Below are positions 1 through 64,000 of a stretch of DNA of 64,000 nucleotides, piece after piece. Both the position numbers and the translations under genes were made by a program. This DNA is from Thermoguttaceae bacterium. Its GTDB lineage: Bacteria > Planctomycetota > Planctomycetia > Pirellulales > Thermoguttaceae. Positions within the stretch are counted from its first letter, which is position 1. Every line of letters begins with the position of its first letter. The stretch lies in assembly GCA_039698075.1 (NCBI GenBank), contig JBDKTJ010000003.1:3101-67100 (forward strand), read 5' to 3'. The notes under the pieces were generated by a model that was not told where the DNA came from, did not search any database, and saw nothing but the letters and a program-made list of their open reading frames with translations.

Positions 1-156
1 GGAACTGGGGTCGAACCCGTTCGAGCCCCTCGGCGAAACCGGCGCCATCGGCATGTAGCCCTGACCGTCGCTGGAAGCATCCTGGGCGATGCCCGACGAC
101 GTCATCGCCAACAGAAAACCGATCACCAAAAATGCGTTGCAAATAGGGCGATGCAC
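1..156 (-). CDS. 5' end of an exported protein, truncated by the window edge, possible GTG start
   Basis: Open frame runs off the left edge. The translated N-terminus VHRPICNAFLVIGFLLAMTSSGIAQDASS looks like a signal peptide. No SD was seen. Confidence 0.25.
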   Translation of the reverse strand, partial: MHRPICNAFLVIGFLLAMTSSGIAQDASSDGQGYMPMAPVSPRGSNGFDPSS

Positions 157-236
157 GGCAGTGGTGGATAGAGTTGGAGGAATGAAGTCGCGTTGCAAAA
201 AACGTCGTCAATCGGGCGGGGATTATAGACGCGACC

Positions 237-3563
<3,327 letters not shown>

Positions 3564-3625
3564 GATCCGCTTGCTATTTTACAGGAGGCGGCGGCTGCGA
3601 AAAAGACGGATCTTCTCGCGCCGCG

Positions 3626-4621
3626 CTACGAACGTCGCTTGCTGCCGCCTCGACCGCGACTGTCCCGATTGCCGCGTCCGTGATGCGGAGGACTGGCCGG
3701 ACGTCTGGCCCGGGCCTCGATGTTCTTGTCGACCAACAACCCGACCGTCTCCTGCCAAGTCGGAATGCCGCGGAACCCCACCCGCGCCGGCGCTTCTTCG
3801 CCGTCCAACTCGCCGGACGCGTCGAGGTCAACCGCCTCGGCCATTTCGGACGCTTCGGATGTTTCCTCGGCCGCGACGTCGTTCGACGGTTTTTCTTTGT
3901 CGACATGCTCCGACGCCGACTCGCCGGACGATTCCGCCGGTTCGCGACGTCTCCGACCCCGACGGCCGCGACGACCGCGCGGACGACGCGGCTCCGACTC
4001 CTCGTCGGAACGCTGCGCATCCACCTCGCCCGACGCTTCCTGAATCACAACCTCCGCCTCGAGGACCGTTTCCGATTCAGCAGTCACGTCTTTTTGCTCA
4101 TCCTCGGCGACAACGTCCGACGACTCCGCCGCTGCGGACTCGCGCGAGCCTCGCCCGCGACGACGACGACGGCGACGACGCGGCCGTTTCTCGTCCTGCT
4201 CGGCCGGTTCTTCCGCAACAACCGCCTTCGCCTCGGCGGACGTTTTTTCGACCGACTCCAACAAATCATACGGCTCGTCGAAATCGAACCGTTCGTCGAA
4301 AAAGTTCGGCGATTCCTCGGCCACGGCGGGCTTCGGCGCGACCGGCGTCGAGGCCGACGGCTTCGGCGCGACCGGTGCGGCAGATCGAACAACCGGCGGC
4401 ACAGGTTCGGACGTAGGCGTCACGCCCAACTTGCTGGCCAGCGCGTCCCAATTGGCCGGCGCCGCCGGTCGATCGTGACGCGACTCCGGCTTGTGAACCG
4501 CCGGCGCCGACGGGGCAGGGGAGGGCGGCGAGGGTTGCCGCAACGCTTCCTCGGCCGGAGGGGTTGCCCCAAGACTGGACGCCAACGCGTCCCAATGATT
4601 CGGAGAATTTGAATCGGTCAT
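3626..4621 (-). CDS. Low-complexity, probably disordered protein that is acidic and Arg-rich with an RG-rich tail
   Basis: 331-aa ORF with a duplicated WDALASxLGxTP motif, poly-R and poly-E tracts and a C-terminal GRGNRDSRGRGGSKRRS. It follows mfd on the same strand. Confidence 0.55.
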   Translation of the reverse strand: MTDSNSPNHWDALASSLGATPPAEEALRQPSPPSPAPSAPAVHKPESRHDRPAAPANWDALASKLGVTPTSEPVPPVVRSAAPVAPKPSASTPVAPKPAVAEESPNFFDERFDFDEPYDLLESVEKTSAEAKAVVAEEPAEQDEKRPRRRRRRRRGRGSRESAAAESSDVVAEDEQKDVTAESETVLEAEVVIQEASGEVDAQRSDEESEPRRPRGRRGRRGRRRREPAESSGESASEHVDKEKPSNDVAAEETSEASEMAEAVDLDASGELDGEEAPARVGFRGIPTWQETVGLLVDKNIEARARRPASPPHHGRGNRDSRGRGGSKRRS

Positions 4622-4762
4622 GCTTCAAAAACCAATTTCGACCATGAAAACAACAACAACAAACAATCAGTATAGCGCGTTTGGGTCCCGGTGGGAAGAA
4701 CAACGGCAAATGGCGTCCAAACCCCCCCCTCGCACGATGGGATCGGACTCAGCATCCCGCCG

Positions 4763-5566
4763 CTAGCCCACCATGGCCCGAAACACCTCCTTGGCGTGTC
4801 GCAGCAACTCCGGATAGTCGATCGCTTCCAATTCTTCGCCCAACAATTCTACGTCGTAGTAGCCCTGATAGCCGGCCGCCTGCAACGCCTCGACGATTTT
4901 TGCGACCGGGATCGCGCCCTGCCCGAGCCGGCAGCGGTTCTGTTCGCCGTCGGGCGGACGCCGGCCGTCGCCCAATTGCACGATCGCCACCCGGGGTACG
5001 ATCGACGCGATGCGTTCGATCAGCCGCGGTTCGTGGCCAAGATGGTATGTGTCCAGTGCGATCTGGACTTGCGGGCTGCCGATCGAGTCCAACAAATCAA
5101 GGGTGTCGTCCAACGACGTCAAAAACGTCCATTGCTCGGCGCAACCGGCGTGCATCGGCTCCAGCGCCAAGGCGACGCCTAACGCCTCAGCCCGCGGCGT
5201 CAACTCGTTCAGCGCGGCTTGAACCAACCGCCTGGCGTGGTTGGTCGTGTGGCCGGCTCGCGGCCCGGTGCATACGACCAGCGTAGGGCAACGGAGCCGA
5301 GCAGCCGTTTCGATCGCCTCGGCCGCGTCCTCGACGCTTTCGCGAAAACTCCGACCGTCGCTGCCGGTGAATCCGCCGGCCCAAAACAGATGCGAGACCT
5401 TCAATCCGCGGCCGTCCAACAACTCGGCCGCCTTGGCCGCGCCGTAGTCCGAGAGTTTCTGTCGCCAGACGCCGATGGCCGGAATGCCCGCCTCGGCATA
5501 CCGCGCCACGTCTTCCTCGAACGACCAGCGAAACGTGGTCGTTTCGTTCATCGAAAGCACAGCCAT
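4763..5566 (-). CDS. Sugar phosphate isomerase/epimerase (xylose-isomerase-like TIM barrel)
   Basis: The ORF resembles the AP endonuclease 2 / xylose isomerase-like fold family (MNETTTFRWSFEEDV..., VCTGPR, LALEPMH). Start chosen at MAVLSMNE (ATG 5566), which has GGAG 9 nt upstream. The track ORF extends to 5698. Confidence 0.8.
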   Translation of the reverse strand: MAVLSMNETTTFRWSFEEDVARYAEAGIPAIGVWRQKLSDYGAAKAAELLDGRGLKVSHLFWAGGFTGSDGRSFRESVEDAAEAIETAARLRCPTLVVCTGPRAGHTTNHARRLVQAALNELTPRAEALGVALALEPMHAGCAEQWTFLTSLDDTLDLLDSIGSPQVQIALDTYHLGHEPRLIERIASIVPRVAIVQLGDGRRPPDGEQNRCRLGQGAIPVAKIVEALQAAGYQGYYDVELLGEELEAIDYPELLRHAKEVFRAMVG

Positions 5567-5759
5567 CCCTGTATCTCCGAGTCTCCCGTTGAGCATCGCC
5601 GGACAGTATAGTCGGTTTCGCATTTGGGGGGAACGTGAATCCACCCACCTCGGAGAAAACCATGCGGACCTACACAAGTCCACAAGAATGATACACATGG
5701 CGTGTGGACTTCCACACGCACCCCCTCCAGAGATTCAATATTTCATTCACAAGCTCGTC

Positions 5760-5869
5760 TTGATTTTGTCGAAAGATCAGTCATACTATTAGAAATCTTA
5801 CAGGGTGCAAACCCTGTGTGATGGGCTTCTGCAGGTTCCTGCCCCACCTGCGGAGGCCTTTTTTATTTT
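5760..5869 (+). ncRNA. Candidate small RNA: promoter, GNRA-capped hairpin and intrinsic terminator
   Basis: TTGATT (5760-5765), 18 nt, TACTAT (5784-5789). Hairpin CAGGGT-gcaa-ACCCTG at 5801-5816. A 12-bp stem GGCTTCTGCAGG/CCTGCGGAGGCC (5824-5835 / 5847-5858) is followed by TTTTTTATTTT (5859-5869). There is no plus-strand CDS upstream. Confidence 0.3.
5824..5869 (+). terminator. Rho-independent terminator, functional in plus orientation only
   Basis: 12-bp GC-rich stem with 2 G.U pairs, an 11-nt loop and a T6AT4 tail. In minus orientation no U-tract follows the hairpin. Confidence 0.5.
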
Positions 5870-5881
5870 CTTGCCTGCCCA

Positions 5882-6865
5882 TCACGCGCGACGATAGATG
5901 CGGAGTTCTTCCAACACCGCCGTAATGTCGCCGGGCAGCGGGGCCTCGATCTCCAGTCGCTCGCCGCTGACCGGATGCACGAATCGCACCCGCCGGGCGT
6001 GCAAGGCTTGACGGTCCAGCAGCACCGTCTCATCGGTCGGATCGCGACGGATTTCGCCGCGCGTGATGATGCGTCGGCCGCCATACTGTCGATCGCACAA
6101 CACCGGACAGCCAATATGATGGAGATGCACCCGAATCTGATGCGTTCGCCCCGTCTTCGGCAGCAGCTTCATCGCCGCGAAACCGTCGAAACGCTCGAGG
6201 ACTTCGTAAAACGTCTGGGCGGGCCGGCTCGCCGCGTCGTCGTGACGAACCGCCATTTTCTCGCGGACGTGCGGGTGGAATCCGATCGGACAATCGATCA
6301 AATCCCGATCGCGTTGGGGATTGCCGCAAACCAGCGCGAAATATTCCTTCTCGATCGAGCGCGACGCGAACTGCTTGGCTAAATGGAAATGCGCCGAATC
6401 GTTTCGAGCGACCAGGATCACGCCGCTGGTGTCGCGGTCCAAGCGATGCACGATGCCGGGCCGGCAGACGCCGCCGCCCAAGCTGAGGGTGGGCCCAAAA
6501 TGATATTGCAGCGCGCTGGCCAACGTGCCCGACCAGTGCCCCCGGGCCGGATGCACCACCATGCCCGGCGGCTTGTTGATCACCGCCAGATGCTCGTCCT
6601 GATAGAGAATTTCCAGCGGGATGTTTTCGGGACGCGGCGACTGACGCGGAATTTCGGGCAAGACGATCGACACCCGCTGGCCCGGCTTCAAACGATAGGC
6701 CGGCTTGCCGCCGCGTTCCTCCACGCGAACGCCGCCGGCTGCGATGACGCGACGCAAATGCACCCGGCTGTAGTCCGGAAAATGACAGGCCAAAAAAGCG
6801 TCGAGCCGATGGCCGGCCTCGGCGGCCTCGACCGTCAACTCCACCGGCTGAGACGAGAGCGGCAT
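5882..6865 (-). CDS. rluD: 23S rRNA pseudouridine synthase, RluA/RluD family
   Basis: 327-aa ORF with an N-terminal S4-like region and the catalytic motif HRLDRDTSGVILVA. Confidence 0.9.
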   Translation of the reverse strand: MPLSSQPVELTVEAAEAGHRLDAFLACHFPDYSRVHLRRVIAAGGVRVEERGGKPAYRLKPGQRVSIVLPEIPRQSPRPENIPLEILYQDEHLAVINKPPGMVVHPARGHWSGTLASALQYHFGPTLSLGGGVCRPGIVHRLDRDTSGVILVARNDSAHFHLAKQFASRSIEKEYFALVCGNPQRDRDLIDCPIGFHPHVREKMAVRHDDAASRPAQTFYEVLERFDGFAAMKLLPKTGRTHQIRVHLHHIGCPVLCDRQYGGRRIITRGEIRRDPTDETVLLDRQALHARRVRFVHPVSGERLEIEAPLPGDITAVLEELRIYRRA

Positions 6866-6878
6866 TGCTGCGGTCCGC

Positions 6879-7691
6879 TTATTTCTTGTCGGCTCCGGAT
6901 TTCGCCGGCGCGGCGTCTTTGCCCTTGGCGTCAGCCTTGCCCTTGGCGTCGAGTTTCAAGTCCAACGTGGTGGCGGGCAAATCGACATCGTTCTTTTCCG
7001 GCTCGGCCGGCAGACTGCTGGCGTCAAAGACCGGCGATCCCTCTGAACCCTTGGAGTCGCTCGAATAGGCCGGCTTGGGATCGAAGGATTTGAACTTGTC
7101 GTAAAACTCTTTCGTGCTTTGCCGTTTCAGATCGTCGGCCCGGTCGGCCGCCGCGACGGCATACGCGCCCTTCGGCCAGCGTGAGGCGACCTCGGCATAG
7201 CGTTTTCCGGCCTCGCTCAGTTCCCCCTTCGCCTCGGCGGCCCGCGCCAGTCCAAACGCGGCCCGTTCACGCAGCGAATCGAATCGGGTTTGGTCCGAGA
7301 CCATCTGATACAGGGCGATCGCCTTGTTCAATTCCTGCAACGCGCCGGCCTTGCTGGCAAACAGGCGAGCGCACCCCTCGCCAAGATGGCAGTCGGCCAA
7401 GACGACCGCGGCCGTTTGGCCCACATTCGTGCCTGGATACTCGTCGGCGATCTTGGCCAGCGTGACCAGGTTGGCGCCGCCGTCGGACAGCGCGATGTTC
7501 AACTCATCCCACGCGCGAGTCGTTCTGGCGGACGCCTGACGAGACCACAGGGTGTAGCCCAACGCAAAAACCAGAACCGCGGCGACGGCGATCCAAATCA
7601 TGTTCTGGTACGGTTTGATCGTTTCGCCCAATCTCTCCAGCCAGAGGGCCAACTCATTATGCTGAAGCTCGTGCCGTCGTTCGCTTTTCAT
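6879..7691 (-). CDS. Membrane-anchored TPR-like (YfgM-like) protein with a Lys/Ala/Asp-rich tail
   Basis: Start chosen at MKSERRHELQHNELA. One TM segment (IWIAVAAVLVFALGYTLW), a helical repeat region and a C-terminal KGKADAKGKDAAPAKSGADKK. The track ORF extends to 7808. Confidence 0.6.
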   Translation of the reverse strand: MKSERRHELQHNELALWLERLGETIKPYQNMIWIAVAAVLVFALGYTLWSRQASARTTRAWDELNIALSDGGANLVTLAKIADEYPGTNVGQTAAVVLADCHLGEGCARLFASKAGALQELNKAIALYQMVSDQTRFDSLRERAAFGLARAAEAKGELSEAGKRYAEVASRWPKGAYAVAAADRADDLKRQSTKEFYDKFKSFDPKPAYSSDSKGSEGSPVFDASSLPAEPEKNDVDLPATTLDLKLDAKGKADAKGKDAAPAKSGADKK

Positions 7692-7829
7692 GGTCGAATA
7701 TCCCGGTTCAAGAGAGAATTCTTTACGGTCGTCCGAAGATTCCGCAGTATAGGGGCGACCGGGCCGACACGTCAAGGTCGCATGGGGGGCGACTGCAAGC
7801 ACCCCCATTTGGTCGGGCTGAAACGTGCA

Positions 7830-7859
7830 TTGACACCCCGGGCCGTTTTCGAGTACAAA
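7830..7859 (+). promoter_or_regulatory. Candidate sigma70-type promoter for the kinase-ATPase/fliF operon
   Basis: TTGACA (7830-7835), 18 nt, TACAAA (7854-7859), in the divergent gap upstream of the flagellar cluster. Confidence 0.35.
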
Positions 7860-7934
7860 CCGCCCGCTTTTCCTCGATTCCTTGCACGTTCGTTTTGTCC
7901 TTCGCCGCGCCGCCGCCTTGGGACAGGCAACGCC

Positions 7935-8513
7935 ATGGCAAAAGGACGGTTTTCTCGAAAAAAGTCGACCTCCGGTCGGTCGGCCTTGTTGTCACTCTCG
8001 ACCTTCAATAGCGATTGGACCGAAACCATGTCTTTCAATTCAACCAACCGGTCATGGAAAGAGTTTTCCCTGCGAGAACTGGTCGAGGAGATCTATCGGC
8101 CATTGGAATCGCAATTGTCGGAACAAGCCATCCAGACATTTCTCGACGTCCCCGCGAACCAAATGATCACCGCCGACCGCGAATTGTTGCGTCGCGCGGT
8201 GCGCAATCTGGTGCTCAACGCCGTCGACGCGATGCCTGAGGGCGGATCGCTGTTCGTCACGTCGGCCGTCGGCCCCAACGCCATTGAATTGGAAGTCGCC
8301 GACACCGGAGCGACCCTGTCGGACGAGCAACGCCGGGAAGCGTTCGAGTTGGTTCCCACGTCGCAACGCGGCGGGGCCGGCTGGGGACTGGCCGTCGTGC
8401 TTCGCATCGCCGAATTGCACGGCGGCGACGTCACCGTGGCGAATTGCCCGGAAGGCGGAGCGGCCTTCACGCTGCGAATTCCGCGGACCGCCGCGATGGA
8501 AGCCGCCGCTTGA
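7935..8513 (+). CDS. Stand-alone histidine-kinase-type ATPase (HATPase_c) domain protein without a DHp/HisKA domain
   Basis: N-box RNLVLNAVDAM, G1-like ADTGATL and G2-like GGAGWGLAV, ending ...AAFTLRIP. Alternative start is ATG 8028 (MSFNSTN). The part of track ORF 7290-8513 upstream of 7935 is antisense to the TPR gene. Confidence 0.7.
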   Translation: MAKGRFSRKKSTSGRSALLSLSTFNSDWTETMSFNSTNRSWKEFSLRELVEEIYRPLESQLSEQAIQTFLDVPANQMITADRELLRRAVRNLVLNAVDAMPEGGSLFVTSAVGPNAIELEVADTGATLSDEQRREAFELVPTSQRGGAGWGLAVVLRIAELHGGDVTVANCPEGGAAFTLRIPRTAAMEAAA

Positions 8514-8602
8514 GTAAAGGTTTTCGAAGACGACATTGAGGATCGGACCGCCAACGCACGGTCGGCACGCCGGGGGAGTTTGAACCTCACAGGACGGGTC
8601 AG

Positions 8603-10216
8603 ATGGACTTTTTGAATCGGGCTTACTCGCAACTGCACGATCTGTTTCGCTCGATGACGCCGGGCTCGCGCTGGGCGGCGGCTCTTTCGGCCGTCGTCGC
8701 ATTGTCAAGCCTCGGCTATCTGCTGACCCATCAGACCGTCACGCCCGACGCCGACCTGATGCACGGCGTGCCCGTGGCCGCCAGCCAGTTGCCCAAAATG
8801 GAAGCCGCGCTGGCCAAAGCCAATTTAACGAATTACCGAATCGACGGCGCGTCGATCCGCGTGCCGCGAGGCCAAGAGCCGGTCTACATGGGCGCGTTGG
8901 TCGACGCGAAGGCTTTGCCGCCGAACATCGGCGAGGCCCTGATCGCGGCCGTCAGCAACGGCAACGCCTTCGAGAGCCGCGACGCCCGCGACGAACGCCT
9001 CAAAATCGCCCGGCAAACGGAAATGTCGCTGGTGATTCGCTCGATGCCGGGCATTGAAAACGCTTTCGTGTTGTATGACGTCGACATGAAAACCGGCTTC
9101 CAGCGTGAAAAACTCATCACGGCCACGGTCAGCGTCAAACCGGTCGGCGACACGCAGCTCGACGAGGCCCGCATTTCGTCGATCCGTTATTTCATCGCCG
9201 GGGCGATCGCCGGACTGAAACCCGAAAACGTCACGGTCTCGGACCTCAACGGACGCACCTGGCACGGAATCGCCGAGGACGCCGGCAGCGCCGATGAAAA
9301 TCTCTACATCTCGCTCAAACGGACATACGAGCAGGACCTGAAGGCCAAAATTCTCAACGCCTTGTGCTTCATTCCGAAAGTGACCGTCGAACCCACCGTG
9401 GTGCTCGATCGGGAACGGTTGACTCACTTCCGCCAAGAAAAACGCACGCCCAACGACGAGCCTCGCCCGGCCGGTTCGACGCGGTCGCCGCGTTGCAGCG
9501 TGTTGCCCAACACGGCCGCGATTCTCGACAGTCTGCTGAGCGGCTCCACAGGCGACGCCCCTCCGACGCCCGCGGCGTCCGGCTCGCATGAACAGATCGA
9601 ACGCGAAAGCGTCGGCCTGACGCCGATCCAGGCCCGCGTGTCCGTCGGCGTGCCGGTCAGCTATTTCAAGAAGATCTGGCAAGAGCAACACGCGGTCGAG
9701 CCGGGCCATTCGGTCGGATCGCCCGATTTGGCCGCGTTGGATCGGATTCGCGCGGAGGAATCGGAGAAAATCCGACGGCATGTGGCCCAATTGCTTCCGT
9801 CGCCGGAAAGCCCGGCCAAGGCCGCCGAGTTGGTCACCGTCACGACGTTTCAAGACATTTCGACGCCGGTCGAAAAAGTCGCGCACGATTACGTTCAAGA
9901 CGTTTTGGCGTGGCTCCAACAATCGTGGCGGACGTTGAGCGTTTTGGGGCTGGCTCTGATCGGACTGCTCGTGTTGCGGTCGATCGTTCGCCAACTGCCG
10001 AGGCCCTCGATTCCGGAGCCGACGGCGTCCGAGTCCATCGCGATGCCGGAAGGATTTATGCGGGACGACGCCACGACCAACGCGGCGCCGTCGCCCCACG
10101 CCAAACGATTCCGCGAGCCCGCCCCGGCGTATCACGATGAAATTTCCGAACTGGTCGACCGCGATCCCGACGCGGCCGCCAACGTGTTGCGACATTGGAT
10201 CGGGCAGGTGGACTAG
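8603..10216 (+). CDS. fliF: Flagellar M-ring protein FliF
   Basis: 537-aa ORF with an N-terminal TM segment, a YscJ/FliF-like periplasmic region and a second TM near the C-terminus. It is followed 3 nt later by fliG. Confidence 0.9.
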   Translation: MDFLNRAYSQLHDLFRSMTPGSRWAAALSAVVALSSLGYLLTHQTVTPDADLMHGVPVAASQLPKMEAALAKANLTNYRIDGASIRVPRGQEPVYMGALVDAKALPPNIGEALIAAVSNGNAFESRDARDERLKIARQTEMSLVIRSMPGIENAFVLYDVDMKTGFQREKLITATVSVKPVGDTQLDEARISSIRYFIAGAIAGLKPENVTVSDLNGRTWHGIAEDAGSADENLYISLKRTYEQDLKAKILNALCFIPKVTVEPTVVLDRERLTHFRQEKRTPNDEPRPAGSTRSPRCSVLPNTAAILDSLLSGSTGDAPPTPAASGSHEQIERESVGLTPIQARVSVGVPVSYFKKIWQEQHAVEPGHSVGSPDLAALDRIRAEESEKIRRHVAQLLPSPESPAKAAELVTVTTFQDISTPVEKVAHDYVQDVLAWLQQSWRTLSVLGLALIGLLVLRSIVRQLPRPSIPEPTASESIAMPEGFMRDDATTNAAPSPHAKRFREPAPAYHDEISELVDRDPDAAANVLRHWIGQVD

Positions 10217-10219
10217 GCT

Positions 10220-11227
10220 ATGGCGAACGATCGGCAAGCGACAGGCATCCGGAAAGCGGCCCTTTTCGTGGCCGGTTTGGACCAGACGGTCGCCGATCGG
10301 CTGCTGGAGCAAATGGGCCCCGAGCGGGCCAGGCAGGTGCGCGAGGCGATGCGGACCATCGACGCGATCGACCTGCAAGAACAGCAGCGTGTGATCGACG
10401 AGTTCCAACGCATCGAACCGATGATTCCGCCGCAATCGCCGGCCGGCATCGAATTGGACAAGCTGTCGATCGATCAGGCCCGGCACGATTTCGCGGCCGA
10501 ATTGGACGCGCCGGCCTCGTCGGGAACGACCGTCCAAGACGCAACGCCGCCCGCGCCGTTCGAGTTCCTGCGCGACGCCGACGATCCGCGATTGGCCGAG
10601 CTGTTGTCCACCGAGCGTCCGCAAACAATCGCCCTGGTGCTTTCGCACTTGCCGCCCGAGCGGGCCGGCGCCACGTTGGCCCATTTCGACCCGTCGCTGC
10701 AAGTCGAGGTGGTCCGTCGCCTGGTCGATCTCGAAAACACCGATCCCGAAACGCTGCGTCAGATCGAACGAACGTTGGAGGAGCGGCTTGCACGCCAGAT
10801 CGTCGCCTCGCGGCGTGAACGTGCGAACGGTCCGCAAACCGTCGCTCGCATTTTGGCGGCCTGCGGCGGCGCAACGGCCGGCGAAATCGTGGACCATCTA
10901 GCCCAATTCGATCCGTCGCTGGCCGAAATGCTCGGCTATCAGCCGTTGGAGTTCGACGATCTGGCCCAACTGGACGACGCCCTGCTGACGGCGACCTTTC
11001 AAGCCACCGATCCCGACGTGGCGATGGCGGCCCTGTTGGGCGCGACGCCGACGTTGGTCGAGCGAGTGCTCGGCGGGCTCGCGCCGGAGCAGGCCAAACA
11101 GTGGCGTCGCCGGCTCGAACGTCCCGAGCCCATCCGACTGAGCGATATCGACGCCGCGCGACGGCAAGTGGCCGCCACGGCCCGACATTTGTCGTTCAGC
11201 GTCTCACACGACGCGAGGGCCGCGTAG
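10220..11227 (+). CDS. fliG: Flagellar motor switch protein FliG
   Basis: 335 aa. N-terminus GIRKAALFVAGLDQTVADRLLEQMGPERARQV is typical of FliG, and the position follows fliF. Confidence 0.9.
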   Translation: MANDRQATGIRKAALFVAGLDQTVADRLLEQMGPERARQVREAMRTIDAIDLQEQQRVIDEFQRIEPMIPPQSPAGIELDKLSIDQARHDFAAELDAPASSGTTVQDATPPAPFEFLRDADDPRLAELLSTERPQTIALVLSHLPPERAGATLAHFDPSLQVEVVRRLVDLENTDPETLRQIERTLEERLARQIVASRRERANGPQTVARILAACGGATAGEIVDHLAQFDPSLAEMLGYQPLEFDDLAQLDDALLTATFQATDPDVAMAALLGATPTLVERVLGGLAPEQAKQWRRRLERPEPIRLSDIDAARRQVAATARHLSFSVSHDARAA

Positions 11228-11312
11228 TTGTTTTTCAGGCAAATCATGTCGCCGGTGCGTTGTTGTACGGTTTACGTCCTTTTCGGTTTTTTGCGGTTTC
11301 CTTGAGGCGGTC

Positions 11313-11957
11313 ATGGGCACGATTCTTCGACTCGACCATTCGCCGCACGGCTTGCACGGTGCGGACATGAACTTCGACGACCTGGTCGCCGAGGCCGATC
11401 GGCATGCGTCCGCACGGAAACTCGAGGCCGAGCGTCTGGTCGCCGAAGCCCGACAAGAGGCCGAGGCCATCCGTCAGCAAGCCGCCGAGGAAGGCGCGCT
11501 GGCGGCGGCCCAGGCGGTCGAACGCATGGTGGCCGAGCAGTTGGCCCCGTCGATCGAAGCGTTGCGACGCGCGGCCGACAATCTCCACACGGCCAAGCAA
11601 TCGTGGCTTGCCCATTGGGAGTCGAGCGCCGTCCGATTGGCTTCGGCGATGGCCGCCCGAATCCTCCGCGGCGAGTTGCGTCGTCAGCCGGAGGTGACGC
11701 TCCGACTGGTCCGTGAGGCGTTGGAGCTGGCCGCCGGCAGCGCGAACGTTCGTCTGCGTCTGCATCCCGACGACCTCAAGGCCTTGGGCTCGCAGGTGCA
11801 AGCGATGATCGACTCGATGTCGTCGCTCGGCGCCGCCGAACTGACGCCCGACCCGTCCATCACCCGAGGCGGCTGCCGCGTCGACACCCGCTTCGGCACG
11901 ATCGACCAACAATTCGAGTCCCAGTTGCAACGCATGGAAGAAGAGTTGACCGGCTAA
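11313..11957 (+). CDS. fliH: Flagellar assembly protein FliH
   Basis: 214 aa with a coiled-coil Ala/Glu-rich N-half and a C-terminal ...GGCRVDTRFGTIDQQFESQL. It lies between fliG and fliI. Confidence 0.8.
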   Translation: MGTILRLDHSPHGLHGADMNFDDLVAEADRHASARKLEAERLVAEARQEAEAIRQQAAEEGALAAAQAVERMVAEQLAPSIEALRRAADNLHTAKQSWLAHWESSAVRLASAMAARILRGELRRQPEVTLRLVREALELAAGSANVRLRLHPDDLKALGSQVQAMIDSMSSLGAAELTPDPSITRGGCRVDTRFGTIDQQFESQLQRMEEELTG

Positions 11958-11981
11958 CCCCTAGCCTCTAGCCCCTAGCCC
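11958..11981 (+). repeat. C-rich heptad repeat CCCCTAGCCTCTAGCCCCTAGCCC filling the fliH-fliI junction
   Basis: Read directly from the sequence. It runs from just after the fliH TAA to the fliI ATG and belongs to the CTAGCCC/CTAATCC motif family. Confidence 0.8.
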
Positions 11982-13307
11982 ATGTCCGACCTTACCGAAC
12001 AACTCGACCAGATCATGCCGACGTCGCTCATGGGCAGCGTTGCGCGGACGATCGGCACGACGATTTCCGCGTCGGATTTTCCGGCGCCGATCGGGGCCGT
12101 GGCGGAAATCCAACGGCAGTCGGGCGATCCGTTGACGGCCGAGGTCGTCGGTTTTCGCGACGATTTGACCGTGCTGTATCCGTTGAGCCGATTCGACGGC
12201 GTGCGGCGAGGCAACCGCGTTCGTCTGGTCCGCACTGCGAGGTGGTTGCGCGTGGGTGACGAGTTGCTGGGCCGGGTGATCGACGCCGAGGGCCGCCCGA
12301 TCGACGGTCGTCCGTTGCCGGCGCTCGACCAGCGCGTCTCGCTGCAACAATCGCCGCCCGATCCGTGCGCCCGACCGCGCATCGACGAGCCGCTTTCGAC
12401 CGGCGTCCGCGCGATCGACGGTCTGTTGACGTGCGGCAAAGGTCAGCGGATGGGCATTTTTTCCGGCTCCGGCGTCGGCAAGAGCACGCTGCTGGGCATG
12501 ATGGCCCGCTACAGCTCGGCCGACGTGATCGTCATTGCGTTGATCGGCGAGCGCGGCCGAGAAGTCAATCAGTTCATCGAGCGCGATCTCGGGCCCGAGG
12601 GCTTGGCCAAGAGCGTGGTCGTCGTGGCCACGAGCGATCAGCCGGCGCTCACGCGAACCCAAGCGGCGCAGACCGCCACGGCCGTGGCCGAGCATTTTCG
12701 CGATCGCGGCAAGGATGTGTTGTTGTTGATGGATTCGCTGACGCGGTTTGCGTTGGCCCAACGCGAGATCGGACTGGCGGCCGGCGAGCCGCCGACGACG
12801 CGCGGATTTACGCCCTCGGTGTTCGCCGCGTTGCCGAGACTGGTCGAACGGACCGGTCGAAGCGCGTCGGGCAGCATCACCGCATTTTATTCCGTGCTGG
12901 TCGAAGCGGACGATCCGAACGAGCCGATCAGCGACGCCGTTCGCGGATTGTTGGACGGCCACACCTGGCTTTCGCGTCATCTGGCGTCGCGCGGCCATTA
13001 TCCGGCCATCGACGTGCTGGAAAGCATCAGCCGTTTGACGCCGGACGTGGTCGACTCGGAACAGTTGCAGGCGATTCACGCGATTCGCGCCATGCTCGGG
13101 GCGCACCGCGATCATCAGGATTTGATTTCGATCGGCGCGTATCGCCGCGGCAGCAACCGGACCGTCGACGCCGCGATCGAGTTGCAGGAGGCGTTGAACG
13201 AGTACCTGCGTCAACCGATCGGGCGGCCCGCCTCGCTGGCCGAGGCCCGGCGCGAATTGCTCGAACTTTTCGATCGATACCAAACGTTGCTCGAACCGTC
13301 CGAATAA
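11982..13307 (+). CDS. fliI: Flagellum-specific ATPase FliI
   Basis: 441 aa with Walker A GSGVGKSTLLGMM, Walker B VLLLMDSLTR and the F1/T3SS ATPase fold pattern. Confidence 0.95.
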   Translation: MSDLTEQLDQIMPTSLMGSVARTIGTTISASDFPAPIGAVAEIQRQSGDPLTAEVVGFRDDLTVLYPLSRFDGVRRGNRVRLVRTARWLRVGDELLGRVIDAEGRPIDGRPLPALDQRVSLQQSPPDPCARPRIDEPLSTGVRAIDGLLTCGKGQRMGIFSGSGVGKSTLLGMMARYSSADVIVIALIGERGREVNQFIERDLGPEGLAKSVVVVATSDQPALTRTQAAQTATAVAEHFRDRGKDVLLLMDSLTRFALAQREIGLAAGEPPTTRGFTPSVFAALPRLVERTGRSASGSITAFYSVLVEADDPNEPISDAVRGLLDGHTWLSRHLASRGHYPAIDVLESISRLTPDVVDSEQLQAIHAIRAMLGAHRDHQDLISIGAYRRGSNRTVDAAIELQEALNEYLRQPIGRPASLAEARRELLELFDRYQTLLEPSE

Positions 13308-13310
13308 ACG

Positions 13311-13787
13311 ATGCTCAAGTTTCAATTTCGACTGGCCACGCTGCAAAAACTCCGCGAGATTGCCCGCGACGAGCGACGCACGCAATTGGCCGAGTCGCAA
13401 CGGGCCGACGCCGCATTGGAGCACGAGCAGGCGGAAGTCGACGCCGAACGGGGTCGGTTGCAGGGCGAATGCCGCGCGATCGGCGGGCCAGGCCGCTTGG
13501 ATCTTCCGCGATTGGCCGAGGTCCAGCGTTACGCCGAATCGCTGCGACGCGACGCCGAATCGCTCGAACGCCAACGGCGGTCGCTGGCCGTCGAAATCGA
13601 GCGGCGGCGGCTTGCCACGATCGAAGCCGACCGGGACGTCCGATCGCTTGAAAAACTGCGTGAGCATCAATGGGCGGCCCATCGCCAGATCGAAGAGCGT
13701 CAAACCGTCAAGCGGCTCGACGAGTCCGCCGCGAGGGCCGTCGCAGTCGCCCGGTCGTCGCAGGACGACGACGAAACCCCTCATTGA
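13311..13787 (+). CDS. fliJ: Flagellar export chaperone-like protein FliJ
   Basis: 158-aa coiled-coil protein (MLKFQFRLATLQKLREIARDE...) starting 3 nt after fliI. Confidence 0.75.
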   Translation: MLKFQFRLATLQKLREIARDERRTQLAESQRADAALEHEQAEVDAERGRLQGECRAIGGPGRLDLPRLAEVQRYAESLRRDAESLERQRRSLAVEIERRRLATIEADRDVRSLEKLREHQWAAHRQIEERQTVKRLDESAARAVAVARSSQDDDETPH

Positions 13788-13880
13788 TCTCTAGGTAGCC
13801 CATGAACCGTTCCATACACATTAGCCTAGGCATCAATAAACAAGCGTTTTATCGGTCCCGCGCGTGAGGAGCATTTTTTT

Positions 13881-14234
13881 ATGGCCCACGAACCCATCCC
13901 CGAACGAACGTCGAGCGACGCCGGACCGGCGTGCGGCGCGACGCCTTGTCGTTGGGAGCGATTCGATGGCGAGCCGGCGATCCGCCCGGCCGATGCGGTC
14001 GAGTCGGACGACCCGACGCCGATTTCCGTACGGATCGAGTTCGGACGCGCCCGACCGCGACGCGACGAGGTGCAAAAATTGCGCGTCGGGGACATCGTGC
14101 CGCTGGACAACCACGCCACGGATCTGGTCGGGGTATACGCCAACGGGCGGCTGGTGGCCCGGGGCGAGCCGCTGGTCGTCGACGGACGGATCGGCGTCCG
14201 CGTGGTCGAGTTGATCTCCCCGGTCGAACCCTGA
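13881..14234 (+). CDS. fliN: Flagellar motor switch protein FliN (SpoA domain)
   Basis: 117 aa. The C-terminal ...LRVGDIVPLDNHATDLVGVYANGRLVARGEPLVVDGRIGVRVVELI matches the FliN/SpoA pattern. Confidence 0.85.
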   Translation: MAHEPIPERTSSDAGPACGATPCRWERFDGEPAIRPADAVESDDPTPISVRIEFGRARPRRDEVQKLRVGDIVPLDNHATDLVGVYANGRLVARGEPLVVDGRIGVRVVELISPVEP

Positions 14235-14254
14235 ACGAAAAAAGGAATCAGGCC

Positions 14255-14764
14255 ATGCGACGTTGGATGATGGTGGTCGGACTGGTGATGGTTGCGGTTG
14301 GCGCGGCTCGATGGTCGGCGGCGGACGCCGCGCCGTTGTCGTCCGACGCGCAGCCCGCGACACTGCAATCGTCGGACGCCATGCCGTTGAAACCGCACGA
14401 CGCCGCACGCGACGAACCGGCCAAACGGCCGAACTTTTTTTCACCGGTCACGATCGGCGGCAGCTTGGCGCTGGTCCTTGGGATTTTTTTGGCGTTGGTT
14501 TGGTTGATCCGCCGCGCGGCGCCGGGCCGAATCGGTCCGTTGCCGACCGAGGTGTTCGAGACGCTCGGACGGGCGCCGCTGGCCAATCGCCAACAGGCGC
14601 AGTTGATTCGGTGCGGTCCCAAGCTGCTGCTGGCGGCCATTTCGATGACCGACGCCCGGCCGCTGCTTGAAATTGATGATCCCGAAGAGGTCGAGCGTCT
14701 GACGATGCTGTGTCGCTCGGGCCGATTGCAGACCCCGCTGCGTCGAACGGAGAACCGCCGATGA
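14255..14764 (+). CDS. fliO: Flagellar biosynthesis protein FliO
   Basis: ATG 14255 ([11 protein letters not shown]...), a single [17 protein letters not shown], and a C-terminal ...[22 protein letters not shown]. Its stop overlaps the fliP start as ATGA. Confidence 0.7.
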
Positions 14765-15564
14765 TGGGCCGTTGGATGCCAATGCTCTGTTTGTTCGGGT
14801 GCCTGCTGTTCGTCGCGGTTGCGCGGGCGGATGAGTCGAACGCCGCGCCGGCCAATCAACCGCTGTCGGTCGGACTGCCCGACGGATTGGCCGCCGGTCC
14901 GAAAGGTTGGACCAGTCCCGAGGGGCTCGGTTCGACGTTGCAGATGATGCTGTTGCTGACCGTGTTGAGTCTGGCGCCGGCGGCGTTGCTGATGACCACC
15001 TGTTTTGTCCGCATCGTGGTGGTGCTGAGCCTGCTGCGGCAAGCGCTCGGAACGCAGAATCTTCCGCCGACGCAGGTGATCACCACGCTGGCGTTGTTCT
15101 TGACGCTGCTGATTATGAGTCCGGCGTGGAAACAAGTGTACGATAGCGCAGTCGTTCCGTACACGCAGCATCGGATCGACGCCCAACAGGCGTGGACGAC
15201 CGGCGTCGCGCCGATCCGTCGCTTCATGAGCGCGCAGATTGAAAACACGAAGAACACCGAGGACGTGTGGCTGTTTTTGAACTACCTGCCGCATCGCGCC
15301 GCGCCGGCCAGCTACGACGATGTGCCGCTGCAAGCCCTGCTGCCGGCGTTTATGCTGAGCGAACTGAAGACGGCCTTTTTGATCGGGTTTACGATTTTTC
15401 TTCCGTTTTTGATTCTCGACATGGTCGTGGCCAGCGTCATGGTGTCGATGAGCATGTTGATGGTTCCACCGGCGTTGGTGTCGCTGCCATTGAAGTTGCT
15501 GTTGTTCGTTCTGGTCGACGGCTGGCGTCTGGTCGTCGGAATGCTTTTGCAGAGTTTCCAGTAA
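14761..15564 (+). CDS. fliP: Flagellar export apparatus protein FliP
   Basis: Signal-like N-terminus and conserved [32 protein letters not shown]... and [27 protein letters not shown]. Start chosen at ATG 14761. Confidence 0.9.
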
Positions 15565-15566
15565 AT

Positions 15567-15663
15567 GAGGGATTGGGGATTAGATACAACCGCGGAAAAC
15601 CAAACGTGGTGCGATGTGATTGAAACTACCCCGACCCCCGCGTCCCCTAATCCCTAATCCCTC
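15567..15663 (+). repeat. Inverted repeat (17-bp stem, 63-nt loop) in the fliP-fliQ spacer, built from the CTAATCC heptad motif
   Basis: GAGGGATTGGGGATTAG (15567-15583) pairs with CTAATCCCTAATCCCTC (15647-15663). They are complementary except for one G.U position. The 3' arm ends 9 nt before the fliQ ATG. Confidence 0.85.
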
Positions 15664-15672
15664 CCGCCTCCC

Positions 15673-15939
15673 ATGGACCAACAAACCGCCGTTGAACTGG
15701 GCCGCCAAGCGTTTTGGACGATGCTGTTGATCGGTTCGCCGGTGTTGGCCGCGGGCCTGATCGTTGGGCTGGTGATTGGACTGTTGCAGGCGCTCACGCA
15801 AATCCAAGAGCAAACCGTGGCCTTCGTTCCGAAAATCATCGTCATGTTGCTGGTTCTCAGCGCGACGCTGCCGTGGCTGATCGCGCAAATGGTTCAATAC
15901 ACCCACGACCTGATCGCCGGTATTCCGGGTCGGTGGTGA
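15673..15939 (+). CDS. fliQ: Flagellar export apparatus protein FliQ
   Basis: 88-aa two-TM protein of the FliQ/HrpO family type, positioned between fliP and fliR. Confidence 0.9.
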   Translation: MDQQTAVELGRQAFWTMLLIGSPVLAAGLIVGLVIGLLQALTQIQEQTVAFVPKIIVMLLVLSATLPWLIAQMVQYTHDLIAGIPGRW

Positions 15940-16002
15940 GCTGTCGCCAACGGCCATGCGTGGTGTTGCCGTTTTTTGTCACGTTCGGTTCTCCGCGATT
16001 TT

Positions 16003-16791
16003 ATGATGACGCACGCTGCCGGTCTTATCTTGCTGTCGCTCGTGTTCGCCCGGGTCGGCGGATTGACGATGACCGCGCCGATTTTCGGCGGGGCGGCCGT
16101 GCCGATGCAAGTTCGCGTGCTGCTGGCCGTCGCGTTGACCGCGCTGGTCGCGCCGCTGCAATGGAATGCGGCTTTCGTCTCGCCCGGCGGCCCGGCGGAT
16201 TACGCCGTCCTGCTGGGCAGCGAGGCCGTGGTCGGCGTTTGCCTCGGGCTCGGCGTTCTGATCCTCGTCCACGGCATGACGCTGGCCGGTCAGTTGATCG
16301 GCGCCGCCAGCGGACTGACCGTGGCCGACGTGTTCGACCCGTCGTTGGACGAGAACGTGCCGCTGTTTTCTCGACTGTTCTTTCTGCTGGCCGTCGCGAT
16401 TTTTTTCTGCGTCGGCGGACATCGGATGGTCATGGCGGGCCTTTTGGACACGTTTCGGACGATCCCGCCCGGCGGCGCGACGTTTTCCCGGTCGATCGTC
16501 GATGGATTCGTGACCTTGGCAGGCCAGAGTTTCGCCTTGGCCGTGCGGGCCTCCGCGCCGGTCGTGACGGCGTTGTTGCTAGCGACCTTGACGCTGGGGC
16601 TCGTCGGACGTACCCTGCCGCAGTTGAATGTGTTGAGCCTCGGGTTCGGCGTGAACGCCCTGCTGGCCTTCGCAGCGCTGAGCATCACGTTGGGAACGGC
16701 GGCCGTGGCGTGGGCTGATCAAATCGAACCGGCATTGGATACGCTTTTGGAATGTCTTCAGACACCGATTTCCAAAGAATGGCTTTTTTAG
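16003..16791 (+). CDS. fliR: Flagellar export apparatus protein FliR
   Basis: Polytopic membrane protein (LILLSLVFARVGGLTMTAPIFGG...). Start chosen at ATGATG 16003. The track ORF starts at 15976. Confidence 0.85.
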   Translation: MMTHAAGLILLSLVFARVGGLTMTAPIFGGAAVPMQVRVLLAVALTALVAPLQWNAAFVSPGGPADYAVLLGSEAVVGVCLGLGVLILVHGMTLAGQLIGAASGLTVADVFDPSLDENVPLFSRLFFLLAVAIFFCVGGHRMVMAGLLDTFRTIPPGGATFSRSIVDGFVTLAGQSFALAVRASAPVVTALLLATLTLGLVGRTLPQLNVLSLGFGVNALLAFAALSITLGTAAVAWADQIEPALDTLLECLQTPISKEWLF

Positions 16792-16823
16792 TCCCATAAA
16801 AATGGATAGCGAAACAGTCTTTT

Positions 16824-16840
16824 CTAATCCCTAATCCCTC
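16824..16840 (+). repeat. CTAATCCCTAATCCCTC motif copy 6 nt upstream of the flhB ATG
   Basis: This 17-mer is identical to 15647-15663. Confidence 0.85.
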
Positions 16841-16846
16841 TTTCCC

Positions 16847-17608
16847 ATGGCCGAGTACGCCGGCGAAAAAACGCTCGACCCGACCCCGCACCGTCGCCAA
16901 CAGGCGCGGCGCGAAGGGCATGTGGCCAAGAGCCAGGAGTTGGGCTCGGCCGCCGTGCTGTTGGCGGGCATTGCGCTGCTGATGGTTTTGGGCGGCGGAT
17001 TGGCGGGCTTTTTGGCCGACTATTGCCGCACCCAACTCGGCGGCGAACCTTGCCTGTCGATCAGCGCCGAGGGCGTGGTGGATCAGTGGAACGCAACGCT
17101 TTGGTCGCTCGGCCGTTGGATGGCGCCGATCCTCGGGCTGCTTTTTTTGACTGGCGTGGCGATCCACGTGCTTCAAGTTGGATTTTTGTTCCTGCCACAA
17201 CGACTCGGATTCGACCCCACCCGGCTCGACCCGATTCGCGGATTGCAGCGGATTTTTTCCGGCGCGAATCTGGTCCGCCTGGGCATGGGGCTTTTGAAAC
17301 TTGCGATTCTCCTGGGCGTGGCGTCGGTGGTGCTTTACGGCCAACGCGAGGAGATTCTGTCGCTCAGCAGCCTAGCGCCGGCGCCGTTGGCTCAACAAGT
17401 GACGCATATCCTGCTGAACACGGCCCTGAAGCTCGGCGCGGCCTTGTTGGTCTTGGCGCTGTTGGATTACGCCTATCAATGGTGGCGGCACGAGCAGGAC
17501 CTCAAGATGACGCCGCAAGAATTGCGTGAGGAACTGCAAAATCTCGAAGGCAATCCGCAAGTTCTCGCCCGGCGAAAACAGATGCAGCGCGAACTGGCGA
17601 AGAAATGA
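16847..17608 (+). CDS. flhB: FlhB, N-terminal transmembrane part plus linker only; the C-terminal NPTH switch domain is absent
   Basis: 253 aa. Starts MAEYAGEKTLDPTPHRRQQARREGHVAKSQEL (FlhB-type), has 4 TM segments, and ends ...MTPQELREELQNLEGNPQVLARRKQMQRELAKK*. A convergent gene ends 7 nt downstream. Confidence 0.85.
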   Translation: MAEYAGEKTLDPTPHRRQQARREGHVAKSQELGSAAVLLAGIALLMVLGGGLAGFLADYCRTQLGGEPCLSISAEGVVDQWNATLWSLGRWMAPILGLLFLTGVAIHVLQVGFLFLPQRLGFDPTRLDPIRGLQRIFSGANLVRLGMGLLKLAILLGVASVVLYGQREEILSLSSLAPAPLAQQVTHILLNTALKLGAALLVLALLDYAYQWWRHEQDLKMTPQELREELQNLEGNPQVLARRKQMQRELAKK

Positions 17609-17615
17609 CCCACGG

Positions 17616-18845
17616 TCACGCTTCGTATCCGTACCGCTCGGCGTATTTTTTCCACCGCCGACCGATCTCGGCTTTCATCTCGGGCGTGATTTCGTAGCGA
17701 TTGGTCCGATAGTTCTTTTGACCGGCGAAATAGGCCTCGACGCCGGGCCGAGCGGCCTCGAAGTCGCCCAGATCCAACTCCTGATACACCCGCCGCATCT
17801 CGCCGAGCGGATCGGCCACGAGTTGCTCGTAACGGACTTCGCAAAACTGGCCCTTGCCCAACAAATCGCGATCCCGATCGAAGGCGTCGTACATCCGAGT
17901 CAGCGTTTGGAACACCTGCTCGTCGAGCCCCTCGCATTTCGGCGCCTGCAATCCCTGATCGCGATAGAGCCGTCGCCAAAGGTTCACGGTCGAGGGGAAA
18001 AGAATCCGCGGGTCACGAACGATGTGAACGAACTTCGCCCGCGGAAACATCTCCAGCAAAACGCGAATCCGCGCGGTGTGCGGCGGCGACTTCAACACGA
18101 TCCGCTTCGGATCGCGCAACGTCAGGCACTTCAGAAACCAAAGGAATTGGCTCTTCCAACGATGCAACGCCGACGCCGACACGCCGCGGAAATCGAGATA
18201 CTCCTGATATTGCGGCGGACGATTTGAAAAAACCGCCGTCAGATACGGCGACGGCAGACCCATGTTGCACAAGGCAAACTCGTCCTCTTGCGGATGACTC
18301 CACCCGGCCGGCATGTTGTCGATCGGCCGCTGCGTCGGCAGAAGCACCTGCAACCACGGCTTCATCCACCAACCGGACACCAAAAAATGGTTCGGCGCGA
18401 AACAATCGTACGTGTCGGGATACGTGTGGCGCGGATCGCGCACCAACAACTCATGCAGCAGCGTGGTGCCGGAGCGCCAGTGTCCGATCACGAAAATCGG
18501 GTCGTAGTCGATCCGCGTCCGCTCGATTTTCCGACGGTAGAAAAAAATCTGGATCAGCCAGAGGAAGGAATTGAAAAAGCTCAGGCCCGCGATAATCAAG
18601 GCCATCGCGATGCGGGACGGCGCCACGGCGAACCGATTGCGCCACAGCAGCGAAAACCAGCCGATCACGCCGATGCCGTCCCAAAAACGCGGGATCCAAA
18701 ACCGATCCTTGTAGCCGCCTTTCTGCGAGGCGTCGGGCTTGTCGGCCTTGCCCTTGCCTTGGACGGAACCTGAAGGCGGAGACAAATGGCCTTTTGACTT
18801 TCTCTCTAAACACTCAGAACTACCCAGATTAACCATTCGATCCAT
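17616..18845 (-). CDS. Membrane-anchored sulfotransferase family protein
   Basis: 409 aa with N-terminal TM helices, then a PAPS-binding-like motif IGHWRSGTTLLHELL and the later KSPPHTARIRVL. Confidence 0.75.
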   Translation of the reverse strand: MDRMVNLGSSECLERKSKGHLSPPSGSVQGKGKADKPDASQKGGYKDRFWIPRFWDGIGVIGWFSLLWRNRFAVAPSRIAMALIIAGLSFFNSFLWLIQIFFYRRKIERTRIDYDPIFVIGHWRSGTTLLHELLVRDPRHTYPDTYDCFAPNHFLVSGWWMKPWLQVLLPTQRPIDNMPAGWSHPQEDEFALCNMGLPSPYLTAVFSNRPPQYQEYLDFRGVSASALHRWKSQFLWFLKCLTLRDPKRIVLKSPPHTARIRVLLEMFPRAKFVHIVRDPRILFPSTVNLWRRLYRDQGLQAPKCEGLDEQVFQTLTRMYDAFDRDRDLLGKGQFCEVRYEQLVADPLGEMRRVYQELDLGDFEAARPGVEAYFAGQKNYRTNRYEITPEMKAEIGRRWKKYAERYGYEA

Positions 18846-18990
18846 CCTTCCAAATCATGATCGCTATCGTACCAAATTCGGCATCGGCATGACAGGCCAC
18901 GGGAATCGAGGTTGTCCAAACCGACCTGGACACTTTACCGGGTTTCATGTACCTTCCCGCTTCTTCTCTGACCCCCCAAGGGAGCAACCG

Positions 18991-21045
18991 ATGGTCGCGA
19001 CGTCCGCGCCGCATTCGGCGACGTCGGGTTTTTGGACCCGAGTCCAGGAATTGATCCTGCCGATCGCCATGATCGCCAGCGTACTGGTGATTATGGCGCC
19101 GCTGCCGGCTGGGTTGATGGACTTGCTGCTTTCGGCCAACATCACCATCGCGGTGATTATGCTCCTGACGACGATTTACGTGCGGACTCCCCTGGAGTTC
19201 AACATTTTTCCGTCGTTGCTTCTGACCACCACGTTGTTCCGACTGGCGTTGAACGTGGCCACGACGCGATTGATTTTGACCCGGGCCAATCAAGACGGAC
19301 TGCTGGCAGCCGGCGGCGTGGTGCGCACCTTCGGCGAGTTCGTCACCGGCGGCGCGGCCGGAACGGACAAAGTGGTCGTCGGGCTGATCATTTTCGCGAT
19401 TATCGTGTTGATCCAATTTGTGGTCATCACGAAAGGCGCCACGCGCATCAGCGAGGTGGCCGCACGGTTCACGCTCGACGGCATGCCAGGCCGGCAGATG
19501 GCCATCGACGCCGACTTGAGCGCGGGCGTCATCAACGAACGTGAGGCCCAGCGACGCCGGCAGGAAGTCACGCAGCAAGCGGATTTCTTCGGCGCGATGG
19601 ACGGCGCCAGCAAGTTCGTCCGAGGCGACGCCATCGCGGGATTGGCCATCATTCTGATCAACATCGTCGGCGGTTTGACGCTCGGGCTGGTCCGCTACGA
19701 TATGCGTTTGGACCAGGCCGCGTCGCTGTTCACCACGTTGACGATCGGCGACGGACTGGTCACGCAGGTGCCGGCGCTGCTGATTTCTCTGGCGGCGGGC
19801 CTGTTGGTCACGCGAAGCAGTCAGGAGAGCAATTTGCCGAGGGAGTTTTTGCGGCAATTGTTTTCGCGTCCGATGGCGTTGGCCGTCGCCGGCGGTTTTT
19901 TGGCCATTCTGACGCTGACGAGCCTGCCGCGCGTTCCGCTTTTGTTGTTGGGCGCCGCCTGTGCGGGCATGGCGATTGCGCTTTCGCGGCGCGAGACTCG
20001 GGCGCAAGCGGTCGCGGCGGTCAAAAAACAGGCCGAAGTGGCCAAAACCGCCGAGCGCGTGGAAGACTATTTGACCGTCGATCCGATGGAACTCGAATTG
20101 GGCCTGGGCCTGATCCGATTGGCCGATCGCAAGCGCGGCGGCGATCTGTTGGACCGCGTGCAACGAATCCGTCAGACGCTCGCCTCGCAAATCGGCATCC
20201 TTCTGCCGAAAGTTCGCATCCGCGACAACTTGCGACTCGAGCCGACCCAGTACCGCATCAAAATCGCCGACATGGCCGTGGCCCAGGGCACGATCGACGC
20301 CGCATCCGGCGAGTCGACGCTCACGATCGCCACGCACCTGAGCGAAACGGTCCGCCAACACGCCGATGAGCTGCTCACACGCGACGCCGTCAAACACCTG
20401 CTCGACGAATTGCGGCAAACCTCGCCGGCCGTGGTCGACGAGTTGATTCCCGGCGTGATGCGGCTTGGCGAGGTCCAGCAAGTGCTGCAATGTCTGCTGC
20501 GCGAGGGCGTGCCGATCCGCCAGCTTGGGCCCATCCTGGAAACGCTGGGCGATTTCGCCTCGAAAACCAAAGATCCCTGGACGCTGACCGAGCATGTTCG
20601 AGCCCGACTGGCCCGGACCCTTTCAACCCGCTACCGCGACGCCGACCATCGGTTGCGCGTCGTCACGCTCGATCCGGCGTTGGAAGAACACCTCCGCGAC
20701 GCCTCGGAGCCAACCGACGAAGGGCCCGCCGTTCGGCTGCCGCCCGCCGAAACGGACGCGATCTGCCAATCCATCGGCGTCGCCATCGAAAAACTCCAGT
20801 CGGCCGGCCAACCGCCGGTCGTGCTGGTCAGTCCGGCGATTCGTCCCGTCGTCCGACAACTGACCGCCGCGCGGCTTCCGCAATTGGTGGTGCTCAGCTA
20901 CGCGGAAATCACGCGCGACACGAAAATCGAGTCGGCCGGCATGGCGTCGGTCGAGATCGGCCGCGTGCCGTCGCCGCATTTTCGCAAAGCGGGACAGGTC
21001 GCCCATCGGTCCCGAAACGACGAACCCCTTCACAATCTATCCTAA
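18991..21045 (+). CDS. flhA: Flagellar export apparatus protein FlhA
   Basis: FHIPEP-type N-terminus (ILPIAMIASVLVIMAPLPAGLMDLLLSANI...), ITKGATRISEVAARFTLDGMPGRQMAIDADL, and a large cytoplasmic C-domain. Start chosen at ATG 18991, preceded by GGGAG. The track ORF starts at 18739. Confidence 0.92.
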   Translation: MVATSAPHSATSGFWTRVQELILPIAMIASVLVIMAPLPAGLMDLLLSANITIAVIMLLTTIYVRTPLEFNIFPSLLLTTTLFRLALNVATTRLILTRANQDGLLAAGGVVRTFGEFVTGGAAGTDKVVVGLIIFAIIVLIQFVVITKGATRISEVAARFTLDGMPGRQMAIDADLSAGVINEREAQRRRQEVTQQADFFGAMDGASKFVRGDAIAGLAIILINIVGGLTLGLVRYDMRLDQAASLFTTLTIGDGLVTQVPALLISLAAGLLVTRSSQESNLPREFLRQLFSRPMALAVAGGFLAILTLTSLPRVPLLLLGAACAGMAIALSRRETRAQAVAAVKKQAEVAKTAERVEDYLTVDPMELELGLGLIRLADRKRGGDLLDRVQRIRQTLASQIGILLPKVRIRDNLRLEPTQYRIKIADMAVAQGTIDAASGESTLTIATHLSETVRQHADELLTRDAVKHLLDELRQTSPAVVDELIPGVMRLGEVQQVLQCLLREGVPIRQLGPILETLGDFASKTKDPWTLTEHVRARLARTLSTRYRDADHRLRVVTLDPALEEHLRDASEPTDEGPAVRLPPAETDAICQSIGVAIEKLQSAGQPPVVLVSPAIRPVVRQLTAARLPQLVVLSYAEITRDTKIESAGMASVEIGRVPSPHFRKAGQVAHRSRNDEPLHNLS

Positions 21046-30201: not shown

Positions 30202-32387
30202 CGACCGCCGGACGGGCCGACAACCTGCGTGCTGAACCGATTCGACAAGAACGTCTCGAACACCAGGCCAATCAGCACGACGGCCAAGAAGACGCCCCAT
30301 AGGCTCGTGCCCTCGCGCAGCTCCGAAAACGTCCGGGCCAACTCGTCGGCGTTGTCGACCCAAAACAGCGGCTCGCCGGCAAACCGTTCCTCCAGTTCGC
30401 GGCGATCGATCTTGCCGGGATCGGCCTCGGCCGGGTCGAAATTGACGCAATAGGCCGTCGGCGGCGAGGTTTGCTGCGACTCCAGCGACCGAAGCCGATA
30501 CACGCCGACGCGATACGTGTCGTCATATTCAAACATCTGACCGGGCCCGACCGCCGACTTCTTGGTCTTCAGCCGCAAGGGTTCGCCGCCGGGCGGGACC
30601 AATTCGACGCCGGTCAGAGCGGTTCGATCGGGCAAGTCGAGCCGAATCGGCTGACCGGCCAGCAATTCGTGCCGCGATGGGTCGGCGTCGGACAGTTCGA
30701 GCGTCAGACGGGCCAAAAGCGGCAAGAAGATCGGACGCAGCGGCAGATTCGTCCAAGCGGTTTGCACGGCGACGCCCAAGAAAAGCGTCCGGCCGCCGCC
30801 CACCTTGCGCAACGTCAACAACGGTTCGCCGTCGTCGAGCCGCGCCAGCACTCGGGCCTTCGAGTCGGACGCCATTCGCACATACCGGTACACCAGCACC
30901 GACTCGTACAGCGAAGGCGGATCGACCAGCCGGGCCAAGGGCGGATAGCTCGCGTCGAGATAGCCGATGCGCCAACTGTCGCGCGCGTCGCTGGGCTTGA
31001 TCTCGCGGCGGTCGACCAGCGCACCGGGCAGCAGTTGGCCGCCGGCCCGACGGTTCATCCGATTGTACGCCTCCGGATCGACCCGATCGCCGGCGATCCA
31101 CACCAGATTGCCGCCGTGGGCCAAATAGGCTTGCAGCCGTCGGGCGACGTCCTCGTCGAGGGCCGGCAAGTTGACGCAGAAAATCACCTTGTACCGGTCC
31201 AGCGGTTCGCCGAGCAGGTCGCCGGTCACCAGGCTGGCGGTCTCGATGGCTCGGCCGCTGTCGCTGTTGGGCGCCAACGCCTGCTCCAAATAGTACGTGT
31301 CGTCCAGATGCGGGATTTCGTGACGCGAAGGCCGAACCAACGCCACGGCGACGCCTTGGTCCACTTGCATGGCGAAGCATCGGCGGTCGTCCAGCTTTGA
31401 GCCGTCTTGGCCCGCCAATCGCACCTCGCCCTCGTGCAGTCCGCCGCCGGAAAACACGAACGAAAAATCGTAGGCCGCGCGGCCTTCCGGCGACACGATC
31501 AACTCGGGACTCGACGCCTGCCGCCGACCGTCGACCCAAAGTTCCACGCAAGGCATTCGCACGGCCGACGACATATTGCGCAACGTGACCGCGGCCTTGA
31601 CCGGCAGTCCGGTGACCGGAGCGGCGGCGTCGACGTCCAGCCGTTCCACCGCCACATTCGGCGCAGGCGTATGGTTGAAGTTGACGACGATCAGAGGAAT
31701 CTTGGCCGAACGGTCCCTCCCGCCGGCATCTTTCCGTTTGGGCGAGGTCCGTTTCGCGGCATCCCCCGTCCCTCGTCCCCAGTCCCCGCGCTGCATGTCG
31801 GTCAATACGAAAATCTGTTGGTTTGGGGCGTCGGATCGGGCCAGCAATTGCCGGGCCTGCTGCAACTTCGCGTCCAACTCGGCCCGCTGAGAACTGACTC
31901 GGCACAGCGAAAGATTGCGGCGGACCGTGTCTTGCGTGCGATCGAGTCGATCGCCGTCGGGCAGGGCAGGGCCGCAGGTCGGCAGCAACGCCACCTGGTC
32001 CCCCTCGGCAAATTGATCGAGAATCTGCGAGGCCATCGCGACGGCCGCGTCGAACCGCGTCCGCTCTCCGTCGAGCAGCCCCATGCTGGCCGAATTGTCC
32101 AAAATCAACACGGCGGCCGAGTGGCGTCCGCCTCGCAGCGAGCCCAATCCGACCAGCGCAGGCCGCGCCAGTCCGATGGCGATCAACGCCAACACGGCCA
32201 CCCGCAACGCCATCAGCAACAGATCGTGGATCCGCTTGCGACGCCGAGTTTTCTCGACGCAAATCTTCAAAAACCGCACGGTGGCGAACGGCAACTCCTT
32301 CGCCCGACGGCGATGGATCAGGTGCATCAGCACCGGAATCGCGGCGGCCAACGCGGCCAACAAAAACAGCGGCGCGGCGAACGTCAT
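30192..32387 (-). CDS. BatA-N (aerotolerance-type double-TM N-terminus) plus vWA domain protein
   Basis: MTFAAPLFLLAALAAAIPVLMHLIHRRRAKELPFATVRFL is the BatA_N pattern, and ILDNSASM is a MIDAS-like motif. 731 aa. The 3' end overlaps the macB 3' end by 10 nt. Confidence 0.8.
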   Translation of the reverse strand: MTFAAPLFLLAALAAAIPVLMHLIHRRRAKELPFATVRFLKICVEKTRRRKRIHDLLLMALRVAVLALIAIGLARPALVGLGSLRGGRHSAAVLILDNSASMGLLDGERTRFDAAVAMASQILDQFAEGDQVALLPTCGPALPDGDRLDRTQDTVRRNLSLCRVSSQRAELDAKLQQARQLLARSDAPNQQIFVLTDMQRGDWGRGTGDAAKRTSPKRKDAGGRDRSAKIPLIVVNFNHTPAPNVAVERLDVDAAAPVTGLPVKAAVTLRNMSSAVRMPCVELWVDGRRQASSPELIVSPEGRAAYDFSFVFSGGGLHEGEVRLAGQDGSKLDDRRCFAMQVDQGVAVALVRPSRHEIPHLDDTYYLEQALAPNSDSGRAIETASLVTGDLLGEPLDRYKVIFCVNLPALDEDVARRLQAYLAHGGNLVWIAGDRVDPEAYNRMNRRAGGQLLPGALVDRREIKPSDARDSWRIGYLDASYPPLARLVDPPSLYESVLVYRYVRMASDSKARVLARLDDGEPLLTLRKVGGGRTLFLGVAVQTAWTNLPLRPIFLPLLARLTLELSDADPSRHELLAGQPIRLDLPDRTALTGVELVPPGGEPLRLKTKKSAVGPGQMFEYDDTYRVGVYRLRSLESQQTSPPTAYCVNFDPAEADPGKIDRRELEERFAGEPLFWVDNADELARTFSELREGTSLWGVFLAVVLIGLVFETFLSNRFSTQVVGPSGGRHS

Positions 32388-33277
32388 GGGCGGTTCCTGG
32401 CGGCGAGATATCGGGTGAGCATGAGGTCGTAGGGCGTCGAGGTGTCGGTCCGGACGTAGTCAATTTGCGCCTCGGCGCACGCTCGACGGTAATGGTCGAT
32501 GAACTCGGTCATTTGGGCCGCGTAGGAATCGCGCACGTAAGCCGGGTCGATCTCGACGCGCTCGCCGGTCTCCATGTCGCGCAGCGCGACCAGGTCGCGG
32601 AACGGCAACTCCAATTCCGCCCGATCGAACACGTGAAACACGATCACCTCGTGCCGGCGATGGCGAAAATGATGCAGCGCCCGAATCACCTCGTCCGGAT
32701 GATCGTAGAGGTCGCTGATCAACACGATCAGGCAACGCCGCTTGAACCGATCGGCCAGCTTGTGCAGCGTTTCCGAGACGTCGGTCTCTTGGCCGGGCTC
32801 GAGCGATTCGAGCTGCCCCATCATTTCGCGGAAATGCCGCGGCGAGCCGTGCGCCGGCATGTCCAACCGGACGGCGCAGTCGAACGTGCACAAGCCCACC
32901 GAATCTTGCTGGCGAATCATCAAATAGGCCAGCACCGCCGTCAAATACGAACCGTATTCCAACTTGGTCAGCCGGCTGTCGAACCGATAGCCCATCGAAC
33001 CGCTCGTGTCCAGCAAGATCTGGACGCGCATATTCGTCTCTTCCTCGTACTGCTTGACGTACAAGCGGTCGGTCCGGCCCAACATCCGATAGTCGAGCCG
33101 CCGCGGATCGTCGCCGGGCACGTACTCGCGGTGCTCGGCGAACTCGACGCTGAAACCCTTGTAGGGGCTGGCGTGCAGCCCGCTGATAAAACCTTCGACC
33201 ACCCCGCGGGCAACCACCGAAAGGTTTTTGACGCGAGCCAACGCCTGCGGTTCGAGAAATCGGTATCCGGTCTGCAT
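32384..33277 (-). CDS. DUF58 domain protein (MoxR-associated vWA-like)
   Basis: GLHASPYKGFSVEFAEHREYVPGDDPRRLDYR is the DUF58 signature. Start chosen at MQTGYRF (ATG 33277). Upstream track codons translate the pyrimidine repeat. A 4-nt overlap joins it to the downstream BatA-like gene. Confidence 0.85.
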   Translation of the reverse strand: MQTGYRFLEPQALARVKNLSVVARGVVEGFISGLHASPYKGFSVEFAEHREYVPGDDPRRLDYRMLGRTDRLYVKQYEEETNMRVQILLDTSGSMGYRFDSRLTKLEYGSYLTAVLAYLMIRQQDSVGLCTFDCAVRLDMPAHGSPRHFREMMGQLESLEPGQETDVSETLHKLADRFKRRCLIVLISDLYDHPDEVIRALHHFRHRRHEVIVFHVFDRAELELPFRDLVALRDMETGERVEIDPAYVRDSYAAQMTEFIDHYRRACAEAQIDYVRTDTSTPYDLMLTRYLAARNRP

Positions 33278-33320
33278 GGAAAAAGGAATAACTGGAAGTT
33301 GGGGTTTTTGGGTTATTTTG

Positions 33321-33811
33321 CGGTCGGTGTGAGGCGGAAAAAATGGGAAAGGGGAAAAAGGGGAAGACAAAATTTTTACGGGGCGGCCAGCTCTACTCTT
33401 CTCGCGTTCAGTTGAAACTCGGCGAAATTGACCAGCAAACCGACCGGTTGATGCAGGGCCTTCAGGTAGGAACGCACCTGGGCGTAGTGTTTCTTGTGAA
33501 GCTCCTCCACGGTTTTCAACTCGACCACAAGTTGGCTGTCGATCAACAAGTCCAACCGATGCGTGCCGATGCGATCGCCTTTGTAGGACAATTCAATTTC
33601 CTTTTCCACTTCGTAAGGAATCTTCTGTCGCTCAAGCTCCAACGCGATGGCTCGTCGATAAACCTTCTCCAAAAACCCCGGTCCCAAATGTCGATGCACC
33701 TCAATCATACATCCAATCGTCCGATAAATCAGATCCTCGCTCTCCTCCCTCATTTCATCTCCCCCGTTTCCCTTTTTTCCCCTTTCCCCTTTCCCCTTCT
33801 CACACCGACCG
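33321..33811. mobile_element. Candidate inverted-repeat cassette carrying a GxxExxY gene
   Basis: Left arm 33321-33367 is CGGTCGGTGTGAG plus a G/A-rich tract. Right arm 33761-33811 is its reverse complement (C/T-rich tract plus CTCACACCGACCG). The enclosed 378-nt ORF has visibly lower GC than its flanks. Confidence 0.4.
33376..33753 (-). CDS. GxxExxY family protein (PD-(D/E)XK nuclease-like fold)
   Basis: 125 aa: ...GPGFLEKVYRRAIALELERQKIPYEVEKEIELSYKGDRIGTHRLDLLIDSQLVVELK... shows the GxxExxY motif and a D...ELK nuclease-like motif. Confidence 0.85.
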   Translation of the reverse strand: MREESEDLIYRTIGCMIEVHRHLGPGFLEKVYRRAIALELERQKIPYEVEKEIELSYKGDRIGTHRLDLLIDSQLVVELKTVEELHKKHYAQVRSYLKALHQPVGLLVNFAEFQLNARRVELAAP

Positions 33812-33858
33812 TGAAACCGACGAGAGATTTTGTCTTCTCATTCGCTCTTTTTCAATTT

Positions 33859-36102
33859 CTATCGCAACTGATATTTTCTGCGCAACACCCATTCGACGGT
33901 CAACACGCCGACGAACGCGACCCAAAAGCCCGGCGGCCAGTACAATCGGCGTTCGACGCGCACGATTCTCTTTTCCTGCCGACGATCGAGCTGGTCGATC
34001 AGGTGATCGGCGGTGGCCAGCGAGACATAGCGGCCTCCGGTCGCTTCGGCGATGCGTTCGAGCGTTTTTTCGTCCAAGTCGAGCCGCTCAAATTCGAGGT
34101 TCGTTCGCCCCACTTCGACCGACACGGCGTCGGAGGCCAACAGCGATTCCTGCTGTCGGGCCTCGATCGTGATCGCGTGCGTGCCGGACGTTTTCGGCTC
34201 GAACACGCCGGAATAATGTCCGCCCGGCCCAGCCACCGGCGAGAGCGTCGTCTGCCGAGTTTTGCCGTCGGGCCCGCGAACCGTCGCCACAACCGCGGCA
34301 TCGGCGGCCCCTCGACCTTGCCGATCGCGCACGACGGCCGACACGTGGATCGACTCGCCCGGCTCATAATACGCCTTGTCGGTCGAGACGGTCGCGCCGG
34401 CGGTCGCCTCGACGCTTTCTTCGCGACCGGCCAGCCAGCGGACGGTTTGCCCCCAAAATCGCATGAACGGCGACTCTCGGTCGCGGGCCTGAGGGCCTTG
34501 TTGCCAACGGCGCGTCGTGTCGCCGGCGAACACCGCCGTCCGACCTCGTTCGAGCGGCTGCACGGCCAGCATCGGCATCGCACCCAACGACGCGGGACAC
34601 CCGGCCAACACGGTCGCACTGGGCTTGGCCCCTTGCACTCGCGTGCAACCGTCCAACGTCGGCAAGCCCGGGGTCGTCGGCGGCCCCTGCCGCGTTGGAA
34701 AGAATCCGGCGATGTTCGCAAAGATCGGGTGTCGCACTCCCTCGGGCGTGAGCACCGGCAAAAACGGCTCGGTCACTTGTCCGATCCGTCGGTTGCCCAA
34801 CGCAAGCGGCAGCGCGTCGCCAAGCGGCGTGCCGTCGTATCCGCCCGGCCCGAGACTGTGATAGCCGCCCAACATCAACAGGCCTGCCCCTTGACGAACC
34901 CGACGAACGATCATCTCTTGTTGCCTCGGACGAAAATACGAACTGTCGAGGTCACCGATCAAAAAAACATCGAACCGGTCGATCGTCTCCTGATCGGTCG
35001 GAATCGCGCGGAGTTGCAGCCCGGTCATATTGGTTCGCCGCAAAAACACGTCGGGCTTCGTTTGCACCAGCGAGCAAAACTCGACGTCGGGATCCTTGGC
35101 CAGAAACCGATCGACCAGCGCGCCGTATTCCGTGCGCAGCGTGCCCTCGAGGTACAACACGCGGATGCCTTTTTCGACGACCATCGCGACGGCCGAGCGG
35201 CGATTGTTTTCGACGATTTTTTCTTCGGCCGCCGGCTCGACGCGGACGGTGATCGTGTGGCGGCCTTTTTGCATGGGCCGAAACTCCAACGCCGCCGTCT
35301 GCGACCCCTCGGCGTCGTCCAGCGTCAGTTCCGCCTGCGCCACACGGCGGCCGTCTTCCTCGAGCACGACCGTCGCCGTCCGTCCGCCCAACCCCACCGC
35401 GTCGATCGAGGCCGTGACGCGGGCCATGTTGCCCAGCATCATGCGGTCGGGACAGTCGAGCCCGACGACCCGAATGTCGCGATACGTCAGATTGTTGCGC
35501 AGACTGGCGCCGACGCCGATGCCGTGGACCACGACGCCCAACTGACTCGCCACTTGCGACGGATTGCCCGCCGCGTTGTGAATCCCGTCGGACATCAACA
35601 GCACGGCGGCCACCTCCGCGGGCGGCAACTGTCGAGCGGCGAACGACAACGCCTTGACCAGCGACGTGGCCTTGCCTGTCGGCGTTAGCTCTCGCAACGA
35701 CTCCGGCCCGTCCAATAATCGCGGCTGTTCGGCAAACGCGATCGGCAGCAACCGAAAATCGCCTCGCAGCTTTTCCTGCCATTTTTCCAGCTTGTCCCGA
35801 GCCCGATCGAAACGCGACCGGCCCGAGGCGTCGTCGGCCAGGCTCATCGACGCGGAGGCGTCCAGCAAGAAAACCACCGCGGGCTTCTGGCCTGTCTCTT
35901 TCGGATAGCTCAACACCGGCTGAAACAACAGCCCGACGACCAGCAGAATCGCCGCGACGCGCAACGCCAGCAACAGGCCCCAACGCCGCACGCCCAAGGA
36001 GCCAAACGTCCGGCGATAAAACAACGCCGTCAGCACGACCGCCGCCAATGCGACCGCCAGCATGGTTCCGACGCCGTAATTTTGGGCAAGGCTAAGGTGC
36101 AT
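33859..36102 (-). CDS. Membrane-anchored vWA domain protein with a GATase1-like/ThuA-like C-terminal region (BatB-like)
   Basis: 747 aa with N-terminal TM helices, the MIDAS-like VVFLLDASASMSL, later VFLIGDLDSSYF...GLLMLGGYHSLG, and a C-terminal TM. Confidence 0.75.
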   Translation of the reverse strand: MHLSLAQNYGVGTMLAVALAAVVLTALFYRRTFGSLGVRRWGLLLALRVAAILLVVGLLFQPVLSYPKETGQKPAVVFLLDASASMSLADDASGRSRFDRARDKLEKWQEKLRGDFRLLPIAFAEQPRLLDGPESLRELTPTGKATSLVKALSFAARQLPPAEVAAVLLMSDGIHNAAGNPSQVASQLGVVVHGIGVGASLRNNLTYRDIRVVGLDCPDRMMLGNMARVTASIDAVGLGGRTATVVLEEDGRRVAQAELTLDDAEGSQTAALEFRPMQKGRHTITVRVEPAAEEKIVENNRRSAVAMVVEKGIRVLYLEGTLRTEYGALVDRFLAKDPDVEFCSLVQTKPDVFLRRTNMTGLQLRAIPTDQETIDRFDVFLIGDLDSSYFRPRQQEMIVRRVRQGAGLLMLGGYHSLGPGGYDGTPLGDALPLALGNRRIGQVTEPFLPVLTPEGVRHPIFANIAGFFPTRQGPPTTPGLPTLDGCTRVQGAKPSATVLAGCPASLGAMPMLAVQPLERGRTAVFAGDTTRRWQQGPQARDRESPFMRFWGQTVRWLAGREESVEATAGATVSTDKAYYEPGESIHVSAVVRDRQGRGAADAAVVATVRGPDGKTRQTTLSPVAGPGGHYSGVFEPKTSGTHAITIEARQQESLLASDAVSVEVGRTNLEFERLDLDEKTLERIAEATGGRYVSLATADHLIDQLDRRQEKRIVRVERRLYWPPGFWVAFVGVLTVEWVLRRKYQLR

Positions 36103-36136
36103 GAGAAGGGATTAGGGATTAGGGGCTAGGGGCTAG
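36103..36136 (-). repeat. Heptad repeat on the coding strand, CTAGCCCCTAGCCCCTAATCCCTAATCCCTTCTC, ending at the ATG of the vWA gene
   Basis: The plus strand reads GAGAAGGGATTAGGGATTAGGGGCTAGGGGCTAG. It combines both heptad variants and overlaps the stop codon of the upstream gene. Confidence 0.85.
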
Positions 36137-36665
36137 AGTTTTCTATTTTGATTTGTTTCACATAGACCAAGGACTTGAGGTTCTTTCCTATCGCTCCTTT
36201 GTCTCGTTTGTGGAGCAGGAAGGTTTTTGTTTCTTTTGGATCGGTGTTCGTGTCCAGGTACACGATGGCCGACATGGGACCGGTGATGGTTTGACCGTCG
36301 GCGAGCGTGATCGTATGGACGTACTCGCGCTGCGGATAGCGTCGGCCGGTGTAGAGTTTTTCGTCGCTGGTGGTTTCCTTGAACCGCCACTCCTTTTTCA
36401 TTTCCTCGTTCTTCACGAGGCAATCGATTTGCCGCACGGCCTGGAGCGGCACTTCACGCTGTCGTTGGGTTTGCTCGTCGTAGATTTTCAACCGATGATC
36501 GCGCGTCAAGTAAATCCGCCCACGATGCGTCGTTCCGTCGGAAAGCTCAATCCGCCCGGGCACGGCGTCGCCGCGCGTCGCGGCCGGTTCGCCAAAAGGG
36601 CTGATCGGCGGCGGATCGCCCGCCAACAACGCCACGGCCAGCGCGACCGGCCAAAATAACGGCAT
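36126..36665 (-). CDS. Hypothetical exported protein
   Basis: Start chosen at MPLFWPVALAVALLAGD (signal-like), 179 aa, same strand as and upstream of the vWA gene. The track ORF extends to 36890. Confidence 0.55.
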   Translation of the reverse strand: MPLFWPVALAVALLAGDPPPISPFGEPAATRGDAVPGRIELSDGTTHRGRIYLTRDHRLKIYDEQTQRQREVPLQAVRQIDCLVKNEEMKKEWRFKETTSDEKLYTGRRYPQREYVHTITLADGQTITGPMSAIVYLDTNTDPKETKTFLLHKRDKGAIGKNLKSLVYVKQIKIENSSP

Positions 36666-36864
36666 GAGTGGTTTCCTACGTGGAGCCGCTGGATTTCGCC
36701 GCCGAGACGCATTTTCCCGTCGCACGATCAGGGCGGCGTTCTTGACCTTCCCAATCCCTATTGTATTTAGCCGCGAACTCGCCGCGAAAGGGGACGCCGG
36801 ACAATTCGTGCCGAAACACCCGTCCATAGGATGGTGCGGCAATTCGCTCAATGAAGGGTTTTGC

Positions 36865-36893
36865 TTGACTCTCGGGTCGGTCCCCGACACAAT
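36865..36893 (+). promoter_or_regulatory. Candidate sigma70-type promoter for the DUF4159/DUF4175 genes
   Basis: TTGACT (36865-36870), 17 nt, CACAAT (36888-36893). Confidence 0.4.
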
Positions 36894-37033
36894 GAACCTA
36901 AGGGCGGCAGGGCCGTCGACCAGTGCAAGCGGCCGCTCGATTGGCTCCCATTCGCTCCCGTTGGTCGCTGATCTTTGTGAAAAAATTCACGATCTTTCGG
37001 ATGAGTCATCCAGTGAGAAAAGGCGAACCGACC

Positions 37034-38596
37034 ATGAAACCAAGCGGCATGTTGCGGGCGGTCGGTTTTTCGCGACGCGATTTTTTGGACCGGCTGGGTC
37101 TGCTGGCCGCCGCGGCCGGTGGTTTGGGAGGGGTCTCGCCGGCCATTGCCGAGGACCGTGAGGGTCCGGTCGATTGCGGACCGCCGCCTGCCGCCAAGCA
37201 GCAGCATCAGACGGGCGGCGAATCCGGTCCGCCGCTTCCGCTTCCGGTCACTCCGTTGCGTCGCAGCGAAAAAAAGCGTCCGCCCAGGCCGCCGGCCCTG
37301 GTTGGCAAAGTCGCCTTGGGCGCGACGCGCTGGACCACCAAGAACGACAAGCGGGTTGCCTACCGCGACTGGATGACCGACCCGGCCGACGTCATCACGC
37401 TGTTGAGTTGGCTGAACCAAACGCTGCGGATCAACTATCGCGCCGTCGATGTGGATTTCTCGCATTTCTCGTTCGATCCCCGCGAGTTGCCGGCGCTGCT
37501 GTTGGCCGGTCACAACCATTTTGAATTGAACGACGAGATTCGCGGACGGCTTGCCCGTTATGTGATGGACGGCGGGACGATTTTGGCCGACGCCTGTTGC
37601 GGTTGGAACGATTTCTCGGAGTCGTTCCGCCGCGAGATCGAACGGATCTTCCCGAATCGGCCGCTCCAGAAAATGCTGCCCGAGGAGCCGGTCTATTCGT
37701 CCTACTACAAGCTCGGCGACTTGACCTACAAACGCGGCGACGGCTCGACGTTCACCGAGCCGCCGTGCCTGGAGGGGATCGACTTCGGCTGTCGGACGGG
37801 CGTTCTGTTTTCGTCGCGCGACATGACTTGCGGCTGGGATGGGCACGAGCATCCGCGCGGCACGCGCGTCGTGATCGACCAGGCCCGGCAGCTTGGCGCC
37901 AATCTGATCACGTATCTGTTGGGCAGCTTCCAGTTGGGCCGTTTTTTGAGCACCGCAAAGGTGTATTACGACGCCGCCGCCCCGACGCGTGACGATTTCG
38001 TGTTTGCGCAATTGGTGCACGACGGCGATTGGGACCCCGATCCGTCGGCCGTCCACAATCTGTTGAAATTCGTCCGCGACAACTCGACGATGGAGGTGAA
38101 GTTCAAGCGGGAAAACGTCCGGCCGACCGATCCGAAGGCGGCGGAATATCCGTTGTGGTACATCACCGGCCATCGCGATTTCGCCTGGACCGCCGAGGAA
38201 TCGGCCGCGTTGGGACGCTATCTGAAAGCGGGCGGGCTGTTGCTGGCCGACGCCTGCTGCGGACGGCTGGCCTTCGACGCCGCGCTGCGCCGCGAACTCT
38301 CGAAGGCGCTGCCCGAAAGCCGGCTCGAACGCCTGCCGCTCGATCATCCCGTTTATCATTGCCATTACGACATCAAGCAGGTGGAGTACACGCCGCGCGT
38401 GCGGGAAGATTTCGGAAACTTCAGCGAGCCGCAACTGGAAGGCGTCACGCTCGACGGCCGACTGGCGGTCGTCTATAGCCGGTTCGACCTGGGCAACGGT
38501 TGGGAACAGTTTCCACATGCCTACAGTTATGGGTTGCGTGAGCAATCGGCGTTGCAGATCGGCGCGAACGTGCTCGTGTCGGCCGTGACGCATTAA
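37034..38596 (+). CDS. Tat-signal protein with two DUF4159-like domains
   Basis: SRRDFLDRLGLLAAAAGG is a twin-arginine-like N-terminus. The pattern ...GH(N/R)..(F/E)...(E/D)...L..Y...GG.(I/L)LADACCG occurs twice, and FVFAQLVHDGDWDPDPSAVHNLLKF is DUF4159-like. Confidence 0.7.
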   Translation: MKPSGMLRAVGFSRRDFLDRLGLLAAAAGGLGGVSPAIAEDREGPVDCGPPPAAKQQHQTGGESGPPLPLPVTPLRRSEKKRPPRPPALVGKVALGATRWTTKNDKRVAYRDWMTDPADVITLLSWLNQTLRINYRAVDVDFSHFSFDPRELPALLLAGHNHFELNDEIRGRLARYVMDGGTILADACCGWNDFSESFRREIERIFPNRPLQKMLPEEPVYSSYYKLGDLTYKRGDGSTFTEPPCLEGIDFGCRTGVLFSSRDMTCGWDGHEHPRGTRVVIDQARQLGANLITYLLGSFQLGRFLSTAKVYYDAAAPTRDDFVFAQLVHDGDWDPDPSAVHNLLKFVRDNSTMEVKFKRENVRPTDPKAAEYPLWYITGHRDFAWTAEESAALGRYLKAGGLLLADACCGRLAFDAALRRELSKALPESRLERLPLDHPVYHCHYDIKQVEYTPRVREDFGNFSEPQLEGVTLDGRLAVVYSRFDLGNGWEQFPHAYSYGLREQSALQIGANVLVSAVTH

Positions 38597-38607
38597 GGAA
38601 TCGAACC

Positions 38608-41600
38608 ATGTCGCCGGCGGCCGAACAAGTGATCGAACGACTCGACGCCACGCGGCAGAAGTGGTGGCTTTTCTCGCTATTGAGCACCGCGTCGCTGGCG
38701 ATTTGCGTTTCGCTGGGCGCGCTGATGCTTTGCCTGGCGGCCGATTCGCTTTGGCGGTTTTCGCAGCCGACGCTCATCGCGCTTTTTTCGGCCTGGGTGG
38801 CGCTGAGCGCCCTGATTTTCGCCGGCCTGATCCGACGGCTGCTGCGCGGCCAACGCAGCATCGAGGCCGTCGCCCGGCGTTTGGAAACCGAATTTCCCGA
38901 ACTCGGCAGCCGGCTGATCAACGTCGTCCAGTTGGCCGAGGACGAACGAAACGTCGATCGCCAATTTTGCGAGGCCGCGGTCCGACAATCCGCCGCCGAA
39001 ATCGGTCCGCTCGCCTTCGACCGGGCCGCCTACCATCATTCGCGCTGGCGACGGCTTCGCGAGTGCATGCAAATGCCGCGCGATTTGATCGAATCGCTCG
39101 TGGTCTTGAGTCTGCTGATTGCCGCGGCCATGCTCGGCCCGCGATGGCTTCCGGCCTGGAGTTCCTCGGCTTCGCGCATCCTGACGCCTTGGCAATTCAC
39201 GCCATCGGTCGGCGCGGTTCGGATTGTGAAGGTCACGCCGGGCGACGCCGACGTGTTGCTCGGCGCCAGCGTGGCCATCGTGGCGGAAATCGACAATCCC
39301 GACCGTCTCGTCCACCGGGGTACGTTGTTCGTCCGGCCCGAAGGCGAGCCGGAATCGCCCCTGCCCATGACCGCCGACGAAAGTTATCGGCGATACCAGG
39401 CCGTCGTTCCTTCGGTCCTGAAACCGTTTCGGTATTGGCTCGAGGTGGGCGATTCGCAAACGGCGGCGTTTTCGATCCGCGTGCGGGAAAAACCGATCGT
39501 TGCCGGCTCGGAGGTCGTTTTCCACTTTCCGGAGTATCTCCAGCGAAAGGACGAACCGGCCGGCTCGTCGGGCTTGGATCTCGAAGCCCCGCAGTTCACC
39601 GTGGCCGAGTTGCGGCTAAAAACCTCGTCGCCCATCGCCAAAGGTTTTTTGGAGGCCGACGGCGAGCGTGTGACGGGCCTCGTGTCGGACGACGGACGAC
39701 GGCTTTCGGCGTCGCTGCCGATGTGGAAAAACGGTTCCTACGCGGTTCATTTGTTGGACGACGGCGGCCGAGGCGATCCCAGTCCGCGGTTGAATCGCAT
39801 CACGGTGCAGACGGACCAGCCGCCGACGGTCGAGCTGCTCAAACCGGCCCCGCACACGACCGTGGCCCCGTCGACGACGGTGCAGATCGCCGTGCGCGCC
39901 GGCGACGATCACGGATTGGGACAAGTGCGCGTGGAAATGAAAGTGGCCGCCTCCTCCGAGACGGAGTCCGACGACGCGGAACGTCCGATCGCGGTGGTCC
40001 GCCAATGGAACCATTTCGGCGACGCATCGACCACGTCCGTCGTGCGGCGTTGCGAGATCCGACTGACGCCGAAATTGATTCAACCGGGCCAAACGTTGTT
40101 GGTGCGCGCCGTGGCCCGGGATCGCCGTTCGATCCACGATGGGGGGCTCGATCTGCGTCCGCAAGAGACGACAAGCGGTTGGTGCGCGGTGAAAATCGTC
40201 ACGGACGCAGCCCAAGCGACGGAAGCCGTCAACCAAATGCAAAGCCTCCACGCCGTTCTGCAACAAATGCTCGAAAAACAAGTCGCGGCCCGCGTCGACG
40301 CAGGCAGAGAAAAGGCGGAACTTGCGAAACGGAAAAATCCGTCTTCGGCCGACGTCTCCATCCGGTCGAGACAAATTGAGATTCAGAAATCCGCCGTCGC
40401 GTTGACGGAGTCGCTCGCCAAGGCGCAGGGCGACGAGTTGTCGGCGGTTCGACGCGCTCTCGCGGCGCTTTCGACCGGCGAAATGCTGTCGGCCGTCGCG
40501 CAGTGCGACGCGCTCGTACAGCCGCAGTCGCCGGCGGACCGAGCCGCGACGCTTGAGTCGCTCATCGCCGGGCAAGACCGCGTGATCGCGACGCTGCGCA
40601 AGTTGCTCGGCGCGATGCGCCACGCGCAGGCCGAAGCGTCGTCGGAGATGAAAAAACGGCCCGGCGGCGATCTACCCAACGATGCACGACAGAAGCTGGC
40701 CGAGCTGCGAGACCGGCTCGACAAGTTCCTAAAGCAGCAGAAAAAGGTGATCGAAGCGAGCGAAAATCTCGCCAAGACGCCGGTTGAGGATTTTACGAAA
40801 GAGCAAGAAGCGTTGCTGCAAAGTCTGGCCGCGGCGGAAGACGATCTGGCGAAGTTCATCAACGAGTTGCACTCCGATTTCAGTAAACTGCCGGAGCAGG
40901 ATTTCGCCAATCCTTCGACGGCCAAGGAGCTGGTTGACATTCAGACGCAGTTAAAAATGGCCGAGGACGCGCTGACCAAGAAATCGACCGACATCGCCGT
41001 CCCGTTGGAACAGTTGGGCTACGAGATGGCCGAGGAGTTGAAGACCAACTTGGAGAAATGGCTGCCCGACTCGCCCGACCGCGAAAAGTGGAGCCAAGAG
41101 GAATCGCCGACCGACAAGGATAAAGAGGCCCCGATGGCCGAACTGCCGGGCGAGTTGGAGGACATGGTCGGTGAACTGATGGAACAGGAGGAAGACCTGT
41201 TCGATGAAATGGAAGACGTTTCGAGCAGCGCGGCCGACTCGCTCGACAAGGGCGCCGGTTGGGACGCGGTGGACGGTCCGATCTCAAACATGTCGGGCAA
41301 AGGCGTCACGGGCAACCGGCTGCCCAACACCAGCGAGATCGGCGGTCGAGCCGGCGAAGGACGGCAGGCCAAATCGAGCGGCGAGTTCGTCGGCGATGAG
41401 GCCGTCGGCAAAGGCGGACGCCGCACGCCCAGCCGATTGGCGCCCGATCCGTTCGTGCAAGGCGACATCAAGGATCGCAGCGGACAGTCGGCCGGCGGCG
41501 CGACCGGCGGGGGCAAACGAAGCGGGCAGGGGGGTGAAGGGCTCGAAGGTCCGCAGCCGCGAGGGATCGACCCACGCGACGCCCAACGACTGGCCGGACG

Positions 41601-41958
41601 TCAGGCTCAATTGCGAAACAAGACGGAGGCCGTCAACCTCCAACTTCAAGTGAAAAACTTTCATCACACCGACCTGAAGAAAACCATCGAAGCGATGGCG
41701 CAGGTCGAACGCGACTTGAAGGCCGGCCGCTATCAAAACGCGATGCGACAACGGCCCGTGCTGTTGGATGGCTTGAAGAATGTCAAGCAACACCTCCAAG
41801 GCGAATTCGAAGTCCGGCAAGACACCACCACGAACCTGCCGTCCGACGTCCGAAAAGAAATCCTCGGCGGAATGAAAGATCCGTCGCCCGCCGGATGGGA
41901 AGCATTGAACCGCCGGTATTTTGAACGACTCTCTGGAGGGAAAAACGAGAAACCGTAG
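38608..41958 (+). CDS. Large membrane protein, DUF4175-like
   Basis: 1116 aa with N-terminal paired TM helices followed by RSIEAVARRLETEFPELGSRLINVVQL, and a long coiled-coil/acidic C-half with a Gly/Arg-rich segment. The family call is from memory of the N-terminal pattern. Confidence 0.6.
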   Translation: MSPAAEQVIERLDATRQKWWLFSLLSTASLAICVSLGALMLCLAADSLWRFSQPTLIALFSAWVALSALIFAGLIRRLLRGQRSIEAVARRLETEFPELGSRLINVVQLAEDERNVDRQFCEAAVRQSAAEIGPLAFDRAAYHHSRWRRLRECMQMPRDLIESLVVLSLLIAAAMLGPRWLPAWSSSASRILTPWQFTPSVGAVRIVKVTPGDADVLLGASVAIVAEIDNPDRLVHRGTLFVRPEGEPESPLPMTADESYRRYQAVVPSVLKPFRYWLEVGDSQTAAFSIRVREKPIVAGSEVVFHFPEYLQRKDEPAGSSGLDLEAPQFTVAELRLKTSSPIAKGFLEADGERVTGLVSDDGRRLSASLPMWKNGSYAVHLLDDGGRGDPSPRLNRITVQTDQPPTVELLKPAPHTTVAPSTTVQIAVRAGDDHGLGQVRVEMKVAASSETESDDAERPIAVVRQWNHFGDASTTSVVRRCEIRLTPKLIQPGQTLLVRAVARDRRSIHDGGLDLRPQETTSGWCAVKIVTDAAQATEAVNQMQSLHAVLQQMLEKQVAARVDAGREKAELAKRKNPSSADVSIRSRQIEIQKSAVALTESLAKAQGDELSAVRRALAALSTGEMLSAVAQCDALVQPQSPADRAATLESLIAGQDRVIATLRKLLGAMRHAQAEASSEMKKRPGGDLPNDARQKLAELRDRLDKFLKQQKKVIEASENLAKTPVEDFTKEQEALLQSLAAAEDDLAKFINELHSDFSKLPEQDFANPSTAKELVDIQTQLKMAEDALTKKSTDIAVPLEQLGYEMAEELKTNLEKWLPDSPDREKWSQEESPTDKDKEAPMAELPGELEDMVGELMEQEEDLFDEMEDVSSSAADSLDKGAGWDAVDGPISNMSGKGVTGNRLPNTSEIGGRAGEGRQAKSSGEFVGDEAVGKGGRRTPSRLAPDPFVQGDIKDRSGQSAGGATGGGKRSGQGGEGLEGPQPRGIDPRDAQRLAGRQAQLRNKTEAVNLQLQVKNFHHTDLKKTIEAMAQVERDLKAGRYQNAMRQRPVLLDGLKNVKQHLQGEFEVRQDTTTNLPSDVRKEILGGMKDPSPAGWEALNRRYFERLSGGKNEKP

Positions 41959-42000
41959 GGGGAACGTCGTTCGGAGATGGTCGCTTGGTCTGGTCGGGAA

Positions 42001-42124
42001 CGGTCCGTGTGAGAAGGAAAAAGGGGAAATGGGAAAAAAGGAAAGAGCGGAAAGCGATACGACTTGCCTCGTGGAGAGAACCTCTTCTGTTTTCTTCCCT
42101 TTTCCCCATTTTTCCATTTTTCCT
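42001..42124. repeat. Gene-less inverted repeat related to the arms of the GxxExxY cassette
   Basis: The left arm is CGGTCCGTGTGAGAAGGAAAAAGGGGAAATGGGAAAAAAGGAAAGAG (42001-42047). After about 35 nt comes the complementary C/T-rich tract CTCTTCTGTTTTCTTCCCTTTTCCCCATTTTTCCATTTTTCC (42083-42124). Confidence 0.8.
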
Positions 42125-42130
42125 GTTGCG

Positions 42131-43201
42131 ATGGCTGTATTGCTGTGTGCGACGATGCTTGCGGCGGCGTTTGCCTCGGACGAGAAGAAGGTTGTCATTC
42201 CCTTCGATTTCGTTTCGACGTTCGACGACGGCCGTTACGGTCAAATGGTCGGCGATTTGATCTGGAAGAAACTCTCTCGCCAAGGCGGATTCATTTTGCC
42301 GGAATCGATGCTCGACGTGCGAGAGTATTGCCAGTCGCATCACATCACGGTTTCGCCGGAGATGGATTTGGCGACGGTCGAAAAGATCGTCCGATCCGAT
42401 TTCAACGCGGAGATCGGCGTTTGGGGGCGCGTCGAACGCGCGCCGGACGCTGCGGCGGACGTCTACGATTTGACGATTTGGTGCGTCGATTTTTCGACCC
42501 CCTCGAAACCCCGGGTGATTTATCAAACGAAAACCCGCACCCGCTCGGTCAGCGAAATCCCGCACCGCTATGTCGCGGCGATGCTCGACGCGCTCGGTCC
42601 ACGTCCGCCGGCCGGTCCGTCGACAGCGAATCCCGCGGCCGAAGAGAACTGGCGCACCCGGCCCAACCTGGTGCTTGGCGATTTTCAACGCGGCAAGGAC
42701 GGCGTGCCCAATGGCTGGGAGAAAGTGGCCGGCCAGCAACGCGAACCGCTGGGCGGATTGGTCCGGTGGGCCGACGAACGCGGAAAATCCGACAACCAAG
42801 TCGTGCGGTTCACGCTCGACAAAAACGTCGCCGAAAACGAGGGCGTGATGTATTACAGCCAGCGTTTTCCGATCCGCCCGGGCGCGACCTATCGGTTTCA
42901 GTGTCGGTGGCGGTCGAACGGACCGGCAGTCAAAGTCTTCGTGAAGTGTTATGATGAGCAACGCGGTCCTTACGACGCCGCGACCAAACAGCCGCGCGAG
43001 GTCTACCGCTGCCAGATGAACTTGAAGGGCGAGCCGAACGTTTGGAACACGCACGCCGAAGATTTTACGCCGAACCATCCGAGATATTCGCCGAAGTGGG
43101 GCCGCGTGATGCTTTACGCCTATTTGAAACCCGGCGAGGTCGAGTTTGACGACGTCGTGGTCAAGCTGATCCAAGAATCATCGCGCGCTCAAGAGGATTG
43201 A
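42131..43201 (+). CDS. Exported hypothetical protein with a C-terminal jelly-roll (CBM-like) appearance
   Basis: Signal peptide MAVLLCATMLAAAFA. The C-half (GWEKVAG...VRFTLDKN...YRFQCRWRSNG...VFVKCY...GEVEFDDVVV) resembles carbohydrate-binding beta-sandwich modules, a weak call. The stop overlaps the next start by 1 nt. Confidence 0.55.
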   Translation: MAVLLCATMLAAAFASDEKKVVIPFDFVSTFDDGRYGQMVGDLIWKKLSRQGGFILPESMLDVREYCQSHHITVSPEMDLATVEKIVRSDFNAEIGVWGRVERAPDAAADVYDLTIWCVDFSTPSKPRVIYQTKTRTRSVSEIPHRYVAAMLDALGPRPPAGPSTANPAAEENWRTRPNLVLGDFQRGKDGVPNGWEKVAGQQREPLGGLVRWADERGKSDNQVVRFTLDKNVAENEGVMYYSQRFPIRPGATYRFQCRWRSNGPAVKVFVKCYDEQRGPYDAATKQPREVYRCQMNLKGEPNVWNTHAEDFTPNHPRYSPKWGRVMLYAYLKPGEVEFDDVVVKLIQESSRAQED

Positions 43202-44310
43202 TGAGCGACCGATTCGCTGAAGGAACCAAGACCATCGCACACGCTCAGGAATATACCGCGAACGACTTCGGCGTAAGCCCGCTGATGTTCTATTACGAAA
43301 CGACGCAGGCCTGCGATTTGGTGTGCAAACACTGTCGCGCTTCGGCCCAGGAGCAAGCGGCCCCCGGCGAGCTTTCGACGGACCAAGCCAAGGCGTTGTT
43401 CGACCAGGCGGCCTGTTTTCCGCGGCGTCCGACGTTGGTGCTGACCGGCGGCGATCCGTTAAAGCGGCCCGACCTGTTCGAGCTGATCCGCCACGCGCGG
43501 TCCGTGGGCTTGCAAGTCGCGTTGACGCCGGCCGCCACGCCGTTGGCCACGTTCGAGGCGTTGGCCGCCGCACGAGACGCCGGCGTCGACCGGCTGGGCA
43601 TCAGCCTGGACGGGGTGGACGTCGCCACGCACGACGCTTTTCGCGGGTGGCCGGGCAGTTTCGACCGGACGATGCAAATGCTGGCCGACGCTCGAACGCT
43701 GCGGATGCCGGTCCAACTGAACACGACCGTCACCCGGCGCAACGTCGACCAGATCGACGCGATGGCCGAATTGTTGGCCGGACTGGGCGTCGCCATGTGG
43801 TCGGTGTTTTTTTTGGTGCCCGTCGGACGCGGCGTCGAAGAACAACGGATTTCGCCCGACGAATATGAAGCGGTGTTCGAGCGGCTTTGGCGTCAGTCGC
43901 AACGGCGTCCGTATGCGATCAAAACGACCGAAGCGCCGCACTACCGTCGCTACGTATTGCAGCAGGGCGGCGATCCGCTGGCCGGACCGCACGGTTCGCG
44001 GCCTTCACAACGCCGGGCGCCGCTGGGCGTGGGCGACGGCAAAGGCATTATGTTCGTCGGCCACACCGGCGAAATCTATCCCGCCGGGTTTCTGCCGATC
44101 CGATGCGGACGATTCCCCGACAATTCGTTGATCGAGGTGTACCAAAACCATCCGGTCTTTCTGGCGTTGCGAGATCCGGATCGGTTCAAGGGTCGCTGCG
44201 GCGTCTGCGAGTATCGCCACGTGTGCGGCGGAAGTCGCGCCCGAGCCATGGCGCTGACCGGCGATTATCTGGAGTCGGACCCCGACTGCAACTATCAGCC
44301 GAAATGCTGA
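43201..44310 (+). CDS. Radical SAM/SPASM domain protein (TIGR04053-like)
   Basis: CDLVCKHC cluster motif, LVLTGGDPLKRPDLFELI, and a C-terminal Cys-rich SPASM region GRCGVCEYRHVCGGSRARA. Confidence 0.8.
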   Translation: MSDRFAEGTKTIAHAQEYTANDFGVSPLMFYYETTQACDLVCKHCRASAQEQAAPGELSTDQAKALFDQAACFPRRPTLVLTGGDPLKRPDLFELIRHARSVGLQVALTPAATPLATFEALAAARDAGVDRLGISLDGVDVATHDAFRGWPGSFDRTMQMLADARTLRMPVQLNTTVTRRNVDQIDAMAELLAGLGVAMWSVFFLVPVGRGVEEQRISPDEYEAVFERLWRQSQRRPYAIKTTEAPHYRRYVLQQGGDPLAGPHGSRPSQRRAPLGVGDGKGIMFVGHTGEIYPAGFLPIRCGRFPDNSLIEVYQNHPVFLALRDPDRFKGRCGVCEYRHVCGGSRARAMALTGDYLESDPDCNYQPKC

Positions 44311-44383
44311 AGAGACCATTCCTCGCTTCGATGGCCCTCGACGGCAAACGAAACGGGGTCGGTCGTCTTCCGAGCGAGAACGG

Positions 44384-47263
44384 CTACGCGGCCCGGGCCA
44401 GCGGCCATTCCGCCGGTTGCAGTTCGAGTCGAGCGGTCCTGTCCAAGGCGGCGATCGTCGCGGCGGCCGACTCGTTCCAACTCCAGGGACGTTTTGTCAG
44501 CAACGTCACGCCGGGCTCGCGCAGTGCGCGGTCCAGTTGGTCGGGGTCGGAGAAATCGATCTGAAATCGCGAGGGGATCCCCAGTTCGCGGAAGATTTCG
44601 AGCCGCGACACCAGGATCTTCTTGCCGGCCTCGAAAGCCTCCATCACCGGAAGCCCAAAACCTTCGAACGACGAGGGGAACACGACGCATTGGGCCCCGC
44701 GATACAGTTGTCGCACTCGCTGGTACGACACATAGCCCAGGTGCCGAACCGTGTCGTCCAGCCCCAGCCGATGGATTTGCTTTTGCAGGTTTTTCCAATA
44801 GGCCGTTTGAATGCCCGACAACACGAGCTGGTAGTCGAAGCGGCCTTTCGACTTCAACGCCGCGATCGACTCGAGCAGCGTTCGATGGTTCTTGTGCGGT
44901 CGCGTGATGGCGGGAAAATACACGTATTTTTGATCGGGCAGGGCGTCGGCCTCACACGCTTCGAACGCGCCGAACTCCCATCCGTGCGGCACCACGTCGA
45001 TCCGATCGGCGGCGATGTCGTAATGGTTAAGAATCGTGTTCTTCGTGAACTGCGAAATGGCGATGATCCGATCCGCCCGAGCCATCGCATACGCGTAGCT
45101 TCGCTGCCGAAACATCCGCTGCATCGGCGTAAGATACTGCGGCAACACCAAGTGGTACAGATCATGGACGACCAGCGCGCAGGGGGCTTCGACCACTTTC
45201 GGAAAGATCGACTGCTGAGGGAACAACACCACGTCGGGCCGAAGACTCTCAAGGACTTTTTCGACGCCCCTGGCGCGGTAAGGACCGACGGCCTCCAACC
45301 CACGCATGCCGAAAATTTGCCGGGCGCTGTAGTCGACGACCGCTCGCTCCATGCCTGGAAAGACGTTCTGCGACGCCAGATCGCGGTCCATCAACAGGAC
45401 GATTTCGTGCCGCCGGCCGGCATCGGGCAGCCGTGCGACGAGTTGTCGCAGATAGGTTTCCGTGCCGCCGATTTTCCCCGGCCGAAAATTCAGCAGGCTG
45501 ATTACCACGCGAGCCGCCGGCCGTTCGTGAAGCTTCAGAATCGTGCAAGACGCATGAACGGTCCGATCCTCGCCTTCCGATCGATCGGCAACCTGCTTCG
45601 CCGCGTCGCGACGAAAGGCCAAGATGCGGCCGTCGGACGCGTTTTCTGAACGGTCGAAACAGACCGCCGGCTTGTCGGAAGGAACCGGCGTCGCGTTGTC
45701 GTCGCCGGCGTCGCCGCGAATCGGCAAGATCGCTCGAGGCTCTTCCGTCTCGCTCGACGGGTCGTCGCACGAGTCCAACTCCGCCAAGGCCGACCGCAGT
45801 TGACGCGAAACCACGTCGGGATGGGACACTTTTTGCATCCGCTGCCTGGCGGCCGAAGCCAGCGCGTCATAGGCCGCCCGATCTTCCTTGGCGATCCGGT
45901 AGCTCCGGCGAATCTGCTCGACCAAGGACGTCCAGACCAGCCGATGCCAAGTGCTCCGCCAACGCAATCGCGAATCCTGCGGCCACGCGCACGGCTCCGG
46001 ATGCGATTCAACGACGAATCCAACGTCGGCGTCGAAATAGTCGGCGATCGCGGAATGCGACGGCGAGATGCCCGGCCGACCCGCCGCCAAATAGTTCATC
46101 AACGGCAAACAATTGCCCTCGGCCCGCGTGGTCGTCAAATAGTACGTGCTTGCGCGGGCCAACTCCAGCATGTCGGCCTCGGCCAGGAAATCGGAAACGA
46201 TCGCCACGCGACAGCGATGCGAATAGTCCAAGTGACGATAGAATTGCACCACTTGCCCGACGGCCGCGGGATCGCTGCTGGCCAGCTTGATCACCAACGT
46301 GGCGTCCTCGCAGTCGCGCAGTGCGCAGAGAAACGCCGTGATCATGTCCTGCCAGTTTTTGCGACCATCGGCCGGATTGAAAATGCTCGTATAAACGATG
46401 CCGTCCAGATCGAGCCACCGATCGCGGCGGCACGCAAACGTCCCATGTCGCCACGCAGCCAAGCCGGCTCTCAACGCGGCGCCGACCGCCGTCCGCAAAC
46501 GACCCGGCAAACAGGGCTTCACCAGCCGCCGATACCCACGAAGCCCCCACACGCGAGCCGTCTCGCGCCAGCAGCGCGACGGTTCTCCCGCGGAACCTTG
46601 CGGCGTCTCGAACGTCTGCGCGTCTTGTTGCGGAAAGACGTAGGGCGAGCAATTCAAGGCGGTTCGTCGCTCGGACCGCCAACGAGGCATGTCGAAATAG
46701 CACTCCGGCGTCGGCACGGCGACGATTCGGATCGGCGTCCGAACTCCCGCCGATTCCAGCGCGCGGGCCGTGAACGAACCGCCCACCCACACCATCGCGC
46801 AACGATTGGCCGTGGCCACCCAATCATTCTGTGGATTGCCGTCAAATGCCGCGTCAGGAATGTCGGGAAACTCCCAGGCGGGCACGACCACATTGCGGAC
46901 CGAAGGACTCAGTTCGGCGTCCTGGAACGGGCGGAAACTCACATGCACCGGATCGAACCCCTGCCGGCGAGCCGCCTCCGCCGCTTGAGCCAAGTCGCTG
47001 CGAGGATCCTGAATCTCCGTTAGCTTGCCAAGCCGTCGAAACAAAGGGGCGAACAATTTCGCGACGAAATCGTACGAATAGCCCGCGGTCCCAAGCCGCC
47101 GTCCTTCCGTCGCGCCGCTGGCATACGAGGACAACAGAATGGCCCGAGTCGACGAAGACGCCGCGACATCCTCTTCCCGAACCACTCGCAACGATGGTGT
47201 GCCCCTCGATTGTTGTCCATAGGCAAGCATCAGGTCGCTCCACATTCCCTCAATCAGAGACAA
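44384..47263 (-). CDS. Tandem glycosyltransferase fusion (two GT-B/GT4-like modules)
   Basis: 959 aa. The C-terminal module is classical GT4 (GGTETYLRQL..., FPSSFEGFGLPVMEAFEAGKKILVS). The N-terminal half has a second GT-B C-lobe motif (TTTRAEGNCLPLMNYLAAGRPGISP). Confidence 0.75.
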   Translation of the reverse strand: MSLIEGMWSDLMLAYGQQSRGTPSLRVVREEDVAASSSTRAILLSSYASGATEGRRLGTAGYSYDFVAKLFAPLFRRLGKLTEIQDPRSDLAQAAEAARRQGFDPVHVSFRPFQDAELSPSVRNVVVPAWEFPDIPDAAFDGNPQNDWVATANRCAMVWVGGSFTARALESAGVRTPIRIVAVPTPECYFDMPRWRSERRTALNCSPYVFPQQDAQTFETPQGSAGEPSRCWRETARVWGLRGYRRLVKPCLPGRLRTAVGAALRAGLAAWRHGTFACRRDRWLDLDGIVYTSIFNPADGRKNWQDMITAFLCALRDCEDATLVIKLASSDPAAVGQVVQFYRHLDYSHRCRVAIVSDFLAEADMLELARASTYYLTTTRAEGNCLPLMNYLAAGRPGISPSHSAIADYFDADVGFVVESHPEPCAWPQDSRLRWRSTWHRLVWTSLVEQIRRSYRIAKEDRAAYDALASAARQRMQKVSHPDVVSRQLRSALAELDSCDDPSSETEEPRAILPIRGDAGDDNATPVPSDKPAVCFDRSENASDGRILAFRRDAAKQVADRSEGEDRTVHASCTILKLHERPAARVVISLLNFRPGKIGGTETYLRQLVARLPDAGRRHEIVLLMDRDLASQNVFPGMERAVVDYSARQIFGMRGLEAVGPYRARGVEKVLESLRPDVVLFPQQSIFPKVVEAPCALVVHDLYHLVLPQYLTPMQRMFRQRSYAYAMARADRIIAISQFTKNTILNHYDIAADRIDVVPHGWEFGAFEACEADALPDQKYVYFPAITRPHKNHRTLLESIAALKSKGRFDYQLVLSGIQTAYWKNLQKQIHRLGLDDTVRHLGYVSYQRVRQLYRGAQCVVFPSSFEGFGLPVMEAFEAGKKILVSRLEIFRELGIPSRFQIDFSDPDQLDRALREPGVTLLTKRPWSWNESAAATIAALDRTARLELQPAEWPLARAA

Positions 47264-47538
47264 GTCAACACAAGAAAGCCTGGCAATCTACACAAGCAAC
47301 ACAAACCACGTCACTTCTTTTGCCCATCTAATTGCCGTCAAAAGTTGCGCATCTTATCGGCAATTCCATCCCTCATTGTGCAACCCAATCGGGTAGAAAT
47401 GGAAAAAACACGGATGCCCGTGCCGTCCTCGAACGAGCCTGCGTCTGCGTTGACGCTCCGATGGACGCCGGGTACGATGGGGACAAGCCCGGCGGCGCTG
47501 CAAATGCGACCTGCTTTTAAAAACCTGCAAGTCTTGCC

Positions 47539-48096
47539 ATGCCAATCCTTAAGGAAGAAACAAGCCTCTATCCCGAGACGTTGTTGGACGCCGCGCCGAT
47601 GGACTTGCCTGATCGACGTTGGCTGGCGATCTACACCAAGGCACGGCAGGAGAAGTCGCTGGCCCGAGAATTGTTGCGGTATCGGATTCCCTTCTATTTG
47701 CCGCTGGTCCGAAAGACCAATGTCTCACAGGGTCGACGACGCACGTCGCTAACCCCCCTATTTGACGGGTACTTATTCCTTTACAGTGCGGAGCAGGAAC
47801 GTGTCCGAGCCCTAACGACGAACCGGATTTCTCGTATTTTGGTGGTCGAGGATTCGGAGCAGTTGCTTTTCGATCTTCGCCAAATTCACCAGCTTATCGC
47901 ATCCAAAGCACCGTTGACGGTGGAAAGCCGGATGGGGCCTGGTCAAAGGGTCCGCGTTCGTTCGGGGGCGTTTGCGGGGCTAGAAGGGGCCGTGTTGAAG
48001 CGTCGCGGGGAGACCCGACTTCTGGTCAGCATCAACTTCCTCCAGAAGGGCGCATCCGTCGAGATCGACGATTTCATGCTGGATCCGATCGAGTGA
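47539..48096 (+). CDS. NusG-paralog transcription antiterminator (RfaH/UpxY-like; NGN plus KOW)
   Basis: 185 aa. NGN-like W(L)AIYTKARQEKSLARELLRYRIPFYLPL...LFDGYLFL and KOW-like GQRVRVRSGAFAGLEGAVLK. Confidence 0.75.
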   Translation: MPILKEETSLYPETLLDAAPMDLPDRRWLAIYTKARQEKSLARELLRYRIPFYLPLVRKTNVSQGRRRTSLTPLFDGYLFLYSAEQERVRALTTNRISRILVVEDSEQLLFDLRQIHQLIASKAPLTVESRMGPGQRVRVRSGAFAGLEGAVLKRRGETRLLVSINFLQKGASVEIDDFMLDPIE

Positions 48097-48139
48097 AAGG
48101 GGAAATTGTAGAATTCCCCCACTTTTTTCGGTCAAACCC

Positions 48140-48167
48140 TTGACGAAAAAGTCATTTTCCCTACAAT
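48140..48167 (+). promoter_or_regulatory. Near-consensus sigma70-type promoter for the PEP-CTERM gene
   Basis: TTGACG (48140-48145), 16 nt, TACAAT (48162-48167), in an AT-rich spacer. It predicts a 5' UTR of about 110 nt. Confidence 0.55.
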
Positions 48168-48284
48168 CACGGCAGTTGGTTGGCCGAATTGTTGATGGTT
48201 GGCTGGCTAAGACGATTCGTTTTTAGGTGTTTTTCCAATTAGGCAAAACAAATAATTTAGGGCAAGAATGCCCAGGAGGCAGCG

Positions 48285-49109
48285 GTGCGGTCTATAAGTC
48301 TGACTCGGAGGGCGCTGCTGTGCGCCTCCATAGCCCTTGTTGTCTTGGGTTTCTCTTCCGTTGCCCGGGCTGGTAGCTACAAGTACTACCACGACTACGG
48401 CGATCGTGCCGGGACCAACGTGACTTTTCATGATGTCACCGAAGCCTCGCTGACCAACAGCACGGCATTGTATGGCGCGCCGTCGGTGTCCGATGACTCG
48501 CTCTTTTTCAATCTTGAGGGCGTCGGTGCGTTCAATATTCGCAAGGAAGACGGCGGGTTCGATATCGTCGATGGTCAGCTCACCACGTCGCTGGCCGCCC
48601 ATAGCGGTTACGGCATCGACTCCGTCGCCATCAACGAGTACGGCGATTACACACTCCTCGGCGTTGGCACATCGACGACACAAGTGTCAGTCACCGTATC
48701 CGCGATCTTGAGGATCACCGAAGTCAACGGAGTGGGCGTCGCTCCCATCACCACCACGTTGAGCGACAACGCCACGTACGACCTGGCCAGCGCCGGCAAC
48801 ACGACCGGCAGTTGGTCGCTTTCCGTCGTCTTTGATGCGGCCGACATCTTGGCCGCTGAAACCGACGTGCTGGCTGACGCCGGCATCACCGACGGCCTCG
48901 TCACGCAGGCCACGCTGACGTTCGACAACACGATTTTCGCCGTCAGCGAATTGACCAGCGGCGCGTTCATCGCCAAGAAAATGGTCGACATCGACGTGGG
49001 CACCCAGCCCGTGCCGGAGCCGAGCGCTTTGGTGCTGACATGCATCGGCGCCGTGTTCTTCCTCGGCCAAACATGGCGCAAGCGTCGCTCCTCGCAGATT
49101 GTTGCCTAG
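48285..49109 (+). CDS. PEP-CTERM sorting-domain exported protein
   Basis: GTG start 4 nt after CAGGAGG, signal peptide ALLCASIALVVLGFSSVARA, and a C-terminal VPEPSALVLTCIGAVFFLGQTWRKRRSS (PEP motif, TM, basic tail). Confidence 0.85.
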   Translation: MRSISLTRRALLCASIALVVLGFSSVARAGSYKYYHDYGDRAGTNVTFHDVTEASLTNSTALYGAPSVSDDSLFFNLEGVGAFNIRKEDGGFDIVDGQLTTSLAAHSGYGIDSVAINEYGDYTLLGVGTSTTQVSVTVSAILRITEVNGVGVAPITTTLSDNATYDLASAGNTTGSWSLSVVFDAADILAAETDVLADAGITDGLVTQATLTFDNTIFAVSELTSGAFIAKKMVDIDVGTQPVPEPSALVLTCIGAVFFLGQTWRKRRSSQIVA

Positions 49110-49145
49110 TCCGACTTCTGCGAGTGAGGTCGAGAGCGCCAGAAC

Positions 49146-50441
49146 GTGACGACCCTAGCCAAACGACGAATCTTGGCATGCGGAATCGTCGTTTTGGCGG
49201 GCTTGGTTTTTCATGCACCGTTGCTGCGAATGTCGGCGAAATGCTTGATCGCCGATGACGCTCTCGGCCAATGCTCTTACGTCGGCCTTCTCGTTTGGCA
49301 CAATTACCCCGACGGCGACCGGTCGTATGACGTGGCGGCACAGTGGTATCACCAATGCTCGTCGCGTCCCGCCAAAATTCTGGTGATCGCCCCGCGGCTC
49401 AATCGATTGGAACAGCTTGGCGTCGTCGCGACGTTTGAAGCCCTCAGCCGTCGTCAACTCCAGTTGCGCGACGTTCCACGGAACGCCATTTCGACGATGT
49501 ACAGCGACAGCAACGACGATTGGGCCACGGCTCGGGCGCTGAAACGATGGCTCGCCGCGCATCCCGACGATTCCCTGGCCCTGACGTGCGACGCCTTTCG
49601 GAGCGCAAACCTTCGATCGGCGTTGAATGCCGTTCTCAACCCACCTCAGTCCGCCCGCGTGCGGCTGCGGCCGCTCCCGGATCGTCGGTTCAACGAGACA
49701 AACTGGTGGAAGAGCCGCGACGGCTATAAGGCGTTTGGGTTCAACTGGCTCCTCGGCGGTTATCGCCGGTGGGTCGGGTCCAGCGGCTCCAGTTCATCGG
49801 ACGCCGACTGCGATCGTTATGAGGCTGAGACCCTTCACGCTTTGCCGTCGACGTTGTCTCGGGCCGACTACGTGATGGTGCTCAACGGCGACGAAAACAC
49901 ACGGCCGTTCGCGGCGGCCGCGCTGATGCGGGCGGGTTTGGCAAATCAAGCGTTGATTGCCGACACGAGGCCTCTCCCACACCCTGACGAATTAGGGATG
50001 CCGCCGTTCCACGAGATCAATCGTCAAGTGTTGATCCGCCGCGGCATCGACGCCGATCGCGTGGTGATTCTGCCGGCCCAGGCCACAACCACCTACGACG
50101 AGGCTCGGGCCTTGGCGGCGTTTTTGGACTCGCACCCCGGGGCGCGCGTTTTCGTCGTCACCAACGATTTTCATCTCCGTAGAAGTCGTTGGATCTTCAA
50201 TCGAACGCTGGGCAACCGCGTCCAACAGATCGCGTTCGTTCCCGCTCCCAGCGACGGCTTTTCCCTGGCCCGATGGTGGCGCACCGAAGCCGGTTTTTTG
50301 GCCGTCGGCACGGAATGGCTCAAGCAGGCCTTCTACCTCGCCAACTATGGCGACGTGGGACTTTGGCTGGCGGCCTGCGGCGCGTTTTGGTTGGTCGCCC
50401 GACGAATTCGACAACGCGAGATCGCTTGTCGTTCCGCCTGA
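49146..50441 (+). CDS. YdcF/ElyC (DUF218) family protein, apparently two-domain
   Basis: 431 aa. The N-terminal half is also DUF218-like. The C-terminal half has VVILPAQATTTYDEARALAAFL...VFVVTNDFHLRRSRWIF, and the protein ends in C-terminal TM helices. Confidence 0.7.
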   Translation: MTTLAKRRILACGIVVLAGLVFHAPLLRMSAKCLIADDALGQCSYVGLLVWHNYPDGDRSYDVAAQWYHQCSSRPAKILVIAPRLNRLEQLGVVATFEALSRRQLQLRDVPRNAISTMYSDSNDDWATARALKRWLAAHPDDSLALTCDAFRSANLRSALNAVLNPPQSARVRLRPLPDRRFNETNWWKSRDGYKAFGFNWLLGGYRRWVGSSGSSSSDADCDRYEAETLHALPSTLSRADYVMVLNGDENTRPFAAAALMRAGLANQALIADTRPLPHPDELGMPPFHEINRQVLIRRGIDADRVVILPAQATTTYDEARALAAFLDSHPGARVFVVTNDFHLRRSRWIFNRTLGNRVQQIAFVPAPSDGFSLARWWRTEAGFLAVGTEWLKQAFYLANYGDVGLWLAACGAFWLVARRIRQREIACRSA

Positions 50442-50442
50442 A

Positions 50443-50820
50443 TCAGGGCATGTTCACGCCGTTCCACTGCGAGGGATAATAGCCGGGGCCCGCGACCCAA
50501 TGCGGCGAATAGGCGTCGCCGTGGAACGGATCGCTCGCCGCGGTGGGTCGGCTGTTCGACAGTCCGAACCATCGTCGAGCTTCGAGACGCCGTTCTCGTT
50601 GCGTCGCCCGAGCCACGGCGTTCTCACGAACCGCAAACTTCGGGTCGCTGTAACGCCGCATGGCCTGATCGTAGAACCACATTTCGGGCGTGGCCTTCAA
50701 TTCACCGGCCGCGACCGTGTTGTTCAACCCCACGCCCGTGGCAACGGGTTTTTCCGCGCGAGCAAACGTCGCCGGCGCCAATAATAAGAGGAACGCCAAA
50801 CCGATGGCTAGCCGTCTCAT
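50443..50820 (-). CDS. Small exported hypothetical protein
   Basis: 125 aa with signal peptide MRRLAIGLAFLLLLAPATFARA. It is convergent with the YdcF-like gene. Confidence 0.5.
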   Translation of the reverse strand: MRRLAIGLAFLLLLAPATFARAEKPVATGVGLNNTVAAGELKATPEMWFYDQAMRRYSDPKFAVRENAVARATQRERRLEARRWFGLSNSRPTAASDPFHGDAYSPHWVAGPGYYPSQWNGVNMP

Positions 50821-51259
50821 ACAATCCCCCCCGTGGTTAAACCGCAGCGCAGCCGCGACGACATTCTACTTTTCGGTATGGCGCATTGGACGGGTTTAGG
50901 AGAACTTTATCGCCCTAGACGTCGACGCATCTACCCCACACACCCCAGCCGTCGCAGTTTTTCTTTTCTTGCACAAAACGCGAAAAACTCGTCAAAAATC
51001 GACGCCGGAGTCTGCCGAATGGGGCAGGGCGTCTCGCATCCTGGGCGCTCACCAGGGCCGTGTCGCCCGGCTCTGCCGACTGGCGAAGTTGTTCCATCCG
51101 AATGAAATAAAAATTTCCGCCCTAGGAGCCAGAATTCCCGCCCAAGAGAGGTTCTTGTGGAATAATTATCGAGTAGTTAATATTTAGTGGAACAGCAGGC
51201 GGGATCGTACCCGGCCTCGCGCCGAGGACCACACGAATTAACTCAGGAAAAGGTGAATC

Positions 51260-51454
51260 ATGAAAAACTTGTTGGCGTTTGCGATGGTCGTGAGCTTGGG
51301 GTTGTTCTGTGCGGTGGGTTGCCAACCGGCGAAGTCGGACAAGCCGGCCGACAAACCGGCCGCCACCTCGGCGACGGATACCGAGACGAAGGCCGCCCCG
51401 AAGGCTGAGGGCGAAGCTGCAAAGGCCGCCCCCGCCGAAGAAAAGAAGAAGTAG
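51260..51454 (+). CDS. Small lipoprotein with an Ala/Lys/Glu/Pro-rich tail
   Basis: 64 aa with lipobox LFCAVGC and an upstream GGAAAAGG purine tract. It is followed by a terminator. Confidence 0.65.
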   Translation: MKNLLAFAMVVSLGLFCAVGCQPAKSDKPADKPAATSATDTETKAAPKAEGEAAKAAPAEEKKK

Positions 51455-51462
51455 CCCGCAAA

Positions 51463-51486
51463 CCCTGCTCGATTGCAGGGATTTTT
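51463..51486 (+). terminator. Rho-independent terminator after the lipoprotein gene
   Basis: CCCTGC-tcgatt-GCAGGG followed by ATTTTT. Confidence 0.6.
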
Positions 51487-51518
51487 CTCGGCCGCGTGAG
51501 GCCGAACGAATAAACTTC

Positions 51519-51566
51519 CAGGGGAAGGGTCGCCACAGAGAATGGCCCCTTCCCCTGAGTTTTTTC
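51519..51566 (+). terminator. Second, stronger rho-independent terminator
   Basis: CAGGGGAAGGG (51519-51529) pairs with CCCTTCCCCTG (51547-51557), followed by AGTTTTTTC. Confidence 0.65.
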
Positions 51567-51614
51567 TTGAGCGTCGGGCGGACTCCTGTCGCCCAAGGGA
51601 GACGAAAAATGGTA

Positions 51615-51643
51615 TTGCCCCAACCGCCGCAACCGTACATAAT
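51615..51643 (+). promoter_or_regulatory. Candidate promoter of the metal-efflux operon
   Basis: TTGCCC (51615-51620), 17 nt, CATAAT (51638-51643). It lies 33 nt upstream of the ATG at 51676, which is preceded by AAGGAG. Confidence 0.45.
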
Positions 51644-51675
51644 CAAAGTGGGAATGCTTTGAGTCAAGGAGCGTT

Positions 51676-52068
51676 ATGGCCGGATTGTTTCGCGTGCTGA
51701 CCGTGGTCACGTTGACGGTCCATCTGACGATGGGCTGCTGCTGGCACCACGCGCACGGTTGCCCGGACGACGCCTCGCAGGCTTCTTCCCCTCATCAGGC
51801 GATGCCGGGCGCGGCGTGTTCCTGCAACGACGCCCCTTCCGATCATGGATCGCACGGCTGCCATGAGCCGAAATGCTCCTTTGTCGCTGCCAGTCGTTTG
51901 GCGGTGGACGCGACGGCCGCTTCCGGTTTCGCCCAAGCGACGTCCGGGGCATTGCTGAACGACCCGTCGTCTCGGGAAGGCTTTTCCTCTTTTTCTCTGC
52001 TTTCGAGCATGGACCGGCTTCTGCCGCCGGTTCGTCTCCATCTTGCGCATCAAGTCCTGCTGATTTGA
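51676..52068 (+). CDS. Cys/His-rich small protein with a hydrophobic N-terminus, first gene of the RND operon
   Basis: 130 aa: ...LTVHLTMGCCWHHAHGCPDD...CSCNDAPSDHGSHGCHEPKC.... AAGGAG lies upstream of the ATG. Confidence 0.6.
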   Translation: MAGLFRVLTVVTLTVHLTMGCCWHHAHGCPDDASQASSPHQAMPGAACSCNDAPSDHGSHGCHEPKCSFVAASRLAVDATAASGFAQATSGALLNDPSSREGFSSFSLLSSMDRLLPPVRLHLAHQVLLI

Positions 52069-52210
52069 TGTCGCGCGCTTGTTGATCGGCGTGCCGTTGA
52101 CGCTGCGCACTTGCATCGTCGGCGTTCAGGAACAAGCGGCGAGCGTCCGCTCACCAGCACCCACGCGACCCAACGGTCGCCGCGGCGGTTCAAGCAAGGA
52201 CAAAAGGATC

Positions 52211-53710
52211 ATGATGAATACCCAATCGTCTCCACATCGGTCTTCCAAGCGGTGGCGATGGCTCGCAGCCATTGCGATTCTCGTAGCATTGGGGTTGGCG
52301 GCCGCCGGCCTTTGGTCGCCGCAACTTCGGCGGATCGCCACGTCCTCATGGACTGCCCTGGCCGCTCACTCGCCGAACGACGGCCACGATCACGCGGAAA
52401 AGAAAAAACACGACGACGAGGACGACGACCACCACGACGGCGATCGAGACCATCACGACGGCGACGAGGACGAGCACGATCATGCGCATGCCGCTCAAAA
52501 CCACAAGCACGACGAAGCCACGTCGATCAAGCTGAGCAAACAGGCCCAGAACAACATCGGCCTCCGATTGACCAAGGTCGCCTTGGGTCCGTTCGAGCGG
52601 ACCATGAACGTGCCGGGCATCGTGGTCGAGCGTCCGGGCTGGTCCGTGTTGGAGGTCACTGCGCCGATGACGGGCGTGGTCATGCAAATCTATCCGATCC
52701 AAGGCGAGGCCGTCCGGCACGATCAGCCGCTTTTTGAAATCCGCCTGACGCACGAGGACCTGCTGCAACTACAGACGGAGTTCCTGCGCACCGTCGAGGA
52801 GTTGGACGTCATCGGCCACGAGGTGGCGCGGTTGGAAAAAATCTCGGCCGACGGCGTCATTGCCGGCAAGACGCTGCTGGAACGCAAATACGAGCAGCAA
52901 AAGCAGGAAGCGGCGATGAGGGCGCAGCGGCAGGCCTTGCTCCTGCACGGACTGTCGGAAGAGCAAGTCAACCGGATCGCCTCGACGCGCACGCTGCTGC
53001 AAAGCTTGACGATTTACGCGCCGGAGCAAAAAGGCCCAAATTCGTCGCGTCATCCGCCGCGTCACTTGCAAGTTCAGCAGTTGAAAGTCACTCAGGGAAA
53101 GCACGTCAACGCGGGCGACACGCTTTGCACGCTCGTCGACCAACACGAACTGTTCATCGAGGGCATCGCCTTTGAACAAGACATTCAGTCCGTCAATCGG
53201 GTGGCCGCCTCAACGCGCAAGGTTTCGGCCACGTTCGGGTCGAAATCCTCCGGCGACGAGCACACGACGCCAGACCTCCGCATTCTCTATCTCGACGACA
53301 AGGTCGACCCGCAGTCCCGGGCGTTCCATTTCTACGTGACGCTGCCGAATCGCATCTTGCGCGAAGACAAGACCCCCGAGGGACGCAATTTTGTGTATTG
53401 GCAATTCAAGCCCGGCCAAAGGACGCAGCTCCGCATTCCCGTCGAGGCGTGGACGAATCGCATCGTGCTGCCCGTCGAGGCAATTGCCCAAGACGGGGCC
53501 GAGTTTTACGTGTTCGAGGCCAACGGCGATCATTTCGACCGCCGGGCGGTTCACGTCGAGTATCGCGATCAAGATTGGGCCGTGATCGCCAACGACGGTG
53601 CGTTGCGCGTCGGGTCCACCGTGGCCGCCTCGGCCGCGCACCAAGTGCATTTGGCCCTAAAAAACAAGTCCGGCGGCGGAGTCGATCCCCATGCGGGACA
53701 TAACCACTAG
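52211..53710 (+). CDS. Efflux RND periplasmic adaptor (HlyD/CzcB/CusB-like) with an N-terminal His/Asp-rich tract
   Basis: Start chosen at MMNTQSS, followed by a TM anchor. The His/Asp tract is HDGHDHAEKKKHDDEDDDHHDGDRDHHDGDEDEHDHAH. Barrel-sandwich/coiled-coil adaptor pattern (PMTGVVMQIYPIQGEAVRHDQPLFEI). The track ORF starts at 52079. Confidence 0.85.
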   Translation: MMNTQSSPHRSSKRWRWLAAIAILVALGLAAAGLWSPQLRRIATSSWTALAAHSPNDGHDHAEKKKHDDEDDDHHDGDRDHHDGDEDEHDHAHAAQNHKHDEATSIKLSKQAQNNIGLRLTKVALGPFERTMNVPGIVVERPGWSVLEVTAPMTGVVMQIYPIQGEAVRHDQPLFEIRLTHEDLLQLQTEFLRTVEELDVIGHEVARLEKISADGVIAGKTLLERKYEQQKQEAAMRAQRQALLLHGLSEEQVNRIASTRTLLQSLTIYAPEQKGPNSSRHPPRHLQVQQLKVTQGKHVNAGDTLCTLVDQHELFIEGIAFEQDIQSVNRVAASTRKVSATFGSKSSGDEHTTPDLRILYLDDKVDPQSRAFHFYVTLPNRILREDKTPEGRNFVYWQFKPGQRTQLRIPVEAWTNRIVLPVEAIAQDGAEFYVFEANGDHFDRRAVHVEYRDQDWAVIANDGALRVGSTVAASAAHQVHLALKNKSGGGVDPHAGHNH

Positions 53711-53791
53711 TGGCCAACACTAGTGGCCAGTGGTCGGTGGTCAGTGGCCAGAAATTAGGCCGAGCAACGCAACCTAATCCCTAATCCCTAG
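53705..53791 (+). repeat. Composite tandem repeats in the adaptor-pump junction
   Basis: Two 13-mers, CACTAGTGGCCAA and CACTAGTGGCCAG, then TGGTCGG, TGGTCAG and TGGCCAG (53705-53751). CTAATCCCTAATCCCTAG follows at 53774-53791, 4 nt before the ATG at 53796. Confidence 0.85.
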
Positions 53792-53795
53792 CTCC

Positions 53796-56700
53796 ATGCT
53801 CAACGCCATTATTCGATTTTCGTTGCACTATCGACTGCTGACCATCTCGGTCGCGGTGGTCGTGCTGGTGTACGGCGGATACGTTTTGTATCAGTTGCCG
53901 ATCGACGTGTTCCCCGATTTGGACCGGCCTCGGGTCACGGTGATGACCGAAGCACCCGGCCTGGCGCCCGAGGAAGTCGAGACCCTGGTCACTTTTCCGT
54001 TGGAATCCGTTCTCAACGGGGCGACCGGCGTTCAAGCGGTTCGCAGTTCGTCGGGCATCGGACTGTCGGTCGTACAGGTCGAGTTCGCCTGGGGCACCGA
54101 CATCTACATCGACCGTCAGATCGTGGCCGAAAAATTGGCCCTAGCGGCCGAACGACTGCCCGAGGGCGTGCGTCCGCAGATGGGCCCGATCTCGTCGATC
54201 ATGGGCCAAATTATGATCATCGGCATGTGGAGCGAGGGCGGCAAGACCTCGCCGATGGAGGTGCGCACGCTGGCCGACTGGGTCGTGCGGCAACGACTTC
54301 TGACGATTCCGCGCGTCGCCCAGGTGATTACGATGGGCGGCGGCCGCAAACAATATCAAGTGTTGGTCAATCCCGTCGCGTTGCGATCCTACGGAATCAC
54401 GCTGCACGAGGTCGAGCAGGCGATGGCGGCCAGCAACGCCAACGCGACGGGCGGATATCTGAATCGCGGGGCGCGCGAGTATCTGGTCCGATCGATCGGC
54501 CGGCTGCAAAGCGTCGAAGACATCGAAAACGTCGTCGTGAAGCCGGACGGCGAGCGGCCGGTGCTGTTGCGCCAAGTGGCCCGGATCGTCGAGGCCCCGC
54601 AGGTCAAACGCGGCGATTCGGCGGTCAACGGCGAGCCGGCCGTGATGCTCACCATCGCCAAGCAGCCCGGCGCCGACACGCGGCTGCTGACCGATCAGAT
54701 CGCCAAGGCGCTCAAAGAGCTCAAAGGCAGTCTGCCGCCCGACATCCGCATCAATCCGGACGTCTATCAACAAAAATCGTTCATCGAGCTGGGCATTCAC
54801 AACGTCATCGACGCCTTGCGGGACGGCGGCATTCTGGTCGTCATCATCCTGTTCCTGTTCCTGTTGAACTTCCGCACCACGTTCATCACGCTGACGGCCA
54901 TCCCGCTTTCGATGGTCATCACCGGATTGATCTTCAAGTGGTTCCACATGTCGATCAACACGATGACGCTCGGCGGGCTGGCCGTGGCCATCGGCGAGTT
55001 GGTCGACGACGCGATCGTGGACGTGGAAAACATCTTTCGCCGGCTGCGCGAGAACAAACATTCGCCGAACCCAAAACATCCGTTGCGCGTGGTGTACGAG
55101 GCCAGCAGCGAGGTGCGCAACTCGATCGTCTTCAGCACGATCCTGGTCGTGTTGGTTTTCGTGCCGCTGTTCGCGTTGGGCGGCATGGAAGGCCGGCTGT
55201 TCACGCCGCTCGGCGTGGCCTACATCGTTTCGATTCTCGCCTCGCTGGTGGTGTCGCTCACCGTCACGCCGGTGTTGTCGTATTGGCTGCTGCCCAACGC
55301 AAAAGTGATGGGCCACGACCGCGACGGCCTGATGCTGCGGTGGCTCAAACGCGCGGTGGGCTACGCGATCCGTTTCAGCGTCCGACATCCCTGGCCGGTG
55401 CTGGGCGTCGTCACCGTGGGCGTCGCGATCAGTTGCCTGACGGTGTCGCAGTTGGGACGCGACTTCCTGCCGCCCTTCAACGAGGGCACGGTGCAGATCA
55501 ACGTCCTGCTGCCGCCCGGCGACTCGCTGGACACCTCGAACCGAATCGCCGGCATGGTCGAAGACCGGCTTAAAAACATCCGGGGCGTGGTCGCCTTCGG
55601 ACGCCGCACCGGTCGGGCCGAGTTGGACGAGCACGCCGAGGGCGTCAATATGTCGGAGATCATCGTCACGTTCGATCCGAAACTGGGCCGCAGCCGCGAA
55701 GAGGTCATGACCGACATCCGCGAGGAATTGACCCAAGTGCCCGGCGCGGTGATCGCCGCCGAGCAGCCGTTGCAGCATGTGATCAGCGCGATGCTGTCGG
55801 GCGTCAAGGCGCAGGTGGGCATCAAACTTTACGGCGACGACCTCAACGTGCTCCGGACGAAAGCCAACGAGATGAAGACGGCCATCCAAAACGTCCGCGG
55901 CGTCAAGGACCTCATGGTCGAGCAGCAGATCGAGATTCCGCAGGTGCGCATCAATCTGGACCGCAAGGCCCTGGCGTCCTATGGGCTCAATACGGCCGAC
56001 GTCAACGAGTTGATCGAAACGGCCATGAACGGCCGCGTCGTGTCGGAACTGGTTTTCGGCGAGCGGAAGTTCGACCTGCTGGTGCGGTTGGACGATGTTT
56101 TTCGCAACGATCCGCAGGAGTTGCAGCGGATGACCCTCGCATTGCCGAGCCAGGGCAAAATTCCGCTCAGCGCCGTGGCGGACGTGGCGGACTCGAGTGG
56201 GCCGAACACGATCAACCGCGAAAACGTGCGGCGGCGCATCATCGTCCAATGCAACACCGCCGGACGCGACCTGGGCAGCACGGTGACCGAAATCCAGCAA
56301 CGATTGGCCCCCATTCAGTCGTCCCTGCCCGTCGGCTACTTCATCGAATACAGCGGCCAGTTCGAGAGCCAGCAGTCGGCCACTCGAACCATCAGCCTGC
56401 TGAGCATCGTCTCGCTGGCCTGCATGTTGTTGACGCTCTACACGCTGTTCCACTCGCTCAACCTCAGCCTGCAAGTGTTGGCCGCGTTGCCGATGGCCGC
56501 GATCGGCGCGGTCGCCGCGTTGGTCATCACTCGGCAATCGCTGACCGTGGCCAGCATGGTGGGCTTCATCTCGCTGGCCGGCATCGCCTCGCGCAACGGC
56601 ATCTTGCTGATCGCCCATTATCTGCACCTGGTCCGCTACGAAGGCGAACATTTTACGCCCGAGATGATCGAACGCGCCGGCAAGGAGCGACTGGCGCCGA

Positions 56701-57017
56701 TGTTGATGACGGCCCTTTGCGCGGGCATCGCGCTGGTCCCGCTGGTGATGGCCGCCGGTCAGCCCGGCAAGGAAATCTTGTACCCGGTGGCGACGGTCAT
56801 TCTGGGCGGACTGATCAGCTCCACGTTGCTCGATTTCTTCGTGCGACCGGCTCTGTTTTGGACGTTCGGACGCCGGGCCGCCGTTCGAGCCATGAGACAC
56901 AGCCACCATGAACCGAGTTTGAAGGACGCGGAACCCGACGCCCACGAAGAGGCCCACCGCGTTCAGCATCCGATCGACGGCGTTTCATCTTCAAAACCTT
57001 TGTCCGAACCGAGGTAA
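53796..57017 (+). CDS. CusA/CzcA-family heavy-metal efflux RND pump
   Basis: 1073 aa with 12-TM RND architecture. The N-terminus MLNAIIRFSLHYRLLTI...LPIDVFPDLDRPRVTVMTEAPGLAPEEVETLVTFPLE is typical of the HME-RND family. Confidence 0.92.
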   Translation: MLNAIIRFSLHYRLLTISVAVVVLVYGGYVLYQLPIDVFPDLDRPRVTVMTEAPGLAPEEVETLVTFPLESVLNGATGVQAVRSSSGIGLSVVQVEFAWGTDIYIDRQIVAEKLALAAERLPEGVRPQMGPISSIMGQIMIIGMWSEGGKTSPMEVRTLADWVVRQRLLTIPRVAQVITMGGGRKQYQVLVNPVALRSYGITLHEVEQAMAASNANATGGYLNRGAREYLVRSIGRLQSVEDIENVVVKPDGERPVLLRQVARIVEAPQVKRGDSAVNGEPAVMLTIAKQPGADTRLLTDQIAKALKELKGSLPPDIRINPDVYQQKSFIELGIHNVIDALRDGGILVVIILFLFLLNFRTTFITLTAIPLSMVITGLIFKWFHMSINTMTLGGLAVAIGELVDDAIVDVENIFRRLRENKHSPNPKHPLRVVYEASSEVRNSIVFSTILVVLVFVPLFALGGMEGRLFTPLGVAYIVSILASLVVSLTVTPVLSYWLLPNAKVMGHDRDGLMLRWLKRAVGYAIRFSVRHPWPVLGVVTVGVAISCLTVSQLGRDFLPPFNEGTVQINVLLPPGDSLDTSNRIAGMVEDRLKNIRGVVAFGRRTGRAELDEHAEGVNMSEIIVTFDPKLGRSREEVMTDIREELTQVPGAVIAAEQPLQHVISAMLSGVKAQVGIKLYGDDLNVLRTKANEMKTAIQNVRGVKDLMVEQQIEIPQVRINLDRKALASYGLNTADVNELIETAMNGRVVSELVFGERKFDLLVRLDDVFRNDPQELQRMTLALPSQGKIPLSAVADVADSSGPNTINRENVRRRIIVQCNTAGRDLGSTVTEIQQRLAPIQSSLPVGYFIEYSGQFESQQSATRTISLLSIVSLACMLLTLYTLFHSLNLSLQVLAALPMAAIGAVAALVITRQSLTVASMVGFISLAGIASRNGILLIAHYLHLVRYEGEHFTPEMIERAGKERLAPMLMTALCAGIALVPLVMAAGQPGKEILYPVATVILGGLISSTLLDFFVRPALFWTFGRRAAVRAMRHSHHEPSLKDAEPDAHEEAHRVQHPIDGVSSSKPLSEPR

Positions 57018-57027
57018 ACGTCGACTT

Positions 57028-58083
57028 TTGTTGTCCAAGGAATGGATTCCGATGTTTTGCGTCTTATCTGATTTCAACCACGATCGGCGGCAAGTCGCGT
57101 TGCGGCGCCGCGGGGCGAATCGCGTCTTCTTGTTCTCCTGCCTGGCCTTGTTGATCGGGCTTGGCGGAAAGACCAACGCGCAGACGTCGCCGTCGGCCGA
57201 GTCGCCTGACGCGCCCGTTCGATTGCCGTCGGTCGTTTCAAACAGCAATGATGCGGCGAACGTGGCCATCGCGGACGCGCGCGTCGCCGATTCCACGACG
57301 GAACATTGGTTCGACGGCAAGGAACCGTGGACGTGGCAACTGCTGCCGGATGGCCTGATGTATCCGTCCTATCTGGCCGGCAACAAAGAGCCGCGGCTGG
57401 GTTCTCAATGGGTCCATCTGCGAAATCGCGGATGGCAATGGGACCCGACGCTTGGCGGTCGCGTCGGACTGCTCCGATTCGGCACGATGGACAGCATCCT
57501 ACCCCAAGGTTGGCAATGGGACATTGAAGGCACCGCGTTGATCCGCATGAACATGGAGCACGACAACGACGTGGACCACGTGGACTATCGCGCCGGCGCG
57601 CCGCTGACCACCCGACAAGGTCCCTGGGAGTTCAAGTTCGGCTACTATCATCTGAGTTCCCACCTCGGCGACGAATACATGGCGCGCAACGACACGCTGG
57701 CGCGGATCAATTACGTGCGTGAGACGTTGGCGTTCGGCGCGGCGGTGCGCCCCACCGAGAACACCCGATTGTATTCGGAAGTGGGCTGGGCTTTTTACGT
57801 CGACGGAGGCGCCCAACCGTGGGAAATCCAATTCGGCATGGAGTTCAGTTCCACGAAACCGTCCGGGCGGCGCGGCGATCCCTTCTTCGCCGTGAATTGC
57901 CACCTGCACGAAGAGACCGACTTCAGCGGCAACTTGACCGTTCAGACGGGCTGGCAGTGGCGAGGCCGCTCCGGACACCTTTTCCGCATCGGCATGCAAT
58001 ATTTCAACGGTATGAGCGAACTTGCCCAATTCTACAACACGTTCGAGGAGCAAATCGGCCTCGGCGTGTGGTACGACTTTTGA
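57028..58083 (+). CDS. DUF1207-like outer-membrane beta-barrel protein
   Basis: Signal-like segment VFLFSCLALLIGLGGKTNAQ, alternating beta-strand pattern, aromatic C-terminus ...GLGVWYDF, and motif LLPDGLMYPSYLAGNKEPR. The start is uncertain, TTG 57028 or ATG 57052. Confidence 0.6.
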   Translation: MLSKEWIPMFCVLSDFNHDRRQVALRRRGANRVFLFSCLALLIGLGGKTNAQTSPSAESPDAPVRLPSVVSNSNDAANVAIADARVADSTTEHWFDGKEPWTWQLLPDGLMYPSYLAGNKEPRLGSQWVHLRNRGWQWDPTLGGRVGLLRFGTMDSILPQGWQWDIEGTALIRMNMEHDNDVDHVDYRAGAPLTTRQGPWEFKFGYYHLSSHLGDEYMARNDTLARINYVRETLAFGAAVRPTENTRLYSEVGWAFYVDGGAQPWEIQFGMEFSSTKPSGRRGDPFFAVNCHLHEETDFSGNLTVQTGWQWRGRSGHLFRIGMQYFNGMSELAQFYNTFEEQIGLGVWYDF

Positions 58084-58154
58084 AACTGATTTTTGAATCT
58101 GAATCGACGATCCTTTCGTGAATGTCACGAAGGCAATGACAAGGAGGTCATTCC

Positions 58155-59480
58155 ATGGCTCCATTCAAGTGGTGCGTGTGCGTCGTAATGATCGGCGCGG
58201 TCTCCAACGTGGCGATGTCGCAACAGGACGTTGCGCCCGTCGCGAATCGTGCGGCCCCCGCTCCACAACCGTCGGCCGACCAGACCGTTGCGCCAGGCGC
58301 AATGACACTGGCCGAATTGGAGGAGATGGCCTTGAGCCGCAATCCGGCGTTGTCGCAAGCCTCGCATTACATGGAAGCCGCCAAGGGCCGTCAACTTCAG
58401 GTCGGATTGTACCCCAACCCTACGGTCGGCTACCTCGGCTCCGAAATCGGCAATGAAGGCCGGGCCGGCCAGCAAGGAAGTTATGTGGGACAAGAGATCG
58501 TCACGGCCGGAAAACTCCGACTCCGGCGCGACGTCGTCGCCCAGGAGGTGCGTCAGGCCGAGTTCACTTGGCAATCGCAACGCCAACGATTGTTGACCGA
58601 CGTACGACGCAGTTTCTACGACGTGCTTGTCGCCCAACGCAAGATGGAGCTGACCGAACAATTGCTTCGCATCAGCGAGGAGGGCATGCACTCGACCGAA
58701 TCGCTGGTCCAAGCCAAAGAGGCCGCCCGGGCCGATGTCCTGCAAGCCAAGATCGAAGCGGAGTCCACGCGCGTTCTCTTGGAGCGATCGCGAAATCAAT
58801 ACGCCTCGGCCTGGCGCGGACTTGCGGCGGCGACCGGCTCGCCGAACATGCCGCCGCGGCCCTTGATGGGCGAAGCCTCGGACAACCTGCCGCATCTGAC
58901 GTGGGAAGAGACCTGCGAGCGGTTGCTTACGGATAGTCCGCAGATCGCCGCCGCGCAGGCCGGCGTCGCCCGCGCTCAGGCCGCGGTTCGACGGGAATAC
59001 GCCCAGCGGATTCCGAACATCGACACGCAGATGTCGGTGCAATACGACAACGCCACCCGGAATACGTTCGCCACGGTGCAGGCGGGCGTGCCGTTGCCGC
59101 TGTTCAATCGCAACCAAGGAAATATCCGCAGGACGGAAGCGGAACTGCTGGCGGCCCAAGAGAACGTGGAACGAGCCAAGCTCGACTTGCAGCGGCGGCT
59201 GGCGACCGTGTTCGAGCGGTACACGACCGCCCGCTATCAGGTCGAGAAATACAGCCGCGACATTTTGCCCAGCGCCAAAACCTCCCTCGATCTGGCCAAC
59301 CAAGGCTATCGCGAAGGCGAATACAACTATCTCTTCCTGTTGACGGCCCAACGGACTTTCTTCCAAGCGAATCTGGTTTATTTGGACGCCCTTCGGGAGC
59401 TTCGCAGCGCCGCGACCGCGATCGAAGGCAATCTGTTGAGCGACAGTCTTCAGGAACAAGAAGCCGCCGCGGCCGATTGA
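58155..59480 (+). CDS. TolC-family outer membrane efflux protein (CzcC-like)
   Basis: 441 aa with a signal peptide and two OEP repeats (LTLAELEEMALSRNPAL...; ...LLTDSPQIAAAQAGVARAQA...). Confidence 0.85.
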   Translation: MAPFKWCVCVVMIGAVSNVAMSQQDVAPVANRAAPAPQPSADQTVAPGAMTLAELEEMALSRNPALSQASHYMEAAKGRQLQVGLYPNPTVGYLGSEIGNEGRAGQQGSYVGQEIVTAGKLRLRRDVVAQEVRQAEFTWQSQRQRLLTDVRRSFYDVLVAQRKMELTEQLLRISEEGMHSTESLVQAKEAARADVLQAKIEAESTRVLLERSRNQYASAWRGLAAATGSPNMPPRPLMGEASDNLPHLTWEETCERLLTDSPQIAAAQAGVARAQAAVRREYAQRIPNIDTQMSVQYDNATRNTFATVQAGVPLPLFNRNQGNIRRTEAELLAAQENVERAKLDLQRRLATVFERYTTARYQVEKYSRDILPSAKTSLDLANQGYREGEYNYLFLLTAQRTFFQANLVYLDALRELRSAATAIEGNLLSDSLQEQEAAAAD

Positions 59481-59732
59481 CTGTCGGCGAACACCGCTAT
59501 AGTAAAAAAACGTTGAGACGTCGCGTCCACGCGTCATCAAGCAGCGAATTCGGGAAAGGCCAACGCGCCCCCTCGATCTAAGTAATTTCGCGTAACACCG
59601 GACGGCGGAGGCTGTCGCCCTTGCAAGCGGCATGGCGGACGATTTGACACGCCGCAACGCATCGGATACGCTGAGCGTTTTCGGCATCGTCGGAAATGCC
59701 ATCTTATCCGACAAAACGGGAGCCCGCCCCCC

Positions 59733-61574
59733 ATGCATCTTCAGTTGGTCGATTGGATCATCGTCGTCGCCTCCTTGTTGATTTGCTTTTTGCCCGCCCT
59801 GTTTTTCGGCAAACGGGCCGGCAAGGGGACCGCCGAGTTCTTCGCGTCGGGCCGATCCGTGCCGTGGTGGCTGGCCGGTCTTTCGATGGTGGCCACCACA
59901 TTCGCCAGCGACACGCCCAATCTGGTGACCGACATCGTGCGTCGTCAAGGCGTGGCGGGCAACTGGTGTTGGTGGGCCTTCGTGTTGACCGGCGTGTTGA
60001 CCGTGTTTTTCTACGCCGAGCTGTGGCGTCGCTCGGGCGTGATGACCGACTTGGAATTCTATGAAATCCGTTATTCGGGCAAGGCGGCCAGCGTGGTCCG
60101 CGGTTTTCGGGCCATCTACCTCGGATTCTTCTTCAATTGCATCATCATGGCCACGGTGAACTTGGCGGCCTGCAAGATCGCCGGCATTCTGTTCGGGTTT
60201 GAACGCTGGCAGACGTTGTTGTTCGTCGGCCTGCTGAACGTCGTGTTCGCCGCGCACTCGGGACTGTGGGGCGTGTTGGTGATCGACATGATCCAGTTCT
60301 TCATCAAGATGTCGGCGGTCATCGCGGCGGCCTATTTCGCGCTGCAACTGCCCGAGGTCGGCGGACTGCAAGGCATGGTGGAAAAACTATCCTCGCGCTC
60401 GGGCCCGGGCGGCATCAACTACCTGAACATGATGCCCGACTTCACCAACCACTGGGACATTGCCGTCGCGGTGTTCATTATGCCCATCGCGGTCCAGTGG
60501 TGGGCCGTGTGGTATCCCGGCTCCGAACCCGGCGGCGGCAGCTACATCGCGCAACGCATGCTGGCGTCCAAGTCGGAGCGAGACTCGCTGGGCAGCGTGC
60601 TGTTTTTCAACGTCGCCCACTTCTGCCTGCGTCCTTGGCCCTGGATTCTGGTGGGCCTCTGCTCGATTCTCGTATATCCCGAACTGAGCGACATCCAAAA
60701 AGCGTTTCCCCACCTCGATCCGACCCTGATCAACCACGACATCGCCTACCCGGCCATGTTGAAATTCTTGCCCGTCGGATGGATCGGCCTGATGGTCGCC
60801 GGACTGATCGCCGCCAATTCGTCGACGATCTTGACGCACCTGAACTGGGGCGCCTCGTACTTGGTCCACGACTTTTATCGCCGATTCCTCAATAAGACGG
60901 CGACCGAAAAGCACTACGTGGCCATCGGCCGTTGGGCCACCGTCGGCTTGTTCCTTTGCTCCGGCGCCCTGACGTTCGTATTGGGAAGCGCCAAGGACTG
61001 CTTCGATATCCTGTTGCAGGTCGGCGCCGGAACCGGCTTGCTCTATCTGTTGCGATGGTTCTGGTGGCGCATCAACGCCTGGTGCGAAATCGTCGCAATG
61101 CTCAGTTCGTTCGTCGCCTCGGTGGCGATCCTGATCATCAATCGCGCCGCGGCCGCCTCGTTGCCGGCTGTCGAGGCCGCAAAAGCCGCTCCGTTCATCT
61201 CGTCGCATGTCGCGCTGATCCTCACGATCATCCTGACGACGGCCTGCTGGGTGGCGGCGGCCTATCTGCTGCCGCAGACCGACGAAAAGACATTGATCGC
61301 GTTTTACCGAAAGGTGCGGCCCTTCGGCCCCGGCTGGAATCGCATCCAAAAACTCGCCCAACTCTCGCCCACGGAAGCCGTCGCGGCCGGCAACCTGAAC
61401 ATCCCCTTGGCCTTGACCGGATGGGTCTCCGGCTGCGTCACGATCTGGTCCTCGCTGTTCTGCATCGGCAACTGCCTTTACGGACGCATGGACTACGCTT
61501 GGGTTCTGGGCGGGTTCTTCGTGGTCAGCGGGACGGTGCTGATCTGCGTCGTCCAAAAGCTGTGGCGGAAGTAG
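59733..61574 (+). CDS. Sodium:solute symporter (SSS) family transporter
   Basis: 613 aa with about 13-14 TM segments. The N-terminal EFFASGRSVPWWLAGLSMVATTFASDTP is the SSF pattern. Confidence 0.85.
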   Translation: MHLQLVDWIIVVASLLICFLPALFFGKRAGKGTAEFFASGRSVPWWLAGLSMVATTFASDTPNLVTDIVRRQGVAGNWCWWAFVLTGVLTVFFYAELWRRSGVMTDLEFYEIRYSGKAASVVRGFRAIYLGFFFNCIIMATVNLAACKIAGILFGFERWQTLLFVGLLNVVFAAHSGLWGVLVIDMIQFFIKMSAVIAAAYFALQLPEVGGLQGMVEKLSSRSGPGGINYLNMMPDFTNHWDIAVAVFIMPIAVQWWAVWYPGSEPGGGSYIAQRMLASKSERDSLGSVLFFNVAHFCLRPWPWILVGLCSILVYPELSDIQKAFPHLDPTLINHDIAYPAMLKFLPVGWIGLMVAGLIAANSSTILTHLNWGASYLVHDFYRRFLNKTATEKHYVAIGRWATVGLFLCSGALTFVLGSAKDCFDILLQVGAGTGLLYLLRWFWWRINAWCEIVAMLSSFVASVAILIINRAAAASLPAVEAAKAAPFISSHVALILTIILTTACWVAAAYLLPQTDEKTLIAFYRKVRPFGPGWNRIQKLAQLSPTEAVAAGNLNIPLALTGWVSGCVTIWSSLFCIGNCLYGRMDYAWVLGGFFVVSGTVLICVVQKLWRK

Positions 61575-61642
61575 TCGTCTTTTGAATCTTCTGGACCGAG
61601 GGACGACCCGTCCCGCGACGACGCCAAACCAAGAACGTTCGA

Positions 61643-63082
61643 TTACCCGGCGGCCAGACGGCGTTCGACCTGACGGATGGCGTCGTCGACCGGCCAATAG
61701 CGCTCGGCCAAGTCCAACGTCCGGCCCGCGGCCATCCAGCCGTCGATCCGTTTTTGGGCCGACACCACGGTGCTGTGGCTGCGGTGGCCGAAGTAGCAGC
61801 CGATCTCGCTCAATGCGGCGCGCGTGTGCTTGCGGGCCAGCCACATGGCCAACATCCGCGGATGGCTGATCCGAGTCGCTTTCGCCTCCGACTGCAAACT
61901 GGCCGGCTCCAGCCCAAACACCTCGCAAACGGCCTTTTCGATGTCCGGCAACCGCACCACCCGGCCGTTCTGACGAATCAAATCGGCCAGCGACTCCTCG
62001 GCCATCGCCATGGAAATCGGACGCCCCAACGATTGGCCCACGGCCTTCAACCGGCAAAGCGCGCCCGACAGCTCCCGGGCGTGACCGGTGAATCGATTGG
62101 CCACGAACTGTTGCACTTCGACCGGCACATGCAGGCTCATGCGCCGCGCCATGTTGACAACGATTCCCAGCCGCGTGGCGTAGTCGGGCGATTCGATCCG
62201 GCAGACCAATCCGGCGCTAAGCCGCGTGGTCAACTCGGGCCCCAACTCGGCCAACTCGCCCGGCGAACGATCGGCCGAAAAAACCAATTGCCGCCCCTCG
62301 CGCAAAAATGCGTCGATCGTGTGGAGCAACTCGACCTGCGTGGCCCGCTTGCCGATGAAAAATTGCAAATCGTCGATCAACAACACCCCGACGCCGCGAT
62401 ACTTCCGCCGGAAATTGGGCAGCCCGCTGCCGCGCAGCGCCTCGAGAAACTGGCCCGTGAACTGCTCGGCCGAAAGATACAGCGCCGTCGAACGCGGACG
62501 CGACCGCCGCAAGGCCGACCAAATGCCCTCCAACAGATGCGTCTTGCCGACGCTCGTCGGACCGTGCAACACCAACGGCGTATGCTGACCCGGTTGACGC
62601 ACGACCATTTCGGCCGACGTGATCGCCAACCGATTCGACTCGCCCGCCACGAAGTCATTCAAGCAGGCAAAGCGACGGCGTTCTGTCGCGGGAACCTCGG
62701 CAATCGGCGCGGTCTGCGAATCCTGCGACGTTGGCGTCGCCAAACGCAAAACCGGTTTTGCGGCTTTGGGCGATTCGGAGACTGCGGAAGCCTTGGTCAT
62801 CGCGTGGGTGTCGTCTGCGGAGGATGTGGTTGTCGTGTCGAGTTGAAACTGAATCGTCGGGCAATCGCCGAACACTTCGCGGCAGGCGGTTTCGATGTGC
62901 CTGCGAAAGTTCGCGACAATCCACTCCAGGAAAAACTGACTGGGCGCGCCGACCCGCAACGACTGACCGTCGTAGTCCAAACGCGTGTTCGCGCCGAACC
63001 ACAAGTCAAATCGACGTTGTCCGACCCTGTCGGCCAGCGCGGTGCGCAAAGCCGACACGATTTCCCTATCGTCCCTGGTCAC
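61643..63082 (-). CDS. dnaA: Chromosomal replication initiator DnaA (GTG start)
   Basis: AAA+ Walker A GPTSVGKTHLL, Walker B LLIDDLQF, and a C-terminal DnaA-box binding domain ...ISHPRMLAMWLARKHTRAALSEIGCYFG-RSHSTV. Confidence 0.95.
   Translation of the reverse strand: MTRDDREIVSALRTALADRVGQRRFDLWFGANTRLDYDGQSLRVGAPSQFFLEWIVANFRRHIETACREVFGDCPTIQFQLDTTTTSSADDTHAMTKASAVSESPKAAKPVLRLATPTSQDSQTAPIAEVPATERRRFACLNDFVAGESNRLAITSAEMVVRQPGQHTPLVLHGPTSVGKTHLLEGIWSALRRSRPRSTALYLSAEQFTGQFLEALRGSGLPNFRRKYRGVGVLLIDDLQFFIGKRATQVELLHTIDAFLREGRQLVFSADRSPGELAELGPELTTRLSAGLVCRIESPDYATRLGIVVNMARRMSLHVPVEVQQFVANRFTGHARELSGALCRLKAVGQSLGRPISMAMAEESLADLIRQNGRVVRLPDIEKAVCEVFGLEPASLQSEAKATRISHPRMLAMWLARKHTRAALSEIGCYFGHRSHSTVVSAQKRIDGWMAAGRTLDLAERYWPVDDAIRQVERRLAAG

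Positions 63083-64000
<918 letters not shown>

Follow-up and report, generated by a model that had tools for sequence, protein, structure and literature searches.

Strand-polar heptanucleotide repeats at Shine-Dalgarno-less gene starts of a Thermoguttaceae flagellar operon, with a stop-to-start hairpin between fliP and fliQ

The spacer between fliP and fliQ in this Thermoguttaceae bacterium raises the question of why two opposed arrays of a heptanucleotide repeat, able to pair with each other across the junction, should lie directly in front of a start codon that has no Shine-Dalgarno (SD) sequence. The preliminary description of the locus, made from the stretch of 64,000 nucleotides analysed here (the window), had reported two arms pairing with a single G.U position, a 63-nt loop and a distance of 9 nt from the 3' arm to the fliQ ATG, and all of these, with their coordinates, were confirmed in the sequence. 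The spacer is composed as follows.

15567..15583, plus (sense) strand: G-rich heptad arm (AGGGATT, GGGGATT), GAGGGATTGGGGATTAG, forming the hairpin 5' arm, 2 nt past the fliP stop TAA at 15562-15564
15584..15646, plus strand: hairpin loop of 63 nt, unique in sequence
15643..15663, plus (sense) strand: C-rich heptad array, CCCTAAT x2.6, containing zero G and forming the hairpin 3' arm
15664..15675, plus strand: C-rich tail CCGCCTCCC and fliQ start ATG (15673), without an SD

The paired part of the 3' arm is CTAATCCCTAATCCCTC (15647-15663), and this and GAGGGATTGGGGATTAG are reverse complements at every position bar the one that gives the G.U pair; the 9 nt of CCGCCTCCC separate it from the fliQ ATG. 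When the 108-nt spacer was folded as RNA, a check that the preliminary description had proposed, the minimum free energy (MFE) structure was exactly the 17-bp stem, which closes the whole spacer (-43.7 kcal/mol, z = -4.56), a stability reached by none of 200 shuffled sequences. The sequence directly 3' of the 3' arm is CCGCCTCCCATG, and because the U tract is missing the stem is not a terminator; a scan of the hairpin for a Rho-independent terminator or promoter consensus found none, and Rfam 15 at gathering score gave zero matches anywhere in the window.

Other accounts of the spacer were tried and set aside. Neither the window nor 2.5 Mb of fetched loci contained a second copy of the loop (15584..15646), which ruled out a mobile element with heptad terminal inverted repeats. 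A 30-codon small open reading frame starting from a UAAAUG overlap with the fliP stop, considered as a translational relay, was left out of the explanation because it was not conserved in relatives. A link between the heptad arms and a PD-(D/E)XK 'PDDEXK_3' cassette, prompted by the gene at 33753-33379, was dropped, with no further copy of that gene at any fetched locus. The long loops of three relatives (L261, L311 and L257) contained no convincing ORF.

The C-rich arm recurs elsewhere in the window. The exact 14-mer CTAATCCCTAATCC was found at 15647, 16824 and 53774 on the plus strand and at 36109 on the minus strand, and when up to 2 mismatches were allowed 6 matches were observed against 0.07 expected from shuffles, in agreement with the earlier statement that four identical words in this length exceed chance. 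The CTAGCCC variant was also located where it had been placed, in 11954-11981 and, on the minus strand, continuing the array at 36107-36136. TRF delimited period-7 arrays at 11954-81, 15645-62, 16824-39, 36107-36 and 53773-90. Those outside the fliP-fliQ spacer, with a G-rich neighbour of the last, are listed here.

11954..11981, plus strand: four-unit array CTAACCC CTAGCCT CTAGCCC CTAGCCC, containing the fliH stop TAA (11955-11957) and adjoining the fliI ATG (11982)
16824..16839, plus strand: array of CTAATCC x2.3, 7 nt from the flhB ATG (16847), unpaired in predicted folds
36107..36136, minus (sense) strand: array of CTAGCCC x2 and CTAATCC x2, 4 nt from the ATG (36102) of a gene for a VWA/GATase1-like protein
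53705..53751, plus strand: G-rich repeats, CACTAGTGGCCAA x2 then AGTGGTC x4.3, straddling and trailing the stop (53708-53710) of an HlyD-type gene
53773..53790, plus strand: array of CTAATCC x2.6, about 5-6 nt from the ATG (53796) of an AcrB-family pump gene

Read on the G strand, the units of the window arrays are AGGGATT, GGGGATT and GGGGCTA, each a G3-4 tract with an A/T-rich remainder, and the arrays comprise 2-4 units, four C3+ tracts being reached at 2 of 5 sites. The genes downstream all had Pfam support, as FliQ, FlhB, AcrB-family pump, VWA/GATase1-like protein and FliI, and start 9-10, 7, about 5-6, 4 and 0 nt after their arrays, respectively. The sense-strand, start-proximal placement claimed beforehand thus held for every copy (gaps of 0-10 nt), with the G-rich strand being the non-coding one before the start in 5/5. 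All five arrays lie at junctions of co-directional genes (fliH-fliI, fliP-fliQ, fliR-flhB, orf179-VWA and HlyD-AcrB), the upstream partners including FliH before FliI and the HlyD-type gene before the AcrB-family pump. The array at 36107-36136 counts as such a junction and not as the leader of a first gene because a 179-aa ORF (36665-36126, minus strand), with a GC profile of the coding type (0.58/0.42/0.71), terminates inside it at a TAG stop; with this ORF checked, the claim that the motif is always intra-operon stood at 5/5. At the HlyD-AcrB junction the CACTAGTGGCCAA repeats begin within the last codons of the HlyD-type gene, and the G-rich repeats as a whole have no complementarity to the downstream CTAATCC array, which itself carries TAA, TAA and TAG across the three frames; the polarity, G-rich after the stop and G-poor before the start, therefore holds without a hairpin.

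A purine-rich SD (GGAG, GAGG or AGGA, 4-17 nt before the start) was absent at 5/5 of the array genes in the window, whereas clear GGAGG sites were present at other window genes (58155, 51676, 48285 and 13881), and the absence of an SD noted for fliQ therefore extends to the set. Pairing was confined to one copy: the heptad hairpin is real at fliP-fliQ but is not a constant of the element, since the remaining 4/5 arrays were largely unpaired in predicted MFE folds. The predicted unpaired probability over positions -25..-1 was 0.66 in the five array genes vs 0.47 in 30 others (p = 0.008), where the value for fliQ comes from a folding window that leaves out the distal 5' arm.

Orthologous junctions were compared by means of a FliP metagenome scan, which returned 80 loci with 65-87% FliP identity; 73 loci, the window included, yielded a fliP-fliQ spacer. 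Many of these spacers were short (2-23 nt) and repeat-free. A large share of the longer ones had the order stop, G-rich heptads, loop, complementary C-rich heptads, a few C-rich nucleotides and ATG, and others had a G-poor array on the sense strand only. The fliP-fliQ spacers of individual loci carried the following units.

L236, L242 and L246: hairpin type, GGGATTA/CCCTAAT
L238 and L274: hairpin type, GGGATCA/CCCTGAC
L249: hairpin type, GGGGCTA/CCCTAGC
L256 and L304: hairpin type, GGGTTCA/CCTGAAC
L275, L284 and L286: G-poor sense array only, before the ATG, CACTAAC
L248, L258 and L306: G-poor sense array only, before the ATG, CATCCTT
L307: G-poor sense array only, before the ATG, CCGCTTT
L292: G-poor sense array only, before the ATG, CCCTAGC x7

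Two copies of CTAATCC were kept in L316, and the fliR-flhB and fliQ-fliR junctions of the relatives likewise bore arrays made from differing units. In the closest relative (GCA_039683135.1, 93% FliP identity) the fliP-fliQ spacer is 42 nt, TAAAGGCCGTCCCTCGCCCCTAATCCCTAATCCCTACCAGCCCCCATG, and retains the C-rich array; the G arm, loop and hairpin are missing and the rest of the spacer differs. The comparison of orthologous junctions envisaged in the preliminary description showed position and polarity recurring with varying unit sequence, and the C-rich array persisting in the closest relative without a hairpin. The functional unit is not the 16-mer of that description, as at least 22 different heptads are employed at orthologous junctions.

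Where hairpins did occur they were pronounced. Among 24 array-bearing fliP-fliQ spacers (45-300 nt) about 8 folded far beyond shuffles (z <= -4) and 5 had an MFE near 0, a stop-hairpin-start stem being present in about one third of the array-bearing spacers. Eight clear orthologous spacers had stems of 25-40 bp (-30 to -58 kcal/mol, z <= -4), and across eight hairpin-type spacers, including that of the window, stems started 0-6 nt after the stop and ended 2-9 nt before the AUG. The arms of the hairpin-type orthologous spacers co-vary as whole units.

Polarity and position were quantified in a census of 568 kb, consisting of 73 de-duplicated loci and the window, all of them flagellar-operon neighbourhoods with gene starts assigned by a crude ORF/GC3 rule. 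TRF rows numbered 161 at period 7, compared with 21 at period 6 and 35 at period 8. Arrays ending no more than 12 nt before an ATG-initiated ORF had the G-poor strand as the sense strand in 44 cases vs the G-rich strand in 6 (130 evaluable period-7 arrays), and within 12 nt after a stop the bias was reversed, with 35 G-rich and 11 G-poor in sense. Array ends clustered at 0-12 nt from the ATG (44), with a further 10 at 13-25 nt and 13 at 26-60 nt. The 44 start-proximal arrays were built from 22 different units; 21 were G-quadruplex (G4)-capable on the opposite strand and 15 had no more than one C3+ tract, while a stop triplet lay inside 35/44 and C occupied position -1 in 35/44. At the three junctions followed across loci, SD-like words occurred in 0/42 heptad leaders vs 17/104 heptad-free leaders, 87/104 of the heptad-free orthologous junctions thus also being without an SD, and the G fraction at -25..-1 was 0.07 in heptad leaders vs 0.23 in heptad-free ones. 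Depletion of upstream start codons beyond that expected from G-poverty was not significant (7 observed vs 11.6 expected, P = 0.085).

The repeat extends well beyond this family. Scanning public collections with CTAATCCCTAATCCCT matched 115 viral-contig stretches and at least 120 genome stretches, and the matches listed include Acidobacteriota, Planctomycetota (other Thermoguttaceae too), Bacteroidota, Chloroflexota, Verrucomicrobiota, Alphaproteobacteria and, among Cyanobacteria, Calothrix, Nostoc and Chlorogloeopsis. The matches listed are tandem heptads in which CTAATCC is mixed with CCAATCC, CTGATCC, CTAGTCC, CTATTCC and CTAACCC. A multi-phylum sample of 211 arrays among these listed matches, ascertained by the motif alone and set against ORFs of at least 100 aa, gave 28 arrays C-rich in sense vs 7 opposite within 12 nt of an ATG, and 43 vs 12 within 25 nt. 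The orientation bias first seen in the window therefore generalises, both to these listed matches and to the Planctomycete loci of the census (44 vs 6). Also among the matches listed, a G-rich inverted copy was frequently seen near the CTAATCCCTAATCCCT arrays.

With high confidence, then, the element is a local member of a class of strand-polar heptanucleotide simple-sequence repeats in co-directional spacers, and with equal confidence the layout of the class places the G-poor (C/A/T) strand on the mRNA before the start, often with an inverted G-rich copy after the stop. The preliminary description was right that the copies form a family but missed its link to the heptameric repeats already published (PMC4692102, PMC4679880, and the tandem heptanucleotides of Calothrix). 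In Xanthomonas and Nostoc, Rehm et al. (2015) described repeats of GGGAATC and GGGGA(C/T)T, respectively, that are intergenic, preferentially between aligned ORFs, with the G-rich strand non-coding up to 50 bp upstream of ORFs and coding up to 50 bp past stops, and whose convergent pairs are stem-loop capable; G4 and i-motif formation was found in vitro and is the reading favoured there, no function having been found (PMC4692102). That paper also cites tandem heptanucleotides of Calothrix PCC 7601 and work treating heptamer over-representation as a general mutational phenomenon (PMC4692102). MacGregor (2015) reported TAACTGA repeats of marine Beggiatoaceae that end about 1 nt before the start at mostly SD-less genes and proposed that they act in translation through S1, Csp or CsrA (PMC4679880), and in a Nostoc preprint heptamer repeats close to start codons are speculated to influence translation. 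Our literature search found no paper on such heptamer repeats in Planctomycetes; the heptameric class itself is already described, and its occurrence in Thermoguttaceae adds a phylum.

The window arrays share with the Xanthomonas and Nostoc class (PMC4692102) the 7-nt tandem unit of a G3-4 tract and an A/T-rich rest (AGGGATT/GGGGATT being close to the Nostoc unit), intergenic co-directional placement, strand polarity, convergent pairs capable of stem-loops, and junctions common to related species with variation in length and sequence. They differ from it in lineage (Planctomycetota, Thermoguttaceae), in being short (2-4 units), apparently without a four-unit preference, in ending much nearer the ATG (0-12 nt) and in that about half of the start-proximal arrays of the Thermoguttaceae lineage are G4-incapable. 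Since many units here lack any G/C tract, the common denominator appears to be the G-poor sense strand and not G4 capacity. With the TAACTGA repeats (PMC4679880) they have in common forward heptamers a few nucleotides before the start, at the position of the ribosome-binding site (RBS) of SD-less genes, the inclusion of stop triplets and a low copy number (mostly 2-6 there). The units, however, are unrelated (CTAATCC and CTAGCCC here), one unit dominates each Beggiatoaceae genome where many are used here, and inverted pairs hardly occur there, with a single case, in contrast to the frequent stop-hairpin-start stems of the present loci.

How such arrays arise is partly established: replication slippage as the source of their origin and resizing was shown in part, since the short tandem repeats are predominantly of period 7 and exactly one CCGCTTT unit distinguishes the near-identical contigs L307 and L308. 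Why they are kept is a matter on which our confidence is about evenly balanced. We suggest that slippage-born repeats are retained as unstructured SD-less leaders, and that the fliQ hairpin couples translation of fliQ to that of fliP. The G-poor array would replace the SD with a leader that is unable to pair with itself, nearly free of AUG, GUG and UUG and often provided with stops in three frames, so that a ribosome might reach the true AUG without SD pairing, either from a protein-mediated standby or by sliding and reinitiating after upstream termination. At fliP-fliQ the G-rich arm would additionally close the spacer, in a stem running from 2 nt past the fliP stop to 9 nt before the fliQ AUG. 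Given ribosome geometry, its start, 2 nt past the stop, would presumably be covered by a ribosome at termination. On finishing fliP, that ribosome would then melt the base of the stem and free the fliQ leader, thereby coupling FliQ synthesis to that of FliP. Stem-mediated coupling cannot be indispensable, because the closest relative is without the G arm and hairpin, and arrays are not needed for SD-less initiation as such, because 87/104 array-free junctions also have no SD. The proposal resembles translational coupling by termination and reinitiation (PMC6728339) in that a downstream start without an SD is close in space to the upstream stop and would become accessible through the ribosome that terminates there; those cases, in contrast, are overlaps, very short spacers or idiosyncratic hairpins, where generic heptad arrays are found here. 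Among the roles named in the preliminary description, an SD-independent translation or standby element remains the most plausible functional one.

The main rival to the leader and coupling reading is that the arrays are tolerated slippage filler, which expands in short spacers and survives only where the G-rich strand is kept off the RBS, as G-rich repeats there would mimic an SD or form stable structure; the hairpin would be a template-switch by-product, and arrays would abut both stop and start because expansion occurs inside originally short spacers. We regard this as somewhat unlikely. The many repeat-free orthologous spacers of 2-23 nt, the absence of the hairpin from the nearest relative, the prevalence of SD-less starts even without arrays and the adequacy of G-poverty alone to account for start-codon depletion are all in its favour, as is the general mutational origin of heptamer over-representation argued in work that PMC4692102 cites. 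Units and copy number also turn over quickly, and this fits weak or no selection on the sequence. Filler does not, on the other hand, readily explain why the same junction carries arrays in many lineages, with independent units, why array ends concentrate at 0-12 nt from the ATG and are not scattered across the spacer, why the closest relative keeps a C-rich array when the remaining spacer differs, or why long near-perfect stems are maintained with co-varying arms. A different explanation at the DNA level, in which a G4 or i-motif on the G-rich template strand before the start modulates transcription or replication, would draw on the in vitro structures of the related repeats (PMC4692102), on the at least four G3+ tracts present in the antisense of 15640-15672 and 36107-36136 (GGGAGGCGGGAGGGATTAGGGATTAGGGG being the sequence in question for G4 capacity) and on the 21/44 start-proximal arrays that are G4-capable. 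We hold it to be very improbable, as 15/44 of those arrays have one C3+ tract at most (CATCCTT, CACTAAC and CAACTTA, for example), fewer than four tracts occur at 3/5 window sites, and, over tens of nucleotides of one spacer, polarity goes with the start and stop codons, which points to the level of RNA or translation.

The hairpin could alternatively act on the mRNA itself, as a REP-like element that sets cistron levels by directing cleavage or by shielding the fliP segment from 3' exonucleases. Its stem is very stable, encloses the entire spacer between co-directional genes and, in lacking a U tract, is no terminator, all of which would suit such a role; it is, however, formed by just 1/5 of the window copies and in about a third of array-bearing orthologous spacers, is missing from the closest relative, and leaves unexplained both the C-rich arm next to the start and the single G-free arrays with an MFE near 0, and we consider the idea improbable. 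In REP elements the unit is an imperfect palindrome, about 35 nt long (about 20-40), that a RAYT transposase spreads. The present repeats resemble enterobacterial REP/BIME elements in being intergenic, transcribed and often co-directional, and in their capacity for stable stem-loops with an influence on the fate of the mRNA, but the REP/BIME-like role suggested earlier fails, the units being non-palindromic 7-nt direct repeats that need two opposed arrays for a stem and have no conserved core, with a unique loop. Of similarly low probability, in our judgement, is a trans-acting factor that binds single-stranded RNA over about 7 nt (a cold-shock-domain protein, S1 or other) and recruits or excludes ribosomes. 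The 7-nt register and the predicted single-stranded, pyrimidine-rich arrays at the RBS position of SD-less genes would suit it, and an equivalent proposal exists for the TAACTGA repeats (PMC4679880), but the 22 units at equivalent positions oppose a sequence-specific reader and would fit a composition-specific binder alone. Hardly credible, finally, is the pairing to the 16S rRNA 790 loop that the preliminary description had offered as a speculation, by which CUAAUCC would serve as an alternative ribosome-binding site, for most start-proximal arrays have no complementarity to GGAUUAG. CUAAUCC is complementary to this conserved element of the E. coli 16S rRNA, and the 5' arm with its flank, GGATTAGATAC, is identical to a 16S 11-mer; against this, CCCTGAC, CCCTAGC, CCTGAAC, CACTAAC, CATCCTT, CCGCTTT and CAACTTA at start-proximal arrays and the published Xanthomonas unit (GATTCCC) are all non-matching, the 'GATAC' extension is absent in relatives, and the 790 loop is itself engaged in subunit bridging.

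Heptamers are the most over-represented long simple-sequence repeats of many bacterial genomes and have been a puzzle since the tandem heptanucleotides of Calothrix, known in PCC 7601 as STRR. At one orthologous junction we see position, polarity and often the stop-hairpin-start layout kept while the unit sequence exchanges freely, and this exchange speaks against recognition of a particular sequence, be it by an rRNA loop or by a dedicated protein. It likewise speaks against G4 capacity as the property that all arrays share. What the comparative pattern suggests is that a G-poor leader is under selection at the level of translation; it sharpens the long-standing heptamer question without answering it. 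The flagellar export-gate operon requires fixed FliP:FliQ:FliR ratios, and for that reason lends itself to testing SD-independent initiation and coupling in Planctomycetes by experiment. A broader conjecture, which we think rather unlikely, is that heptad arrays are a general SD-independent device for handing ribosomes from cistron to cistron, with G-free arrays as tracks free of structure and starts, and with stems allowing reinitiation across the helix base in a bacterial analogue of shunting. If that were true, such arrays would fix subunit ratios in operons like fliPQR-flhB, slippage in copy number would provide heritable fine-tuning, and a single translational function would be common to the heptamers of cyanobacteria, xanthomonads, Beggiatoaceae, Acidobacteria and Planctomycetes.

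Comparison of two near-identical metagenome contigs (L307 and L308) showed fliP-fliQ spacers of 76 and 69 nt, respectively, a difference of exactly one CCGCTTT unit, and this is direct evidence for copy-number slippage in the heptad arrays. In other metagenome loci (L260, L261/L262, L311 and L257) the spacer between these genes was 270-518 nt long, with G-rich heptads kept directly after the stop codon and C-rich heptads kept directly before the ATG, and with long, apparently non-coding inserts and more arrays lying between these end heptads.

Immediately before the ATG, C was strongly preferred, being found at -1 in 35 of the 44 start-proximal arrays of the window and the FliP-seeded metagenome loci L236-L315, at -2 in 28/44 and at -3 in 30/44. 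'CC ATG' was also present in many array-free flhB and fliR orthologues; this may be a lineage-specific start context.

A small reading frame overlaps the fliP-fliQ hairpin of the window:

15565-15657, + strand: 30-codon sORF, its ATG directly adjoining the fliP stop codon (TAAATG)

This sORF, which is not conserved in relatives, passes through the entire hairpin and ends within the C-rich arm at a TAA 15 nt upstream of the fliQ ATG; it could form a translational relay.

Arms of the same polarity as in the heptad spacers (G-rich after a stop codon, C-rich before the next start) were seen elsewhere in the window, but here the 'loop' holds a gene, within long inverted arms spanning 33810-33322:

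33810-33776, - strand: upstream arm, GGTCGGTGTGAG plus (AAGGGGA)x3
33753-33379, - strand: PD-(D/E)XK ORF (PF13366, PDDEXK_3), 125 aa
33366-33322, - strand: downstream arm, CTTCCCCTTTTTCCCCTTTCCC...CCTCACACCGACC

A second copy was not found in the 2.5 Mb of loci searched. Further repeats lie at the end of the HlyD-type gene:

53705-53751, + strand: repeats across and just past the stop codon, CACTAGTGGCCAA x2 and AGTGGTC x4.3

Both copies of CACTAGTGGCCAA include the palindrome ACTAGT, and the AGTGGTC unit is similar to the second Calothrix heptanucleotide, TTGGTCA.

Downstream of fliR, two features of the window concern FlhB:

16847-17608, + strand: FlhB ORF, 253 aa, matching the Bac_export_2 profile
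17616-18845, - strand: sulfotransferase-family gene, between the FlhB ORF and flhA, on the opposite strand

The FlhB ORF is short (253 aa, compared with 358-362 aa in relatives) and spans only positions 1-241 of the 335-position profile; given also the intervening sulfotransferase-family gene, FlhB seems to have a C-terminal domain that is either absent here or displaced.

Among the viral contigs matched by the heptad motif scan, a GC-rich family (L001, L002, L008, L010, L040, L041 and L100) shares a conserved leader, in which a GC-rich hairpin is followed by CTCCTAATTTTCC, CTAATCC x2 and CTACTAATCACACCT, and after these by the start codon (ATG) of a ~288-aa ORF. Phage-like DNA thus carries heptad leaders too.

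What the first reader, a model, noticed from the sequence alone, without database searches (positions are those of the whole stretch)
16847..18845. flhB ends before its C-terminal switch domain and a convergent sulfotransferase gene occupies the space before flhA
The flhB ORF is 253 aa and stops just after ...EGNPQVLARRKQMQRELAKK. In full-length FlhB (about 350-380 aa, with Salmonella autocleavage at N269/P270 of NPTH) this segment precedes the C-terminal substrate-specificity switch domain. I found no NPTH-type continuation by eye in the frames downstream, and 7 nt after the stop the oppositely oriented 409-aa sulfotransferase gene ends. Either FlhB-C is encoded elsewhere as a separate polypeptide, a natural split near the autocleavage site, or this export gate lacks the canonical switch. 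The insertion also cuts flhA off from the fliF-flhB transcription unit.
Basis: partly seen in the sequence, partly recalled or inferred. Interest (0 to 1): 0.65.

Follow-up and report, generated by a model that had tools for sequence, protein, structure and literature searches.

The report
Flagellar FlhB naturally missing its switch domain
This planctomycete's flagellar export-gate gene flhB really does lack the whole C-terminal "switch" domain, as do about a hundred relatives, which matters because in Salmonella that domain is needed to export rod and hook proteins and to time the switch to filament export.

Summary
ORF 16847-17608 (253 aa) matches only the first ~245 positions of FlhB models. 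It ends at the equivalent of Salmonella residue ~254, 15 residues before the N269/P270 cleavage site. A complete convergent sulfotransferase gene ends 7 nt later.

It is not an assembly error. Contigs from four independent sequencing runs span the junction without indels.

It is not a private mutation. 99 of the 120 closest homologues are also 253-291 aa. At least two further lineages, and probably more, are truncated at the same place and have different downstream neighbours.

The sulfotransferase is not an insertion. flhB(+)/sulfotransferase(-)/flhA(+) is an old Pirellulales arrangement, seen in 45 of 98 related loci. About 290 bp of flhB were deleted next to it.

Close full-length relatives carry decayed cleavage motifs (NPSQ, NPNQ, DPAG, GPAG) and a faster-evolving C-domain.

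I found no stand-alone C-domain gene in the window, in about 170 related loci, or among the best database hits. Every apparent one was a fragment of a full-length gene.

Most likely this is a recurrent natural loss of FlhB-C, with the protein kept as the FliPQR-FlhB gate subunit. A divergent FlhX-like domain elsewhere in the genome is not excluded, because no whole genome could be scanned.

The parts
8603..14764 (+). Upstream part of the same flagellar export operon. All genes look intact: fliF 8603-10216, fliG 10220-11227, fliH 11313-11957, fliI 11982-13307, fliJ 13311-13787, fliN 13881-14234, fliO about 14260-14764.
   Evidence: ORF list with translations. Pfam hits YscJ_FliF, FliMN_C and FliO. 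The same gene order occurs in relatives L084-L090 and L171. RNA-derived contigs from metatranscriptomes of the same study lie on fliF, fliG and fliH.
14710..16791 (+). fliP (14710-15564), fliQ (15673-15939) and fliR (15976-16791), the FliPQR core of the export gate.
   Evidence: Pfam FliP 2.5e-71, Bac_export_3 3.8e-27, Bac_export_1 1.1e-54.
16847..17608 (+). flhB without its C-terminal domain: 253 aa, comprising the four-helix membrane domain plus about 40 residues of the cytoplasmic linker (equivalent to Salmonella residues 1 to ~254). Missing are the strand before the cleavage site, the NPTH site and the whole cleaved C-terminal domain.
   Evidence: Pfam positions 1-241 of 335, TIGR00328 positions 2-247 of 348. 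Alignment to solved FlhB structures. 99 of the 120 closest homologues have the same short architecture.
17609..17615 (.). 7-nt spacer between the two convergent stop codons. This is the junction left by deletion of about 290 bp of flhB 3' coding sequence.
   Evidence: Sequence. Spanned without indels by contigs of four runs. In the full-length relative L088 the flhB stop and the sulfotransferase stop are 32 nt apart.
17616..18845 (-). Membrane-anchored Sulfotransfer_3-family sulfotransferase (409 aa). It is the ancestral convergent neighbour of flhB, not an insertion.
   Evidence: Pfam PF13469 8.6e-37. A homologue lies convergently downstream of flhB in 45 of 98 related loci, often followed by flhA. 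A WRSGTT motif, resembling a 5'-phosphosulfate-binding loop, is visible in the translation.
18846..18990 (.). Divergent intergenic region between the sulfotransferase and flhA. It must hold flhA's own promoter.
   Evidence: Gene coordinates. The sigma-70 consensus scan found nothing, so the promoter itself is not identified.
18991..21045 (+). flhA (684 aa), intact.
   Evidence: Pfam FHIPEP 1.2e-222, TIGR01398 8.5e-216.
21070..21279 (+). 69-aa remnant of the flhF N-terminus. The GTPase part of flhF, and flhG, are absent.
   Evidence: tblastn: residues 1-62 match the start of the gene that follows flhA in many relatives. Relative L084 has an SRP54-domain FlhF there. No Pfam hit.
21246..22604 (+). 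GT87-family membrane glycosyltransferase (452 aa), occupying the place of flhF/flhG.
   Evidence: Pfam GT87 3.8e-26. No homologue in any related flagellar locus.
22643..23500 (+). fliA (sigma-28-type flagellar sigma factor).
   Evidence: Sigma70_r2, r3 and r4. 81-94% identical to the gene at the same position in relatives. RNA-derived contigs in three metatranscriptomes.

Best explanation
The flhB gene of this uncultured Pirellulales (Thermoguttaceae-like) planctomycete has lost, by deletion, the ~95 codons for the globular cytoplasmic domain FlhB-C. [quoted passage not shown]

What remains is the four-helix membrane domain with its loop, plus the first ~40 residues of the linker. In solved FliPQR-FlhB structures this is the part that wraps around the base of the gate. 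The protein is kept under purifying selection, so it most likely still serves as the fourth subunit of the export gate.

The same loss happened several times in related planctomycetes. It followed a period in which the cleavage motif had already decayed and the C-domain evolved faster. The domain had therefore become dispensable in this group.

Inferred, not shown: the gate works without a covalently attached switch and docking domain. Early (rod and hook) substrates would then be recognised in another way, and the order of export set by something other than the FliK/FlhB-C mechanism, for example FlhA, the ATPase complex, or the FliA-dependent transcription hierarchy.
For: 1. The truncation is real: see the observation check.

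2. It is heritable and widespread. Among the 120 best homologues, lengths are cleanly bimodal: 99 are 253-291 aa and 21 are 346-361 aa, with nothing in between. At DNA level, 14 short forms in JGI metagenome contigs have no C-domain in any frame downstream.

3. Selection is maintained. The short forms share a mean of 70% identity in the N-domain, similar to the long forms (76%). In a 14-sequence alignment of seven short and seven long forms, about 60 columns are invariant. All other flagellar genes in the window are intact. RNA-derived contigs hit fliF, fliG, fliH and fliA.

4. The loss is recurrent.
- Short P0003 is 89% identical to long P0007, closer than P0007 is to any other long form. It sits on an Illumina contig and is followed by a PhdYeFM/PIN toxin-antitoxin pair.
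- A second lineage (L151, L164, P0402-P0404) has only full-length nearest relatives.
- A further short form, P0476, lies on a 4.25-Mb contig. It was not placed in a tree or compared directly with the window's clade, so its status as a separate loss is only a possibility.
- Downstream neighbours differ: sulfotransferase (window, L084), a 223-aa membrane protein (L085, L086), a 215-aa ORF (L001), an SMR transporter (L171), and a toxin-antitoxin pair (L172).

5. Decay preceded loss. Full-length members of the clade have NPNQ, NPSQ, HPSG, GPAG or DPAG where other Pirellulales have NPTE. The ratio of C-domain to N-domain identity falls from 0.78/0.53 in the NPTE outgroup to 0.75/0.76 and 0.61/0.74 inside the clade.

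6. No C-half gene was found.
- None in the window.
- None within +-10 kb of short flhB in L001, L084-L087, L171 and L172.
- No second hit in the 80 genome loci or the 80 metagenome loci.
- A C-domain profile search of 5.8 billion proteins returned only ORFs that begin at internal Met/Val/Leu codons of the normal FlhB linker. Five that I traced to DNA sit in frameshifted full-length genes.
- The best 150 of 1.84 billion cluster representatives were full-length proteins or chimeric fragments.
Against: 1. In Salmonella the cleaved C-terminal domain is the docking site for early substrates. An flhB allele lacking it does not export the hook protein (PMC13344023). A flagellum built with no such domain at all would therefore contradict the best-studied model.

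2. The full-length relatives still keep the pocket residues (the AP of MSAP and the AVAEVL motif), so the domain is still used where it is present.

3. I could not scan any complete genome that carries a short flhB, so a divergent stand-alone domain elsewhere is not excluded.

4. All carriers are metagenome-assembled. Flagellation and motility are unknown.

5. The neighbour-joining tree used to infer several losses is rough and has no support values.
Confidence: 0.55

Rival explanations
1. The switch domain is supplied in trans. The clade carries a separate, divergent FlhX-like gene (a stand-alone homologue of the cleaved FlhB C-terminal domain) elsewhere in the genome. It binds the truncated FlhB non-covalently, as the cleaved domain does in normal FlhB. 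An older paralogue of this kind would also explain why the cis domain first decayed and was then lost repeatedly.
For: [quoted passage not shown] 2006, quoted in the reference list of PMC3040844). FlhX is treated as a regular flagellar component in comparative studies.

In Salmonella, deletion of the cleaved domain is recessive, and the domain is needed for hook-protein export (PMC13344023). A cell would therefore be expected to need it in some form.

My searches covered only the window, +-10 kb flanks, and the top of the database hit lists.
Against: No such ORF was seen in about 2 Mb of Pirellulales DNA around 170 flagellar loci.

None appeared among the best 120 or best 150 hits to a C-domain profile.

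A piece split off at the time of truncation should be ~70% identical to the NP[SN]Q-type domains and should rank at the top of those lists. Only four such ORFs were found. Three begin at internal start codons or inside the last membrane helix, and one was traced to a frameshifted full-length gene.

No hit shares a contig with a short flhB, including the contigs of 4.25, 1.77, 1.13 and 1.12 Mb.
Confidence: 0.3
2. The flagellar system of this lineage is decaying or has been put to another use. The truncated flhB would be one step of reductive evolution, and no functional flagellum is built.
For: In the same window, flhF is reduced to a 69-aa remnant, and flhG is missing, replaced by a GT87 glycosyltransferase gene. 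A close relative also lacks flhF and flhG (L088). No culture or motility data exist.
Against: Thirteen other flagellar genes in the window are full length with strong family matches.

The short flhB is conserved at ~70% identity across about 100 sequences, with no frameshifts in the Illumina assemblies.

The whole fliF-flhB operon is kept in every relative examined.

RNA-derived contigs match fliF, fliG, fliH and fliA.
Confidence: 0.1
3. Sequencing or assembly artefact: a frameshift or mis-join at 17600-17620 hides a full-length flhB.
For: Many apparent FlhB fragments in public long-read metagenome assemblies are exactly such artefacts (L002, L003, L029, L037).
Against: Four independent runs give the same junction without indels. 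The space downstream is filled by the complete sulfotransferase gene on the other strand. No C-domain signal exists in any frame. Relative L084 has the same arrangement.
Confidence: 0.02

Closest known systems
Canonical FlhB / SctU (Salmonella FlhB, 383 aa; Pfam PF01312, TIGR00328)
   Same: Same operon position after fliPQR. Same four-helix membrane domain, conserved N-terminus (TPHRRQQAR) and linker (KMTPQELREE...GNPQ..ARRKQ). Aligns residue for residue with solved FlhB up to residue ~253.
   Different: [quoted passage not shown] Scores 184 bits against the TIGR00328 cut-off of 349.
Laboratory alleles flhB(stop at codon 258) and flhB deltaCCD (delta 270-383) of Salmonella (Chevance et al., mBio 2026, PMC13344023)
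   Same: Almost the same protein end: natural stop at the equivalent of ~254, against a selected stop at 258. Both leave the membrane domain plus the linker.
   Different: The Salmonella alleles are selected mutants. They cannot export the hook protein and, together with loss of Flk, are locked in late-substrate mode. Here the truncation is the wild-type state of a large clade with an otherwise intact flagellar operon.
Helicobacter pylori FlhB with FlhX (HP1575), and stand-alone FlhB-C-like proteins in general
   Same: Shows that a cell can live with FlhB lacking its cleaved C-terminal domain if a stand-alone homologue is present.
   Different: No stand-alone homologue has been found here. In H. 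pylori the chromosomal flhB is full length, and the deletion was made in the laboratory.
Full-length FlhB of sister planctomycetes (P0007, P0020, P0023 and others; L088, L090)
   Same: 67-75% identical in the N-domain. Same operon, and in L088 the same convergent sulfotransferase, followed by flhA.
   Different: They keep a ~95-aa C-domain but with non-canonical motifs (NPNQ or NPSQ; more distant ones have DPAG, GPAG or HPSG, without the Asn needed for cleavage).

Membership tests
FlhB/SctU export-gate protein (Pfam PF01312, TIGR00328) | N-terminal domain of four membrane helices with the conserved loop that wraps the FliPQR base | tested here: met
   PF01312 positions 1-241, E 2.7e-65. Aligned to FlhB of the solved FliPQR-FlhB complexes 6s3l and 8z5s over residues 2-253.
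FlhB/SctU export-gate protein (Pfam PF01312, TIGR00328) | Cytoplasmic C-terminal domain with the NPTH autocleavage site | tested here: not met
   The protein ends at the equivalent of residue ~254. Profile positions 242-335 are unmatched. No such coding sequence in any frame of the window.
FlhB/SctU export-gate protein (Pfam PF01312, TIGR00328) | Score above the curated whole-protein cut-off of the equivalog model | tested here: not met
   TIGR00328: 183.8 bits against a cut-off of 349.25. The Pfam gathering score (24.4) is passed with 221 bits.
FlhB/SctU export-gate protein (Pfam PF01312, TIGR00328) | Encoded with fliP, fliQ and fliR in a flagellar export operon | tested here: met
   fliF-G-H-I-J-N-O-P-Q-R-flhB on one strand. 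The same order occurs in relatives.
Split FlhB (N-half plus a separately encoded C-half) or FlhX-type stand-alone C-domain | A stand-alone ORF of about 90-130 aa homologous to FlhB-C in the same genome | tested here: inconclusive
   Absent from the 64-kb window, from +-10 kb of seven other short-flhB loci, and from the top database hits. No complete genome could be scanned.
Split FlhB (N-half plus a separately encoded C-half) or FlhX-type stand-alone C-domain | Break at or next to the N|P autocleavage site | tested here: not met
   The stop lies 15 residues upstream of the N269 equivalent and also removes the preceding strand.
Sulfotransfer_3 (PF13469) sulfotransferases | Profile match above the gathering score, plus a 5'-phosphosulfate-binding loop | tested here: met
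   127.9 bits against a cut-off of 27. The motif GHWRSGTTLLH is visible in the translation. The substrate is unknown.

The most novel reading that the evidence does not exclude
A large group of planctomycetes builds flagella with an export gate that has no FlhB C-terminal domain at all. That would mean no autocleavage, no FliK-triggered ejection of an inhibitory domain, and no FlhB pocket for docking rod and hook proteins. Early-substrate recognition and the early-to-late switch would then be achieved by a different, still unknown mechanism.
Probability: 0.4. Interest if true: 0.85.

Novelty: new variant of a known kind. Interest (0 to 1): 0.62.

Why it matters
FlhB-C and its autocleavage are treated as a universal, essential part of every type III export apparatus. 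It is held to be the docking site for early substrates and the target of the hook-length ruler FliK.

A 2026 Salmonella study (PMC13344023) proposes that the cleaved domain is an inhibitory lock that must be physically removed to switch to filament export, and that without it hook protein is not exported. The planctomycete clade found here is a natural experiment on exactly that allele. It pairs a wild-type FlhB ending within four residues of the laboratory stop mutant with otherwise intact flagellar operons. Sister lineages show the intermediate steps: a decayed cleavage motif and a faster-evolving domain.

Either outcome is informative. If these cells are flagellated and have no C-domain anywhere, ordered type III export can work without the canonical switch. 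If a stand-alone domain exists, nature has repeatedly chosen a 'pre-cleaved' two-gene design.

The finding also corrects annotation practice. These genes fall below NCBIfam's FlhB equivalog (TIGR00328) cut-off and could be mistaken for pseudogenes or assembly errors.

Tried and rejected
1. Looking for the C-domain in the window. tblastn with seven C-domains and a six-frame HMM search gave only chance-level hits. The best tblastn hit, at 51530-51664(-) with E 0.003, was not supported by the HMM.

2. 'Stand-alone' FlhB-C proteins from the protein search. These looked promising (92-177 aa, many of 107-113 aa) but were rejected. Their N-termini are the normal FlhB linker cut at internal Met/Val/Leu codons. 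Five were traced to DNA. P0122, P0234 and P0215 (L002, L003, L037) lie in frameshifted full-length genes of long-read assemblies. P0135 and the related L045 (L029, L045) are likewise broken full-length genes.

3. The genome-collection scan with a C-domain profile. It therefore could not test the genomes that carry short flhB.

4. The 215-aa and 223-aa ORFs just downstream of short flhB in L001 and L086. I considered them as possible divergent C-domains because of a weak HMM hit (E 0.19). Their translations are unrelated to each other and to FlhB-C.

5. The search of cluster representatives. The short hits were chimeric or frameshift fragments.

6. The promoter and terminator scan of 16700-19100 found no sigma-70-like site and nothing informative.

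7. The primary FlhX paper (PMC1636261) is not held. Only its title could be cited.

8. The metatranscriptomes of the same study are too shallow to say anything about flhB itself.

9. Organism names for most carriers could not be obtained. Only 'Thermogut...' and 'Pirellula...' labels appeared on a few NCBI MAG proteins.
Full report
**1. What is in the sequence**

The window carries one flagellar export operon on the + strand. Its genes are fliF (8603-10216), fliG, fliH, fliI, fliJ, fliN, fliO, fliP (14710-15564), fliQ (15673-15939), fliR (15976-16791) and flhB (16847-17608).

The flhB ORF is 253 aa and ends ...EGNPQVLARRKQMQRELAKK. Seven nucleotides after its stop codon lies the stop codon of a convergent 409-aa gene (17616-18845, minus strand). 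That gene is a Sulfotransfer_3-family enzyme (E 8.6e-37). flhA (18991-21045, 684 aa) follows after a 145-nt divergent intergenic region.

The FlhB protein matches Pfam Bac_export_2 only over positions 1-241 of 335, and TIGR00328 over positions 2-247 of 348. Against solved structures it aligns with residues 2-253 of Vibrio FlhB (6s3l, 8z5s) and 6-253 of the 383-aa FlhB of 36hu. It therefore ends at the equivalent of Salmonella residue ~254, which is 15 residues before the N269/P270 cleavage site.

**2. It is not an artefact**

Logan contigs from four public runs cover the junction without any insertion or deletion. Three runs are wastewater metagenomes from one study. The fourth, from another study, holds a strain about 95% identical.

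No frameshift could restore a longer gene, because the downstream DNA encodes the complete C-terminus of the sulfotransferase on the other strand. Homologues of that enzyme align to residues 407-409 of 409. No frame of the 64-kb window contains FlhB-C-like sequence. The best tblastn hit had E 0.003 on an unrelated stretch, and the best six-frame HMM hit had E 1.9.

**3. It is a property of a clade**

A search of 5.8 billion proteins with the 253-aa protein gave 779 hits at E <= 1e-10. Among the best 120 (61-100% identity), 99 are 253-291 aa and 21 are 346-361 aa, with nothing in between.

All short forms stop 8-45 residues after the conserved ARRKQxQR motif. A large subgroup shares a conserved C-terminal tail, VETQADGLK[KR].

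In 14 JGI metagenome contigs the truncation was checked at DNA level, and no C-domain exists in any frame downstream.

The short forms are as conserved as the long ones (mean N-domain identity 0.70 against 0.76). They sit in the same fliF...fliR-flhB operon. The few named carriers are labelled Thermoguttaceae or Pirellulales.

**4. The sulfotransferase is an old neighbour, not an insertion**

There were 98 related loci with at least 3 kb of sequence downstream of flhB. In 45 of them a homologous sulfotransferase lies convergently within 6 kb, often directly after a full-length flhB and followed by flhA, flhF and fliA. Examples are Thermogutta L013, Bremerella L040, and L047, L049 and L063.

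The close full-length relative L088 (71% identical) has flhB (348 aa), then 32 nt, then the sulfotransferase(-), then flhA. The short-form relative L084 (72% identical) has the same order as the window.

What happened in the window's lineage is therefore a deletion of about 290 bp at the 3' end of flhB, next to an ancestral convergent gene. flhA was already a separate transcription unit before that.

**5. The loss is recurrent and was preceded by decay**

Other Pirellulales carry NPTE at the cleavage site. Inside the clade that contains the window, the full-length proteins carry NPNQ or NPSQ. More basal ones carry HPSG, GPAG or DPAG, which lack the Asn that performs the cleavage.

In the NPTE outgroup the C-domain is much better conserved than the N-domain (0.78 against 0.53). 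Inside the clade that advantage is gone (0.75 against 0.76, and 0.61 against 0.74).

In a rough neighbour-joining tree, short and long forms are interspersed. Three further observations point to separate events:
- Short P0003 is 89% identical to long P0007, closer than P0007 is to any other long form. It lies on an Illumina contig where a PhdYeFM/PIN toxin-antitoxin pair starts 50 nt after its stop.
- A second lineage (L151, L164, P0402-P0404; 256 aa) has only full-length nearest relatives.
- A further short form, P0476 (274 aa), lies on a 4.25-Mb contig. I did not place it in a tree, so whether it marks a separate loss is open.

The genes downstream of the short flhB also differ between lineages: sulfotransferase, a 223-aa membrane protein, a 215-aa ORF, an SMR transporter, or a toxin-antitoxin pair.

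**6. Is the C-domain encoded elsewhere?**

I found no sign of it.
- A profile of planctomycete C-domains returned many ORFs of 92-177 aa. Their N-termini are the ordinary FlhB linker, starting at internal Met, Val or Leu codons. Five that I traced to DNA lie in frameshifted full-length genes of long-read assemblies (L002, L003, L029, L037, L045).
- Only four such ORFs are of the NP[SN]Q type that a piece split off in this clade should have. Three begin at internal start codons or inside the last membrane helix, and one was traced to a frameshifted full-length gene.
All 80 loci kept were full-length flhB.
- The best 150 of 1.84 billion cluster representatives were full-length proteins or chimeric fragments.
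- No second C-domain hit occurs in about 170 loci (about 2 Mb) around planctomycete flhB genes.
- None of the listed C-only ORFs lies on a contig that carries a short flhB.

The limit of all this is that no complete genome with a short flhB could be scanned. A divergent FlhX-like paralogue would rank below the listed hits.

**7. How it most likely works**

In the cryo-EM structures, the FlhB membrane domain and its loop wrap around the cytoplasmic face of FliPQR. The N-terminus and the first part of the linker meet under the gate (PMC7064499). All of this is retained and conserved here, so the short protein is most likely still the fourth gate subunit. This is an inference from homology and conservation.

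The part that is lost has three known roles in Salmonella. It cleaves itself at NPTH. It docks early substrates in a pocket formed by A286, P287, A341 and L344. It is the target of the ruler FliK (PMC7911332; PMC13344023).

The 2026 study found a stop at flhB codon 258 in a selection for late secretion. It showed that flhB lacking residues 270-383, together with loss of Flk, locks the apparatus in late mode, and that this allele does not export FlgE.

The natural planctomycete protein ends four residues earlier than that mutant. Two mechanisms remain:
- (a) The clade has dispensed with the FlhB-C dock and switch, and orders export by other means. I give this 0.55, of which about 0.4 is for a truly functional flagellum with no C-domain at all.
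- (b) A stand-alone domain acts in trans, as FlhX (HP1575) can in H. pylori. I give this 0.3.

Against (a): the full-length relatives keep the pocket residues (AP and AVAEVL), so the domain is still in use where it is present.

Decay of the whole system (0.1) is unlikely, because all the other genes are intact and conserved. Sparse RNA-derived contigs from the same plant also match fliF, fliG, fliH and fliA.

**8. Comparison and novelty**

The gene belongs to the FlhB/SctU family by its N-domain and its operon position. It fails the family's second defining feature, the C-domain with NPTH, and it falls below the TIGR00328 cut-off.

Full-text searches for FlhB together with Planctomycetes, and for truncated or split FlhB, found no description of natural FlhB proteins without the C-domain. 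I therefore rate it a new variant of a known kind.

Its interest lies in the direct link to a current question about how the type III specificity switch works, and in the fact that the decisive test is a simple whole-genome HMM search followed by imaging or heterologous secretion assays.

**9. Other points in the window**

Between flhA and fliA the window has only a 69-aa remnant of flhF (21070-21279). A GT87 glycosyltransferase gene (21246-22604) sits where relatives have flhF and flhG. The full-length-FlhB relative L088 also lacks flhF and flhG. The set of flagellar regulators is therefore in flux in this group, independently of the flhB truncation.

Noticed in passing
window 21070-22604: flhF is reduced to a 69-aa N-terminal remnant (21070-21279). 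A 452-aa GT87-family membrane glycosyltransferase gene (21246-22604) fills the space up to fliA, where relatives have flhF (SRP54 GTPase) and flhG. Relative L088 goes from flhA straight to fliA, while L084 keeps FlhF.
   Followed up: partly
window 17616-18845; L013, L040, L047, L049, L063, L084, L088 and others: A membrane-anchored Sulfotransfer_3 gene is conserved convergently between flhB and flhA in 45 of 98 related Pirellulales loci. This is an unexplained, stable association of a sulfotransferase with the flagellar export cluster. Sulfation of a flagellar or envelope glycan is one possibility.
   Followed up: partly
P0053-P0109 and many others; L093, L095, L098: A large subgroup of short FlhB proteins ends in a conserved tail, P-x-ETQAD[GR]LK[KR] (variants PTQADRL). 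The window's protein lacks it. A conserved new C-terminus suggests a function, such as a binding motif.
   Followed up: no
related loci L004-L170: Planctomycete FlhB rarely has the textbook NPTH. NPTE is the norm, with scattered NPTH, NPTD, NPTQ, NPTK, NPAE, NPSE and DPTE. In the clade of interest the motifs are NPNQ, NPSQ, HPSG, GPAG, DPAG and GPGS. One long form (L142) has no N-P at all (ATSAD).
   Followed up: partly
L001 5691-6911: A group II intron-type reverse transcriptase gene (RVT_1 plus GIIM) sits between fliN and fliO inside the flagellar operon of a relative with short flhB.
   Followed up: no
L172 900-1549: A PhdYeFM-antitoxin/PIN-toxin pair starts 50 nt after the stop of a short flhB that is 89% identical (N-domain) to a full-length relative. 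Insertion of this module may have caused that particular truncation.
   Followed up: partly
P0498 (469 aa): One relative has an ORF in which the C-terminal part of FliR runs on into a short FlhB. This is either a natural FliR-FlhB fusion, as known from clostridia, or a lost stop codon in a long-read assembly.
   Followed up: no
window 18624-18930: In runs X2 and X3 a much more abundant contig (depth 45-55, against ~5 for the window's strain) matches 18624-18766 and 18865-18930 but has 98 different letters in between. This is a related, more abundant organism with a different 5' end of the sulfotransferase gene.
   Followed up: no
window 8600-11853 and 22672-23081: Short contigs from three metatranscriptomes of the same wastewater study match fliF, fliG, fliH and fliA at 96-100% identity. 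Nothing lies on fliI through flhA. Depth is very low, and DNA carry-over cannot be excluded.
   Followed up: partly
L084-L090, L171 (genes just upstream of fliF): A small HATPase_c protein (161-181 aa, of the anti-sigma-factor-kinase type) is conserved immediately upstream of fliF in the relatives. I did not check whether the window has it upstream of 8603.
   Followed up: no
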